Below are positions 1 to 64,000 of a stretch of 64,000 nt of DNA, piece after piece. How positions within the stretch are numbered: the stretch's first letter is position 1; each line of letters opens with the position of its first letter. Origin of the DNA: Blepharisma stoltei ATCC 30299 (lineage: Eukaryota > Protista > Ciliophora); NCBI GenBank assembly GCA_965603825.1, contig CBFDEM010000039.1, forward strand, positions 186,001 to 250,000. Reading direction: 5' to 3'. The notes below the pieces were generated by a model. The model was given only the letters and a program-made list of their open reading frames with translations. It had not been told where the DNA came from and did no database searches. A program made the translations under genes and the position numbers.

Positions 1-816
1 AGCTAAAGCTTGAGATGTTGATGCATTTTCATTAGAAATATGAGCAGGGGCACTTTGAATGGGAGCTTCAATAGGATTTGTCTTCTTTTCTGCGTCTCCA
101 CTAATAATTGTTTGCGCATTTTGAATGGAGGCATCAAAAGGATTTGCCTTCTTTTCTACATCTGAGTAAATATTTTTTTGGGCATTTTGAATAGGAGTTT
201 CATGAAAATTTGGCTTCTTTACAGCATCTGCATTAGCAGTTTTTTGGACATTTTGAATAGGAGCTTCAATAGCATTTGGCTTCTTTACTTCATCTTCTTT
301 AATGGCTTTTTGGGCTTTTTGAATGGGAGCTTCAATAGGATTTGATTTCTTTTCTGAATCTTTTTTAATTGCTTTTTTTGCATTTTCATTTGCATTTTCA
401 TTTGCAGTTTTATTTGAAAATTCTCTTGATTTTTGCTCTGTTTCTGAGCCTATTTTAATGATTTTTTCTTTTAATGGAAATTCCGCTACATAAGAATTTT
501 TAAAATTTCTGATTTTTTCCTTTACAGGGAGCTGTTCCATAGAAGAATCTTTAAGTGGCTTTTCTTTTTCTTTAGCTGGAGCAGGTGGATTTACATTTAA
601 AGAAGCATGAGAATATGCATGAGCTTTTATAAGGATATTATGGACCACTTTAGAGCATACTCCGCATTTGAATTTCCCAGGACTCAGCTCATCAAATGGT
701 ATTTTATCAACTTCAACTTGAGAAGATTTAGATGTTTGAGTTTCTGCTTGATTGAAGCTATTTTTCTTTATTTCCATGAAGGATTGCTTATTTATTTGGG
801 CTTTATTTTCAATCAT
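1..816 (-). CDS. Hypothetical protein (3'-truncated by window edge) with one C2H2-like zinc finger and 22-aa tandem repeats
   Basis: Open frame from ATG 816 to the window start: MIENKAQ...FKCGVCSKVVHNILIKAHAYSH...(KKxNPIEAPIQNAQK)n. Not in the ORF track because it has no stop inside the window. Confidence 0.75.
   Translation of the reverse strand, partial: MIENKAQINKQSFMEIKKNSFNQAETQTSKSSQVEVDKIPFDELSPGKFKCGVCSKVVHNILIKAHAYSHASLNVNPPAPAKEKEKPLKDSSMEQLPVKEKIRNFKNSYVAEFPLKEKIIKIGSETEQKSREFSNKTANENANENAKKAIKKDSEKKSNPIEAPIQKAQKAIKEDEVKKPNAIEAPIQNVQKTANADAVKKPNFHETPIQNAQKNIYSDVEKKANPFDASIQNAQTIISGDAEKKTNPIEAPIQSAPAHISNENASTSQALA
50..380. repeat. Coding tandem repeat, 66-bp period, about 5 imperfect copies
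   Basis: ttgaat(g/a)gga... recurs at about 55, 121, 187, 253 and 319. Confidence 0.85.
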
Positions 817-1135
817 CTGAAAATTATTTTGGGGGATTTAGACAAATAAGCATATTTTTTATTTTTATTAATTCAAAGATTTTTAATAAGCATAAGCAAG
901 CATTGATTAGAATTTTCTATTTAAATATTATAGTTAAGTGATTTACTAGTAATTTATGATAATATATTTGAAAATAGTTTTTAAGGTTTCATTTTTGAAA
1001 TAAATAAACAAAGCGGATTGATACCTTGAAATATTAATCTATGATAGCTGATTTTTATGGTATTAAACTATCATTTCTTTAAATAATGTTTTTCTTATTT
1101 AACTGTTAAATTTTCGTATCGATAAATATTTAAAA

Positions 1136-2278
1136 ATGGGAATTAACGATTTTGAGTTTTTAAACAAGCTTGGTGAAGGGTCTTATTCCACAGTTTACAA
1201 AGTAAAAAGAAAGGTCGACAACCAAATATATGCACTTAAAAAGATCAAATTTGGTTCAATGTCTTCCCGTGACAAGCAAAATGCTCTTAATGAAATCCGT
1301 ATATTAGCATCAATCAACCATCCTAACATTGTTTCATATAAAGAAGCATTTATTGATGAAGGCACATCAACCCTCTGCTTAATTATGGATTTTGCAGAGC
1401 AGGGCGATTTATTGCAGCAAATCCAAAACCACAAAAAAAATAACACCTATTTTTCTGAGCAAGAAATTTGGGATATTTTATACCAGTCCACCACTGGTCT
1501 TAAGCTTTTGCATGACATGAAAATTCTGCATCGTGACATAAAGTCCGCAAATATTTTTCTGTCATCTGAAAGTGCTGTTAAACTTGGAGATTTAAATGTC
1601 TCAAAAATAGTTAACGGTTTGGCTTATACCCAAACTGGAACTCCTTATTATGCATCGCCTGAAATATGGAAAGATCTGCCATATGACTCTAAAAGCGATA
1701 TATGGTCACTTGGATGTGTCATTTATGAGCTAGCTGCTTTAGAGCCACCTTTTAAATCTGCAGATATGAAAGGCTTATATCGAAAAGTAACTTCTGGGAA
1801 AATCCCAAGACTGCCTGACAATTATTCCTCAGACTTAAATCTCATAATAAAATGTATGCTGCAAGTTAAACCAAGTAGCAGACCATCCTGTGAGCAATTG
1901 CTTGAAATGCCTGCTGTTAGCAGAAATATCCATATTAGAAATGACGTTGAAATCATTGAAAATAATGGAATGCTAGAAACCATCAGGCTACCTCCAAGCC
2001 TAAGAGCTTTAAAAGCCAAGCTCCCAGGACCTAACTATGATGGGAAAAAACGAAACCAAAGCGCAAGAAGAAGAGACGACGTCGAAAACTATGGAAAAGT
2101 AGGTAGTGAAAAGAATTTAAATAGTGTGATGACGCCTTCACCTATACTGAGAGCGTCTTTAAAAGCGAAACCAACAGACAGAAATATTTTTAAAGATAGA
2201 CAAGCTCTGCAAGAGCTTAATCCTAATACGCCGAAGCTCCCACCTATGCATAGAGCTTCATCTTTAAATAATAGATAA
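1136..2278 (+). CDS. NIMA-related (NEK) Ser/Thr kinase
   Basis: GEGSYS, YALKKI, NEIRILASINHPNI, HRDIKSANIFL, GDLN, TGTPYYASPE. Confidence 0.95.
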   Translation: MGINDFEFLNKLGEGSYSTVYKVKRKVDNQIYALKKIKFGSMSSRDKQNALNEIRILASINHPNIVSYKEAFIDEGTSTLCLIMDFAEQGDLLQQIQNHKKNNTYFSEQEIWDILYQSTTGLKLLHDMKILHRDIKSANIFLSSESAVKLGDLNVSKIVNGLAYTQTGTPYYASPEIWKDLPYDSKSDIWSLGCVIYELAALEPPFKSADMKGLYRKVTSGKIPRLPDNYSSDLNLIIKCMLQVKPSSRPSCEQLLEMPAVSRNIHIRNDVEIIENNGMLETIRLPPSLRALKAKLPGPNYDGKKRNQSARRRDDVENYGKVGSEKNLNSVMTPSPILRASLKAKPTDRNIFKDRQALQELNPNTPKLPPMHRASSLNNR

Positions 2279-2281
2279 TAA

Positions 2282-2722
2282 ATGATAATACTACATCTAG
2301 GGTTTTCTGGGCTAGGAATTTTATTGACAGTTCCTGCGCTGGTACAAGAGTATATAGATGATAATGATTTCAGCAAATGGCAAAACTCGATAAAGATATT
2401 ACCACATTTATTATTGATGGTTTCTTGTGCGTTGAGGTTTAACAAAATTATTCTCCCCTTTGGATTAGTTATGGGGGTTATCACATGAATTAGTAATCAC
2501 TTTCTATTTATTTTAAATTTAACCTCAAGCTCTACCTCAATTTGTGAAGACTTCAGCGATCTATGCACAGAAGATACAAGTTCTTGTATAAACAGCCCCG
2601 TTAGCTCATGAGCAGGGATTTTATATATTATTGGATTGTTATTTATGATTATCGGTAACACTTTGCTTATAAAAAACACAGGCGATAAAATTTTAGAAAT
2701 AAATAAACTTGTAATTGGTTAA
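2282..2722 (+). CDS. Small multi-pass membrane protein, 146 aa (TGA=Trp)
   Basis: ORF 2282-2488 continues through two TGA codons to TAA 2720-2722; about 4 hydrophobic segments and a Cys-rich loop. Confidence 0.6.
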
Positions 2723-2725
2723 TAA

Positions 2726-5557
2726 TTAGCTCAAAGGAATTCAAGAGCTTGTAGAATGTAATGGAGGATGGGTGGCTTCTTTTGGAATTCCAGCAGCTAG
2801 CTCATATTCTTCTAGCTTAGAATTTAGAGCCTCGTTTCTTAATTTAAGATCCTTTACAATCTGCTCAAGCTCGCCGATTTTTTTCTTTTCTTCTTCTAGC
2901 AGCTGGATTTTTCTGGTTTTTACAGTCAGTTCTCTTACCATATTTTCACAGTATTTTGAGTTTTCATTGAGTTTTGACTCAAGAAAGGCGTAGCCATCGA
3001 TGAATTTTTTTAATAGGTCACTTAACTGAGTGACTTCTTGGCTTAGCTGCTCACTAGATTTATTAGGAGAAGTTTCAGATGCTATTCTGGCATTGTCTGC
3101 GTGGGAGAGAGAAGTTTCAAGTCTTGTGACGATTTGCTCAAGGGATTTTATGTGCTTAAGTTTAAGCTGGTTGTCTTCTTGGAGCTCTGATCGCTGAGCT
3201 GTTAAAATTTTTACATGATCTTGCAGCTCAATTGAAGTCCTTTGCAAATCAATCATCACTTTTTTGTAGTTTTCAACCTCTTCCTCTAAAACCTCTTCAT
3301 TTCTCTTTAACTTTTTTACATTTTTAGCTAATTTTCCGACTTCGTCTTGGTATTTTACAAGAATTCCGTTTTCTTTTATTAAATTTTCAATTTTTTCTGC
3401 CATTTCTTTAACTTGCTTCTCTAAGGCATCACGATGTTTTCTTTGCTGCTCAAGCTCATTTTCTTTTTCTTGCCTCGTTTTCATTAATTCTTGTATTTTT
3501 TCGTTCATTTCTACTATAACATTTGACTGTTTTGATATTTTTTCTTGCATTCCTTCTATAAATTCGTTGAAATTCTTGACCATTTCTTCAGTTGCTTTGG
3601 ATTTTTCTTTTCCTTCTGACAAGCTTTCTAAAATTTCTATTTTTTCATCAGACTGACTTGCAAAACTGATTGCTTTTATGAGAATTTCTTCATTATTCTT
3701 TGATTCCTCTATGCAGTATACAAGTTTTCTGTTATCACTTTCAAGCTCTTTATATGATTTTTCAGTTTCATGCAGCTGGGTAATAGCGTCGTTATATCTT
3801 TCTAAGACATCTTTCATACTTTTTTCATTTTGGTCAATTATTTCAGTTAATCCTTCTATTTGTCGACTCATTTCTTGCATTCTTGATAAATACTCTTTTG
3901 TTCTTTGCTCATAAGCTTTTTTATCTTGAACAGCAGTATCCTGCCATTTTTTAAGCTCCTCGACTTCTTCATAAAGTCTATTTCTATCATCTTCAGCTTT
4001 TCCAAGTCTTATCATTGCAACTTTTGCGAGGCTATCGAGCTCGTTTTTACTGCCTCTTTTATCAAAACTCAAAATTTGGGTCGTTTTTTCGATGATCTTT
4101 TTAGCTTCTTCTAAATCTTCAGTCAGCTTATATTTGATATTTTCAGAGTTTTCGAGCTCGACAACCCTTTGTTCTAGCTCTTTTTCTAGCCTATTTTTTT
4201 CATTAGCAAGCTCTTGTGATAAGATCTCTTGTTCTTGGATTTGGACATTTACTTCTTCCTGCTTTTCTCTAAGCAAGGAAATATTTTTTTCGTATTTATT
4301 GAGTCTTTCAGTCAAAGTTTGGTTAACTTTTGATTGCTCTCTAACCTTTTCCTGAGCTTCTACTTTGCACTTTTGTAAAACATTATAAAGCAACGCCACA
4401 CTTGCTTCAACATCGCTTTCTATTTTAGGGAACATCGGGATTTCTTCACACAAGAAAATGCCTGATTTCAAGCTTTCACTGATTTTTTCAAAATAATTCG
4501 ACAAAAGTTTTACTATATATGAGGCTTCTCTATCCGCATATCTTTGCCGTTCTTCAAGTTCATTCAGTTCATCCTGTATCAGCACTAAATCATTTTTGGA
4601 TTTTTCTAATTTATTTAATAATTCTTCAATATATTCAACTGGGTCATTCCCTTCAGTTGCTTTTGTGATTTTTTTCAGCATTTCTTCAGCTTCTTCTTTA
4701 TCATTCTGTAGTTTTGCTTTAAAATTTTTTTCTTTTTCTAGCTCCCTAGAAGCAGCTGCTATTAGTTGCTCACTTTGGTGTAATTCCTGCCTTAATTTTG
4801 GTATAAAGCTCAATTCTACCTGGCATTTTTGTAATGAGTCCATAGCTTTTTCAAGCTCGCATCTCAATCTTTCATTATCTTCTTCTAGTGCTAAACTTAT
4901 CTGTTCTTTTTCTTGCACAATTGAAGCAGCTCTTTCAAATTCGTCGACTTGGCCTTTATATCTTTCATCGAGATCATTGAATTTTTGTTTATAAATTCTT
5001 TTTTCATCTTCAGTCGATTTATAAGTGTTTTCTAGATTTGTGTAGTCTTGCCTTAAGCTTTGAATTATATGAGTTTTTTCATCAGATTCTTTTTTGAGTT
5101 GATTAAATGTTTTTTGAAGATTCGCGTTTATATCAAGCTGCTCTTGCAGCTCTTTTTCTACATCTTCCATGCGTGGCTTGATTTTTCCTTCAATATTATT
5201 CAGTTCTAAGTTTTTTTGGTTTATCTCTCTTTCAAACATAACAATTTTTTCTCTTAATACTTTTACTTGCAGCTGAAGATTATTATTTTGCTCTTTATAA
5301 CTATCAAGTGACACTAAATCTCTTTGCAAATTTAAAATTTCTCTTTCTTTGTCTTTCACATCTTTACTTAACTGTAAAACCCTTTGCTGCATTGTAATAG
5401 GGATGTTTTCCATATAATGATTTTTCAGCCTCATTTCGCTTGATACAGAAGATTGGCTTGAAATTTTTTGTTTGACAGGGGAGAGACTTTCTAATTGAAT
5501 ATTATGCTCTTTTATATGAGCTTCGAGGTTTTGTAGCTGAGTTCAGCTTTCTTCCAT
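2726..5557 (-). CDS. Large coiled-coil protein (about 943 aa)
   Basis: E/K/Q/L-rich heptads. With TGA=Trp the frame extends upstream to ATG 5557 (MEESWTQLQNLE) and downstream to TAA 2726-2728. Confidence 0.85.
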
Positions 5558-5588
5558 TACAAAGTAAATAGGGCCAGCTATAATCTTA

Positions 5589-5957
5589 ATGGCAGATATA
5601 AATACTCTTGGGCTCCAATTCGCACAGTTCTATTACAATGGTTTCCAGACTAACAGAGAAAGCTTAAGAGTTTTATTCAACGCGGACTCTATGCTAACGT
5701 TCGAGTCAGACCAATTTAAAGGTGCTGATGCCATTATAGGGAAATTTCACTCTCTTACAGCCCAAAGCATTGTCCATCATATTTTGACTTTAGATGTGCA
5801 GCCTTCTACAACTCCTGGAAGCATGATCATTCTTATCACAGGGCAGCTGCAGATGGACCAAGATGCACCACTTAAATTCTCCCAAGTCTTTCATTTAATT
5901 CCATCAGGCGGGTCTTATATATGCACAAACATCCTTTTCAGGCTGAATCTTGGGTAA
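5589..5957 (+). CDS. NTF2: Nuclear transport factor 2
   Basis: FAQFYY, SMLTFE...GADAIIGK, LDVQPS, ITGQL, FSQVFHL, NILFRL; 122 aa. Confidence 0.92.
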   Translation: MADINTLGLQFAQFYYNGFQTNRESLRVLFNADSMLTFESDQFKGADAIIGKFHSLTAQSIVHHILTLDVQPSTTPGSMIILITGQLQMDQDAPLKFSQVFHLIPSGGSYICTNILFRLNLG

Positions 5958-6002
5958 TAAATAACTTATTAAAAAACTTATAATTTAGGTGTAATTAAAT
6001 AT

Positions 6003-7184
6003 ATGGAAAACAGGCACGAATCTGAGGAAATTTCAAGCTTATCTGTAGAACTTCATGTCTTGAATAAGAAGCTGAGACCTGATGAATGCATTGTGTTGTT
6101 TAATCTAAAAGAAAAGTGGTGCAAAAAGCTGAAGATGGAAGAGGTTGTGAATTATGAAGATTTCGTCCACCCTGAAGAACCTTGTATAGTGCTTTTCCAA
6201 ATGAAAAGTGATGACTATCTGGAAGATATAAAATTTGTGTATAATATTGACTCGTTTATAGAGACAGAGTGCTCTCAAGCTATGCTTAGAAATGGTAATG
6301 ATAATATTACAAAGCTAGATGAGGATATCTTATTGACGATTTCTGATGCGAGCTATTATGACGATCTAGATAAGCCTGCAAAAATAAATATTTTGCTGAG
6401 AGATAATTTAATGCTGATATTTGCGTCAGAGCCACTTTACTGCATTGAGCAATGCTTTCAAAAAGAGCTTAATTTTTCTGATTTCCCAAATATGAATATT
6501 GGTCATGAGCAATGAAAATTCATGACCCACAGAATCAGAAGCAACCTTAGGCTGGAAATCGGAGAAGAAGACGGCTGTTCACAAATTGAAGCAATTTTAC
6601 ACAGAATTATTGAAGTAATTTTTGCCAGATTTGAAGAATATATTTTATTAGCAGGAGAAGAGGGAAAAGTCTGTAACAGATTTGCAACGAGTTTAAGCTT
6701 TCGAGAAAGATCAGATTTTATATTAAGGTCTTCCATTGCGGAAAGAAATTTAGTTTATTTGCAGGATTTAATAAAGCCAAAAGCAAAAATTTTGTCTGAT
6801 TTAAGCAGATATAAAAAAGGCTCAATAAATTTTTGCTACTATTTAAGAACACTGGCTCATAGAGCTAAGAAAATGTCACATGTGATAAAATCTCATACTC
6901 ATATGATCCAGACAGCACAATATTTATATGATGTAGCTACTGATGATGCTTTGACAAAAAATTCATTTAAGCTAGCTTTTCAAACAAGACTGTTTATGGT
7001 TGCGGCCACGACTTTTATACCGATACTGATATTTGTAGGGATGATGAGCGTAAATATTAGAATTCCATATCAGGATTATAGTACGAATGGAGGAGATTTA
7101 AAGCCTTTTGTAACTATTGTAGGAGGATCATTAGGATATTATATTATTGTTATGCTGTACTTCAGATGGAGAAGGTGGATATAA
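6003..7184 (+). CDS. CorA/ALR-like divalent cation transporter (393 aa)
   Basis: Two in-frame ORFs joined by TGA 6513-6515; helical stalk then two C-terminal TMs (TTFIPILIFVGMMSVNIRIP...YFRWRRWI). Confidence 0.8.
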
Positions 7185-7349
7185 TGCTAGAGTCAACAAA
7201 TTCTTTATTTTGGTATATTTAAATCAATTAAATTCTTAATTTTTTGATAAAGATGAGAATCAGAAAGTTTTTTACATATTTTTCTTAAAATTTTTAGAGA
7301 TTTATAAGAAAAATGAATATTCTTTGAGTATTCTGATATAAAAATATAA

Positions 7350-7874
7350 ATGGCTGAAGAAAATACAGATGTAAACTTGTATTTTACTTCCAGTACTCCA
7401 GAAGACAATTCAGATCTGAATTTTGTTTGTCCAACATTTTTGGAAAAGCTATATCAGCATCCATCTCAAAGAGATATGAAAGTGCTTTTGTTTATTTCTT
7501 TGCTTATGATACCATGATTAGCTTCAATTTTAATCATTCTATTTATGGAAAACGATGATAAAAGTATAAAAGTTAGACTTTGGCTTGAAGTTTTTGCTGT
7601 CAGCTCAATTATATATCTAATTTTATATATTGCGATCATGATTTTTTTATCAAAAATATCTAATAAGCCGATGAATTTACTAAATGGATCGTTTTTGGCT
7701 CTATCATTTTGCTGGAACGTAATAGGGACAGTGTGGATCTGTTTGGATAATGAATGCATAACAATATTTAACCTTAGCTGTAGAGTTGCCTCAGGAATCA
7801 TTTTGATATTTCACATTGCTTACTTATTCATAATCATATATGGCTTCAAACTAATGACTTCACAATCGAATTAA
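7350..7874 (+). CDS. Small 4-TM membrane protein
   Basis: ATG 7350 is in frame with ORF 7545-7874 through one TGA; four hydrophobic segments. Confidence 0.7.
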
Positions 7875-7984
7875 TTTTGCTATTAATTCAAAAATTTGAT
7901 GTAATAAATCTAATAGTTTTCTCATAATAATTACACTTAAAACAAAACGATCTTTATGGTAACGCAGATTATCCTAAATATTAT

Positions 7985-8365
7985 TTAGAATCTAGGCCTA
8001 TCTTTCTTAGTGTCATAGTCTGGACGTATCCCACCCCACCTCTTTATTCCTTCTTCTGCATACCATTTCGGGTTTTCTTGGCATTTATTGAACAAGTCCA
8101 TTTCAAGCTCGCACGCTAATAAATTTCCAGAATACTTATAAAAACACTCTCTATAATTATTCATTGGTTCTAAGCAGATAGGCTCAACTTCTTCAACCTT
8201 TTCGTAGCATTTTAATAAGTTTAATGACTCTTTTTGACAAAGCTCTGGACGGTGTTGTCCCATATAGTCTAATTGTCTGCAATCTTCATAGTCATATACT
8301 TGTTCTCTGCAAACATCAAAAGCCCTTTGAGCGTGAAGAATGATTTCATCGACGGGCGAGTACAT
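7985..8365 (-). CDS. Quadruple CX9C protein, probably complex I subunit NDUFA8-like
   Basis: Four exact CX9C motifs: CREQVYDYEDC, CQKESLNLLKC, CLEPMNNYREC, CELEMDLFNKC. Confidence 0.7.
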   Translation of the reverse strand: MYSPVDEIILHAQRAFDVCREQVYDYEDCRQLDYMGQHRPELCQKESLNLLKCYEKVEEVEPICLEPMNNYRECFYKYSGNLLACELEMDLFNKCQENPKWYAEEGIKRWGGIRPDYDTKKDRPRF

Positions 8366-8544
8366 ATTTATTATCTATCAATTATATCAATTAATTTTTT
8401 ATATCCATATAGATCGGTTTAATGATATTAAGATTTGCTCACCAGCTTATTTTAAATAGAAAAAAGAAAATAAGCCTGCAATTACCAGATTAAATATAAA
8501 ATATCTGGGTTTCCTAGCATATTTAGTTGTCTATATAATTCAAA

Positions 8545-10323
8545 ATGTATGATGAGACCACTGCATCATCAGGATCTGGGGTTTTAAAAGAAAGCGAAGA
8601 CAATATTATCGCCCAAAATAAGCAAGCTATGGAGCTTCTCCGTAAAGAAAAGTATGACCACGCTTTATTTTTTCTAAATCAAGCCTTAATTAACGTTCGC
8701 TCTCTTAAAAAATCTGACATCAAAGATAAGCTTCTTGCAATAACTTATAACAACCTAGGCTGCTTTTTTAGGAGGACTGGGAAACAGCAGCAAGCTCTTG
8801 ATTATCTATTTAAAGCTGCTGATTTAGAAAAAGCAAAAAAAGCAGAAGTTGGAGATGTGGCAAGCACACATCTTAATATTTGTGTAATTTTATCTGAAAA
8901 AGGAGAACATGAAAGAGCCTTAAGGCATGCATTAAAATCATTATACATTTTAAGAGGCAGCTATCCTGCAATCCCTTATCTATTAACTAGCCTTGGAATT
9001 GCTTATCATAATGCTGGAATTGAGTATGAGTACTTAAACCAAACAAAAGATGCCATGGACTGCTTTAAGAAAGGCTTTGATTTGTGCAAAATTAAGCTGG
9101 GACTTGATAATGAAATAACAAAAGCACTAAAAAAAAGCTATGAGGATGCTAGAAAAGAAGTAAACAGCTGCAAAACATCTGGGCAAGCAAGTTCTGTTAC
9201 GAGCGGTGCTGCAGATTCTCCACGAGCCAAAAGTGCAAAAAGGTTTAGAAGCCAAAGCCAAGAAGCAAGCCAGACAAGCTATAAAAGGCCTGTAAAATTT
9301 AAATTTAAAACAAGCCCTGAAAGTTATAAGGTGCCAAATAGACATTTATTGCCTCATGTAGATATGTCTATGTCTGCTGAAAAAACGCCTAAGCGTGCCT
9401 CAACAAAATCTCCACCAAAATCCAGAAAAAATACTTCGCATCAGCCTAAAAGGAGCAATCCTTTAGCACCATTAAATTATTCCTCAGGCTCCCCTAAGCA
9501 AATAGAAATGAACGCAATTAGACAAAACTTGCCTAAATTCGAAGAAATCAGAACTAAAACCCCAGCGCCCGGAAAAGTTGTCAGAAAAAGAATAGACGCG
9601 ATCAAGCACCATCAGCAAGAAAATTTAGCAGCTTCTATTATACAAAATTGGTGGAAAAATCTTTTAAAAAAGAGAAAAGAATTTGAAGAAAGCCTTAAAT
9701 TAAAGATAAGGAATGCTGAGATGAGGGCGAGAAAAGCTCTTGAAGAAGCTGAACAGTTAAAGCAGCTTGCAGAAAAGAAAAAAATGAAAAGCTTTAAGAG
9801 TTTACTTAAAGTACCATTTAAAGAGGAAGAAAAAGCAAAAAATGATAGTAAAATGAGGCCTTTAAGAGAGGAAGAAAAAGCAAAAAATGATCTTAAAAAG
9901 AGTCCTATAAAAGAGGAAACTAAAAAGAGCCCATTAAAAGAGGAAGAAAAAGTTAAAAGCGGAATACTAAAACTTCCTTTAAACAAGGAAGAAAAAACTA
10001 AAAATATTGTGATAAAAAGTCCTTTAAAAGAGGAAGAAAAAGCTAAAAGTCTCATAAAAAAGAGCCCTGATAAGAAAACTCCATTTAAAAAATCAAAATC
10101 AGTTACTATTGTTGGCCTACAAGCATGGATTAGAATGTTTTTACAAAGAAGAAGATTTAAAAAATTAAAAAATGCTGCAATTACAATACAGAAAAATTTA
10201 AGGAGATATCAATGCTCAAGACTTTATAAAGAAATTAAAGCTGCTGTGATATATATTCAAAGGTTTTTCAGAATGATAAAAAGAAAAGTTCTTTTTGACT
10301 CAAGAATAAAAATTTTTAAATAA
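8545..10323 (+). CDS. TPR-repeat protein with IQ calmodulin-binding motifs
   Basis: N-terminal TPRs (AITYNNLGC, ASTHLNIC, IAYHNAGIE); IQ motifs (IQNWWK, LQAWIRMFLQRRRF, IQKNLRRY, IQRFFR). Confidence 0.85.
   Translation: MYDETTASSGSGVLKESEDNIIAQNKQAMELLRKEKYDHALFFLNQALINVRSLKKSDIKDKLLAITYNNLGCFFRRTGKQQQALDYLFKAADLEKAKKAEVGDVASTHLNICVILSEKGEHERALRHALKSLYILRGSYPAIPYLLTSLGIAYHNAGIEYEYLNQTKDAMDCFKKGFDLCKIKLGLDNEITKALKKSYEDARKEVNSCKTSGQASSVTSGAADSPRAKSAKRFRSQSQEASQTSYKRPVKFKFKTSPESYKVPNRHLLPHVDMSMSAEKTPKRASTKSPPKSRKNTSHQPKRSNPLAPLNYSSGSPKQIEMNAIRQNLPKFEEIRTKTPAPGKVVRKRIDAIKHHQQENLAASIIQNWWKNLLKKRKEFEESLKLKIRNAEMRARKALEEAEQLKQLAEKKKMKSFKSLLKVPFKEEEKAKNDSKMRPLREEEKAKNDLKKSPIKEETKKSPLKEEEKVKSGILKLPLNKEEKTKNIVIKSPLKEEEKAKSLIKKSPDKKTPFKKSKSVTIVGLQAWIRMFLQRRRFKKLKNAAITIQKNLRRYQCSRLYKEIKAAVIYIQRFFRMIKRKVLFDSRIKIFK
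9810..10070 (+). repeat. Imperfect coding repeats (PLKEEEKAK)
   Basis: About 6 copies of ...taaa(g)aggaaga(a)aaa... within the TPR/IQ gene. Confidence 0.7.
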
Positions 10324-10356
10324 ATGTTAAATTTTTCGAAAGTTTATAAAAGAAAT

Positions 10357-12426
10357 TTATTTCGGTGATTCATTTCCTGCAGAATTTTTAATTTTTTTCT
10401 TAATTTTTCCTTTATTCCAAATCCCTTCATATGAGTTTCCATTATCAAAGCTCATCCTACCAGCTCCATGCTTTAATCCATTTAATCATTCTCCCTCATA
10501 TTGGTCTCTATTTGTCCAATAATAAGTCCCAAAACCATTAAAAGCATCATCTTTAAACTGCCCGTGATAAATTTCTCCATTTGCAAATGTTAGAGTTCCT
10601 GCCCCGTTTTTCTTTTCGTTCACGAACTCTCCATCATATACATCTCGATTTAAATAAAAATAAACTCCACAAGATTTTAAGCCATTTAGCCATTTTCCAT
10701 CAAAAACTTCTCCATTGTTATAGGTAATCTTGCCTTGTCCATCAAATTTATTATTTTTAAAACTGCCTTCATATATACCTAATGATGAATCTTTTAAGAT
10801 TCCTGATCCTTCCATACAATTGTTGACTCAATCCCCATTATAAAAATTTCCATTTATATATTGGTATACTCCTGGACCATTCTTTTTCCCATCAATTCAG
10901 CTGCCTTTGTAGGTGTTTCCATTTTTATAAGTATAATTACCATTTTCACCATGAAATAAGCCGTCTTTTATAGATCCCTGATATGAGTCTCCATTTCTAA
11001 GTTTCAAATTGCCACAGCCATTAGGTAAATCATTTAGCCAGTCTCCTTCATATTGCAATCACTCTCCTTCTTTGCATTTTATCAGCCCTTGCCCATGTTT
11101 TTTACCTTTTTTAAAGGTTCCTTTATATTTATCTCCATTTTCGTAGTGTATTTCCCCTTTTCCACTATACAATTGATTTTTGAAATTTCCTTTATAAATA
11201 AGTTTATATCTCTTTTCTACTTCATTCAATATACAAAAGTTTCCAGGCCCTGTCATATTGCCATTCACCCAAACTCCATCAAATCGTTTTCCGTCATTTA
11301 AAACGATGCTTCCAATGCCATGTCTAGCATTATCTACAAAATTCCCTTCAAAACTGCCATTTTCGTCCTGGTAAATTCCATAGCCATTTTTCATATCATC
11401 TTTTCATTCTCCATCATAAATTTCTCCTGTTGCCAAAGTGAGTTTACCTTTACCCTCTTTTTTATTATAATTTCAAAATCCTTCGTACTTGTCTCCATTT
11501 TCATAAATTATGGTCCCTTCTCCATGAAAAGCATCATCTACAAAATCCCCACAATATTTGCTGCAATTTGAAAAAGTCAATGTCCCTTTTCCATTTTTCT
11601 TGTCATTTTGAAACTGTCCTTCGTATCTGTCTCCATCATTGTTAACAAAAATACCTCACCCACATCTTAAGTTATTTTCATATTCTCCATCATAAAACGC
11701 CCCGCTTTTTTCAGTAAATTTTCCTTTTCCGTTTCTTATATCATCTTTATACTCCCCTTCGTAGGTATCCCCATTTTTCCAAATTAATTTTCCATATCCA
11801 TTTCTCTTATGATTTTTTCAGTTTCCATAATAACAATCATTTTCCGACAATCCTGGATAAATATATTCACAGGTTCCACATAAAGGAGTATTTGACCTAT
11901 CATAAAACTCATAAATTTTATTGCAGAGGTTTTCAATTATTTCTATATCGATCATAGGTAAAACGGGCTTTACGAAATTCTTTTCATAGTCTATCTCATA
12001 GTTTTTCATTTCATTTAATATAGCTTGATGATCAGATCTAATAAAAGCATCAAGACCACAGTAAGCGTAGGTTGTTGAGCATTTATCAATGCGATTTAGC
12101 TTGCTAATTAATGTATTGTAGTGATAATTTAGCTTGGTTAGTGCTTTTAAAGAGAGTTCGAGAGTTGATGTTATACTTGAAAGGGCTTGGAGAAGTTCTT
12201 TTTCTAAGGAGTTTTTAAATTTATTGAGGCGAATTTTCATATCAGTCAAAATCTGAAGGAAATTTTTTTTATCAGATTGGTCAACTATAACAAAGAAGGG
12301 GATCAGTTTGTGAGGATTCTCCAAGAACTTATGCTCATGCTTTTTACAAGAAAAGCATGTTTTGCTGCATAAGCAATATAATTCAGCATAATCATTGCAG
12401 TTAGAAGCTGAACATCTTGGATGCAT
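10357..12426 (-). CDS. N-terminal Cys/His (B-box-like) finger + coiled coil + about 20 MORN repeats (689 aa)
   Basis: Three ORFs share one frame broken only by TGA. Repeats follow Y-x-G-x-F/W-xxx-K-x-G-x-G, with TGA at the MORN aromatic position. Ends TAA 10357-10359. Confidence 0.88.
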
Positions 12427-12503
12427 GATTACGTATTATATAAGCTATTTATTTAATAAAATTATAAATTTCTATTTAATTATTGTATATGTGCAATAGT
12501 TAA

Positions 12504-13994
12504 ATGACTGAAAAAATTATATGCTTTATGCCTTCATGCAAAGGTCAAGTAAAATTTTCTTGTAGCTGCACAGCTCCAGAAACAATGATGTGCAAAGACC
12601 ATAAAAGTAGCCATCTAAAAGCCAGCAATTTACACAAGATACAAAGTTTTTCAGTAGGAAAAGAAAAAATTCTCAAATGCTTAAATAAAGAGAAATCATT
12701 AATGATAGAAATGAAAAATAGTTTGACAAAAAGTCTTAAAGAGTCCCCACAAGACATGCTCCGAACAAAATTAGGTCAGTTGGAAGCAAGTATAAATCGA
12801 ATTGACGAAATAATTTCAGATTTTGATAAAGGAGAAATCTACATAGAAAATAAACCTTCAGCAAGAGAAATCATTAAAACAGAAGTAAACGAAAATAAAG
12901 ATTACTTGGCGAATTTAATTATGAAAGAAAAAACCTCCCAAATTCGCAAGTATATTCAAAAGCATTCATCTTCAATTATAAATGACCCTAATCAGCACAG
13001 TCAAGCTCGATCTGAACTTCTTGAGATTTCTACTTTCGACCAATATGACAGATATATATTTTCAAAAATTAATTCAAATACCATCATTTATTTATCATAT
13101 ACAAATTTTGCCAATAAATGTGAAAAAATTCAATTATTATTAGACAAGTTACTCCTAAAAATTCATAATCGTAGATATCATGATCTTCTTACAATAGATT
13201 TCAACTATCTTTATAATGCTACAGAAACTATGAATGGAACAGAGCTTTATATTTATGATATAGGTTCTGATATAATAACAACTACAATATTAATAAAAAT
13301 TAGATCCTATGATAAGCCAGTGTTAGAAAGAGTAACAAACCTTATCAAAATTTCAAACTCAAGCTTACTCATAATAGGGCCTCTTAAAGACTGCTACAAC
13401 GTGCTATTGATGGATTTAAAGACTAAACTGACCAGAGAGCTGATTAGTTTTGCTAACCAAAACAGATTGTACGGTAGAAGTGGTAGATTTATTTTTTATG
13501 AAAATTGCTTGTATCAGTTTGGAGACCTCTGGAGTCCTGGCTGCATGAAATATGACATAGTCAGAAAGAGATGATCCAGTCTAACTTTTCCACCATTAAA
13601 TAATAAATTATCTCTAGCCCTTTATAAGAGCTGTATCCTAGTGTCTGATTATCAAAGCTCTAGCCTGTATTTATATGATCTTATTATTGAGAATTATTCA
13701 GTAATTGACTACTTTGAAAATATACCAGCACAGAAATTTATTTTTACTGATAATGTAAGGGTTTTTCTGTGAATGCAGAACAGCTTCATTTATGAAAGTG
13801 AAGAAAATAACCTATTTAAATGAAATATCATTGGTAATAGTGATTTTGGAATTAGTGAAACACCTTGTGAAATCACATTTACTAACTATATGGGGAATAT
13901 TTATGCAAGCTTTGCTGCAAGATCACAAATGTTTTGATATAAATTTAATATGGCAAAAAAAGAAATGGAGTTAATTCGCAAAGAAATATTGTAG
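12504..13994 (+). CDS. N-terminal Cys/His (B-box-like) finger + coiled coil + degenerate Kelch-like beta-propeller (496 aa)
   Basis: CFMPSC...FSCSC...MCKDHKSSH at the N-terminus; reads through 4 TGA to TAG 13992-13994; Kelch-like YENCLYQFG...CMKYDIVRKRW. Confidence 0.75.
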
Positions 13995-14461
13995 ATAATT
14001 AATAACTATTTTATATATTTAAGAGATGCTACTTAAGTGATAAACTCAAGCAATTTAAATTATAATATGAAATTATGCTTTGATTGAAAAAGAGAACAAA
14101 TAATCTTTATTATTCGATTTTTCTCAATAGATTAAGGAGCAGAAAATGTATCATTATTTTGGTTTTGATATTTTATTTTAAATGCAATAATCATTAATCT
14201 ATTTCTTTTATAAAAATTCTAGTACAAATCAATACTAATCATCCCCAGCTTATCAAGATTATATATTTCATATGCTCAATATTTTTAAATCTAAAGGTTA
14301 CGATATTATTTATCTTATGACTTAGCCTATAATTAGAGCATTTTCATGATAATTTTTTGAATTTTTTTTATTAAAATGCTTTCTCTTAAAAGATATCTCA
14401 ATTTTAATTAACACACACTCCATTATCCACATTCAGTAAAGATAAATGATCTATAAACTAT

Positions 14462-15412
14462 ATGGAAACTGAATCTCCCCATGAAGAATTTAAAGTAAAG
14501 CGTAAAAGGTCGCTTCAATCCCCAGATTTAGCATCTCCCATCAGCCATTGCATATGTGTCACCTCTCCAGAAGGCAAAACCATAATAAATCCTCGCTATG
14601 AAATCCTCAGCACAATATACGACCAGCCTGCATCTCCTTCTAGGATTCTCCTAGTAAAAGATACAGAAACCGACGCAATCTTGATTTTAAAGCAGCTTTT
14701 AAAGTGCAAAATCCTTTCCCATGCCCAAAATATATCAGCGCTCCGAGAAATCGAAATCCATCAATCCATCCGACACCTAAACATCGTCACATTTTACGAC
14801 TCAGGAGAAACTGAAGACGCCTATAACCTTTTGCTTGAATATCTACCTGGCTACCTTTATTTTACTGACAGAATTGAGGTAAATAACAAGCCTTTTAACT
14901 TAAAACCTGATGGAGGAGTCCAAAAATTGAAAAGTTTTTCTTATGATGTCATACAGGGCTTAGAATATTTGCATTCACAAGGAATAATCCATTTGGACTT
15001 AAAGCCAGGAAACCTTTTATTGTATACAGACGTAGATGAAGATGAGTATCCTTTAGTGAAAATTTGTGATTTTGGGCTTAGTAGGAAAGTAGATGAAACT
15101 GGATATGCTTTGATAGAAAAAAAATGTGGGACTGATAAGTATGTTCCGCCTGAAGTTAATGATGGGGCAAGGATTTCGCCTGCTGCGGATATGTGGAGCT
15201 TAGGGCTACTTTTGCATAATTTAGCTGTCGGGTATACACCACATGCAATGAAGTGAACACCGGGGCAACCGATTCCATTTCATAAAAGACATTGGCCGAA
15301 GTATGAAGGGACTGGGCTGAAAGAATTTATAGAAGCGTGCTTAAGGTTGAAACCTGAAGAACGAATCACTTCGAGGGATGCACTATTGCATCCCTGGCTT
15401 AGTTTTAACTAG
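14462..15412 (+). CDS. Ser/Thr protein kinase with atypical N-lobe (316 aa)
   Basis: ILKQ, REIEIH, HLDLKPGN, ICDFG, YVPPE, DMWSLG; past TGA 15254 continues to subdomain XI (LKPEERITSRDALLHPWL) and TAG 15410-15412. Confidence 0.9.
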
Positions 15413-15758
15413 ACAGCTCTTATAAATAGCTGATTTTTAATAATTTTATGTTATAGATTAAATGATCGAATTCACTGAATATCCGCAAAAATATATAAGC
15501 ATATGGAAGCATAGCATTTATGTTATTAAATAAAACCATTAGAGATCCTCACAATTTCTTATTAAAAGTTTATTTCTTGTCGAAAACAGACATAATACTT
15601 TTCTTGCTAAAACGACTTCTAGAAATTTTTCAAACCTTCCTAATATTTGGATACTTTTGCGGAGCCAGAATTAATCCCTAAATTAACTATAAATAATTTA
15701 TTTTTTATTAAACAATTAATTCTAAAGACCATAAAATTCCATAAATATTTTCATAATT

Positions 15759-16334
15759 TTAAATCCCTTCAAATTCAAAATGCACTCCAGTGTGTCCGTG
15801 CCCACAATATCCCCAAGGTATATCATGCAAATACTGCTGGTGGTCATCTGGCCCATAATAAAACTCTTCAGCCATGTTAATTTCAGTTGTGATTTTTTCG
15901 AATCTCCTTGCTTTCAGCTGTTCCTGATACACAGCTTTAGACCTTTCTGCAATCCTTAGGTCCTCTTCAGAATACGTATAGATAGCTGATCTATAATTGT
16001 CACCCACATCATTTCCTTGTCTATTTCCTTGTGTTGGATCATGACCTTCCCAAAAAACCTTCAGAAGCCTCCAAATGCTTATGATTGCTGGATCATAAAC
16101 AACTCGAACCACTTCATTATGGCCTGTCCTTCCATTGCAAACTTGCTCATAAGTAGGGTTCGGGACACGTCCGCCTGAAAACCCCACATGAGTTGTATAG
16201 ACTCCATTGAGCTGCCAAAAAGCTTTTTCTGCGCCTCAGTAGCAGCCCATTCCAAACATGATTTGTTTGAGGTGGCTTGGGAAAGGAGGGTGGAGAGGGG
16301 TACGTAGAACTTTGTGATGGGTCAAAGAAGACAT
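15759..16334 (-). CDS. msrA: Peptide methionine sulfoxide reductase A (191 aa)
   Basis: ATG 16334; FGMGCY(TGA=W)GAE active-site motif, NPTYEQVC, TGHNEVV, HDPTQGNRQGNDVG, YRSAIY, HQQYL. Confidence 0.95.
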
Positions 16335-16632
16335 TTATTTCTTCCACATTCAAAAAGAAATAATTGATAACTTTCTGAGAATTCCCGTATAGAGGATGAT
16401 AAAAAAATCAAAAAACAAGATTTTAAATAATTTTCGCTATTAATTGATGAATAGGCATAGAGATATATTTTTTGTTAGTAAAAAGTACTTAATTAGATTA
16501 ATAAGTGCAATGCAAATTTTTCCAGAATCTTCTACTTAAAATTAATTTTTGAAATTTTATTCGTAAAATAATTGATGCAAAAACTCCCATTATTTTTTAA
16601 AAACATCATAAGTTAAGTAGCATAAAAATTAT

Positions 16633-18276
16633 TTACGAAATCTGGATAATATTGAATGCTGTCGTTTCAGTGTCAAATGTGTCTCTTGTGCCTCCTACAT
16701 ATACAACTGTATCTCCGCGCTCTACCAAATTTACTTCTTTCGCTTTGTCAATAGCTCTACATAAACATTACATTTCAATCAGTGGTTTCTGAGGATCTTC
16801 CACCATAGACGGATAAACTCCTCTTACCGCCTTCAAAAACCTAGTGGTTTTTGGCGAATTCGTCAGTGCCAAAATCAAGCAAGGCGGCATAAACCTTGAT
16901 ATCTGTTGTGCAGTTCTCCCAGACCTCGTCTGACAAATAATAATTTTCCCCTTCAACGCCAGCACACTCCTCACTGCACAATAGCAGACATTTTCCGCAA
17001 TCGTAATACTGCTTTGTATAGTCTCTAAAATTTTTTCACACTGAAAATTATAGTCAAGGTACTTTTCAGCTTCCAGACAAATTTGTTCACAAGTCTGTAA
17101 AGCTAATACTGGATGATCGCCATATGCTGTCTCACCAGTCAGCAATAAGGCATCACATCCATCTAAAATTGCATTCGAAATATCGGTGACTTCTGCACTA
17201 GATGGATGCTTTTGATGTACCATAGTTTCTAATAGCTGCGTCGAGATGATGACTGGCTTAGACAGTTCATTGCATCTTTTTACTATTTCTTTTTGAATTG
17301 TACATACGTCAGCTAAACTTGTCTCTAAGGCTAACATCCCTCTTCCTATCATAACTCCGTCACATGCCTGTATGAGAGCTTCTGAGTTTTGGGCAGCACA
17401 TGAGTTTTGGATCCCTATGAATTTTTTTACGTTAGGCAGAGGAATGTTGTGGAAATCGTGCAGGTCTTCTTCGTCTCTTAGCTGCTTGTAGACGATGAAA
17501 TCTATATCGTTATCACATGCCCATCTAATGTCAGCGAAATCGTAAATATCATTCGCACAGCTTATTGGTGGCTTTTTGGAGCCGGAGGGACGGATGTGGC
17601 AAGGCTTGTGCTCACTGAGGACACAGTCGTGGTCAACCCGACAGCAGACGATTTTTTCTTTTCTTTGGGATTTGGGGATGTGAGGAGTTAGACGTCTAGG
17701 TCGGCGAATAATGTTTAAAGAGTCAGATTTATAGAGCTTTGGACGATCAGTTGAGCTTGATCTCTCTTCAAAGGATTTTACCTGTGGGACATGATGAGAA
17801 GTGCCTCCGTTGTGAGAAATTTGTAGAGAGGAAGGAAATTTTGGCTTGTTAGTATTCTGAATTGACTCTACTGTAAAAACAATTTTTCCAAAATCAATTA
17901 AAAGCTTGTCTCCAGGGTCGACGAGGTTAGGGAACTCTTTATTGTTGCAATGGATTATGTTCTCTCCTTTAATTTCTAGTAAATTCGAGCTATAAATCCT
18001 TACAAAATCGCCTTTTCTGAGTTTAAGGGAAATACTAGAGTTAAAGTTTCCAAGTCTTAAGTCGCTTTCTCTGAGCCCTAGCATAACGCCTACGTGTTTT
18101 CCTGTTTCTTTCATCGCGTCCCTTAGATTGTTTAAGACAGTTTGCTTGTCAATTTCGAGGAATCTATCACTGATCCTAGCAATGTCCATTCCCGCATTAA
18201 TGAGATCAATAATCACTTCTTTGCTTGAAGAGGCTTTTCCTAGAGTGCAAGCGATCTTTGTTTTTCTTAGAGGCAT
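16633..18276 (-). CDS. Pyruvate kinase-like protein, predicted catalytically inactive (542 aa; one 15-nt intron)
   Basis: RKTKIACTLG, AGMDIAR, PGDKLLIDFG, KPVIISTQLLETM, DISNAILDGCDALLLTGETAYG, TRSGRTA. Splicing 16757-16771 adds the C-terminal ...GDTVVYVGG... Confidence 0.9.
16757..16771 (-). other. 15-nt spliceosomal intron GTAATGTTTATGTAG
   Basis: Removal deletes in-frame stops and restores the pyruvate-kinase C-domain end. Confidence 0.9.
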
Positions 18277-19046
18277 GATAATATATTATTAAATTTGTTG
18301 ATCTTTATGAACTATTATAATCATTATTCGCCCACAAGTGGAATGATAAAATGGCTTTTATCCATATTAATCTTCTTTCCATCTATGAGCAATTATTTTA
18401 GGAAGGGTTGAATTTGTGTGATAAGTAGGCAAATAGCCAAAGTAGCTAAAATATTAGCAGCAAAATCACTGATAAATTTATCAATTTATAAAATATTCAA
18501 AAAACAACAAAAAACAGTTTAAAATTGCTTATAAAAGAAAATTATTTATAAGTGCTTTTTTCATGAGGCACTCGAAAAGATAAAATCTAGGCAAGATTAC
18601 AAATCATAATAGGCAGTGCTAGATACTTGCATTAATCTTTATCACTGTTCTTTTAAATACAAATTCTTCGATATTGTTCTATAAATATTAAAGCGAATAA
18701 ATTTTAATTATGCAAAACATTTTAATTTAATTTTACATTATATATAATATATGCAAATTATTATATTTTAACCACAAAAATTGTCAGGAATTAAATTAAT
18801 CGGAAAATGAGTTATCACGTATAGAAATCCAGCAGTTTTGGTTATTGTATCAAAAATTGCTATAATAATTTTTCACGCAATCTAAATTAAAATTTTAATT
18901 GGAAAGTTAATTCTTTAGCACGAATAACTAAATTTTCTGATATTTCAAATTAATTCTAGCTCCTTTGATTTTTCAAAAACCTTATGCAACTACTCCATGT
19001 TATAAATTGAGGTAAAAATATTTGAGAGGCTTATTCTATTATACCA

Positions 19047-22000
19047 ATGTCATTGAATTCCAACCTAAATCAAGAAAACAAAAATATTGAAAACTGAAGA
19101 AATATTCACTTACTTGGCAGCTCCAAAAGTCCTAACAAAGGCTACCCAAAAAACCTAGTAATGACATCACGATACACTTTATGAAATTTCTTCCCTAAAA
19201 ATATATCCGAGCAATTTCAAAATTATGCCTATTACCTATATCTCATAGATCCAATTTCTGAATTAATCAAAAATCCATACTCCTGAGATTGAACTTCAGC
19301 ATTTCCTATAGTCTTTTTAATAATTTTAACTTGTATCTTTGATGCTTGCAGAGATGTGAAAAATCATAAAAATGATAAATCGGTGAATGATAAATTGTTC
19401 GAAATATGAGATGGATTTCAATTCGTGCCAACAAAAAGCAAGAATATTTGCGTGGGAGATATTATTTTACTAAATGAAAATGATTATGCCCCAGCAGATG
19501 TTCTTATTATTTGTATCGGAGAAGAAGAAAAAGTCTGTTATATTGATAGGGCTGGGATAATCGGAGGCACAGACATTAAAGTAAAAAAGCCTATAAAAGA
19601 TACTCAGAGATTATTTGATACAGATGATATTGAAGAAGCTTCTGCCATTTTAAATAGAATTAATGCGAAAATCAAGATCCCAGACTCTTCTTCAAATGAT
19701 ATTTGCGGAACTTTTAAAATGAGTATAAACCCTAGTCAAACAGAAATAAATCCAGACAATTTTATACAGCAATGGTCGCATATTATAGAGACATCCTGAA
19801 TTTTAGGGGTTGTGATATATACAGGCTATGAAACTTCTGTATCAATTTCAATAAAAAACCGGGCAAATATTTCCAATACAGAAAAACAGTTAAATATATG
19901 AGTTTTATGGATTGGGAGTTTTTATTTTTGCATGGTTTTGATATCATTTTTAGTTAATTTTCTTGCTTATGGGACAAAATATGGAGACAATGCGTTATCA
20001 CTATTTATGACTATTGCGTTTAATTTAAACAAGCATGTGCCTATATTTTTATTCCTAATTTTGCCTATAATTCGGCTTGTCCAAATTTGAAGAATTTCGA
20101 AATATTATAAAGGAGTTACCTTTCATTCTAGTAAAGTTAATGAAGATCTAGGACAAGTCGAGTACATTTTGACTGATAGATCTGGGACTATTACAAAAAA
20201 TAAATTGATTATATCATCATGTATGGTTAATGGCATAGCTTATGCTAATATTGAAGAACAGTATGATAACTCTCCGGAACTTAAAACTGAAAATTCGCCC
20301 TTCAGGACTGTTGATCCGAATGAAGCTCAAGTCAATAATTGAATATCAAGCGAAAGTCAGTCTTTTGACGCTTTAAAGCATGAGCTAATTCATTCGTGTA
20401 ATAGAGGGAATGTTTATAACTTTATCTTATGTATGGCAATATGCAATCAATTTTTCCCCAAAATGTCTGGAAAATGCATATCAATATCTGCAGACGACAG
20501 AACCTTTGTAGAAACAGCTGGACAGCTAGGTATCCAACTCGTAAATCGAACCAATAAATCTTGCATAGTGAACATTCTAGGAGATATATTTGAATTTTCT
20601 GTTATTGCTTATCGGCCATTTTCATCTAAAAGCAAAAAAAATCGCATCATAGTCTACGATAATTCGTCAAACCAAACCATTTTATTCGTGAAAGGAGCAA
20701 AAGACTCCATGAACGAATTATTTGATTTAACAAATGAAGAGAGGCTGAATTTTGAAGAAAATTTATATTCTTGTAACCTTCTAGGCAAAAGATTGATTTT
20801 TATGGGCTATAAAGTCCTCAGTGATAAAGACTACAAGCACTTTCATTTTGGCTATAAAAACGCAAAACGTTCCCCAGTAAACAGTGAAGGCAGAATAGAA
20901 AGCATTTTTGAAGCACTTGAACAGAAATTAAAATTTTTAGGCTGTGTCGCAATTGAGGATAAAGTTTCGAAGCGAACACGAGAAGCAGTAACACTCCTGA
21001 GTCAAGCGGGCATTAAATTTTGACTTATGAGTGGAGAAGATGAAGAAATTACTTTGACGACTGCTATTTCTGCAAATATGTTTGATTTGCATACATCGAT
21101 AGCTAGGCTAAAGTCATATTCTTCTCAGCTGGAATGCACCATGGATATGATTAAAATTGTAAAAAGACATATAATACATAGTGGAGAAGAAAACCTTGAC
21201 ACAAACCTCCTTCAGACTTCACGTGAATACAATAACAGACCCTCAAACACTTCGCAGAATTGTCTGAATTTCCCAAAGATATCAGAAGTAGATCATAATT
21301 GGACACCAAAATTATCTGAAATTATTGAGCGAAAAAACTCATTAAAAGAAAAATCTACCAATATTCATCCATTTTTAGCAAAAATTACTACAATAAACAT
21401 GTCTGCTCCGCTATCATCAAAATTCAATGCGGATACTGTTTATTTTGTGCTATCTATTGATGCACGAGGTATTAGTTATGAGCTTAGCTGTGAAGAAAAT
21501 AGAAAATTATTCTGTGCTATGCTTAGTGCAGCCCATTGTGTGTGTTTTCATTCACTATTACCAAGAGATAAAAGGCAAATTGCCTCGCTACTTAGGAACA
21601 ATTTTTCTTATAATCCAACTTTTTTAGCTATAGGAGATGGAGCTGGCGACGTAGGAATGATAAAGCAGGCTCATGTAGGCGTAGGGATTATTGGCAAAAG
21701 AGGAAATTTTGCAGCAGATGCTGGGCATATTGCAGTCAGAGATTTCTCACAAATAAAAAACTTGATTTTATTTGAAGGACATTGGAATTATGTCAATGTC
21801 TCAAATATTATTTTAATTTATTTGTTTGGGAGTTTTATGCATACTTGGATAATTTTTTGCTATACTTGTGTAAAAAACACTGGTGGGATTTCAATTTTTA
21901 GCATTGGAATGTCATGATACTATTATGGATTTCTAACAGCAATTCCTTTAATTATAATTGGGATTTTTGATGAAGACGTAAAAGGCCGACAAATAGCAAA

Positions 22001-25000
22001 ATTCCCTGAAATGCATAATGTTGGGCTTTACAAGCTGATGTTTATAAGTAAAAGACTGTGAATTGTGGCTATGAAAGCTCTTGCTCAAGGAATATTAATT
22101 TTTTTCTTTGTATTTTATTGTGGAATATTAAATGATAATGGGTATACAGAGAACAGTGCATATATGTCTATAGTTATGTATATATCACTATACAGCTCAT
22201 TTCTTATTTATTTGATTCTTGAAACGTATTCTTATAATGTTTATACTATTTCAAGCTATGTGTTTTCGCTGATATCTTTGATAGTGTTTTTAGAAATCAT
22301 GTCTGAGGCTCCTAATTCTCATATGAATGGAGACTTAGAGATGACGTATATTTCTCCACTTATGTACTGCCATATGATATTTTTACCATTGATTTGCTTG
22401 ATAATTAATTATGCAATTAAATGCTGCGAAGTTCTTTTTTACCCGAGTTTTATTGATTTTATCAGGAATAAGTTCGCTGGGAAACTGTATTATGAAGCCA
22501 AGTCAAGAATTGCTACGTTTAATGAAAAACTTGATAAGATTTATAAAGATAGCAAAGCATTTAGAAAATCTAAAGAAAGCACTGAATTTACCATAAATAA
22601 ATGGACTTGAAAATTTTTAAGCCCGTCAACAGAAATTGATTATCAAAATGAAAAAATAAATGAATATTTAGGTCCATATCGAGCATTTGCTATTTATAGA
22701 TGTGCTATAATTTTGTGCATTTTTATTTATGTTTGGAATGTTGATATTAGTGAAAAAGCTATTCCTCCATTTTATACAGCTTGCTCTGCTGTTTATGGGA
22801 TTTTTGCAATCCTCTCTTTCATACCATATTTTAAGTATAAAAGAAATATGGTTACAATGCTAATGAATATCTATGATATCATTATGATAATAGTCCATTC
22901 ATTTATTTTTGATTTCCAGATTCCTGCAATTTACTTAAGCTGGCCTCCTTTAATTTTAATAGGCTCATGTATGGACTGAATTTATGGTGTTTTGTTTTCA
23001 CTGATTATATCTTCCTGTGTATGTGTCTCAGCCTATCTTAATTCTTCTTATTTATCTACAATTGAATGTTACATTTCAGGAACTGAGTTTACAGTCATTT
23101 ATTTCGCAATTTGAATTTCCTCTGCTATAATAGGCTATAGCATTGAAAAATACGACAGAGAAAAATTTATTTTACTTAAAAAGGTCGAAAATGAAGTCGA
23201 AAAATCCAAACAAGTTTTAGACTGCGTTTTGCCTGAATTTGTTCGAAAAAGGGTTAAGGACGGGGCACGATATATTGCTGATGACCAAGGAATAGCAACT
23301 GTGCTGTTTTGTGACATACATAATTTCGAAGATATCGTAGAAGCATATCCTTTGCATGAACTTATCGCATTTTTAGATAATGTTTATAGGCAATTTGATA
23401 ATTTATGCGAATTAGTTGGGGTAACAAAAATAGAAACAGTAGGGAAAACTTATATGGCTTGTGCTGGCATTAAAGACAGTGAAGCTGAATTAGATGGAGT
23501 TTTCCAATCAGTCCCACATGGACGGAGAGCTATTGAGATGGGTATGGCAGTTTTAAAAACTGCAGAAAAAATCAAGCTAAAAAATGGAGGCAATTTACAA
23601 GTAAAAATTGGAATTCATAGCGGCCCAGTAACAGCTGGAGTTGTTGGATACCACAAGCCTCAGTTTTCTCTTGTAGGAGATACAGTAAATACTGCTAGCA
23701 GAATGTCCTCAACCAATCAAGAACCAAACACTATTCAGATATCGGAAGAAACTTATAATAATAACATTGGTGATAAGGATGATTTTATTTTTACAGAACT
23801 TCAGGTCGAAGCAAAAGGAAAAGGCTCTATAAAGGCTTTTAAAGTTGAAGAAAAAGATATTGGAGATAGAGATTCGCCATTGTCCCCTATTATTGAGTTC
23901 GATATACAAACAGATTTTCTTTTAGCAAGATCCAGCCCAATTCGGAATACAAGAAAAAGGACAGCAATTGATTATGCGTGGAGTCCTGAAAGAAGACAGT
24001 CAGTCGTAAGCTCGCCAGATTCAAAAAGACACTCAACTGTGGTAGATGAAAGGAGAAAATCAATCGCAAATGTAGCGGGGTTTAAAAGCCTTCCAATTCC
24101 TTTACCTGTTGCTGCAGATGGGAGAAGGCAATCGATTGTGATGACTTCAAGTGGAAGAGGGTCTATAATAAATCCAGCAGAGAGAAGACAGTCTGTTGTC
24201 AATCCAGATATGAGGAGACAGTCAATCATGGTAAGCTTAGGTGTCAGTGATAAAGCCCAGCTATTTAAAAGGCAGGATACTGATAAAATAGACCCCATTA
24301 AGTTTCATCCATTTTCTTGCTCTGAGACTGACCAAGAGAAAAACTTAAGGTTATATTTTTTGGAGCATAATCAATGAATATTGAAAATCAGAATTCTAAC
24401 AATAATTTTTTGTGGGTTATTTTTAGGTGTAATGAAAATCATTCTTATAACGCTCGTTGAAGCCAAAACATATAATATTATATCAACTATTTATTTTTTG
24501 TCTTCCATTATTTGATATATTTTGCTTTGGAAAACTTTTACTAAGATAAAAAAGTCAAAGTATATTCCATGGGTTATGCAATGTGGCTATCTTATCCCAT
24601 TTATTTTATTCCTTATCATTGAAATTAATCACAATTCTGAAATAAAAATTGTAGAAGAAGCATATCTCCTATTTTGCACATTGCTATCATCTCAATGCAT
24701 TTCTTCATTCTTTAAGCATACTATAAGCACCACAATTGTTTCAGCATTTTTGATAGTATTGGATCTTGCGATTTTAAATGATAAAGATGAAAAGTACATA
24801 TATTTGATATCCATTATATCATTCGAACTTTTCATGATTTCAATATCATATTTTTTAGAAAAAGCATTAAGATTCAATTATGCTTTAGAAGATTTAGCCA
24901 AAAAAGAACTTGAAAAGACAGAAAACCTCTTAAAACAAATGATGCCACCTCACGTTTATCGAAACCTCAAAGAAGATACAACAATAACTGATTCCTTAAC

Positions 25001-25553
25001 CCAAGTAACCCTTCTTTATGCAGACATTGTAGGCTTTACAGAATGGTCTTCATATAGAACGCCTGATAGAGTTGTAGGAATGCTTTATGAACTTTTCAGT
25101 AAATTTGATATGAAATGTGTGGAGCATAAGGTCTATAAAGTTCATACTATAGGTGACTGCTATGTGGCTATGGGATATAGTGGGGATATTGAAAGAAACC
25201 CTGGAGAAGAGTGCTTGCAGATAATAAAGTTGGCTGAATCAATGGTAGAAATAATTCATAGAGTAAATGAATTGAATATGTCGAAGCTTAGCATGAGGAT
25301 TGGGATACATACCGGGAGTATTGTGGGAGGAATCGCTGGAACTAATATAGTCAGATATGATATTTATGGAAAAGATGTGCTTATAGCAAACAAAATTGAA
25401 AGCAATGGCATTGCTGGACGAATATTGCTGAGTGAAGCTGCTAAGAATTTGATTGAGGGGTATAAGCCAGATCTGTATAGCTTTGAATTTCATAAAGAAA
25501 TACCAATACAGGCAATTAAAACGAGCATAAAATCATTTTTATTAGAACTTTAA
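19047..25553 (+). CDS. P4-ATPase-like / guanylyl cyclase fusion protein, alveolate type (2168 aa)
   Basis: One frame from ATG 19047 to TAA 25551-25553, broken only by TGA (all gaps read by eye). P4 motifs: SRYTLWNFFPKN, GVVIYTGYET, NEDLGQVEYILTDRSGTIT, AIEDK, LAIGDGAGDVGMI. Then TM block, cyclase C1 (LFCDI, KIETVGKTY, GDTVNTASRM), TM block, cyclase C2 (LYADIVGFT, TIGDCY). Confidence 0.93.
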
Positions 25554-25729
25554 CTAATCATCGTTGTATTTTAAAGTTACTATGAGAATTTTATTATTTA
25601 ATAGGAATTTATTAAAATAGAACCTTATGTCTGATTATTAAAACTTTATTTATAGACAAAATTGCTATGAAGTATTTTGCATTATTTGAGATTTGCTTAT
25701 AAAACTTATTTATCTATTATTAACCCAGA

Positions 25730-26599
25730 TTACATATTCAACAACTTTAGTGTCCGCTCCAGTCTACTTCTAACTTCAGTGCTTTTTTGCTTTGTAGAGA
25801 TTCATTTTTCTTCGAAATTTACCGAGTTACTAACAAACGAAAGATCATTTCTTTCTTTAATATATTCATCCCATTGCATTCTTTTCTGACAATTTCAGAA
25901 TTCAAGCTGGCTTCTTCTTTGTTCTCTTTTTTCTTCTTTTTCTTGCTTTTTCTTATTTTCCAATAATTCTTTTTGCTTTGAACTCCATTCTCTTTGTCTT
26001 TCTAATTCGTTTTTTGCTTCTATTTCATTTCTGATTTTCTCTTCGAATTTTGCAATTTTTTCTTCTCTGTATTTTTCCATTTTATATTTTCTCTCTTCTA
26101 GTTTTTTTAGTTTTTCTTTTTTCTCTTTTAATGCTTGGAACTGTAAATTTTGTTGACGGTAGAATTCAAAGTTTTCTTTGAATTCCTTTTTTTTAACGGT
26201 AATTTGCATATCTTTGATACGCTTGGATTCTAAGTGGTTGAGCTTTGATTCCAGTGCGATGTCGGATTTTATTTGTTTTTCAAGTTTTTCTGTGTCGTCT
26301 ATGAAGGATTTTGAATCCAAGTTGTTGAAAGCTGAGATGTATGCGGAATGCTTAGAGGAGCATATAGAGTTATTCAAGGAGGAGTGCTTTGGGAGGATTT
26401 TTGGAATATCAGTTGATATAGATAAAGATTGAGTTTTTCTATGCCTCAATTTAACGTCATTTGAGATGCTGGAAAGTTTGAGTTTGGGAACGATCTCCTG
26501 AGAAGTCACAGAGGAGCTTCTTAGAAGTGTTTTTGTGTGAATAATCTCACTTGCTAGGTCTGATGAGACAGAATTTTGGGATAAATCCTTAACCGACAT
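25730..26599 (-). CDS. Hypothetical Ser-rich / coiled-coil protein (289 aa)
   Basis: ORF continues through two TGA to TAA 25730-25732. Confidence 0.75.
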
Positions 26600-26884
26600 A
26601 ATTTGTTAGATTTTACTATTATAAAATAAATATTTTGTTATATGTTAGCATATGAATTATATTGAATTAATGATATAGCTATTAAACATTGTAATTGAAG
26701 CCATATATCTTCCCTATGAATCTACATAATCTCTTAAAAAAAATTTAAACTTTTTTTGCATTTAATGAATTATCTTTGTATAATTAATCTCTAAGAATGA
26801 TTAAGTGAACCAAATAATTAGATTGGGCTTTCAAACATTTAAAATCATTAGAAAAATGCATTTATAGAAAAAAATTGTTTGCAA

Positions 26885-28174
26885 ATGAACAGAAGATGTG
26901 GAACACCTAAAGCTAATTTAAACTCTAGCAATAAAAAAAGGACTTTTTCTTATCAATTTTATTCATATGATCAGAGGGAAAGTTCAAATAGGCTTAAAAG
27001 TGAAGTTGCTGTTATTTCTAAAGAATCATACGAAGAAAAATTACACCGAGAAATAATAAAAACTCCTAAGAGTGACAAATGATCTGCACACTTCAAAGAG
27101 TTAATATCTTACGAAGAGCATGCATGCAAAAAATCTTCAAGATTGCTTGGAGAAACGGAAATAATTAAAATAAAATACAACGAGATAAAAAAAAAGAAGC
27201 AGAATATTGAGGAGCAGGTCAAATCAGCAAAAAATCGAAAAAATGAATTAAATTATAGCAAATTTTTAGAAAATGAAAAATCTCTTAAAGAGGATAAATA
27301 TCAGGAAGTTAAAAACAAAGAAAAATGCATAAAACATCTAGAAAACGAAATTAAAGAAATTGAAAAAAGGGTTAAAGATAAAATTGAAGCAAATGATAAG
27401 CTCTATAAATCCATGAAAATAAACGATTTTGAGTACAGGCAGCAGTCAGAAAGAGAGCAAGCATTGAAGAATTTAATGATCTGAAAGACCAAGTTGATTA
27501 GTCAAATAAATGCAAAGCAAAACCAAATGGCTTTGCTAATAAACCAAAAGAATTCTTTGATAAAATATTCTGAATACCTATCTGAAGAGAAATCTCGAAT
27601 TTATAACTCAAAAAAAGATTTCAATTCTGCGCTCCAAAAAGTTGACAAATCTATTGCTCAGCTAAAATCTTTTAAGGATTCTTTAAGCATTTTAAAAGAA
27701 AATATTTCTAATAAAAAGAAATCACTGTCTGATCTCGAAAACTCTATAATATTGAAAGAAAAAGAATTGGATTCATTGAATAAAAATTCAGAAATCACAT
27801 CAAGGGTTGCTATAAAAAGGGAAGAGTATGGCATGCGGCTAACTAAATTAAATTGTCAAGATGAAACCATTAAGACATTGGCAGCCCGTGAAGAGCACAT
27901 TTCAGTTTTAAAAGAAAAAAATTCAAAAATGCAGGAATATTTAGAAGATTTAGAGAATAAAATAAAGCTGAGCACGGAAATTATTAGACTTAAGAATGAC
28001 GCAATCGAACATTTTGAAATAAGACAAGCGAATGTAGAGCTTCATAAAGAGTTTAATCGGAAACGGAAAGAAAGAGAATTGGATTTGATTGATTATATGA
28101 AGAGAAATGCGGAAGCTAAAGAAGAAGAGTTGACAAGAAAAGAAGTTTCTGTTAGAAAACTCAGCCACCAGTAG
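26885..28174 (+). CDS. Coiled-coil protein (429 aa)
   Basis: Three in-frame ORFs joined by TGA; K/E-rich heptads; ends TAG. Confidence 0.8.
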
Positions 28175-28287
28175 TGGCATGAATTAATTAGTATTTTGCA
28201 GTTTTATCTTAATTTTTTTTATATCTAAATTTTAATAAAGGCTGATTAACTGTATTGAGGTTAATTTATTTATATTTGCTGTGTGTA

Positions 28288-29232
28288 TTAATATTTAGAA
28301 ATCAGTCTTTTTGTATATTCGTATACAGACCATGACACAGCAGCCCCTGGCAAGAAAAACAGCATCCTCGGAACTATCCCTTTAACAAATCCTAATGCTC
28401 CATCTTCTAAATATATAAGTTTAGCTGTATCATATATACTCTTATACCTCAGTTTTCTCTTATCTTTTTTATCCATCCCAAAACCCTTATTTTTATATAG
28501 TGGACTTTCTTCATTTTGTGTTTGCAGCCTAGTTTTAATGACATCAAGGGGTGTTGTAAGCCCAGCTGCAAGAGCTGAAGAAATCCCAGCACAGCTAAAA
28601 TATCCAAGCATCGTTACCTTCCCATCACTAAAAAAATGAGATTTCAAGTTTTCATAAAACGTCATAAAAAGTGCTGCATTTGGCCAATTCATAAGCTATA
28701 TGTATTTTACAATGGTAATAAGCAAACTTCTATATAATGAAAAAAAGCCTTCAGTTTTAATTATTTCAAGCATCATTTTAAAAGGCCCTTTAATTCTATT
28801 CAGCTGGACTCTTTGTTTAACTACATCCATAGGATTTAAAATGATATCGTGAGATGTAGATGCTAAGGCTCCAGTTATGGCGGTTGACCACAAGTAATAT
28901 TGACTGTTTGATTGAATATCAAAATGTGACTTTGAAAATTCATAGATAGAAAAATATGCTGCATGGGCTGGAACACAGCCACAGATTACTGTTGAAACTC
29001 CATGCCACATACGAAGGATACCTTCTTTTCGGACAAGCTTAGCAGTATCTGAAAATGTAATCATCTTCGTTGATTCTGCCTGGGCAAATGTCTATGTTAA
29101 TGGTACCTTGATTGTATCGAAAGGAAAAGAAATAGAGTGCTCAACAACTCCTGCACAGGAGCCACAAATCATGTGCTTTCAGAAGAGCAGGTTGTGTGTG
29201 TTTTCTTCCCAATCCAGCAATTCCTCTTCCAT
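28288..29232 (-). CDS. Mitochondrial carrier, mitoferrin (MRS3/4, SLC25A28/37)-like (304 aa; two 15-nt introns)
   Basis: HMICGSCAGVVEH, FPFDTIK|T, GCVPAHAAYFSIYE, HDIILNPMDVVKQRVQL, TTPLDVIKTRLQT. Confidence 0.92.
28696..28710 (-). other. 15-nt intron GTAAAATACATATAG
   Basis: Joins SLLITI to LMNWP and removes an in-frame TAG. Confidence 0.92.
29092..29106 (-). other. 15-nt intron GTACCATTAACATAG
   Basis: Joins PFDTIK to TFAQ (carrier signature) and removes an in-frame TAG. Confidence 0.92.
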
Positions 29233-29698
29233 TTTAGGGCCAGATTTAATAAACTTCTAAAAATGCACAAGAAATCGCAACTCTCTGGTCATAAAAAAAT
29301 GTAAATTCATAATTTAGAATCCATATAAAATTTAAGCTTCATATGCAGTTTTGGCTTATTTAAAATTGAAATCTGATGAAATAAATAGATTTGATGATCA
29401 TAAAAAATTATTTTATTACTATGAAGTTAGTAAAGTCAAACAGGATGCTAATTTTAACCTATCATAATTAGAAAAAGAAGAAGGCAATTTAATTTTCCAT
29501 ATCTCTAATCGTTAGAAAAATTATATTTTTTAAATATTTTGTTTCATCAATTTTTTCATATGAAATCAAGCTGTACCGCTATAAAGTAGCAAAATTTACC
29601 AAAATTTGCTTATATACTCATTTGATTGCTGCAATATTTCATTTCAAAAGATATAAAAAACATTAAATAAACGTTTCATAATTTTAATAAAGATATTA

Positions 29699-30073
29699 AT
29701 GGGTTGCTGCCAGGCAGGCATTCAAGAGCTCGAGTTAGCATTTGGAAAAGAAGCCAATCCTTCAAAGAACTCTGTGTTTTCATTAAATGCTCAAATGGGT
29801 GATGATAAAGAAGATATTGTTATAACTGAAGCTAATCTTTTTTGTGATGACAGAGATGAGGTAGTCACCTTCAGAACTCATAGAAATGATATTGATCCTT
29901 TTAATAGAGAAGAATTAGAAGAAGCGGCACGCTCTGTTAGTGCTCATGCTATTTTTAAGCTGATGGAAAGGAAAAAGGAAGAAAAAAGAATGCAGAAATT
30001 AAAGACAATCAAGTTTGATACTGCATCTATTATACAGTCAGCGTTTTTATCAAAAATCACTAAAGAAAAATAA
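29699..30073 (+). CDS. Small protein with predicted N-terminal dual acylation (MGCC)
   Basis: 124-aa ORF starting MGCCQAG, flanked by AT-rich intergenic DNA. Confidence 0.75.
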   Translation: MGCCQAGIQELELAFGKEANPSKNSVFSLNAQMGDDKEDIVITEANLFCDDRDEVVTFRTHRNDIDPFNREELEEAARSVSAHAIFKLMERKKEEKRMQKLKTIKFDTASIIQSAFLSKITKEK

Positions 30074-30268
30074 TCAAATTTTTACAGTATTAGTTATAAA
30101 AATAATTTTTATGATTATTTAGACTTTTTATTATTGAGCCATATATTATAAACTAAAAAAAAATTTACATCCCTTTAATATCGCAGACAAAGCTATTAAA
30201 AGTTTAAGCTTTATTTACATCACCCTTTAATTTTAATAGATATACTAATATTGTGAAAAATAGTCTAT

Positions 30269-31617
30269 TTAATCCTTATTTAATTCTTTTTCAAAGTGAT
30301 TATAATCGTTTAGAGGCTGCTTTTCTTGTCTGATCCTCTTCAAATCTTCTTTTACTAAAAATATGCTAACTGTTCCTATCAAAAGTCCAATAATGCAAAT
30401 AATGCAGGATGCAATTGGTTGATTATTTAATAAATAGGCGATTCCAACTTCCAAAATCCCGAAAATTGTGCCTCCACAATTCAATAAGCCTCCAGCCATA
30501 GCTTCCCCAATCGGAAATGTGAGCTCACATCCAAGCTCATAAGAAATAGGAAGCATTGGCATTAATAAAAATCCCACTAGACAGATAGAAATTGCAGTAA
30601 TTGCGATAGAGCCAATCGGAAGTGTCAAAGTGAATATTCCAAAAGCTATAATTGACAAACAGCCTATTATTAAGCAAAAAAGCTTAAATTTTAACATCTT
30701 TGTAACAATTTTGGAAGCAATTGCATCACCAATTAAACCAAATGTTATACTTAGTGCTGCAAATAAACTTACAGCTGCTGAAGAAAACCCATAAGGTTTT
30801 CCAATAAGCTCAATAATTGTAGCTAAAGTGTTTTGTGTCCCAATACCTGCTGAAAAATAAATAAGCAGTAATAAATAATTTTTATTTTTTAGCAAAATTG
30901 GCAAGGACTGCCTAAAGTCGACTCTTTCAACCTCTGCAGAACTGCTGGGCGGAGTTTTTGGCTTCGCTCTAAAACAGAAAACTACTAAAATAAAAGAAAT
31001 TGTTGATAAAATGGCTTCTATCAGCATTAAATTTCCGATTTCAGTTTTAGATTCATTCAGCACAAAGATCCCTGGCAACGCAAAGCCTACAATAATTCCT
31101 AATGGGTTTGAAACTAATCCAATAGTGGTTGACATTGTTCTCTATATAACTAATACAGCCTCAGGCCTAAATCAATATGCCGATAATTTTGATGGAGCTG
31201 TTAGGAGAAAAGGCTGAGCCATACCTACAAAGACACTCCCAGTGAAAATATATCAGAAATTATCATAAGCGCCTATACGAATCCATGCCCCGATTGTATT
31301 TAAAATAGCCCCAATTGTTATCTATGTGAAAAATACACCAAACCTCAGTCCATACTTATCAAGAGCATAATTAGAAGGAAAAACTAAAATCGGATATATA
31401 AACATAGATAATAAAGCACACATCTCAACTCAAAACTCATCAACTCCATAAGTCTATTAGTAAGAATTACTTTATGAGTTTCAGTTGTGATTGGAGAAAA
31501 GGTTATTCAAAGCATTGAATTCATAGCATTTTCAAAGCAATAGACTAATAGGATGACCCATCTATATCTAAATTCTTTGTATTCAGTTGATTCGGGGATC
31601 ATTGAAAATTCACCCAT
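30269..31617 (-). CDS. MFS transporter, FLVCR/SLC49-like (433 aa; three tiny introns)
   Basis: YRWVIL, NSMLWITFSPI, LDKYGLRFG, AQPFLLTAPSKLSAYWF, KPKTPPS, PISYELGCELTFPIGE. Confidence 0.9.
31142..31156 (-). other. 15-nt intron GTATTAGTTATATAG
   Basis: Joins WFRPEA to RTMSTTIG and removes an in-frame TAG. Confidence 0.9.
31322..31336 (-). other. 15-nt intron GTATTTTTCACATAG
   Basis: Joins YGLRFG to ITIGAIL and removes an in-frame TAG. Confidence 0.9.
31454..31470 (-). other. 17-nt intron GTAATTCTTACTAATAG
   Basis: A 17-nt excision restores the frame between ITTETHK and TYGVDEFW; 15 or 16 nt does not. Confidence 0.8.
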
Positions 31618-31864
31618 TTTTGCTTTATTTCTGAATTAATAAATCAATATTTCAACAATGAGGCTTAATATTAATTAATGTTAATTAGCTAGATTATTTA
31701 AGAATTTATTTAATTTATCGTGACTTTAGATGCTAATAATTTATTTTGAAAACCTTTTTAGCTGATTTAAATGCCAATATTAATGAAATAAATCTAACAT
31801 TTAAATAAAAATTTTTTTAGAGTAACTCCTAATGATGACTTAATATTTTAACTTCTAAAGAAAA

Positions 31865-32599
31865 ATGAAAGGTAAAAAAACTGCTATATCAGCAGATCTT
31901 CCAAATTACTTTACAGCTTCTTTGTACTCAGTATTTAACCCTCAACAAAAGAATACTTCATCTTCCAAACGACTAGGCACCACTCAAAAAAATGACGTTT
32001 GTATCGAATCACCTGACGAATTCCACCTTCCCTCATCAAGGATAAGAGCTCCTGAGTCCTGCATATCTATGACAAAAATTCCAAGCAGAAGAGGCAGCTC
32101 AATTCCATTCCAAACATTCTATGACCAAACCTACATGCACAGCTCAATTGATCTCCATTCAGTTAAACCAAGCGTATCTATTGATATGTCTTCTATAAAG
32201 AAATCTCCCCCAAAAACAAAAATCGATTTTTATAAGAGATTCCAAAATCATATGAATTCTCAAGGATTTGGGAAATATAAAGGAATTTATTCTTATAGAG
32301 CAGATCAGCCTCATTTCTTGAGAGTTGACTCAAATTCTGAGTCAGCGTTGAGATCGACAATGTATAATGGTTTTCAAAAGAAAAAGCCTATACAGTATGT
32401 TATAAAAAATAATGAAGACTTTAAAGTTGACGAAGGGTTGATTAGCTTGAATAATAAAATCAAAATGCATATTGAAAAGCAGGAAAGCCATTTTATAAAA
32501 AATTATAAAAAAGCGACAAGGCATCAGAGGTCTAGAAGCATGGAATCGCTACTGTTTGCAACTAGCCAATCTCCAATAAGAGCGAAAGCTGGTAATTAG
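31865..32599 (+). CDS. Hypothetical Ser/Lys-rich protein
   Basis: 244-aa ORF, ATG after an A-run, ends TAG. Confidence 0.7.
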   Translation: MKGKKTAISADLPNYFTASLYSVFNPQQKNTSSSKRLGTTQKNDVCIESPDEFHLPSSRIRAPESCISMTKIPSRRGSSIPFQTFYDQTYMHSSIDLHSVKPSVSIDMSSIKKSPPKTKIDFYKRFQNHMNSQGFGKYKGIYSYRADQPHFLRVDSNSESALRSTMYNGFQKKKPIQYVIKNNEDFKVDEGLISLNNKIKMHIEKQESHFIKNYKKATRHQRSRSMESLLFATSQSPIRAKAGN

Positions 32600-32919
32600 A
32601 AGAAAGTCGAAAATTTAGTACTTTTATTCTGCATTTTGCAATTATTTAAAAATAATAGCGTAGTTAAGATTAATTTTACAAAAATAAATTAATAGAAGGA
32701 AAAACAGTAAATTCTGTCTGCCTCCTAAAATTATCAAAAATAAATTTCGAAAATATTATTTTTTTAAGCCTTGTTAGCCTTCTAAAGCAATTCAATAGCT
32801 TTAACTTGCCTAAAAATTCTTTTATTAAGGATTTCGCGATTTTCAGATTATTTTATATTGCAAATTTTCATTGCATATCATAAAATCATAAAAGGCCAAA
32901 ATCCTCCATTGGTTAATAA

Positions 32920-33813
32920 ATGTCAGGAGATAAGAAGCCAAGCATCGTAAAAAATTACATCATCGGAGGTGCAGCTGGTATGATTGCTACAACCATTATC
33001 CAGCCTATCGATTTCGTTAAGGTCCAACTCCAAATCAAAGGAGAGGGTGTTAAAGGTGCAAGGCCTAATCCTTTCACTATTCTGAAACAAACCATCTCAG
33101 AATTCGGTGTTAAAAGATTATACACTGGCCTAGACTCTGCTTTGCTAAGACAAGCTACTTACACCACTACAAGAATGGGTACTTACAAGTCTTTGATGGA
33201 CTGGGGTGCTGAATTCAACAAAGGAGCTGTCCCAGCCTGGCAAAAGGCAGGATACTCTCTTTTTGCAGGAGGCTTTGCAGCTCTAATTGGTAACCCTGCT
33301 GATTTAGCTTTGATTAGAATGCAGAGTGACCATACTCTTCCTGAAGCCCAAAGAAGACATTACACTGGAGTTGTCAACGCAATTACCAGAATTATCAAAG
33401 AAGAAGGATTTTTCAGCTTGTGGAGAGGCTCAACCCCTACAATCTACAGAGCAATGGCCATTAACCTTGGTATGTTAGGCCCATATGACCAGGCTAAAGA
33501 ACTTCTTACTAAGTCTTTTGGTGAATTCAATGGAATCAGAGTGGCCTCATCATTGATTGCAGCATTCTTTGCCTGCGTGCTTTCTCTGCCATTTGATAAC
33601 GTGAAGACTAAATTCCAAAGAATGGCGAAGAAGCCAGACGGTACTTATCCTTATAAGAGCTTTATGGACTGCTTTATGAGGTCATTGAAGAATGAAGGTT
33701 TCTTAGGATACTACGTTGGATTCAGCACATATGTGGTTCGTATTGCTCCTCATGTAATCATCACACTACTGACTGTTGACTTCTTAACCTCTATTTTTAA
33801 TAAGCCTAAGTAA
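32920..33813 (+). CDS. Mitochondrial 2-oxoglutarate/malate (SLC25A11/DTC-like) carrier
   Basis: QPIDFVKVQLQ, GLDSALLRQATYTTTRMG, GNPADLALIRMQSD, LPFDNVKT, RIAPHVIIT. Confidence 0.93.
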   Translation: MSGDKKPSIVKNYIIGGAAGMIATTIIQPIDFVKVQLQIKGEGVKGARPNPFTILKQTISEFGVKRLYTGLDSALLRQATYTTTRMGTYKSLMDWGAEFNKGAVPAWQKAGYSLFAGGFAALIGNPADLALIRMQSDHTLPEAQRRHYTGVVNAITRIIKEEGFFSLWRGSTPTIYRAMAINLGMLGPYDQAKELLTKSFGEFNGIRVASSLIAAFFACVLSLPFDNVKTKFQRMAKKPDGTYPYKSFMDCFMRSLKNEGFLGYYVGFSTYVVRIAPHVIITLLTVDFLTSIFNKPK

Positions 33814-33850
33814 AAATTTCAGTTAGCATAATTTGTCTAAAGATTACAAA

Positions 33851-35383
33851 ATGTCTTTGCGAAGTTTAAGCACCCAGCGAACTTCAAGCTCTCGAAGTTT
33901 ACCTTCAATTTCAGTATCTCAAAGCACCCAAAAAATTATTTTGAAATGAATCAATAACCTAAACATTTGAAAACAGCTGGCCATTTCAGATCTCCCTGAA
34001 AGATTCAGAACTGGAGTTCTCCCTCTTAAGCTTCTAGAAAGGATTGACCCAGAGTTCGACATTTCTCGCTGCTTTCTAGAACCTCGCTCTAAAGACCAAT
34101 GCTTAACTAATATAAAATCTCTAGTTAAAAGACTGGTTGGGAATTTTGGAATGAGAAATGGACAAGAAATAGTCAGCCAGCTATATCAAGGAAGTCCTGA
34201 GGCTGCTTGGACCACTTTAGAATTTATGATAAGAAGTGTGATGATTGGAGAAGTCAAATCTTTTAATGGAGTAATTATGAACTGGCTTGAATCATCACTT
34301 CAGGTTTATAACAAAAATTTGTTAGTAGAAAGCATTGAAGAGCCTTATACCACATTAGTCAAAGATTTTGCGAATGGCGTGAATTTGATATGCATTCTGC
34401 ATTTATTTATGGATGAGCCAAAGCTTGCTTTGGCTAATGTCTACTCAATTCCAGAAAACAAAATGGAAGTTGATCACAATCTTTCTTATTTTTTTCAGTC
34501 AGTGGCGAGGACAAAAATTCCGCTTCTGTTCAGTTTGGAAGAATTCAAAGAAAATAATGACCCTGATTTTCTATTATTGCAGCTTTTTTATATTTTCCTG
34601 GAATTCAAAGATATTCCAATTAATAATGACAGAAGGCGGCCTTTTGTTTTTAAAGATGATAAAAGGATTAGTCAAAAGAGAATTGAGGAATCAATAGAGA
34701 ATGCTCTAACTGTTTTAAGCACAAAGCCAGAAACACATAGTGAGTCAGATTCTTCAAAAGCCTCAGGGCACGATTCTCATCAAGGGGAAGGAAGCAGCTT
34801 TGGGGTTGGAGATTTCCAGGAATACTCCTTTAGCAATGAGTCAGAATCACCTACAACTTTAGACGCTATGGAAAAACAAGTAATCCAGCAAGAAAGGAAG
34901 CTTATGTATATAGCAGATTTAAGGAAGAAAAAAGAAACCAAAAGACTGATTTATGCGCCAAGCTTACAACAGCTGCAAATCCCTGGTAAAGAAAATGAAA
35001 TGGTCTTTAACTCTCCTTCTCAGAAATGCTTATCGCATGCAGAGAGCTTGATTTGCTTTTTGCTGACTCCAAGAATTGTCAAAGTAAATGTGAATAATGG
35101 GTGGATTAGGGTGCTATTGAATATAATTCCTAATGAAAACTTATTTTCAGCTGTAAAAGAAAATTATTTGCTGGAATGCAGAGAACTGAGCAATATGAAT
35201 CTTGCGATAAGTTTAGATATCAATGATACTGATGGAATTTCTAAAGGGAAAAATAATGAGTTGGTGATACACCATAATCGAGGAAAGATAAGAATCCAAT
35301 GTAAAACAGATGATGAAGCTGATCTTTACCATCAAGGATTGACTTTTCTAGTTCACAAGACAAAGAACAGCTTTACCATTTAA
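33851..35383 (+). CDS. Protein with tandem calponin-homology-like domains and a possible C-terminal PH-like fold (510 aa)
   Basis: ATG 33851 is in frame via two TGA. CH-like ILKWIN...DL..RFRTGVLPLKLLE and IMNWLE...LVKDFANGVNLICILH; C-terminal IRIQCKTDDEADLYHQGLTFL. Confidence 0.65.
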
Positions 35384-35463
35384 TTTAAGGTTTTGTATTT
35401 TAATTTTACTAAACTTATTATATTTACTTTGTGTCATTATTAATAATAATTCTTAGATTAATA

Positions 35464-38400
35464 TTAAGCTGCTGATGTTTTTGCAGTAACTTTCCATTGG
35501 AATACACATTGATCATCACCTCCAGCAGTAAATATATACCGATCATCCACACTAAATCTAACATTTGTGACGTGCGAGCTATGTCCTCTACCAATAACTC
35601 CTTCTGATCCTTTAAGCAAGCACGGGTATCTAAACACCTTCAACATTCCGAAATCATCTGAAGTCGCCACAAGTGGATATTCATTATTTCCGAATTTTTT
35701 CTTGCTTCTGTCAACTGCATTTACATCTGTGCCATCAGCATAAGCTGGATAAATCCCTTGTACAGGCCATCCAATTACTAATGTCCAAGTATTCCATTCT
35801 TCATCTTTTAGAGCTGAGGCACCACTTGTATTCTGTCTTCCTGAATTCCCATCCCAAAATAGCAATTCATAAGCTCCACAGTTAGAATGAATGTAGCCAG
35901 AATCAGTAGACCAGTCAATATGGGTGATATAAGAGGAATGGCCTTTGCAGACTGCAATTTGCCTGAAGTCTGGAACTGAGTATATATCAATTACACAGTC
36001 GTGGGAGCCAATTGCAAGCTTGCTTCTGTCAGGGGAGAATTTTATATCAGAAATTTCACTTTTGCGGTCTTTTTTGGAAACTCGGACGTTCCATGTGCTT
36101 GTGTCGAGGATTTTGAAACTTCCATCTTTGAATCCGACTGCCATCATAGATCCATCAGGGTTGCAGCACAAACACCTGGCTTTAGCTGAGTCTGGGATTT
36201 CTTCATTGTCAGTGAATTTGATTATTCTGATTTGGGATTTGTTTTCTATGTCCCAGAGCCTTAATGTCCCATCATCTGAACAAGTGGCATAGGCGGCTCC
36301 ATCAGGGAGAACGTGTAAGCCCCAGACTTCATTGGTGACTGTTTTTCCTCTAGAAGGGGTATAGTGGCCTTTTATAAGATTTCTGCCTTCTCCACTTGTG
36401 ATGTCAATTTCGTAGATTTCGGCTCCATATGTTCCTACAAGGAGGCTTCCTCCGTCTTCACTGATACAAGCAGATCTTATGAATGGGCATACAGATTCAT
36501 ATTGAGGAGAGCTTAAATCAAAGCTTTGTCTTTTGTTTAAATTGTTATCAAGGATATAGACCAAACCATCTTTTCCTCCTGATACTATGCAAGCATGAGT
36601 TGCCCATAAGCTGTCTACACCTCTTTGGTGGATAGGGAATGATTTTCCGGCTGTATTTCCAGCCCATTTTATAATAGTTCCAATTGCTGTCCCTGTGTAA
36701 ATGTTTGTCCCTTGTATGGCCAGACACATCAATAAATTATTGTTTCTGCCAAAAACTCCTTTTTTGCCTGACAATTGATTTCCACTAAGAGTTCATTGTT
36801 TATAATGCTTAGGACCAGTTGTGATAAACTCATTTTCTGATATAAATCCTACATCAAGGATTATCTCTCTATCACCATTTGTTGTACAAATAAGGCTATT
36901 ACTCTGCAGATTATAAATAGCTACACTGTGGTTATCATCCATCCCAATAGCTACAAGCTTAGTTGCAGATGGAGAAAATGCAATTGCGCTGATCCCTTTT
37001 TCTAAAGGTTGTTTAAAGTTAGCGATAGGCATCATAGAGGCTGTATCTCATATAAAGATATTAGGCCTTCTCCCAACTTCTCCAGTAGCAGCCAGATCGC
37101 AGTTAGGCGACAACGCAAAAGCAATAATATCATCTATATGCTTATTAAAATAAGTCTGCGTCCATGTTTCTTTATTAAGAGATATCCCTAGTCCTGCTGC
37201 ATGATAAATGATCCTTCCATCATGCAAGTATCTTAAATTGTTCCTACAGTCTTTCGCTCTATATCCATGGACTCATTCTAAGCTCAAGTCTATTGCAGGA
37301 GCTTGGTTTTGGTTTCTTGGAGCTTTAATAAACCCAGAAGGCGGCTTAATAGCCCCTTCCCAAGGTTTTACAGCTAAAAACTGGTCTCCTTCTCCAAGTT
37401 CTTCGAACTGGAAAAAGCTGTTCGGGTCGTTATTTTCCAAAGCAGCCGCTACTTTTACCTTTGTTTTTTCTTTGACTTCTTCATTTTTCTTATTCAGCGC
37501 CATTTCTTTTGGTATATCTTCAAACTCAATTTTATTATCTTCGTCATAAACAGGGTCAGTATCAGGAACTGCCATATCAGTTTGCCATACAAAGACACAT
37601 TTATCATTTCCTCCAGTACTTACTAAAAATGCATCATTGCTTGAAAACTTGCATTTGGTTACATGGGAGGAGTGTCCTGTATAAGATTTGCAGGCTTGTT
37701 TTTTTACTGCGACTGGGTATCTGAATAAATTTACTTTTCCGAAGTCATCAGCAGTAGCTAAGACACTTAAATTGTGAGAGCGGTGGCAAGAGTTGATATC
37801 AGTGCCATCAGCGCCTTCTGGCCATATATATTGAACTGATCATCCTAGCACACAAGTCCAGCTATACCATTCTACGTTTTTGACTGAGCTGGAGGATACG
37901 TTAATTTTTCCGTCCACATTTACAAATTTCAGCTCATAAGCTTGAGAGTTAACAGCTACTAAAGACGCATCAATTGACCAGTCTAAATGGGTAAGGGCTG
38001 ATGTGAGGCCTGCATTAATTGCATACATTTTTACTAGTTTGCCGTTTTGGATGCCCATTATTTCTACTTTTGAGGCACCTCCATGAGCTCCAAAAGCGAT
38101 TCTGTCCCCTCTAGGAGAAAATTTGAGGTCTTCAATCCAGCAGTCTTTGCCTTTAAAAGTGCTTTGTAGGCTGGATAAATTCGACAAGGAGCTAGCATCT
38201 AGCAAAATTACCATGCCGTTCATTAGCCCAGAGGCTAAATATCTGCCATCTGGTGACCAATCAATAGCTCTCATATCATGGGACAAAGGCTTAATTGCTA
38301 ACAGCTGAATGCCTTGGGCCAAGTCCCAAATTCTGATTGTTTTGTCTCCTCCACAAGTAGCACAGAGAGGGTGTTCAGGATGCATTGCAAGTCCCCACAA

Positions 38401-41400
38401 TTCTCCATCATAATGCCCTGAGCCTAAAGATTCCACTTCTTGCCAGTTTCGGATTTCAAGGATTTCTGCAGATCTGGTACCGACTAAGACAGTGCCTGCA
38501 GAGTTGATATCTAATGACCTCACCCCAGGGTTTAAAGCGTATGCATCAATGCTTACAGACTGAGACTGCATCATGTTTTGGTCCCATACTATTATGACCC
38601 CATCTGAGCCTCCACTTAATAGCTGGCCTTCTACTACTGTAAGAGCCCATACTTGGCCATTGTGGGCTTTCATTGATTTCCCTAGACTTCTTCCTGCCCA
38701 GATCCAGATATTTCCTGCATGAGTGCCAGTTACGAAATTATTGTTAAACGCTACTCCACATAGCTGAGCTTCAAAAGGTTTCGAGGCATTTCCAAGAGTT
38801 CCTCTATTCCCAGTGACATTTTTTCCATTAATTGTGAAGAATTTGATGAATTTTGCTCCATAAACAGCTAAATCAGTGTTAGAAATAAAGCTTGCACCAA
38901 GGACTGGCTCTTTTTCGACTTTTGAGTTGCAGATCATTCTTTTAGCTTGCCATTCATAAACAGCCAAACTATGGTCGTCATCTTCTCCAATGCTCAATAA
39001 GCTTTTTCCATCTGGGGAAAATCCTACATGCTTAATAGCTCTTCTATGAAATCCTGAAAGGCAAGAAATTCCTTGCAAAGTATCTGAGTCCCAGACATGG
39101 ATTTCAAGCTCCCTTGATTTCCCTATATGAGCCATCTGCCCAGTAGCTACAATTTTTCTGTTCGGATGTATAGCAAGGCACACTACGTCGTCATCATGCA
39201 TTTGGAAGAATTTCTGTTGCCTCGAAGCAGGGTCCATCACAATTCCTAGTGCAGCTGCAGGATATACAACTTGTCCAGTCGATGTATATTTTAAGTTATT
39301 TCTTGAGTCAAATGACCTATATCCATGCACTTTTATCAGTGTAATATTTTCATCTGGAGCTTTTCCTTGGTTTTTTGGTGGGGTATAATCATTTGGGGTG
39401 CTTGCTTTTAGCTCTCCTAGCCATGGCTTTACAGCTAAAAATTGGTCGCCTTCTCCTACATTTTGAATATCAAATAAATTGGTCTCATCTCTGGTAGCTT
39501 CTAATAAATCATCGCTTGCATTAATTTCTATATGTTCTTCTGTATACTTCCATTGGAAAATTGCTTTGTCATTGCCTCCAGTTGTTATTAAATATCCATT
39601 TAAAAATGACAGATTTGTGACGTGAGAGGAGTGGCCTTTGTAGACGTTAAATCCTGCACCTTTATTCACACAAGGATTTTTGAAGAGTTTTACTTGACCA
39701 AAATCATCGACAGTTGCGACGACCTTGTGGGATTTGCTTCTTTCTAAATTGTTAATATCGTCACCTCCTGAACAAGGAGGCCAAATGCCTTGAACAGGCC
39801 AGCCAAGCACACATGTCCATGTAGCCCAAGGCTCGTCTTTATAAGCAGTTGCACCATGAGGGTCTGCAGACCCTGAGCTTAAATTGTGATATAAAATTTC
39901 ATAGCTTGTGCTGTTTGACTGAATAATATCGCCCGCCACTGAAAAATCTATATGAGTTACAGACGCAGTGTGGCCTTTAAATTTATTTTTTATTCTGTAG
40001 TTTTCGTTGACTGCATATATAAAAATCAGAAAATCTTTGGCGCCGACTGCTACAGTGTTCCCGTTTGGAGAGAATTTGATATCTGTGATACATTTTGTTC
40101 TATCAAATTTAGTATCTTTGACAGCTAAGGAATTTCCATCTAAAATTACAACTTTTCCGTTTTCTAAGCCTGCAAGTAAGACTGCTGCGTTGGGAGAATA
40201 AGCTAAAGCACCGCCTGGACCTTCTAGTTTTTTGCATGTTTTTTGCTTTCTGGTCGGCACATCCCACACTGCAAGCATGCATTCTTGGCCAAGTGTGGCA
40301 AATTCCAGCCTTGTAGGATGAGAACAGACTCCCCACAATTCTTTGTCATAATGTCCTTTGAGCAGAGCTTTTGAATTTTGTCCGGTGACTTCAAATATTT
40401 CTCCTCCTCTAGTACCAATTAAAATTTTCCCTCCAGGCCCTTCACAAGCACTGCGAGGCTTTGGCAAAATGCTTCCTAGGTCTTTGAGATCAATACTTTG
40501 GATTTTCCCCAAACTAAGGTCCAGTATATGGATAAAGCCATCGTTTCCTCCAGTAATAATCCCTTCTCCTCCAGTCCTTTGTCCAATGCACACCACAGGT
40601 GCTTCATGTACTTTTACAGCTTGAGAAAGGGTGCTTTCATTCCACTTAAAAACGCATCCATTAAATGCTCCAGTCACAGCACTCGCCCCTAAGAACCCAA
40701 TTGACATTAAAGTTTGTTGCTGTGTCTGTGGGGTTTTTCCCCATCCAGTTCCTCTTTTAGCGGTAATAGCTCCATTTGCAATATTAATCACAGCAAACAC
40801 CTTAACTCCACATGCAACGATTTTATTAGGTGTAGAAGGATGGAATTTTATATCAAGAAACGTATCTTTTCCTACACTTCCACTGGCCACCACACTTTGC
40901 ATAAGTCCAGGCTTGCCAGTTCCTCTTCCTAAGTCATAGACTACTACAATTTTTTCTTCGTCAGCTCCTAGCCCAGCCACTTTAGTCCCATCTGCAGAGA
41001 AGCATACACATGTGATTCCTTTTTTTAAGATTCCTTTAAAACTTTTGACGCATTCCATAGTTTCTGTATTCCATACACACATTAATGGAGTTCGGCCGAT
41101 TTCTCCTGTAACAGCCATTGTGCCTTGAGGGTGTATATCAAAAGAAATGATATCGTCTGTGTGAGCGATAAAGTGCTTTTGGGTATTTGTGCCTTGGTTA
41201 AGGACAATTCCTACAGCTGCGGTGTGGTAGACGACTTCTCCTCTGTTGGAGTATCTTAAGTTGTTTCTTACATCGTGGCATCTGTATCCATGGATATATT
41301 CCAGCTCTAAATTTGCATCTGGAGGGTCATCGTCTCCTTTTTTCGGCCTATAGTTGCTTGGGACTGAATGCTTGACGACTCCTTCCCAAGGTTTTACAGC

Positions 41401-42129
41401 TAAAAATTGGTCTCCTTCTCCTACTTGTTCTAGCAAGAAAGGTGTATCGTCTAAAGTTTCAACTCCTTCTTTAACCCTTTCCTGAACAGTCGACCTTGAC
41501 CATTCTCTTCGATTCGTCTCATTCTCCAAATCGCTGTCCATGCCTGGATCTTCTTCAGAGCCAAAATTCGGTCTGATGTCCTCCACAGTAACAAGCTGCA
41601 AAACTTCAAGGATTTTTACAACTTCCACATCTCTAGTTATAAAGCTTAGCCACTCTGCAATGGTAATTTGATTATCATGGTTTAAATCAATTTTGGTAAA
41701 CAGTCTTTGAGTCTTATCTTCTAATTCTTGCATTGTCATTGGGGAGCCACCAGTCATATAGCATAGCGCATTCATTGAAGTCCTTAACAATATGATTAAT
41801 TCATCAAAGGTGATTGCTTGAGAATGGTCAAAATCGTAGAGCTCAAACAGTAAGTCGGCTTTTACCTCTAATGAAGCGTCACAAATAATAATCATCCCTG
41901 CAATAAACTCATAGGCGTCGATTTTGTCCCTGCCGTGCTGATCGAAGATTTGAAAAACTGTATCGAGCTGGTCTGGCTTTGCCTTATAGAGCGTTGCTAC
42001 TTCTTCGCGGTCGAGACCAAAAGAATCGCTGATGAGCTCAAATCTCTCTCGGAGGTGGCTGGCTTGATCTCCTGAAATGACCAAGGATTTTAGTCCCGGG
42101 TGTAACTGGTGAGATTCACTTATACCCAT
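35464..42129 (-). CDS. EML5/EML6-like microtubule-associated protein (three HELP/WD40 TAPE units) with N-terminal EF-hand domain (2221 aa)
   Basis: Single 6666-nt frame with four internal TGA; three copies of GEGDQFLAVKPW...HGYR..D.RNNL.Y; EF hands DQHGRDKIDAYE, DFDHSQAITFDE, DLNHDNQITIAE. Confidence 0.92.
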
Positions 42130-42154
42130 TTTATTATAACTGATTTAAAAATAG

Positions 42155-44230
42155 TTAGTTTGAGCTTGTAGGGCGCTCGCCTTTATGAACTGGAGGCAGA
42201 TTTATCATGTCAGAAGAATTAGCAGGGATGTCTTCTTCAAAGTGCGAGTTTATAGGAGACTGGGCATGATAGTGGGAGGTTCTTGTGCGGTTACTTAACA
42301 TTTCTGGGTTCACTGTGGCAAGCATTCTGGAAAACCCAGGACCTGCCCTTGCGATGCGGTCTGCGGGGTCGCGATGAGGCATTTTATTCCAAGGCTGGTA
42401 ATTGGCGACTCTTCCTGCGAGTTTTTCAAGTTGCTTTTCACAAGAAGCACATGACCAGCCGCCAAGTGGCTTTTTAGCAAGCATGGCGTCTTCTCCGTCC
42501 CTTCTTTCTTTGCCAGGGGACTCATATATTTCTCGAATCAGTCTTTCTAAATATTTCAGAGCTTTTTTAGTATCTGTTTTATCAGCGAATTTTTTGCCCA
42601 TTGCATCACATACTGCGATAACTTTTTCTTGTAAGCTTTTTTCTAAGTTTTTGAGGTCTTCTTGGCTGGCGAAGCCTGAAAATAGATCATTGAGTTCTTT
42701 CATTTTATTTCATAATTCTTTATACATTTTTTCAACCCTTTCTTTAATTTCTTTGGTATCCTCGATTACTCTTTGAAGGAGATTCCACATATGAATTAAA
42801 TCAATCCCTTCTGGCAGCACCAACAATCTCAGCTGTTCTTCAATAACTGCAATTCTTCTCGCAAGTGAGTTCAATTTAGAAGAATCAGCGCCCCCTCCCA
42901 CATCTTCTCCACTTCCCCCAGCAAACGAAATTGGCCTTTCTTCTAAACTTCTAATTGACCGCTCATGGCGTTCCACTTCAGATTTAATTTTGCTTAAAAG
43001 TGATCTCAGGTCATCCAGATCACTTTTATCAGCTTTTTTGATAATAGTTTCTTCAAGCTTGCTGATTCTGCTTAAAATGTCATCTATAAGCTGAGGAGTA
43101 ATTCCACTTAACGACTCTAGCTTTTCTCTGAGGTCATCATAGCGTTTTCCAAGCTCTCTTAATAAATTCAAATCCTTGGTAGAAATAGATCCTCCAGAGC
43201 CGCCTGATTGGGAATGCCCACCTGCTGATCCTCCTTGGTTTTGTAGCATTGATTTAAGCTGATCGAAGTCTTCAACGTCAACTTTTGTTCTTAATGTCTC
43301 TTCAAATGACCTAAAAAGCTTCCTTAAGGACTCTATTTCATCTGATACTGACTGCCCATTGGCATCAAATTTTTTAAACGAATGTTCTAATTTCCTCAAG
43401 GCTTCTTCAAGCTCACTGATTTTCCCATCATGAAAACGAGTTTTCTCGTCAGCTCGCTCAGAAATTATTTTGGTGTCTTCTACCTTATCTTCAACTGATT
43501 TCAGCTTGGTTTCAAGCTCTCTTAGCTTTATATTAAGATCTCTTACTTCTCTTGATATATCACTATTTTTGCTCGTATTATCTTTAAACTGCTCTGTAAC
43601 TCTCTTGGACTCGTCACGGTTTTCTCCTTTGTCTCCTCCAATAGCGCCGCTTCTGATATTATTGATAATATCATCAACATTCTGCTCTAGCTGCCTTATT
43701 CTAATCTCGTGATCATTGATATCTGCCACATTTTTGTCAGTTTTCTTTTCAATTTCTTTTGTTTTTGCTTCATTTTCTGAGATTCGTTTTATTTGTTCGT
43801 CAACTTCGTTTCTTAAAGAATCGATCTGCCTTACTTGGTTATTAAGCTGCTCTTGGTGCTGCTCAAGGCGATGATAAATATCTTCAAGAGAAACGTTTTG
43901 GCTTTTTGAATTTTCATTGATTTTCTCATCAATGTTTTGGATTTTACTATTTTGCTCTTCTGAATTTTTTTTAAGCTCATCAATATTTTGCTGCTGAGCT
44001 GCTAAGGCTTCTTTGAGCCTTGCTATTTCTGAATCCAATCCTGTAGAATTTGTGGAGTTTCTACTTAAAACTTACCTTATGTCTTGCATAGCATTTTCAT
44101 GTCTTCGGAGAATATCCAGTATAAATTCAAACACAAGCTTGAAATTGTTTGTATTAAAGGATACGCTAAGAATGTCTTCAACTTGGACAGGGAAATCGAG
44201 CTTGACTTCTACTCTTGTTCGGTCTGCCAT
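42155..44230 (-). CDS. Long coiled-coil protein with C-terminal CxxC motif (DUF4795/QRICH2-like C-terminus; 686 aa; one intron)
   Basis: ATG 44230, intron 44061-44075, TGA at 42710 read as Trp; DAMLAKKPLGGWSCASCEK. Confidence 0.8.
44061..44075 (-). other. 15-nt intron GTAAGTTTTAAGTAG
   Basis: Removal links the first exon (MADRTRVEV...QDI) to the main ORF. Confidence 0.88.
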
Positions 44231-44321
44231 ATTATAATTAACTGCCTGACTTAGAATTCTTTTAAATCTCTAAAGGTTGAGAAACAGCAAAAGTAATTAT
44301 ATGGGAAAATTTTTTATTTAA

Positions 44322-45656
44322 TTATATACCTTCAAATGTGTTTTCCCTTGAATTATACATGATTTTTGGAATTGATGAATTGGGAGAGTCCCAAAATGAT
44401 TTTGATCTGAAGCTTGACTCTTCTGGAGATGAATAATCTGAATAGCATTGGGTGGACTCTGAATGTGGAGAAATCGGGCTTTCTTTGGCTACCTCAAAAG
44501 TAGTGTTTGTGCCGATTGTGCATTTTGAGGGGGTTTTCATTAATACGTTCGGCAAATTTGTGATTAAATTCGTCAAATTCGTAATTTGGTCTTGAAGTTT
44601 CTTAATTTCTTGGTCACGGGAGAATGACTCTGACTGCGGGCCAAAGTAGCTTACATCTGACTGGCTTTGTGAGAGAATATCTGAAATTGAACAATCTAAA
44701 GAAGGAGATTCCCCAAACCGTGCTGTTCTTAAGCCATTACTTGGTGAATTCAGCTGTGGGTTATTAAGCAATGATGCAGAAACCAACAGTGGCTTATTCA
44801 AATTTGTAGTCTCTATAGAAACTGAATGAAGATTCCATGTGGCAGATTCATCTAAATTTACCTCATAAAAGGATACTTTTTTATTAAAAATGACCATCAT
44901 GAAACTCAGCTTTTCTTGGCTTGATGACAATCTTTTGATTTTCTTTGATTGGGTGTAATGAAAACAAGCTGACCATAATGACAGTTTTGAACTCCTTTTA
45001 TTTTCATTCAGTCCAGACACCCAAATTCCTACACAAGGGTATTGCTGGACCATAGGATCAGTGCCAAGCAAAGCGATCACTCTTCCTAAACTGTCCATCG
45101 TCAATAGCCCAGTCCTGAATTTTTCACTGGACTTGTGAGTCAGCTGCTTAGAAAGTGGATTTGAAATAATTTTGAAACTCGGCAATATTTTGAACTGGAA
45201 ACTTGCTTTCGGGTAAATCCAGCTCCAAGAAAACTCAATTTTTTCTTTGATTGTGTAGCTTGCAAGTGTAATTATATAGTCAAAAGCCTCTGGCAATCGA
45301 CTGATTAAATCAATGGCTGAATCTGCTTTGTGAAGAGCCCAGTCACATGATCTCTCAATTTGGGTAGGAGTTATGTTTGAAGTTTGTAAAGGAACTGAGT
45401 AATCGCCGTTGTTGGAAGGCTCCCATGACACTTCTTCAATGCAAAACTTGTTTTCTTTTGATTTGAAGCTTTTTAGGACACAATTCTTGTTTCTGTGACA
45501 TATTTCTTCTAGTACGTCTCCGGCAATTTGAAAGGTGGGTAAGCTTTCATCGAAGCTTATTTCCATACATAGCTCGCTTTTAGAGCACTCCCAAAGAGAA
45601 GTGAATTGAAAACTGGAAATTATTGGTTTTTCCCAATAAATTAAGCTGTCCTGCAT
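44322..45656 (-). CDS. STIL (SCL-interrupting locus) N-terminal-domain protein
   Basis: KFRTGLLTMDSLGRVIALLGTDPMVQQYPCVGIWVSG resembles the STIL block GYLTMD.TRKLLLLLESDPK...PLVGIWLSG; short coiled coil QEIKKLQDQITNLTNL. Confidence 0.75.
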   Translation of the reverse strand: MQDSLIYWEKPIISSFQFTSLWECSKSELCMEISFDESLPTFQIAGDVLEEICHRNKNCVLKSFKSKENKFCIEEVSWEPSNNGDYSVPLQTSNITPTQIERSCDWALHKADSAIDLISRLPEAFDYIITLASYTIKEKIEFSWSWIYPKASFQFKILPSFKIISNPLSKQLTHKSSEKFRTGLLTMDSLGRVIALLGTDPMVQQYPCVGIWVSGLNENKRSSKLSLWSACFHYTQSKKIKRLSSSQEKLSFMMVIFNKKVSFYEVNLDESATWNLHSVSIETTNLNKPLLVSASLLNNPQLNSPSNGLRTARFGESPSLDCSISDILSQSQSDVSYFGPQSESFSRDQEIKKLQDQITNLTNLITNLPNVLMKTPSKCTIGTNTTFEVAKESPISPHSESTQCYSDYSSPEESSFRSKSFWDSPNSSIPKIMYNSRENTFEGI

Positions 45657-46025
45657 ATTAAATTATATAATACAGATGGCGGGCAAAAATTCCTTTGTTT
45701 ACTTTTGAAGATTTTAATACAAATTCTGCTATGATTTTTTTAAAATAAACTTTTTAAATTCATTTTCATAGTTTCTTTAATAATAGACTGCGATAAAATT
45801 GAAAAGATCATCAGATAAAATAAAAAATTGTTTTGAATTTTATTTTTAGTTGAGGATTAATTAATATAAACTAATAATTTGGAATAATAGAAATAGAAAA
45901 TTAATTCAGATAAAAATTAAATCATAAATCTCATAATAAGAAATCAATATTACTTGATATTCATTTTAATTCAAAATATTTGGGAAATATTAATTAATTT
46001 AACTATTAATGATGAATAGAATCTA

Positions 46026-46718
46026 TTATTTATTTTGCTCCTTTGAGATAGGAGGCCTAATAATTGGCTGAGGCAGTAATTCTTCAATCCCCTTCGGCTT
46101 GATTCCTTTCTCTCTGAGTTTGAGGCCTAAATACTTAAGCTCCTTCAAGAACTCTTCTTTTGCTACGACTGCCAGCTTTCTATATTCTGCTTGTATTGCT
46201 CCTCTCCTTTGATGTGTCGACATTTTCTTCCAATTCCTATTAATTTTTGCATTTCTCTCCGCGATTTTTCTCTTTTCATTTCTCGCTTTCTCTTCCTCAG
46301 TCAGCTCTCTCTTAATTTTAGGTTTTGGCTCTTCTTTCGGAATTGTTTTATCTAAATATTCAGCTTCTAATTGTTTCCAATAATTTTCTCTTATAATTTC
46401 CCTTTCTCTTATGACTGTCAAGAGTCTGGCCATTGATTGCTTCACCTTTTTCATTCTCCATTGAGCCCCTTTCTGCGACCCAAGTTGCACCTTGAGTTGA
46501 TTGTCTGCGCGAATAAGATTTTGTTCTTTATATAAGACAAACCATAACTTGACGAGATCTTCATGAGATTTTCGGCGTAAAAGAAAAGCGCTCCAGGCCT
46601 TTCCAGAGGTAACTTTAGCATCTTGGAATTCGCTTATATTTTCTGTGAAATTGGAAGCTCTAAGTTGAGGTTGAATAAGCTTCGTATTAAATGCTCGGAT
46701 CAAGCGAAAAGATAGCAT
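46026..46718 (-). CDS. MRPL47: Mitochondrial ribosomal protein uL29m (L47)
   Basis: SGKAWSAFLLRRKSHEDLVKLWFVLYKEQN, RMKKVKQSMARLLTVIRER; N-terminal presequence-like start. Confidence 0.9.
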   Translation of the reverse strand: MLSFRLIRAFNTKLIQPQLRASNFTENISEFQDAKVTSGKAWSAFLLRRKSHEDLVKLWFVLYKEQNLIRADNQLKVQLGSQKGAQWRMKKVKQSMARLLTVIREREIIRENYWKQLEAEYLDKTIPKEEPKPKIKRELTEEEKARNEKRKIAERNAKINRNWKKMSTHQRRGAIQAEYRKLAVVAKEEFLKELKYLGLKLREKGIKPKGIEELLPQPIIRPPISKEQNK

Positions 46719-46858
46719 ATTTATTAAGGTGGTTTGGAAGAAAAATTTTATGGCTTTATATAATAGAATATATCTTGTAAGACAGAAGTATGAAGTCGAT
46801 ATAAATTATTTAATCCATTTAATCATGAAAGTCATTTCAAACAGGGTGAATAATTAAT

Positions 46859-47470
46859 ATGAAATATTTGATTGGTTTCATTTGCTTTTCTTTAGTTATT
46901 TCAGCTTCTATATCACAAAATAGTGCTTCTGAAGAATTTGAAACAGTTTGCGCTAACCCTGAGGACCCAAAATGTGCTAAATTTATGATCAGAGCTGCAA
47001 TAGACTTCATAAGCTCCAAAAGCTCAGAAAATCTTTTAGATTCAAGCTCTGAAGACTTTTTGTACGGTTTCTACATGGGAATCCAGAAAAATCCTTTATA
47101 TCCTAGCTTTTGTGTACAATCATTTACTCCTTTATCAGTCTCTTACTCTGCTCTTATTACTGGCTTTGAATCAATTTTCACAACCATGGATCTCAATTAT
47201 TTATTTGTATCAATCACCAACTTCAACGACTACAGTAACAAACTTGTAAGCTCCTGGGATTTGTGCGGAGGAAACAACTTGGTTACAATTTTAGAAAGCT
47301 TGGGGACTGCAAATGGGATTGGAAATGCTATTGTAAATATTGGCAATAACTACTCTCAAATAATGACTAACTTACAACTGATGTCTACAAGTATCGAAAA
47401 TAAAGAATACATAAATGCAGGGGTGGCATTTGGACAGATTGTAAGCGGACTGTTGGAGTTTTCAATTTAG
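46859..47470 (+). CDS. Secreted helical protein of unknown function
   Basis: Signal peptide MKYLIGFICFSLVISA; FLYGFYMGIQ...C...C...YINAGVAFGQIV. Confidence 0.8.
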   Translation: MKYLIGFICFSLVISASISQNSASEEFETVCANPEDPKCAKFMIRAAIDFISSKSSENLLDSSSEDFLYGFYMGIQKNPLYPSFCVQSFTPLSVSYSALITGFESIFTTMDLNYLFVSITNFNDYSNKLVSSWDLCGGNNLVTILESLGTANGIGNAIVNIGNNYSQIMTNLQLMSTSIENKEYINAGVAFGQIVSGLLEFSI

Positions 47471-47744
47471 AAATAAGATAATTTGATCTTTATAATAATG
47501 ATTTATGGCTGATTTAAGCTTAAGTTTTAATGGTGACTATATTAATAAGTGTGGTATTATAATTTATAAGAATCAATAAATCAAAATTTGACTTTTTAGC
47601 TGTTAAAAATTTTATTTATTTTTGTGTATGTTAATTTCCTAATTAACTAGATACGTTTAAATTAAATTTTTGTCTGCGAAATGATTAATATTGAATTAAA
47701 ATAAATCATGGCTATTTATTTGAATTTAGATCAACCATATTATA

Positions 47745-48791
47745 ATGAGAACAAGATATATTTCCAGGCTCATCAGCACTTTTAGCCCAGTAAAAATTTC
47801 TTATCAAGAGTTGGTTTATAATGCTGACATAGATAAAAAGATTGAAGAAGGCTTTGGGCCAGATGGCTTAGGAATTATTACTGTGGAAAATATTCCTGCC
47901 TACCAAGAAAAACGTATGGCTCTTTTACCTTATGCTAGAAGACTTGCTCTACTTCCTGACGCTGAAAAGGCAAAGCTAGAATTGCCTGAAATAAAGTACA
48001 TGATTGGGTGGAGCCACGGAAAAGAATTTTATGAGGGCACTGCTGATTTTTCAAAAGGGTCCTTTTATGCAAACCCAGAGGTAGACCAAGCCCCTCGCTA
48101 CGAAGGAGCTTTTCACGATAATGTGTGGCCTGAAAGTCTGCCTGGACTTAGAATAGCATTCAGAGATTTAGGCCAAGAAATTATGAGGGTTGCTGGACTT
48201 TTGGCTAGATCACTTGACAAATATGTTCTTGCTCGTTATAACGAATATCAGCCTGGCTTATTAGAAGATATCGTAAAAAATCATAAAAATACCGTTGGAA
48301 GACTTCTTCATTATTTCCCTCAAGTTGGGTCAACCCATGAATGGTGTGGCTGGCACAACGACCATTCTTGCCTGACAGGACTTACTTGTCCTCTATACCT
48401 TAATCAGACTACTGGAGAAATTGTATCTCCTAATGAGCTACCAGATGTAAAAACTGGGCTTTTCATCAGAAATAGAAAAGGTGAAATCCTGAAGGCTCAT
48501 CTCACAAATGATTTATTGTTATTCCAAATCGCAGAGACCTCGCAAATAATTTCTAATGGATGGCTTCAAGCGACCCCTCATTCTGTTTTAACAGGTGGTA
48601 ATTTCCCTGATATTTCTAGAAATACCTTCGCTGTTTTCATGGGACCAAAGCCAGACTTGGTATTAAGAGTCCCTGAAGACCATTCCAGGATGTTTGTTGA
48701 GCATGAAGGAATTCCATCCTTAAAATCTCGCTTCAAAAAAGGTATGACTTTTGGCGATTTTCATAACGCAACAGTATCTCATTTTAACTAA
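47745..48791 (+). CDS. 2-oxoglutarate/Fe(II) dioxygenase (IPNS/clavaminate synthase-like)
   Basis: RLLHYFP, WCGWHNDH (HxD), LQATPHSV, SRNTFAVF. Confidence 0.88.
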   Translation: MRTRYISRLISTFSPVKISYQELVYNADIDKKIEEGFGPDGLGIITVENIPAYQEKRMALLPYARRLALLPDAEKAKLELPEIKYMIGWSHGKEFYEGTADFSKGSFYANPEVDQAPRYEGAFHDNVWPESLPGLRIAFRDLGQEIMRVAGLLARSLDKYVLARYNEYQPGLLEDIVKNHKNTVGRLLHYFPQVGSTHEWCGWHNDHSCLTGLTCPLYLNQTTGEIVSPNELPDVKTGLFIRNRKGEILKAHLTNDLLLFQIAETSQIISNGWLQATPHSVLTGGNFPDISRNTFAVFMGPKPDLVLRVPEDHSRMFVEHEGIPSLKSRFKKGMTFGDFHNATVSHFN

Positions 48792-48834
48792 TAAATTGCG
48801 GATCCCGCTAGTTTAAACTAATCCGTTAATAAAA

Positions 48835-49956
48835 ATGAATTTTGAAAATAATAGCAACCACTTTGAAGAAGGGCCTACAAGCAGAGCGAAAAAACGATTT
48901 TTTAAGGATGCGAATAGAAGCACTAAAAAGCGAAAACTCGATAACAGGACGGAATGGGTAAAAAACTTGACATCTGAAGAAATTGAATTGCAAAGAATTG
49001 AGGAAGAAAAGCGAAGAGTTAGGGAAGATATGGAAAGGCATCAAAGGATGTACAATAAAATTAATGGAGGAATGCCAAGTTTTACGCCAAGATCTACTGG
49101 ATTTCAAACACCTAAAAAAAGACAGACCGAAGAAAATATTTTTAGACCGACATTTAAAGCTAGAAAAATCCCGAAAACAATGAACCAGCCTCAGCTGTTT
49201 ATTAGAAGCAGTGATCGACCTTTAACTGTGCCACGTGATTTTAATTTATCGTCTCCTGTAAATAGACACTCACTTTGTTTTAGCCCAGATCGCTCACTTC
49301 AAGATATAACTCCTCATGGCTCAGCCCAAAAATTAAGCTTTGAAAGCCCAGGATTCAAAGCACTGCCACTACCAGACTTTTCATCACCATTTACCCCTAA
49401 AAAAATGTTTAGCCCTACAAAGCATCAAGAATTCAACCTTAGGACTGAAATAAGAGGGAGTGCCAAAAAGCAAAATTTCGAAAAACAAATTAATGAAAAA
49501 AATGTTGCTGAGCAAAATATGCGGCATTTTCGAGCTAAAACCTGATGCCATACTACTCCAACTCCTATAAAATCCTCAGATATTCCACTTGTTTATCCTA
49601 TGGATATTGAATTGAACAGTGATAGAAGAGCTGAACAAAGGTCTTTGTTTGATGAAAACCTAAGGGAAAAAGAAAGGAGGCAAAAAGAAATACAAAGGCA
49701 GCAGGAGGAAGAAAGGAGAATCAGGGAAGAACAAGAAATAGCAGAGCTGAGAAAAAGTATGAGTTTTAAAGCGCAACCTATTTCGAGAAATGTAATAAGA
49801 CAATGGAGAAATGACAGTAATGAGAAAGAGGTAGTGAAAAATTGGAAAGATGAAAATGCAAATCCTAATATGTCAAGTTTGTTTTGTGATGAGAGCACAA
49901 TTATGGAGACAGAAGATTCAGGCATGGTGGATCAAGAAATGGCAGATGCAATTTAA
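48835..49956 (+). CDS. TPX2: TPX2-like microtubule-associated protein (373 aa)
   Basis: FKARKIP, LTVPRDFNLS, FKALPLP, EFNLRTEIR; through TGA 49543 into the C-terminal domain LNSDRRAEQRSLFDE...ELRKSMSFKAQPI. Confidence 0.85.
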
Positions 49957-50167
49957 TATAAAAATTATTATTATTTTTAATATCTTTTTAAGTATATAAT
50001 ATACCAATCGAAACAGCAATCTTTGGAAAGAAAATTCTGTAGCAATCTATTGAAATATAAATTTATTTTATTTAAGGGTATAAATTGCCATTATAAAAGC
50101 TCAACTAATATTAATAAATTTGTCTAATTTTGCTATAAATATAAATCTAAAGCTTATAATCTCACTT

Positions 50168-50240
50168 GGGAGTCTAGCTCAAATGGTAGAGCGCTTGCTT
50201 AGCATGCAAGAGGCACGGGGATCGATACCCCGGTCTTCCA
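50168..50240 (+). tRNA. tRNA-Ala(AGC)
   Basis: Cloverleaf with anticodon arm CTTGC-TTAGCAT-GCAAG, G3:U70 Ala identity pair, T arm CGGGG-ATCGATA-CCCCG, discriminator A. Confidence 0.96.
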
Positions 50241-50246
50241 TTTTTT
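50241..50246 (+). terminator. RNA polymerase III oligo-T terminator
   Basis: T6 run immediately after the tRNA. Confidence 0.8.
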
Positions 50247-50295
50247 ATTCAATATTAATTATAAATAGTTTTTAAAATGAGTTTCATTAATTTTA

Positions 50296-51822
50296 TTATC
50301 TCTTCTTATATGGGATACTTTTAATAATTGCACGATCATTCATTTCTTCTCTTGTCAAGAAAGCTTTATCATCTTCTTCCCCAGGCTCTTTTTCATCTTT
50401 AATCGGCTGCGCATCAATTTCAATTTTAATCGGCTGTTTTATAGCATTTTGTTGGCTATGATGAGTATTTGCAGGCATAACTCCAGTTGGAGCATAAGAA
50501 TGATCATTTGTGCATCCCCAATACATCTGCAATATTTCATTAGTTCTTAATTCAATAACACCTAAGCATTGCATCATATTAGATTCATCAACTCCTTGTG
50601 TGTCCAGCATCATTTCAGTCATCTCATTATTGCACCCAATTTTTTTCAAAATCTGTTGAATCCCAATTTTCAATGCATTTATAGTTTTCATTGTTTTTTC
50701 GTATTTCCTTTCATAATTTTCAGCTCTTGACTCAGTTGTGCTAAGCCTTACTTCCAAGTCACTCATAATTTTTTTCCTTTGATTATCTGTATTTATTCCT
50801 TTTCCTTTGTAGCTTTCTATTTCTGCCTTAATCTGAGCTATTTGTTTTTCTAGCCTTTCTATATCATTACTTAGCTCGTTTACATAGTTATATAAAGAAT
50901 AATTGTGTTTTTCAGCTTCAACAAAAGTTCTAACAATTTGATCAATATCAGAAAGCCCAGTTGCTTCTTCAATTTTTTTAAAGGCTTCTTCATATTGCTC
51001 TACTTTTTTTACTGCTTCTCTAATATTTTCTCGATCTTTTTTACTTATAGATCCTGTATGGTCTAAATTTTTTATGATATCCATATCATTCTTTTTCAAT
51101 AAGCTTTCTTCTTGGTTCTCTTCTTCTTTTTCTTCTTGTCTTAAATCCAAATAGTCTTTTACTTTAGAATCATTTCTTATCAGCTCAGTTAGCTCTTGCC
51201 ATTCTTGTTTAAACTTCGTCTGCTCTCTTTCTGCTGTTTCTTTTAGGCTTAATAGCTGTTTTTTTGCATCATCCCTTTGGATTTTGGCTTGCTCTTTTTG
51301 AGACTCAATTTGTTTTAATTCTTGCTGCTTTTGTTCGACTTCTTCAGTTAAACGCTGACGAAGGGTTTGGTAAACTTTTTTCTCTCTTCTTAAAGAATCA
51401 ATCTGGCTATGGATTTTCTTGTTTTGAGCTACAGCTTCATTGTACTTTTGCAGGGTTTTATCAAGCTTATGCTCAGTCTTTTTTATTTTCTGTACAATTG
51501 TGTCATTAGTTTCTTTGTTTTTTTTGGCAGCTCCAATTGAAGCACGCTTGTTGATGATTTTTTCTTGGATTTCAATGATCTTTTTGTCAAGCTCGTCACG
51601 TTTCTTGGTTTCGTATTCGATCTTTCGGGTGTAAATGTCCCCTTGATCTTGGAGACGGGCAATGTGAGATTCATTTCCAATTGGCGTTGTATGAATATGA
51701 TCAAGCTGCATTTGGTCTTTTAGCTTCTTGGTTTCTGCTTTGAGGCTCTCTATAGTTTGTCGATATTGCAGACTTTGGTGGTTGGCGTTTGGGCTTTCTT
51801 TGGTTTGAATTCGTTCTCTCAT
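50296..51822 (-). CDS. Outer dynein arm docking complex subunit (DC2 / CCDC63 / CCDC114-like)
   Basis: YEEAFKKIEEATG, FVEAEKHNYSLYNYVNEL, GVDESNMMQCLGVIELRTNEIL; long coiled coil. Confidence 0.88.
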   Translation of the reverse strand: MRERIQTKESPNANHQSLQYRQTIESLKAETKKLKDQMQLDHIHTTPIGNESHIARLQDQGDIYTRKIEYETKKRDELDKKIIEIQEKIINKRASIGAAKKNKETNDTIVQKIKKTEHKLDKTLQKYNEAVAQNKKIHSQIDSLRREKKVYQTLRQRLTEEVEQKQQELKQIESQKEQAKIQRDDAKKQLLSLKETAEREQTKFKQEWQELTELIRNDSKVKDYLDLRQEEKEEENQEESLLKKNDMDIIKNLDHTGSISKKDRENIREAVKKVEQYEEAFKKIEEATGLSDIDQIVRTFVEAEKHNYSLYNYVNELSNDIERLEKQIAQIKAEIESYKGKGINTDNQRKKIMSDLEVRLSTTESRAENYERKYEKTMKTINALKIGIQQILKKIGCNNEMTEMMLDTQGVDESNMMQCLGVIELRTNEILQMYWGCTNDHSYAPTGVMPANTHHSQQNAIKQPIKIEIDAQPIKDEKEPGEEDDKAFLTREEMNDRAIIKSIPYKKR

Positions 51823-52038
51823 GATTTTAGTTATTTTTGATAATTTTGATTTACTTACTAGTTTATATTTATAATTATTGATTTTCTCCTCTCAAAACAT
51901 GTTTTCAATTAAAAATTAAAAGTCATTGAAATAATGCATCATGAGCATTATATCTCATATACTTCTGCTATCCTTAAGTGTAAATCTTCCCTATATTATG
52001 TAAAATGTCTAACAATTTAGCATCAATTGATATCTATA

Positions 52039-53220
52039 ATGAATGAAATATCTCTCGATCGAAAAATCAAGTTCCCTCCTATAGCAAAAACTGCGGAAAA
52101 ACTGAAATCCAATCTAGACAGATCTATTCTCAATAAAACTACAATTGAGTCTCCAACTGCTTCAAAAGCCATTAATCATCTACGCTTTCGTTCTAAACTA
52201 AGCCAAGGACTTATTACTCCAGATAAAAACTCATCAATTATTAGAGATAACAAGTCAAACCTAAAGCATTTAGAAGAAACTAACCATTTAAGGACAGAAA
52301 TTGCTTTAAGCGAAGATCGCATTAAAAGTGTCAGAGCAGGAAAACCGCTAAATTTTGTTTTTCCGTCATCTCCTCTAAGGTTCGTAGAACCAGCTAAAGA
52401 AAACTACCATAGAGACCATTTAGGCACCCCACAAATTGACCCTTTAAATAGCGAACTTATATACATTGGAAGAAAACGCCATGTAAGCTTAATGAATTCT
52501 TCTCCTCATATGCCATATTTAATGCTTCCATCTCTTAAAGAAGTAATTCTAAACGCTGGAGTCAAGAAAAAAGAATTCCAAGAGAACGAAGAGGACTTAT
52601 CTAAAAAATTTGATAAGCTTGACAAGCTTTATCACCACAAAACTACTGATAAGCACGAAAGGCGAGATTTTTCTGTTCCAAAATCAATAGTCTCTCCAAG
52701 ATTGATAGGCTCCATTTTAAATGAAGACCCTACTGACAATTATTCATTAGAATTTGACCCTATACATCAACTATTCCAAAGATGCAAAGAATTTAAAAAA
52801 GGCAAAGAAAAAATGGACAGAAAACTAAATGATTTATTAGCCACACTAAAATTCGACAGATCTGAAGCAGTGTGATTGAAGCATAAGCATTTCAAAACAT
52901 CAGAAAAAAGGAGCGTGTTTCAAGGCAGGCTGCTTGATTTGTGGAATATGAGGATTGATGCTGAAAAAGAAAGACTCGAAAAGTATAGAGGAATGATAAG
53001 CCAGGTCTGCTGATATAGAGATTTGTTGTGGTTTGCAGTTACAAAATGTCCTGATATTAGTCCAACCACTTATTATATTTTAGACCATATTAAAAATATG
53101 ACAGAAGAAGGTGTTAAAATAAAGAAAAATGATATAGAAAAAGCGATTAGCAAAATACCTGAAAGTGAGAGGATTCCTGGAATAAACATTTTGATCGAAA
53201 AAATTTTAAGTGATTTATAA
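52039..53220 (+). CDS. Hypothetical protein (about 393 aa)
   Basis: ORFs 52027-52875 and 53023-53220 share one frame joined by two TGA; first ATG 52039. Confidence 0.75.
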
Positions 53221-53234
53221 TTATAAGTATACAG

Positions 53235-55271
53235 TTAATAATCAAGATCTTCAACTTCAGCCTCTTCTTCTTCATCACTATCTGTGTCAGGAAGAATCAT
53301 TGTGTATCTATAAAAAGATGGGACTTCAAATAGTGTTGTTGTCTCTTTCGGCATCGCGCTTGCTTCTGACAAACTAGTAGATACACTATTGGCATTGACA
53401 TCCGATATATAATGCGATGCTTTATCGCGTAAAATTGCGTCATTTTTGTACATTTGTTCTGGGCTTCTTTTAATTCCCAAAATATTTTTGGCCTCATATT
53501 TCATTCTTGTGTGCCTTCGCCTCCTAAAATGGGTTGGGTTTCTTGGATCGTGAGGGTTAATTTTCTTTCTCCCATTCATTTTTTTAGCTAGCCATTCTTT
53601 TTTAGTCTCTTCTTCTTGAGATCACAGGTAATTGCATTTTAGTGCGACATGTCCTATTCGTTTACAAATATAGCAGGTAACGCCAATTTGGGAATAGTCC
53701 TCTTTTTCACAGACACTCTGAATGAAATTTAAAGCTTCTTGAGCTTTGACGTCCTTGTGAAGAGAACGCCAAGCATCTTCAAATTTCAAAGTAAGGAGAT
53801 CAGAAAATGCTGAACATTTTACACTTGCTGTCCTAGAGTGGCCGACAAAAAATCCAACTTCTCCGAAGTAGCTGCCTTTTCGAAGCTCTGCTAAGTGAGC
53901 TTTCATCTGCTTGTAATAAAGATAGACTGAGCCATCTATAATAATATATATCGTTCTATTTTTTTCGCCTTCAGATAAGACTTCATCTCCTGGAGCATAG
54001 GTCTCTTCTTTGAGATTTTTTAAAATGGTGGTTAAAGACTGTAAATCTAAAAATCTTGAAAATGTAGGACAGATTTTGATGGCTGGGTAATGAATATATG
54101 CAGATATTTCATTTTTAAGAGGCTCGCTTAAAAGATTTAGAATATCATCTTCTCTTATGTTGATATTTTTTTGGTTCTCATATACATATTCCAAATAGCT
54201 TCTTACTTTAAACTGCAAATCCTTAGGTACTCTATTTCTTCTTAAATGGTTTGTCATTGAGATTATTTCTTCTCGGTGCTTTTTTTCTTTGAGATCTGTT
54301 CTTTCTACAAACTCATGTATGCTCCCAATTGCATACCCATAAAATGCTGAAGCAAAAACCATACATATCATAGCAACAATTTTTTCAGGTGTTGTGTGAG
54401 CGTGGATGTCCCCATATCCAATTGTAAGTAGCGTTGTGAAAGCTCAGTATAAACTAATTACATATTTTTCTGCTAATGAAAGATCGCCCATCTGATCACT
54501 TTCTTCGTACACTCTTACTCATGAATCAGAAGCATTTAAACCTTGAGAAGACCCTGTGTAATACCACAAGCAACCAATTCAATGTGCAAACATATAGATA
54601 GCTACTAAGAACCGAAATAAATGAAATATCTGAAGGAGCAGCTCATGAGTTATGCTATCTTCAATTTTCAATATAATCAGCCTTATTTTTGCAAATCTTA
54701 GCAGCCGAATAATTTTAAAAAACCTAGGCAGCCTCGCAGATTTTAATAACTGTGAGGAGCTAGTTCCATCACTTTGGAACACGCCGCCATCAATAATTCA
54801 AGTATAAGGAAAACTTGAGAGTAGATCAAGCATAAATCATGATTTTAAATAATGAAAAGCAATTAACTTTCTGTTCATAATCAATGTACCTTTTTTAAAG
54901 TAACCTGTGTTGAAATTAAAGATAATATCAGTTAATAAAGCTAGTGAAATAACAAAATCATAATAAACTAAAAGCCCAGTTGTCGTGATATCAAAACTTA
55001 TTGAAAAAGGGACGTAAATTCCTTGAGAAAGCAAATCTAGAAATATAAAGACATCTCATACGAGTTTTCAGTAGCTTTCTGCATGGATCAAAAATTTCCC
55101 ATTTCATTCTTCTTTATTTCACATCGTATCATAATTAACTTTTGGGATAAAATCAATTGGCGTTATTTGTTTTTGAGGCCTCAAAATAGCGTTTGGGTCT
55201 TTAGGATCCATAGAATGGGAATGTACAATCAAATTAGATAAACTAAGAATTGAGTCATCGTCTTTTTCCAT
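53235..55271 (-). CDS. EAG/HCN-like potassium channel with cyclic-nucleotide-binding domain and C-terminal CCHC knuckle (about 678 aa)
   Basis: Four ORFs in one frame joined by TGA; S4 ARLPRFFKIIRLLRFAK; pore LYWAFTTLLTIGYGDI; CNBD GSYFGEVGFF...RTASV; alternative ATG at 55289. Confidence 0.92.
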
Positions 55272-55615
55272 CTTATTTATTAGAATCATTGAATGTTGCT
55301 AAAGGCATTTAAATTTCGGTAGACTAATGCATTTTGCAAACAATTTTAACTGTTGGCCTCAATTATAGATTTTAAATTTTAGCCAAAGCATTTTATGTGA
55401 ATTCAAATATTTTTTTTAATAATAAAATTAATTTGTTCCAGAGCATATAAAATTTATTTTATAAATTGTATGCTGTAAAGGTCATTACTATATAAGATGG
55501 ATGAAACTTTTTCTCAGTTAATCACATAAATTAAAATAGGAACAATAACTGAGTTATTATAACTTTAATAGCACACACACAAAAAAAAAACACAATGCAA
55601 ATTAAAAGATATTAT

Positions 55616-55849
55616 CTAATTTCATTTGTGCTGATATACACAATAATCCAATTCAGATTGGGCATCTTTGCATGATTTCTTGTCCCCATTGGAGAGTATG
55701 CATATATGCAAATCAGCATTTTGTTTGTTACAGTGCTTTTCTATTAGCTTGTCGTTTTCTACTTCTTTAGAGACATGTCAATGAGCACAATAGATTCCAG
55801 TAACTAAAGCAGGTAAGATGAGAATAGCAGCTGAATAAGCGTATTCCAT
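55616..55849 (-). CDS. Small twin-CX9C protein with N-terminal hydrophobic segment (77 aa)
   Basis: MEYAYSAAILILPALVTGIYCAHW...HCNKQNADLHIC...SCKDAQSELDYCVYQHKWN; needs TGA=Trp; absent from the ORF track. Confidence 0.75.
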
Positions 55850-55888
55850 TTTATTATTAGCTTTAAACAATAAATAAATACAATACAT

Positions 55889-56563
55889 ATGGGAAGTTAC
55901 TCAAAGATCAGACAAATGCAAAAACAGCTGCGGATGAAGAATGAAGATGGGCCTGTGAAACCATCCAAAACTACAATCCAAGCTATGTAATCCTTAATCA
56001 GGCACTCATTTGACTCCAACATTAAATCTCCCTTAATCAGGAAAAAGCTAATTAGTAAAGCTAAGGGTGATGACCAAAGAACAAAAAATTCTCGATGGGG
56101 ATTTTCTCTTATAGAGCGTCCAACCCCTAAATCTACAGAAATTTCCAAAGTGTCCATATTGAAACCGATAAATGACCGTGCGTTAGAATATGAATTAGCA
56201 ATTCGATCACATCTGAGGTCTGAGTCTTATTCATCTTCATCAAAACGCTCAGCAGTTATACCGCTGACGAAGGCCAAAATATCTAATGTGCTGCCAGAGC
56301 TTAAAAATGAAAATTTAAATACCACTTGAGATAAGCATCTTGTGAAATTAGAAAAACAAGAAAGTCAGCTGAAAAAACTAATAAAAAATCTGGATAGGAA
56401 GAAAAAGCTAATTAAATTGTCGCAAACTCCGATGAGATCGTATTCTCCTGAAATGGTAAGCAAAGATGATAAAATTAGAAACGTTTCAAACTCGCCTAAG
56501 AAGGGTATTGGCGTCGCGAAGGCTGATCCAATTGCCAAAAGAAAAAGAATTTATTTAAAGTAA
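55889..56563 (+). CDS. Hypothetical basic protein (219 aa; one 15-nt intron)
   Basis: ATG 55889, intron 55987-56001, one TGA, in frame with ORF 56342-56563. Confidence 0.75.
55987..56001 (+). other. 15-nt intron GTAATCCTTAATCAG
   Basis: Removes an in-frame TAA; A at position 10 as in the other introns. Confidence 0.82.
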
Positions 56564-56696
56564 TTAAACCTGCTGAGTTTATATTCCGGCTTGTCAAAAA
56601 TAAAAACCCTAATCACTCTCCAACATAACATTAAGCCTTCTTCCTCACTTTCTATATTAAACTTATTATTTTCAATAGATCTATTAAAATAAGACT

Positions 56697-58265
56697 CTAA
56701 ATTTCTTCCAACTCATTCAGGTCGAATTCTACCTTCCAATACACATTTTCAAAGTATTCACTCGCAGTTTCGTCTCCTCCAAAACCTTGAGCATCTGACA
56801 CTGAAGAAATTGGTTCAATTTGAGCATTATCAGAATCAGTGAACACAGGCAAATTTGAGCTTTCAGTTTCATTATTTCCTTCAGAGCTTGCACTTTCAAA
56901 GTTATAAATAGCACCTAGCTCAGAGTTTGCTACTCTATTATAAACCTCAACTATTTCTTTTTCAAACGAAGCCCATCCTTCAATTTTATTTATAACCTCA
57001 TCTTCTATTATTCCTTTATTTTTGCTGCTTATCAATAAATTAGCTATTTTGTACACATACCCCATAGATCCTCTTTTAATAAGTGCCCTTCCATACTGAA
57101 CATAAGGAGAATTGCCTAATCTAATAAGCAGCTGAGGAAGCTTTGCATCCTCAAGCAAAGCAATTTGCAAATCTTGCGAATCTGAGTATATAATCGATTC
57201 TACAATATTGAAGTATCTTTCATGCAAGAGGGAGTTCCAATCATGGCTTTCAAATAGCTCAGTTAGCTTCGGAATTATTTCGGCTACTTTGAAGAGTCTA
57301 CCAACCTCAGGTAAATGTGCACCACATAAGATATTGATGATTTGCATAATGACGAGTTTTGTTTCTCCAATGATAGTAGCCTCACACCCTGCTTGGTTCT
57401 TCAATGTCTTTTCTACTTTGAAGATAAGGTCTCTAATCGTCTCTATTTGCAGTAAAAATTTCAAAGAAATCGAGCTTTCTTCTTTAAAAGCTGCAAAAAT
57501 AGACAGCAGAACTTTGGCTGATGAGGTCACCACTTCTCTGTTTTCTGATTTCAAATTTTGAAAGAATGAAGAAATGACCGCTTCATTTGCCAGATATTCA
57601 ATCCCTGGGAAACAATCATTTAAGGCTCTGCAAATTATGTTCTGGGAGTTTAAAGCTACTAAAGGACTGTAATCCACAGTCAGTTTAGAAACTAATATAT
57701 CAATAATTTCTGTTCTCTGCTGTTTAAAGGTGAATGAAGATGATAAGCACTTATAGGCTATATCAGCTATTGACTGGCTATATATGTGATTGAGAAGGAA
57801 GAAATGATAATTTTGACTGTAAAAGAAGTCTAATAATTTTCTTTCGTTAGAGCGCATCAAAATGTCGAATGCTTTCGCGAAATACCCAGAAAGCAAAAAG
57901 TTGAGAGGCGCATCTCCTTTGAGGAAGTTGAGCAAGTTTTCTAATAAGGTTTGGTCGGAATGGACGAGATCTAATAATGCGCCACACTCGACCGAAAAAA
58001 AGAGACTTGAAACAAAAGGATATGTGTGGATTCTGGCTGGAGAATCACTTTCGCTTGGCTCTACTGTAATGAAAGTAAGAAGCTGTCTTACCATTTCAGG
58101 GGTAAGATAGCTTATCAGTATCTTACTCCCAACAGTGATTTGGTCCGGGGTTGAAGGGTTTTCGAGTATTTGCTCAAGTGTAGGGTTTTCTGAAATAAAC
58201 TTGTTGTATTTTTCAAATGCGGCACTAAATTTGAACTGGTTAAGCTGAATTGAACTCAGTCTCAT
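56697..58265 (-). CDS. SAPS-domain protein (SIT4/PP6 phosphatase regulatory subunit-like)
   Basis: TLEQIL, YPFVSS, LNFLLSGYFAK, HIYSQSIAD, LFESHDWNSLLH, RGSMGY. Confidence 0.88.
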   Translation of the reverse strand: MRLSSIQLNQFKFSAAFEKYNKFISENPTLEQILENPSTPDQITVGSKILISYLTPEMVRQLLTFITVEPSESDSPARIHTYPFVSSLFFSVECGALLDLVHSDQTLLENLLNFLKGDAPLNFLLSGYFAKAFDILMRSNERKLLDFFYSQNYHFFLLNHIYSQSIADIAYKCLSSSFTFKQQRTEIIDILVSKLTVDYSPLVALNSQNIICRALNDCFPGIEYLANEAVISSFFQNLKSENREVVTSSAKVLLSIFAAFKEESSISLKFLLQIETIRDLIFKVEKTLKNQAGCEATIIGETKLVIMQIINILCGAHLPEVGRLFKVAEIIPKLTELFESHDWNSLLHERYFNIVESIIYSDSQDLQIALLEDAKLPQLLIRLGNSPYVQYGRALIKRGSMGYVYKIANLLISSKNKGIIEDEVINKIEGWASFEKEIVEVYNRVANSELGAIYNFESASSEGNNETESSNLPVFTDSDNAQIEPISSVSDAQGFGGDETASEYFENVYWKVEFDLNELEEI

Positions 58266-59331
58266 TTTAAAATATGTCTAGATGTCAGCATGAATTTACA
58301 AATAAAGCTTATGAATAAATTTAAATGCTATTCTTTTTTAAGATTATGCTATCAAGAATAGTTATGTGTTGAGATATGCAAAGTATGGTTTATTAAAGCT
58401 ATTTTTTAAATTTTTCATATGTCAGAGCATATTTTTTACACTATGTGAGAGCTTATAACACATCAACAAACTATAAAATTAATAAGAAAGCTATGTATTT
58501 GTATCTAATAACTTATGATATTTTTATTCGAGCCATTTAAATATTTGGGATGCAATTTATCCAGTAAGCAGATCAGCTTTTTATTTGGGTCTCGTTGTAG
58601 ACTTGCCAATATCCATTATCAGCTACTTATTTTCATATTATTCTAAATCATATATAGTTTGCTTGCAAACAATGATTTCACTGCAAGTGATTCTAAGTGC
58701 TTTGCGAAAACTTTTATTTCATGCAAATATATATTTCGAAGCACTCCAGATAATTTAAATTATTTCTATTTTTCGATGAATTTGAAACTTTATGTGAATC
58801 CCAGAGTAAGGGCATATATTAAAATTTGCCTAAATATTAAATTAGATTATTTGAATCACATTAAATGGGATGCTGCAAACTTGATATGATTGAGGATGAG
58901 CTAAAAGTATCTATTGAAAAGGGAGGTATCAAGATTGATTATAAGATTATACGAAGAATCATTTACATAAGAATTTATTAAAGATCCCTTTGGCACATTA
59001 AAGAATGTAACGAAAGTCCTACAATTTAATTGAGATCCTTCTGTTTAGTTATAAGTCGAAATGCTAATATATATTAAAGTTTTCTAATTATTTATTTAAA
59101 AAATGCTTAATTTTCCAAAAAATAAAACCTCCAAAGAACGACCAAGCCTTAAATAGCTTTTCTTGAAGACTCAAGAATTTTAATTCGACATTTTTGAACT
59201 GCGAAATAAATCAATATAAATAATTAAGAAAATACAGAAAATGAATTGATAAAATATTGAAATCTTATATTTTATTATTCATCAATCAAAAGCTATCTGC
59301 TTTCTCTTTAAATAATAAACTTACAGTAAAT

Positions 59332-60486
59332 ATGAGTTATAAAACTGCTCATGATAGCTCATATTTCACAGTGATTCACCCTCAACTAAATACAGTAAAT
59401 CCCATATAGATGCCAGGCGAGCAAAAAACTGGACTCAGACGATTTAATATTCATAAAAATATAGAGAGTGAGCCATATTTGTATACTTCACCTTCTCTTC
59501 ACAGGTTTCAGCCATTTCGCAAGCTTGAGCCATTGGATAACAGTTCCTCTCCTAGCCCCACAACTCATCATTCTAAATCCCGATCGCTTTCAACAGTCCG
59601 GCCTTTCCCTCAAATTGATGTGATTAACGGTAAACTATATGAATCCCAATTAAACCAATCCTATGAATTTGATAGAATAAACAAGTCATTTGATGAAACA
59701 ACCCAAAGAAAGAATAAATCCGAAGTATATGAAGAAGAAATAAGAAGCTTGAAAGAAAAAATAAAGAAAAAAGAAGAAGAATTTTTTTTGATAAAAAGAT
59801 CTGCTTCAGGGTTCAGAAACCCTTATCATATTAATTCATATGAGAAAAGTCTTTATGATTTAAATAGAAACTCTTATCAAAAAGAAGAAATAAATAAAAG
59901 CCTTGACTACCAAATGGGGATAAGACAGAAAAGAAAGGAGCTTGAGCTGTGGGAAAAAGATAGGGAAAAATCGAGGAGGTTTGAAGATATGAAAATTTTG
60001 AATGAAATTGAAATGAGAAAAAGAATTGATGAAATGATCAAAAAAAAAATGTATAGCCAAGAATTAAATAATCAAGAATTGCAAAATGGGATAAACAAGG
60101 AGAGCAAGAACTTATACTCTTTTAATAAGAAATCTATCGACCCTTCGAGTGAATATTTGGCAAATGCAATGAATTTTCCACGGCATACTAAGAAAACTGC
60201 AAAAACAATTTGCTATAATCCGATAACCAATGTGATACAGGATACTTCTGATTTTCTGTTTGACCAGCCTACTTTGAATGCGCAATATCGAGTTAGCGCA
60301 TTACCAAACGAGAAAGGTAAACCATCAGGCATTTTCAATAAGCCTGCACTTTACAACCCACTTTATACTAAACTAAACCCAAAGATTTCACCGACATATC
60401 CAATTACAGGTTATATATATCAACCGGCCATTAATCAAGATTTTGCAATAAGTGCCTCAAAGTTTTTTGGGTGTGACTCTAGTTAA
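59332..60486 (+). CDS. Hypothetical protein with coiled coil and YNPI-type motifs (one 15-nt intron)
   Basis: A 21-codon first exon from ATG 59332 joins ORF 59410-60486 via intron 59395-59409. Confidence 0.75.
59395..59409 (+). other. 15-nt intron GTAAATCCCATATAG
   Basis: Matches the intron consensus (A at position 10, TAG end) and links an upstream in-frame ATG exon. Confidence 0.78.
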
Positions 60487-60646
60487 TTTAATGATAATTA
60501 ATCGTTTTTAAATAATTAAAAGTACTGCCAATTAGTATTTGCGGTTATTATTTTGAAAATCAAATTTATATAGGAGTATTTAAGATATTTTAATTTAATT
60601 AATTTTTCAACCTAAGTTGGTCTTTATCTTAAATTATTAAGACGAA

Positions 60647-61906
60647 TTAAGCAGTGTCCTTCCAAATTCGACATGTATTATCTTTTGATCCTGTTATAAT
60701 TGTATCCCCTTCATAATTAAACGCACAAGAAAAAATCTCATCAGTATGCCCCTCAAGTGTTTGTAAGCATTCTCCAGTTTCAGAATCCCAAATTCTACAA
60801 GTTCTATCATTGCTTGCTGTAATTATCTTTGTCCCTTGAGGATTAAACGACACTTTTGAAATTTCCATTTCATGGCCTACTAAAATGCCTACGCAAGCAT
60901 TAGTTAAAACATTATAGACTCTTGCATAAGTATCTCCTGAAGCTGTTACAAGTTTGGTCCCTGTTGAATTAAAGGCTACATCAAGCACTTCATTAGTATG
61001 TCCTCTCAAAGTTTCTATGCATTTTCCACTATTCACATCCCACAGCTTGCATGTATGATCAATTGACCCAGTGGCTGCAAAATCTCCTGAAAAATCAAAC
61101 TGCGCATTAGATATTTCTCCAGAATGGCCTTCAAGCACCCTAATGCACAACCCAGTTCGTGTATCCCATATTCTTGACGTAAAATCAAAAGACCCAGTCA
61201 ATACTTTATCCCCATCAGTGTTAAACATGATGCTGACGATTTCTCCAGTATGCCCCGCAAATGAGCAAACTTGTTGGCCTGTTTCAACGTCCCAAACTGA
61301 TGCAGTTTGGTCCATTGACCCAGTAGCAAATAGGAATCCATTAGTATCAAAGCTAAGACAGACTATTTCTTTTTGGTGGCCTCTTAATGTATATAAACAT
61401 TCGCCAGTGTTGGTGTCTCATAGCTTTGCAGTTCTGTCAAAAGACCCAGTTGCAACTCTGTCTCCATATGGATTATTGAATGCAATTGCATATACGACGT
61501 TTTTGTGCCCTTCTAAACTATGAAGCTCTTGGCCTGTTGTAGTATCCCACACTTTACAAGTTCGATCATATGAACCTGTAATGAATCTGTCGCCTGATTT
61601 ATTGAAGGCGCAATTGGTTAGAGGAAGAATATGGGCTTTTAAGGTTTTAAAGAGCTCGAAACGCTGATTTTTGTTGGTTTGCAGTTTTTCAATAAGTTTC
61701 AGGATTAGCTTTCTCAGCTGAGGTTTCCGCGACTGAGAGATAGCGGGCTCTTCAAGAAGGATTTGGTCAACTAAGGCATCTACATCTGTTTGTGGGTTCA
61801 AATTCAAGAGATCTATGTATTTGCTTTCTCCTTGGCCATTTGATCGAATATATTCAAGTATGATTCCAGGTGGGTAGTATCTTAATAGAAATTTTTTAAG
61901 CTTCAT
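60647..61906 (-). CDS. DAW1: Dynein assembly factor with WD repeats 1 (ODA16/WDR69; 419 aa)
   Basis: [46 protein letters not shown]; TGA 61418 falls at a WD Trp (TAKL-W-D). Confidence 0.96.
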
Positions 61907-62049
61907 AATTTTTATTCAATAAAACAGCAAAAATTGAAATTAAGCATGAAAAATCATTACCCATTGTAAACTAAGCTTTAATACGAATTTCCATATTTAG
62001 AGAACGCCTATTGATGATGGCACATCTTTATTAGAGCCAATATAAAAAT

Positions 62050-62190
62050 ATGGACGCAGATACTAAAAAGCAGTTGTTAGTTGGAGCTGTAGGTTTTGTA
62101 CTAGGAGTTGCTGCATTCAAGCTATGGTCTAAAGTTTGCCCATGCACAGGAAAGAAGGAATGCTGCAAGCCAGAAGAAAAGAAAGCTTAA
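62050..62190 (+). CDS. 46-aa single-pass membrane microprotein with Cys-rich tail
   Basis: MDADTKKQLLVGAVGFVLGVAAFKLWSKVCPCTGKKECCKPEEKKA-TAA; more GC-rich than its flanks; A-rich start context. Confidence 0.7.
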   Translation: MDADTKKQLLVGAVGFVLGVAAFKLWSKVCPCTGKKECCKPEEKKA

Positions 62191-62828
62191 CTAATTTATT
62201 AGAATATTCTATTAATCGATTATGAAGATATTTCGCAATCGTCTTCGTCAATATTTATGGTAAAGTATATCTGAAAATTGGTAATAAAGCTTTAAAATCA
62301 TAAAAAATAAGATATTGTAACCAGTGAACAAATAATCCAAAATTAATCACAGAATAAGATGATTCATATAAGCTTATAGTCGGTATTCCAGATATGACTT
62401 AGAATATGATGAATTCTCATAATAGCAGCTTTTGAACTTGAAGACAGCTGATATTTTTGCAAAATGTGTAACTTGATTGCAAGAGCTTACAATAAATGCA
62501 ATGGAGTGATGATATTTAATTAATTAGTTGAAAGATAAATTCTTTAAATAATATTTAATCTTAGTGCTTTTTCAGATGTGCTGAACAAAAATATAAAGCA
62601 GAAACATATAAAGGTAGATGTGATCAAGATTTGTCAAAAGAAGAAATATGGCCAAAACTCTGAGTATTTTATAAGATAAGATCTAGCAGTAAAACTAAAG
62701 ATAAACAAATATATTGAATACAAAAAATAGAAATAATTAAAACCCTAATGTTCAGGCTTATCAATCAATTGCTTATAGATTTCTTAAAAAGTTCGGGCAT
62801 TTTTATATAAATTGTGTATGGATTATTT

Positions 62829-63638
62829 TTAGAGTAAAAAGAAATCATCCTTTTCCACAGGGATAATTTTCACAGTATCCTCTTCTTCCTCTGCAAATCT
62901 TGACGACTTAGCTTTTTTATTTGAAAGCTCATTTTTACTTTTATTTTTCCTTTTCAAAGGAATTCTTTCCTCTTTGACCTCTTCAAATTTCTTCTGCTTT
63001 ATTACTTTGGGTTCTTTTTCCTTTTTCTCTGTATTTACCTTAGGCTCATTAATTCGCAATTTTTTCCCATCATCATGCTTTTTAATAGGTTCCTTTGATT
63101 TTTCTTCTTTAATATTTTTCTTTATTTCTCTTTTTATGTCTTCCTTGATTTTAGGGGCATCAACTCTTAGCTCTTCTTCTAAATGCATAAGCTTTTTCTT
63201 TTGCTTCTTCTCAATGATTTTATTTATATGCTTTCTCATTATAATTCGTTCTTTCTCTGAGTTTTCAGAACTCTCTGCAAAGAGTGAGACATATTTCTTA
63301 TTGATTGGGTAGTATTTAATGTAGTTTAAGTCATCCATTAATGATCTTTTTTGCTGGAGAAGATCTTCGTTTTCTCCTTGCTCTTCGATTTCCTTATTGA
63401 TTTTTTTGAGTTTTCTGCCAACCTTTTTTTGTTCTAAATAATGCTTACCAAAAAATCTTATGGTCTTGTATTTTCCCCAAATATTTGCATTTTTCAAGCC
63501 GAGACCTTTAAGAATTTTAAGCTCTGCCAGCTTTTCTTGTTTTTGTGCCAGCTCTTCTTGGTTCGTTGTGTTTTCAATGGATCTCTTCAAATCACGGATT
63601 TTCTGCTTTAAAGATTTCTTCCTTTCTGTCTCTTTCAT
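62829..63638 (-). CDS. EFG1: rRNA-processing protein EFG1-like (one in-frame 15-nt intron)
   Basis: SLKQKIRDLKR, KYKTIRFF(E)QKK after splicing, DLNYIKYYPINKKYVSLF, C-terminal DDFF. Confidence 0.85.
   Translation of the reverse strand: MKETERKKSLKQKIRDLKRSIENTTNQEELAQKQEKLAELKILKGLGLKNANIWGKYKTIRFFGKHYLEQKKVGRKLKKINKEIEEQGENEDLLQQKRSLMDDLNYIKYYPINKKYVSLFAESSENSEKERIIMRKHINKIIEKKQKKKLMHLEEELRVDAPKIKEDIKREIKKNIKEEKSKEPIKKHDDGKKLRINEPKVNTEKKEKEPKVIKQKKFEEVKEERIPLKRKNKSKNELSNKKAKSSRFAEEEEDTVKIIPVEKDDFFLL
63434..63448 (-). other. 15-nt stop-free intron GTAAGCATTATTTAG
   Basis: Removal converts RFFGKHYLEQKK to the family-like RFFEQKK. Confidence 0.85.
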
Positions 63639-64000
63639 TTTATTCCATAATTTTACATTAAAAAACTTAATTACTTGAGCATGAAATTTACTTATAATAT
63701 TTTTAATTTAGATGTACCCAAATAAATTGATTTTCATGTATATTGGTATAACTATTTTTGATAATTTCTTATTTCATCCAATACGCGGAAATGTGTAAAA
63801 TAATTCTGTATGAGGAGCCAATCAATGATGCAGGCTCCACACTCAATATGAAACTATTGCAAAAGATTATAGTATTTCTAAACAGTTTAATTAGATTTAT
63901 AAGCATTTCACTAATTTTATTCAAGCCTCACCATTTTATTGCTTTTACCTTTACCATATGAGCGGCTTGTAAAAATTAATGGCTAGCCCTGACGAAGTCA

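Follow-up and report, generated by a model that had tools for sequence, protein, structure and literature searches.

An intact, transcribed pyruvate kinase-like gene of heterotrich ciliates with a rewritten and predicted non-catalytic active site

The 64,000-nt window analyzed here, from Blepharisma stoltei, carries on its reverse strand a two-exon gene with the fold of pyruvate kinase (PK), whose ORF is intact and encodes 542 aa (16633-18276, Table 1). NCBI names this gene pyk, and its spliced translation is identical to the 542-aa database model, referred to below as P0001. Transcript contigs from four runs (X1 to X4) cover the locus; we regard these runs as RNA on the basis of the missing intron and the gene-length contigs, the RNA label itself being a tool's guess. 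The contigs of X1, X3 and X4 are 1628-1655 nt long and end at the gene borders, and X2 covers the gene piecewise. The 15-nt intron is the sole gap in the contigs and is spliced out in all four runs, and the UTRs deduced from the same contigs measure about 6-17 nt on the 5′ side and at most 24 nt on the 3′ side. The genomic neighbors are a protein kinase and pieces of a P4-ATPase, with no functional link seen.

Table 1. Features of the PK-like gene (positions in the window; residues of P0001; PK residues in human numbering unless stated)
Feature	Position	Strand	Remark
Outermost extent of transcript contigs	16609..18293	-	four runs
Whole coding region, PK-fold gene	16633..18276	-	542 aa, P0001, annotated pyk
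Exon 1	16772..18276	-	501 codons + 2 nt
RISDRFL, residues 34-40	18157..18177	-	for R-x-N-x-S-H-G; Arg73 kept, Asn75 to Ser, Ser77 to Arg, His78 to Phe
GLRESDLR, residues 67-74	18055..18078	-	for D-T-K-G-P-E-I-R; Asp113 to Gly, Arg120 kept
B-domain insert, residues 144-202	17671..17847	-	about 59 residues, predicted disordered, Ser-rich, basic end motif RRPRRLTPHIPK
Variant transcript contig stretch, run X2	17548..17680	-	six differences, all synonymous third-position transitions
YKQ, residues 263-265	17482..17490	-	clade-conserved Lys264/Gln265 at rabbit S242/F243 (human S243/F244)
IGIQN, residues 287-291	17404..17418	-	for S-K-I-E-N; catalytic Lys270 to Gly288, Mg ligand Glu272 to Gln290
GRGMLA, residues 311-316	17329..17346	-	for A-R-G-D-L-G; Mg ligand Asp296 to Met314, clade-variable position
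STQLLETM, residues 345-352	17221..17244	-	T-Q-x-L-E-S-M motif retained; T346 = Thr328
PSSAE, residues 358-362	17191..17205	-	for P-T-R-A-E; Arg lost
TGETAYG, residues 380-386	17119..17139	-	G-E-T-A motif retained
QTRSGRTA, residues 449-456	16909..16932	-	C-domain T-x-S-G-x-T-A phosphate-binding loop, retained
Intron, GT..AG, GTAATGTTTATGTAG	16757..16771	-	15 nt; missing in transcript contigs of 4/4 runs
Exon 2	16633..16756	-	1 nt + 40 codons + TAA stop

A preliminary description of the locus had proposed a full-length, intron-containing and uninterrupted PK-fold gene, and gene model, domains and fold all agree with it. Pfam searches detect the PK barrel (PF00224, 5e-58) and PK_C (PF02887, 1e-14), the best solved relatives are PKs (1e-55), and the AF2 model (pLDDT 84, pTM 0.80) matches solved PKs with TM scores of 0.7-0.85. 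All three domains (barrel, B and C) are kept, and domain and family profile searches recognized no enzyme motif in P0001 other than that of PK. Against NCBIfam TIGR01064, however, which has a cut-off of 306.4 bits, P0001 barely passes with 313.7 bits, compared with 540.9 bits for the canonical PK of the same genome (P0133), and its paralogue P0037 fails with 283.4 bits. Over the aligned stretch, the C domain is eight residues shorter than that of PKM (query fragment 35-127 vs. 101 PKM residues) and can be aligned end to end with that of Plasmodium PK. The effector loop, which had been reported as kept, is present only in the form of the T-x-S-G-x-T-A loop, a generic element common to all PKs.

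Each motif quoted in that description, from RISDRFL through QTRSGRTA, is found in P0001 as stated, and the structural motifs that it listed as remaining are present as STQLLETM and TGETAYG. Residue alignment further shows that the equivalents of Lys270, Glu272, Asp296, Asn75, His78 and Asp113 are truly replaced, and do not merely appear so through alignment shifts. Relative to rabbit muscle PK (1a49/1pkn, human numbers in parentheses), G288 corresponds to K269 (K270), Q290 to E271 (E272), M314 to D295 (D296) and T346 to T327 (T328); in the N-terminal motifs, R34 corresponds to R73, which is kept, S36 to N75, R38 to S77, F39 to H78 and G67 to D113. The catalytic Lys is a Gly in P0001, as in 43 of the 44 full-length members of the clade described below. 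Of the two Mg2+-ligand positions, Gln290 is invariant in the clade and that of Met314 is variable (M/T/S/V/I/N/A/G). The K+ site, for which we assume the residue roles given in the established PK structural literature, has lost all four of its residues, with Asn75, Ser77, Asp113 and Thr114 replaced by Ser36, Arg38, Gly67 and Leu68. The PEP contacts Arg34, Gly313 and Thr346 (equivalent to Arg73, Gly295 and Thr328) are invariant across the clade, and the equivalents of Arg294-Gly295 and of Arg120 are likewise kept in P0001. Only P0001 and the two members nearest to it have lost the Arg of P-T-R-A-E; most of the clade has P-[ST]-R-[SA]-E. With the catalytic Lys, the two Mg ligands and the K+ site all gone, we infer that P0001 lacks pyruvate-kinase catalysis; the earlier designation as a non-catalytic PK paralogue is thus well supported as regards the replacements, the catalytic loss itself being predicted from them.

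The same substitutions occur in 51 protein clusters, which score 445-826 bits, the next score being 314 bits, and a profile search with the clade alignment returned the same 51 clusters, with no additional or remoter members. We refer to P0001-P0052 without P0048 as the heterotrich PK-like clade. Its named members come only from B. stoltei (four genes, including P0001) and Stentor coeruleus (at least two genes, with the proteins SteCoe_5472 and SteCoe_31461), and all 44 full-length members, the Stentor proteins among them, carry the substitutions. Contigs encoding the environmental members resemble compact eukaryotic DNA. The clade is monophyletic (SH-aLRT 99) with P0001 inside, and branches outside the canonical PK clade of alveolates on a stem with a length of 1.5 changes per site, which is long; its relation to bacterial and eukaryotic PKs appears as a polytomy on that stem. 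It comprises two subfamilies, each containing both Blepharisma and Stentor, which indicates that the family is older than the split between these genera. It is an old family, seen so far, among named members, only in heterotrich ciliates. P0001 matches the clade profile with 776 bits, against at most 314 for canonical PKs, and bears the whole clade signature, composed of R-[IL]-[ST]-x-R-F, [GS]-L-R-E-S-D-[IM]-R, G-[ILV]-Q, G-R-G-x-L-A and a B-domain insert ending in R-x-[KR]-R..P-K. The clade consensus begins eight residues ahead of R-K-T-K-I and has no N-terminal extension of the eukaryotic PK type; its A and C domains share 0.31-0.36 and 0.26 identity, respectively, with those of canonical eukaryotic PKs.

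We then compared the clade, with conservation counted over its 44 full-length members, with 81 canonical PKs. Of the 76 columns that are at least 90% invariant in the latter, 43 are kept in the clade, 18, including the D296 position, are variable, and 15 hold another residue that is itself conserved in the clade, almost all of these columns lying in the catalytic motifs. R-I-S-x-R-F, L-R-E-S-D-x-R, G-x-Q and the new Lys at S243 are near-invariant replacements, bringing new cationic side chains into the cleft (Arg at S77, Arg at K115 and Lys at S243). The insert is conserved within the clade as well, in the form of K/R-x-x-S-[FLY]-N and R-P-K-R..P-K. Domain by domain, identity within the clade comes near to that among canonical eukaryotic PKs, at 0.61 vs. 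0.66 for A1, 0.43 vs. 0.50 for the B core and 0.42 vs. 0.44 for the C domain.

The gene is single-copy in the genome. The probability that all six differences of the X2 variant would be synonymous by chance is about 0.0013. For the paralogues C52 and C54, pN is 0.126 and pS 0.708; P0001 and its nearest paralogue, C25, differ with a pN of 0.275 and a pS of 0.78, which is saturated and hence gives no dN/dS ratio, and since dS is saturated in all paralogue pairs, omega values are rough. The paralogue had been described as maintained, with absence of expression and a dN/dS near 1 named as the marks of a decaying copy; instead, the gene yields a spliced transcript, its variant is synonymous only, and pN lies far below pS in the paralogue pairs. 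P0001 therefore has the attributes of a PK-fold pseudoenzyme, namely homology to PK with the essential residues gone, in a gene that is intact, transcribed and under purifying selection.

We consider it probable that P0001 is an expressed and selected PK-fold protein that is catalytically dead, and whose metal-free pocket still binds an anionic ligand. That the dead site is rewritten and strictly conserved favors ligand binding over a purely structural role, and may be the signature of a retained ligand-binding function. In this model, the metal-dependent phosphoryl-transfer cleft would have become a metal-free pocket, in which a ligand such as PEP, another phospho- or carboxy-metabolite or a nucleotide would be bound without turnover. 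The new Arg and Lys residues would compensate charge in the cleft, as judged from the sequence and from known PK structures rather than from model coordinates. The protein could thereby act as a reporter or buffer of metabolic state, or its docking of partners could depend on the ligand, and the disordered, Ser-rich, basic insert that the B domain places over the cleft probably serves for docking or for regulation by phosphorylation. The analysis shows the fold, the substitutions and their conservation, transcription with splicing, and purifying selection; inactivity, binding of a ligand and a function in sensing or regulation are inferences. Glycolysis does not depend on this gene, given that a fully canonical PK (C11, P0133) is encoded in the same genome. 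Two features speak against the ligand-binding model, the conserved Lys264 on a neighboring strand and the new Glu70/Asp72, from which a different type of catalytic or metal site might conceivably be rebuilt.

Another explanation is a neofunctionalized enzyme, whose rewritten cleft would catalyze another reaction on a PEP- or pyruvate-like substrate. The near-invariance of the replacements, with no drift, the new polar or charged R38, E70, D72, K264 and Q290 lining the old active site, and the retained equivalents of Arg73 and Thr328 would all suit it. To our knowledge, however, every characterized member of the PEP/pyruvate TIM-barrel superfamily depends on a divalent metal bound by acidic residues, while in the clade a Gln has taken the place of one metal ligand and the second ligand position is free to vary (M/T/S/V/I/N/A/G); as no enzyme motif besides that of PK is recognized either, we hold this explanation to be improbable. 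The supposition that P0001 is still an active PK, drawing its catalytic residues from shifted positions, e.g., Lys264 in place of Lys270, can appeal to the presence of this conserved Lys on the adjacent strand and to the TIGR01064 score just above the cut-off, but it would have to accommodate the joint loss of both Mg and all four K+ ligands, an unconstrained Asp296 position, the far higher score of the canonical PK and the failure of P0037 on the same model, and it is very hard to credit. Finally, loss of catalytic residues, taken alone, would also suit a decaying or neutrally drifting duplicate, a possibility to which we give practically no weight: it is ruled out by the intact ORF, the splicing, the synonymous-only variant, a pN far below pS and the 51 clusters that share the motifs, with Blepharisma and Stentor proteins in both subfamilies.

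There are two further explanations. P0001 might be a regulatory or structural subunit that enters hetero-tetramers with the canonical PK and tunes its activity or allostery, an option that the preliminary description had named next to metabolite sensor and scaffold. This would agree with the conservation in the clade of the fold in its entirety, C domain and terminal strand included, and with the presence of a canonical PK gene in the same genome. This too we find improbable, since the clade is without the N-terminal extension seen in eukaryotic PKs, has low identity to canonical ones in both the C and A domains, and, in P0001 and its closest relatives, has lost the P-T-R-A-E Arg, presumably an A-A interface residue; moreover, self-association fits four paralogues in two old subfamilies at least as well. 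Alternatively, P0001 could serve the ciliary or cortical apparatus as a structural or docking protein, a role for which its enzymatic ancestry would be irrelevant. Tetrahymena cilia contain canonical PK, in a manner dependent on the C1b/C1f projection (PMC8175508), a cyclophilin-PK fusion is encoded in the B. stoltei genome, the insert has a basic motif, and the family is known only from heterotrichs, which bear elaborate cortical structures. An invariant rewritten cleft would nevertheless be unexpected in a pure scaffold, and neither SteCoe_5472 nor SteCoe_31461 appears in the part of a Stentor proteome supplement that was searched, in which two other PK-domain proteins are listed; we judge this role to be still more improbable.

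Returning to the ligand-binding pseudoenzyme, a bolder and, in our view, rather unlikely extension is that heterotrichs evolved dedicated metal-free metabolite receptors on the PK fold, in which Arg and Lys side chains would stand in for the catalytic Lys and for the K+ and Mg2+ ions, the ligand, PEP or some similar phospho-metabolite, would be bound and not turned over, and the phosphorylatable basic insert would couple occupancy to signaling or to cortical or ciliary docking. If so, and together with a second degenerate pair of genes described below, Blepharisma would have six non-enzymes among its eight PK-fold genes; in six of these eight genes of the B. stoltei genome, the catalytic set is indeed incomplete or missing. 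P0001 bears a pyk, or pyruvate kinase, label and exceeds the TIGR01064 cut-off by only 7 bits, and this annotation, combined with the marginal score, implies that metabolic reconstructions will over-count PK genes in Blepharisma and Stentor. Glycolytic enzymes have given rise to pseudoenzymes in other known cases, but we are aware of a mechanism for almost none of these; in the heterotrich family, the dead site has been rewritten into a new set of conserved residues and not merely degraded. Both subfamilies are represented in Stentor, in which RNAi is reportedly feasible (PMC4019465), so that these ideas can be tested there.

The literature searched (PK pseudoenzymes, Stentor, Blepharisma and SteCoe identifiers) contains no description of the heterotrich PK-like family, in line with the initial statement that no such protein was known from ciliates, although PK-like pseudoenzymes had already been predicted in Drosophila (PMC11836677). 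With canonical PKs (EC 2.7.1.40; rabbit and human PKM, Plasmodium falciparum PK 7z4r/6ksh and P0133), P0001 shares the three-domain fold at about 24-28% identity, together with Arg73, Arg120, Arg294-Gly295, Thr328 and the G-E-T-A, T-Q-x-L-E-S-M and T-x-S-G-x-T-A motifs; unlike them, P0001 and its clade have the Lys, Mg ligands and K+ cage replaced, an insert of about 59 residues and no N-terminal extension. Within B. stoltei, a second degenerate pair of genes with PK barrel and PK_C domains (G000 C53 and C43; L003, L004) resembles P0001 in its damaged catalytic set but keeps the Lys and Glu of K-I-E, has lost Asp296 and Thr328, lacks the B-domain insert, and lies on a separate and very long branch (4.1) outside the heterotrich PK-like clade. 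The cyclophilin-PK fusion (G000 C35) is another non-standard PK-fold gene, but, unlike P0001, its PK part has a full set of catalytic motifs and falls among the canonical PKs of ciliates. The nearest precedent that we found comes from Drosophila, whose "Pyruvate kinase-like" (Pykl) paralogues have been classed in silico as predicted pseudoenzymes because residues critical for the active site or for substrate binding are lost; functionally uncharacterized, they exist alongside one canonical PK, and most of the non-canonical fly paralogues are testis-restricted (PMC11836677). P0001 is likewise a PK paralogue predicted to be inactive in a genome that encodes a canonical PK. In contrast with Pykl, the heterotrich replacements are conserved over 44 full-length sequences in a family that predates the divergence of Blepharisma and Stentor, and, as its named members are all ciliate, an origin independent of Drosophila Pykl is implied.

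We searched with either exon 1 or the stored model of P0001, the database protein equal to the gene product, and compared the exon join with P0001 locally. The window is part of contig C39 of the Blepharisma stoltei assembly (41.5 Mb, 64 contigs), and the 542-aa protein is labelled "pyk" in its B. stoltei database entry. It contains a pyruvate kinase (PK) barrel (PF00224, 5e-58) followed by a PK C-terminal domain (PF02887, 1e-14), and solved PK structures match it at 1e-55. Its AF2 model is confident and PK-like (pLDDT 84, pTM 0.80), reaching TM 0.7-0.85 against solved PKs, and the ESM Atlas's own model concurs. Predicted disorder is limited to residues 144-202, an insert within the B (lid) domain. 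Nearby lie a protein-kinase ORF at 14462-15253 (+; PF00069, 2e-42) and, at 20433-22607 (+), several ORFs that each hold part of a phospholipid-translocating P-type ATPase; no link between these neighbours and the P0001 gene is evident in the window.

Gene model of P0001 (window positions) and active-site residues aligned to rabbit and human PK
Feature	Position	Strand	Rabbit muscle PK	Human PKM2	Remark
P0001 gene, two exons	16633-18276	-			translation identical to P0001
Exon 1	16772-18276	-
Intron, 15 nt, GTAATGTTTATGTAG	16757-16771	-
Exon 2, TAA at end	16633-16756	-
Gly288			K269	K270	canonical catalytic Lys; by alignment
Gln290			E271	E272	canonical Mg ligand; by alignment
Met314			D295	D296	canonical Mg ligand; by alignment
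Thr346			T327	T328	kept; by alignment
Lys264/Gln265			S242/F243	S243/F244	new conserved Lys and Gln; by alignment

Residues were mapped using rabbit muscle PK (1a49/1pkn), in which the chain index equals the classical numbering. At the N terminus, R-I-S-D-R-F-L of P0001 aligns on the canonical R-x-N-x-S-H-G and G-L-R-E-S-D-L-R on D-T-K-G-P-E-I-R, so that Arg73 and Arg120 are retained. His78 is replaced by Phe, and all of Asn75, Ser77, Asp113 and Thr114, which we take from the established structural literature on PK to be K+ ligands, are replaced, by Ser, Arg, Gly and Leu, respectively. The motifs cited in the preliminary description, which had called the gene an intact PK pseudoenzyme, were all found exactly as cited, and alignment to 1a49/1pkn showed that the catalytic residues are truly replaced, with no alignment shift.

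A word search with exon 1 matched 52 proteins at E values from 0 to 1e-78, followed after a sharp drop by canonical PKs at 1e-56. A profile built from 44 full-length members of this clade recovered 51 of the 52 clusters at 445-826 bits, and the same search gave no match above 314 bits beyond those 51. Organism-labelled members come only from B. stoltei, with four genes (on C39, encoding P0001, and on C25, C52 and C54), and from Stentor coeruleus (SteCoe_5472 and SteCoe_31461); metagenomes, Logan assemblies and one MMETSP transcriptome supply the remainder. A maximum likelihood phylogeny of 55 rows recovers the clade as monophyletic (SH-aLRT 99), its long stem (1.5 changes per site) forming a polytomy with bacterial and eukaryotic PKs, and divides it into two subfamilies that each contain Blepharisma and Stentor proteins, indicating that the clade and its first duplication are older than the split between these genera. 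The 15-nt intron is unique to the C39 copy; the ORFs of the C52, C54 and C25 paralogues (L005, L007 and L008) are uninterrupted through the C terminus, with an in-frame TGA in each of C52 and C54, consistent with UGA encoding Trp in Blepharisma. On a 133-kb metagenomic ciliate-like contig, an enolase gene is found 0.7 kb downstream of P0035, a member of the clade, and in the same orientation (L013:3001-6706); this is a single case, and the window lacks such an arrangement.

Contigs of 1628-1655 nt from three sequencing runs (X1, X3 and X4) span only 16613-18293, their ends leaving room for UTRs between a few and about 20 nt long, and contigs of a fourth run of the same study (X2) span this stretch in shorter pieces. 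In all four runs exactly 15 nt are missing at 16757, with no other gap. The RNA nature of these runs is the tool's guess, and we read the contigs as transcripts because the intron is missing and they are gene-length. The absence of a further gap places the B-domain insert in the mRNA and rules it out as an unspliced intron. A 133-nt variant contig from X2 (17548-17680) carries six differences (G>A or C>T on the + strand), all third-position synonymous transitions, for which chance gives ~0.0013 given a synonymous fraction of 33% among transitions in this stretch; since the gene is single-copy in the genome, the variant is probably an allele. Among paralogues, pN and pS are 0.126 and 0.708 for C52 versus C54, and 0.275 and a saturated 0.78 for the P0001 gene versus C25. 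Mean pairwise identities in the clade versus canonical eukaryotic PKs are 0.61 versus 0.66 for the first A-domain segment, 0.43 versus 0.50 for the B core and 0.42 versus 0.44 for the C domain, near enough to mark all three domains as constrained; the second A segment is less conserved (0.55 versus 0.74).

We then scored in the clade the 76 columns that are each at least 90% invariant among 81 canonical PKs. Of these, 43 are retained, 18 are variable (including N75, D113, P53 and D296, the last being M/T/S/V/I/N/A/G), and 15 have switched to a different amino acid with a conservation of at least 80% within the clade, among them S77R, H78F, G116E, P117S, D178F, S243K, F244Q, K270G, E272Q, A293G, G298A and A327S. 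Nearly all switched columns fall in the catalytic motifs. A drifting dead site would not show such conserved switches; the pocket has been rewritten and then frozen under a new constraint. Four acidic residues (D113, D178, E272 and D296) and the catalytic Lys have been removed from the cleft, and Arg38, Lys264 and Glu70 gained, changes that would roughly offset the lost charges of K+ and Mg2+, suggesting, from sequence, that the cleft still binds an anionic ligand without metals. We consider it rather likely that P0001 is a non-catalytic PK-fold protein still holding an anionic metabolite in a metal-free cleft, and that it functions in sensing, in regulation or in docking that depends on the ligand.

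Judged by its aligned residues, P0001 is a PK homologue failing the defining catalytic features of the enzyme, and it is very improbable that it remains an active PK. The gene is used and under selection, and that it is a decaying copy is hardly credible. The idea of a maintained non-catalytic paralogue finds good support in transcription, a synonymous-only variant, pN below pS and pocket replacements conserved in the clade, the loss of catalysis being predicted from sequence.

It is unlikely that P0001 serves as a subunit of a hetero-tetramer with canonical PK, of which B. stoltei has one fully canonical gene (P0133, on C11), and we give no better chance to an enzyme of new chemistry in the rewritten pocket. 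A ciliary or cortical scaffold is more doubtful still; in its favor are the presence of PK in Tetrahymena cilia (PMC8175508) and a cyclophilin-PK fusion in B. stoltei (L002:490-2916, on C35), an 809-aa ORF with a cyclophilin domain (PF00160, 3e-25) and all PK catalytic motifs intact. The genome also holds a second degenerate PK-like pair, unrelated to the clade and on a very long branch (4.1), at L003:1480-2928 (C53) and L004:1480-2928 (C43). Each encodes 483 aa, TGA occurring once in frame and being read as Trp, and combines a PK barrel (1e-41) with a PK_C domain (1e-14). K-I-E retains its Lys and Glu, but the equivalents of Asp296 and Thr328 are lost (ARYPMG, SGHVLGSL).

Returning to the metabolite-binding protein favored here, its B-domain insert varies across the clade in length and sequence (identity 0.24) and contains two recurrent motifs: a basophilic-kinase-like K/R-x-x-S-[FLY]-N (K-S-D-S-L-N in P0001), and a basic R-[PFY]-[KR]-R..P-K immediately ahead of the strand leading back into the B domain (R-R-P-R-R-L-T-P-H-I-P-K in P0001). 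A role of the insert in regulatory phosphorylation or docking is plausible. The C-domain T-x-S-G-x-T-A loop, described earlier as a kept effector loop, is indeed present; across the clade its Thr is conserved at 84% and its Gly at 98%. However, it is common to all PKs, and the C domain of P0001, which aligns end to end with that of Plasmodium PK, is 8 residues shorter than that of PKM over the aligned stretch (93 versus 101 residues), so the loop gives no indication of which effector, if any, binds.

The "pyk" label arises because P0001 narrowly passes the NCBIfam model TIGR01064 (313.7 bits, only 7 above the cut-off of 306.4); canonical P0133 scores 540.9, and the paralogue P0037, at 283.4, falls below. 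TIGR01064 is thus an annotation trap, by which a probable non-enzyme is named as the enzyme. Our literature searches found neither a ciliate PK-like pseudoenzyme nor a mechanism for one, in line with the earlier statement that none had been described in ciliates. As a kind, PK-like pseudoenzymes are already known, having been predicted in Drosophila (PMC11836677).
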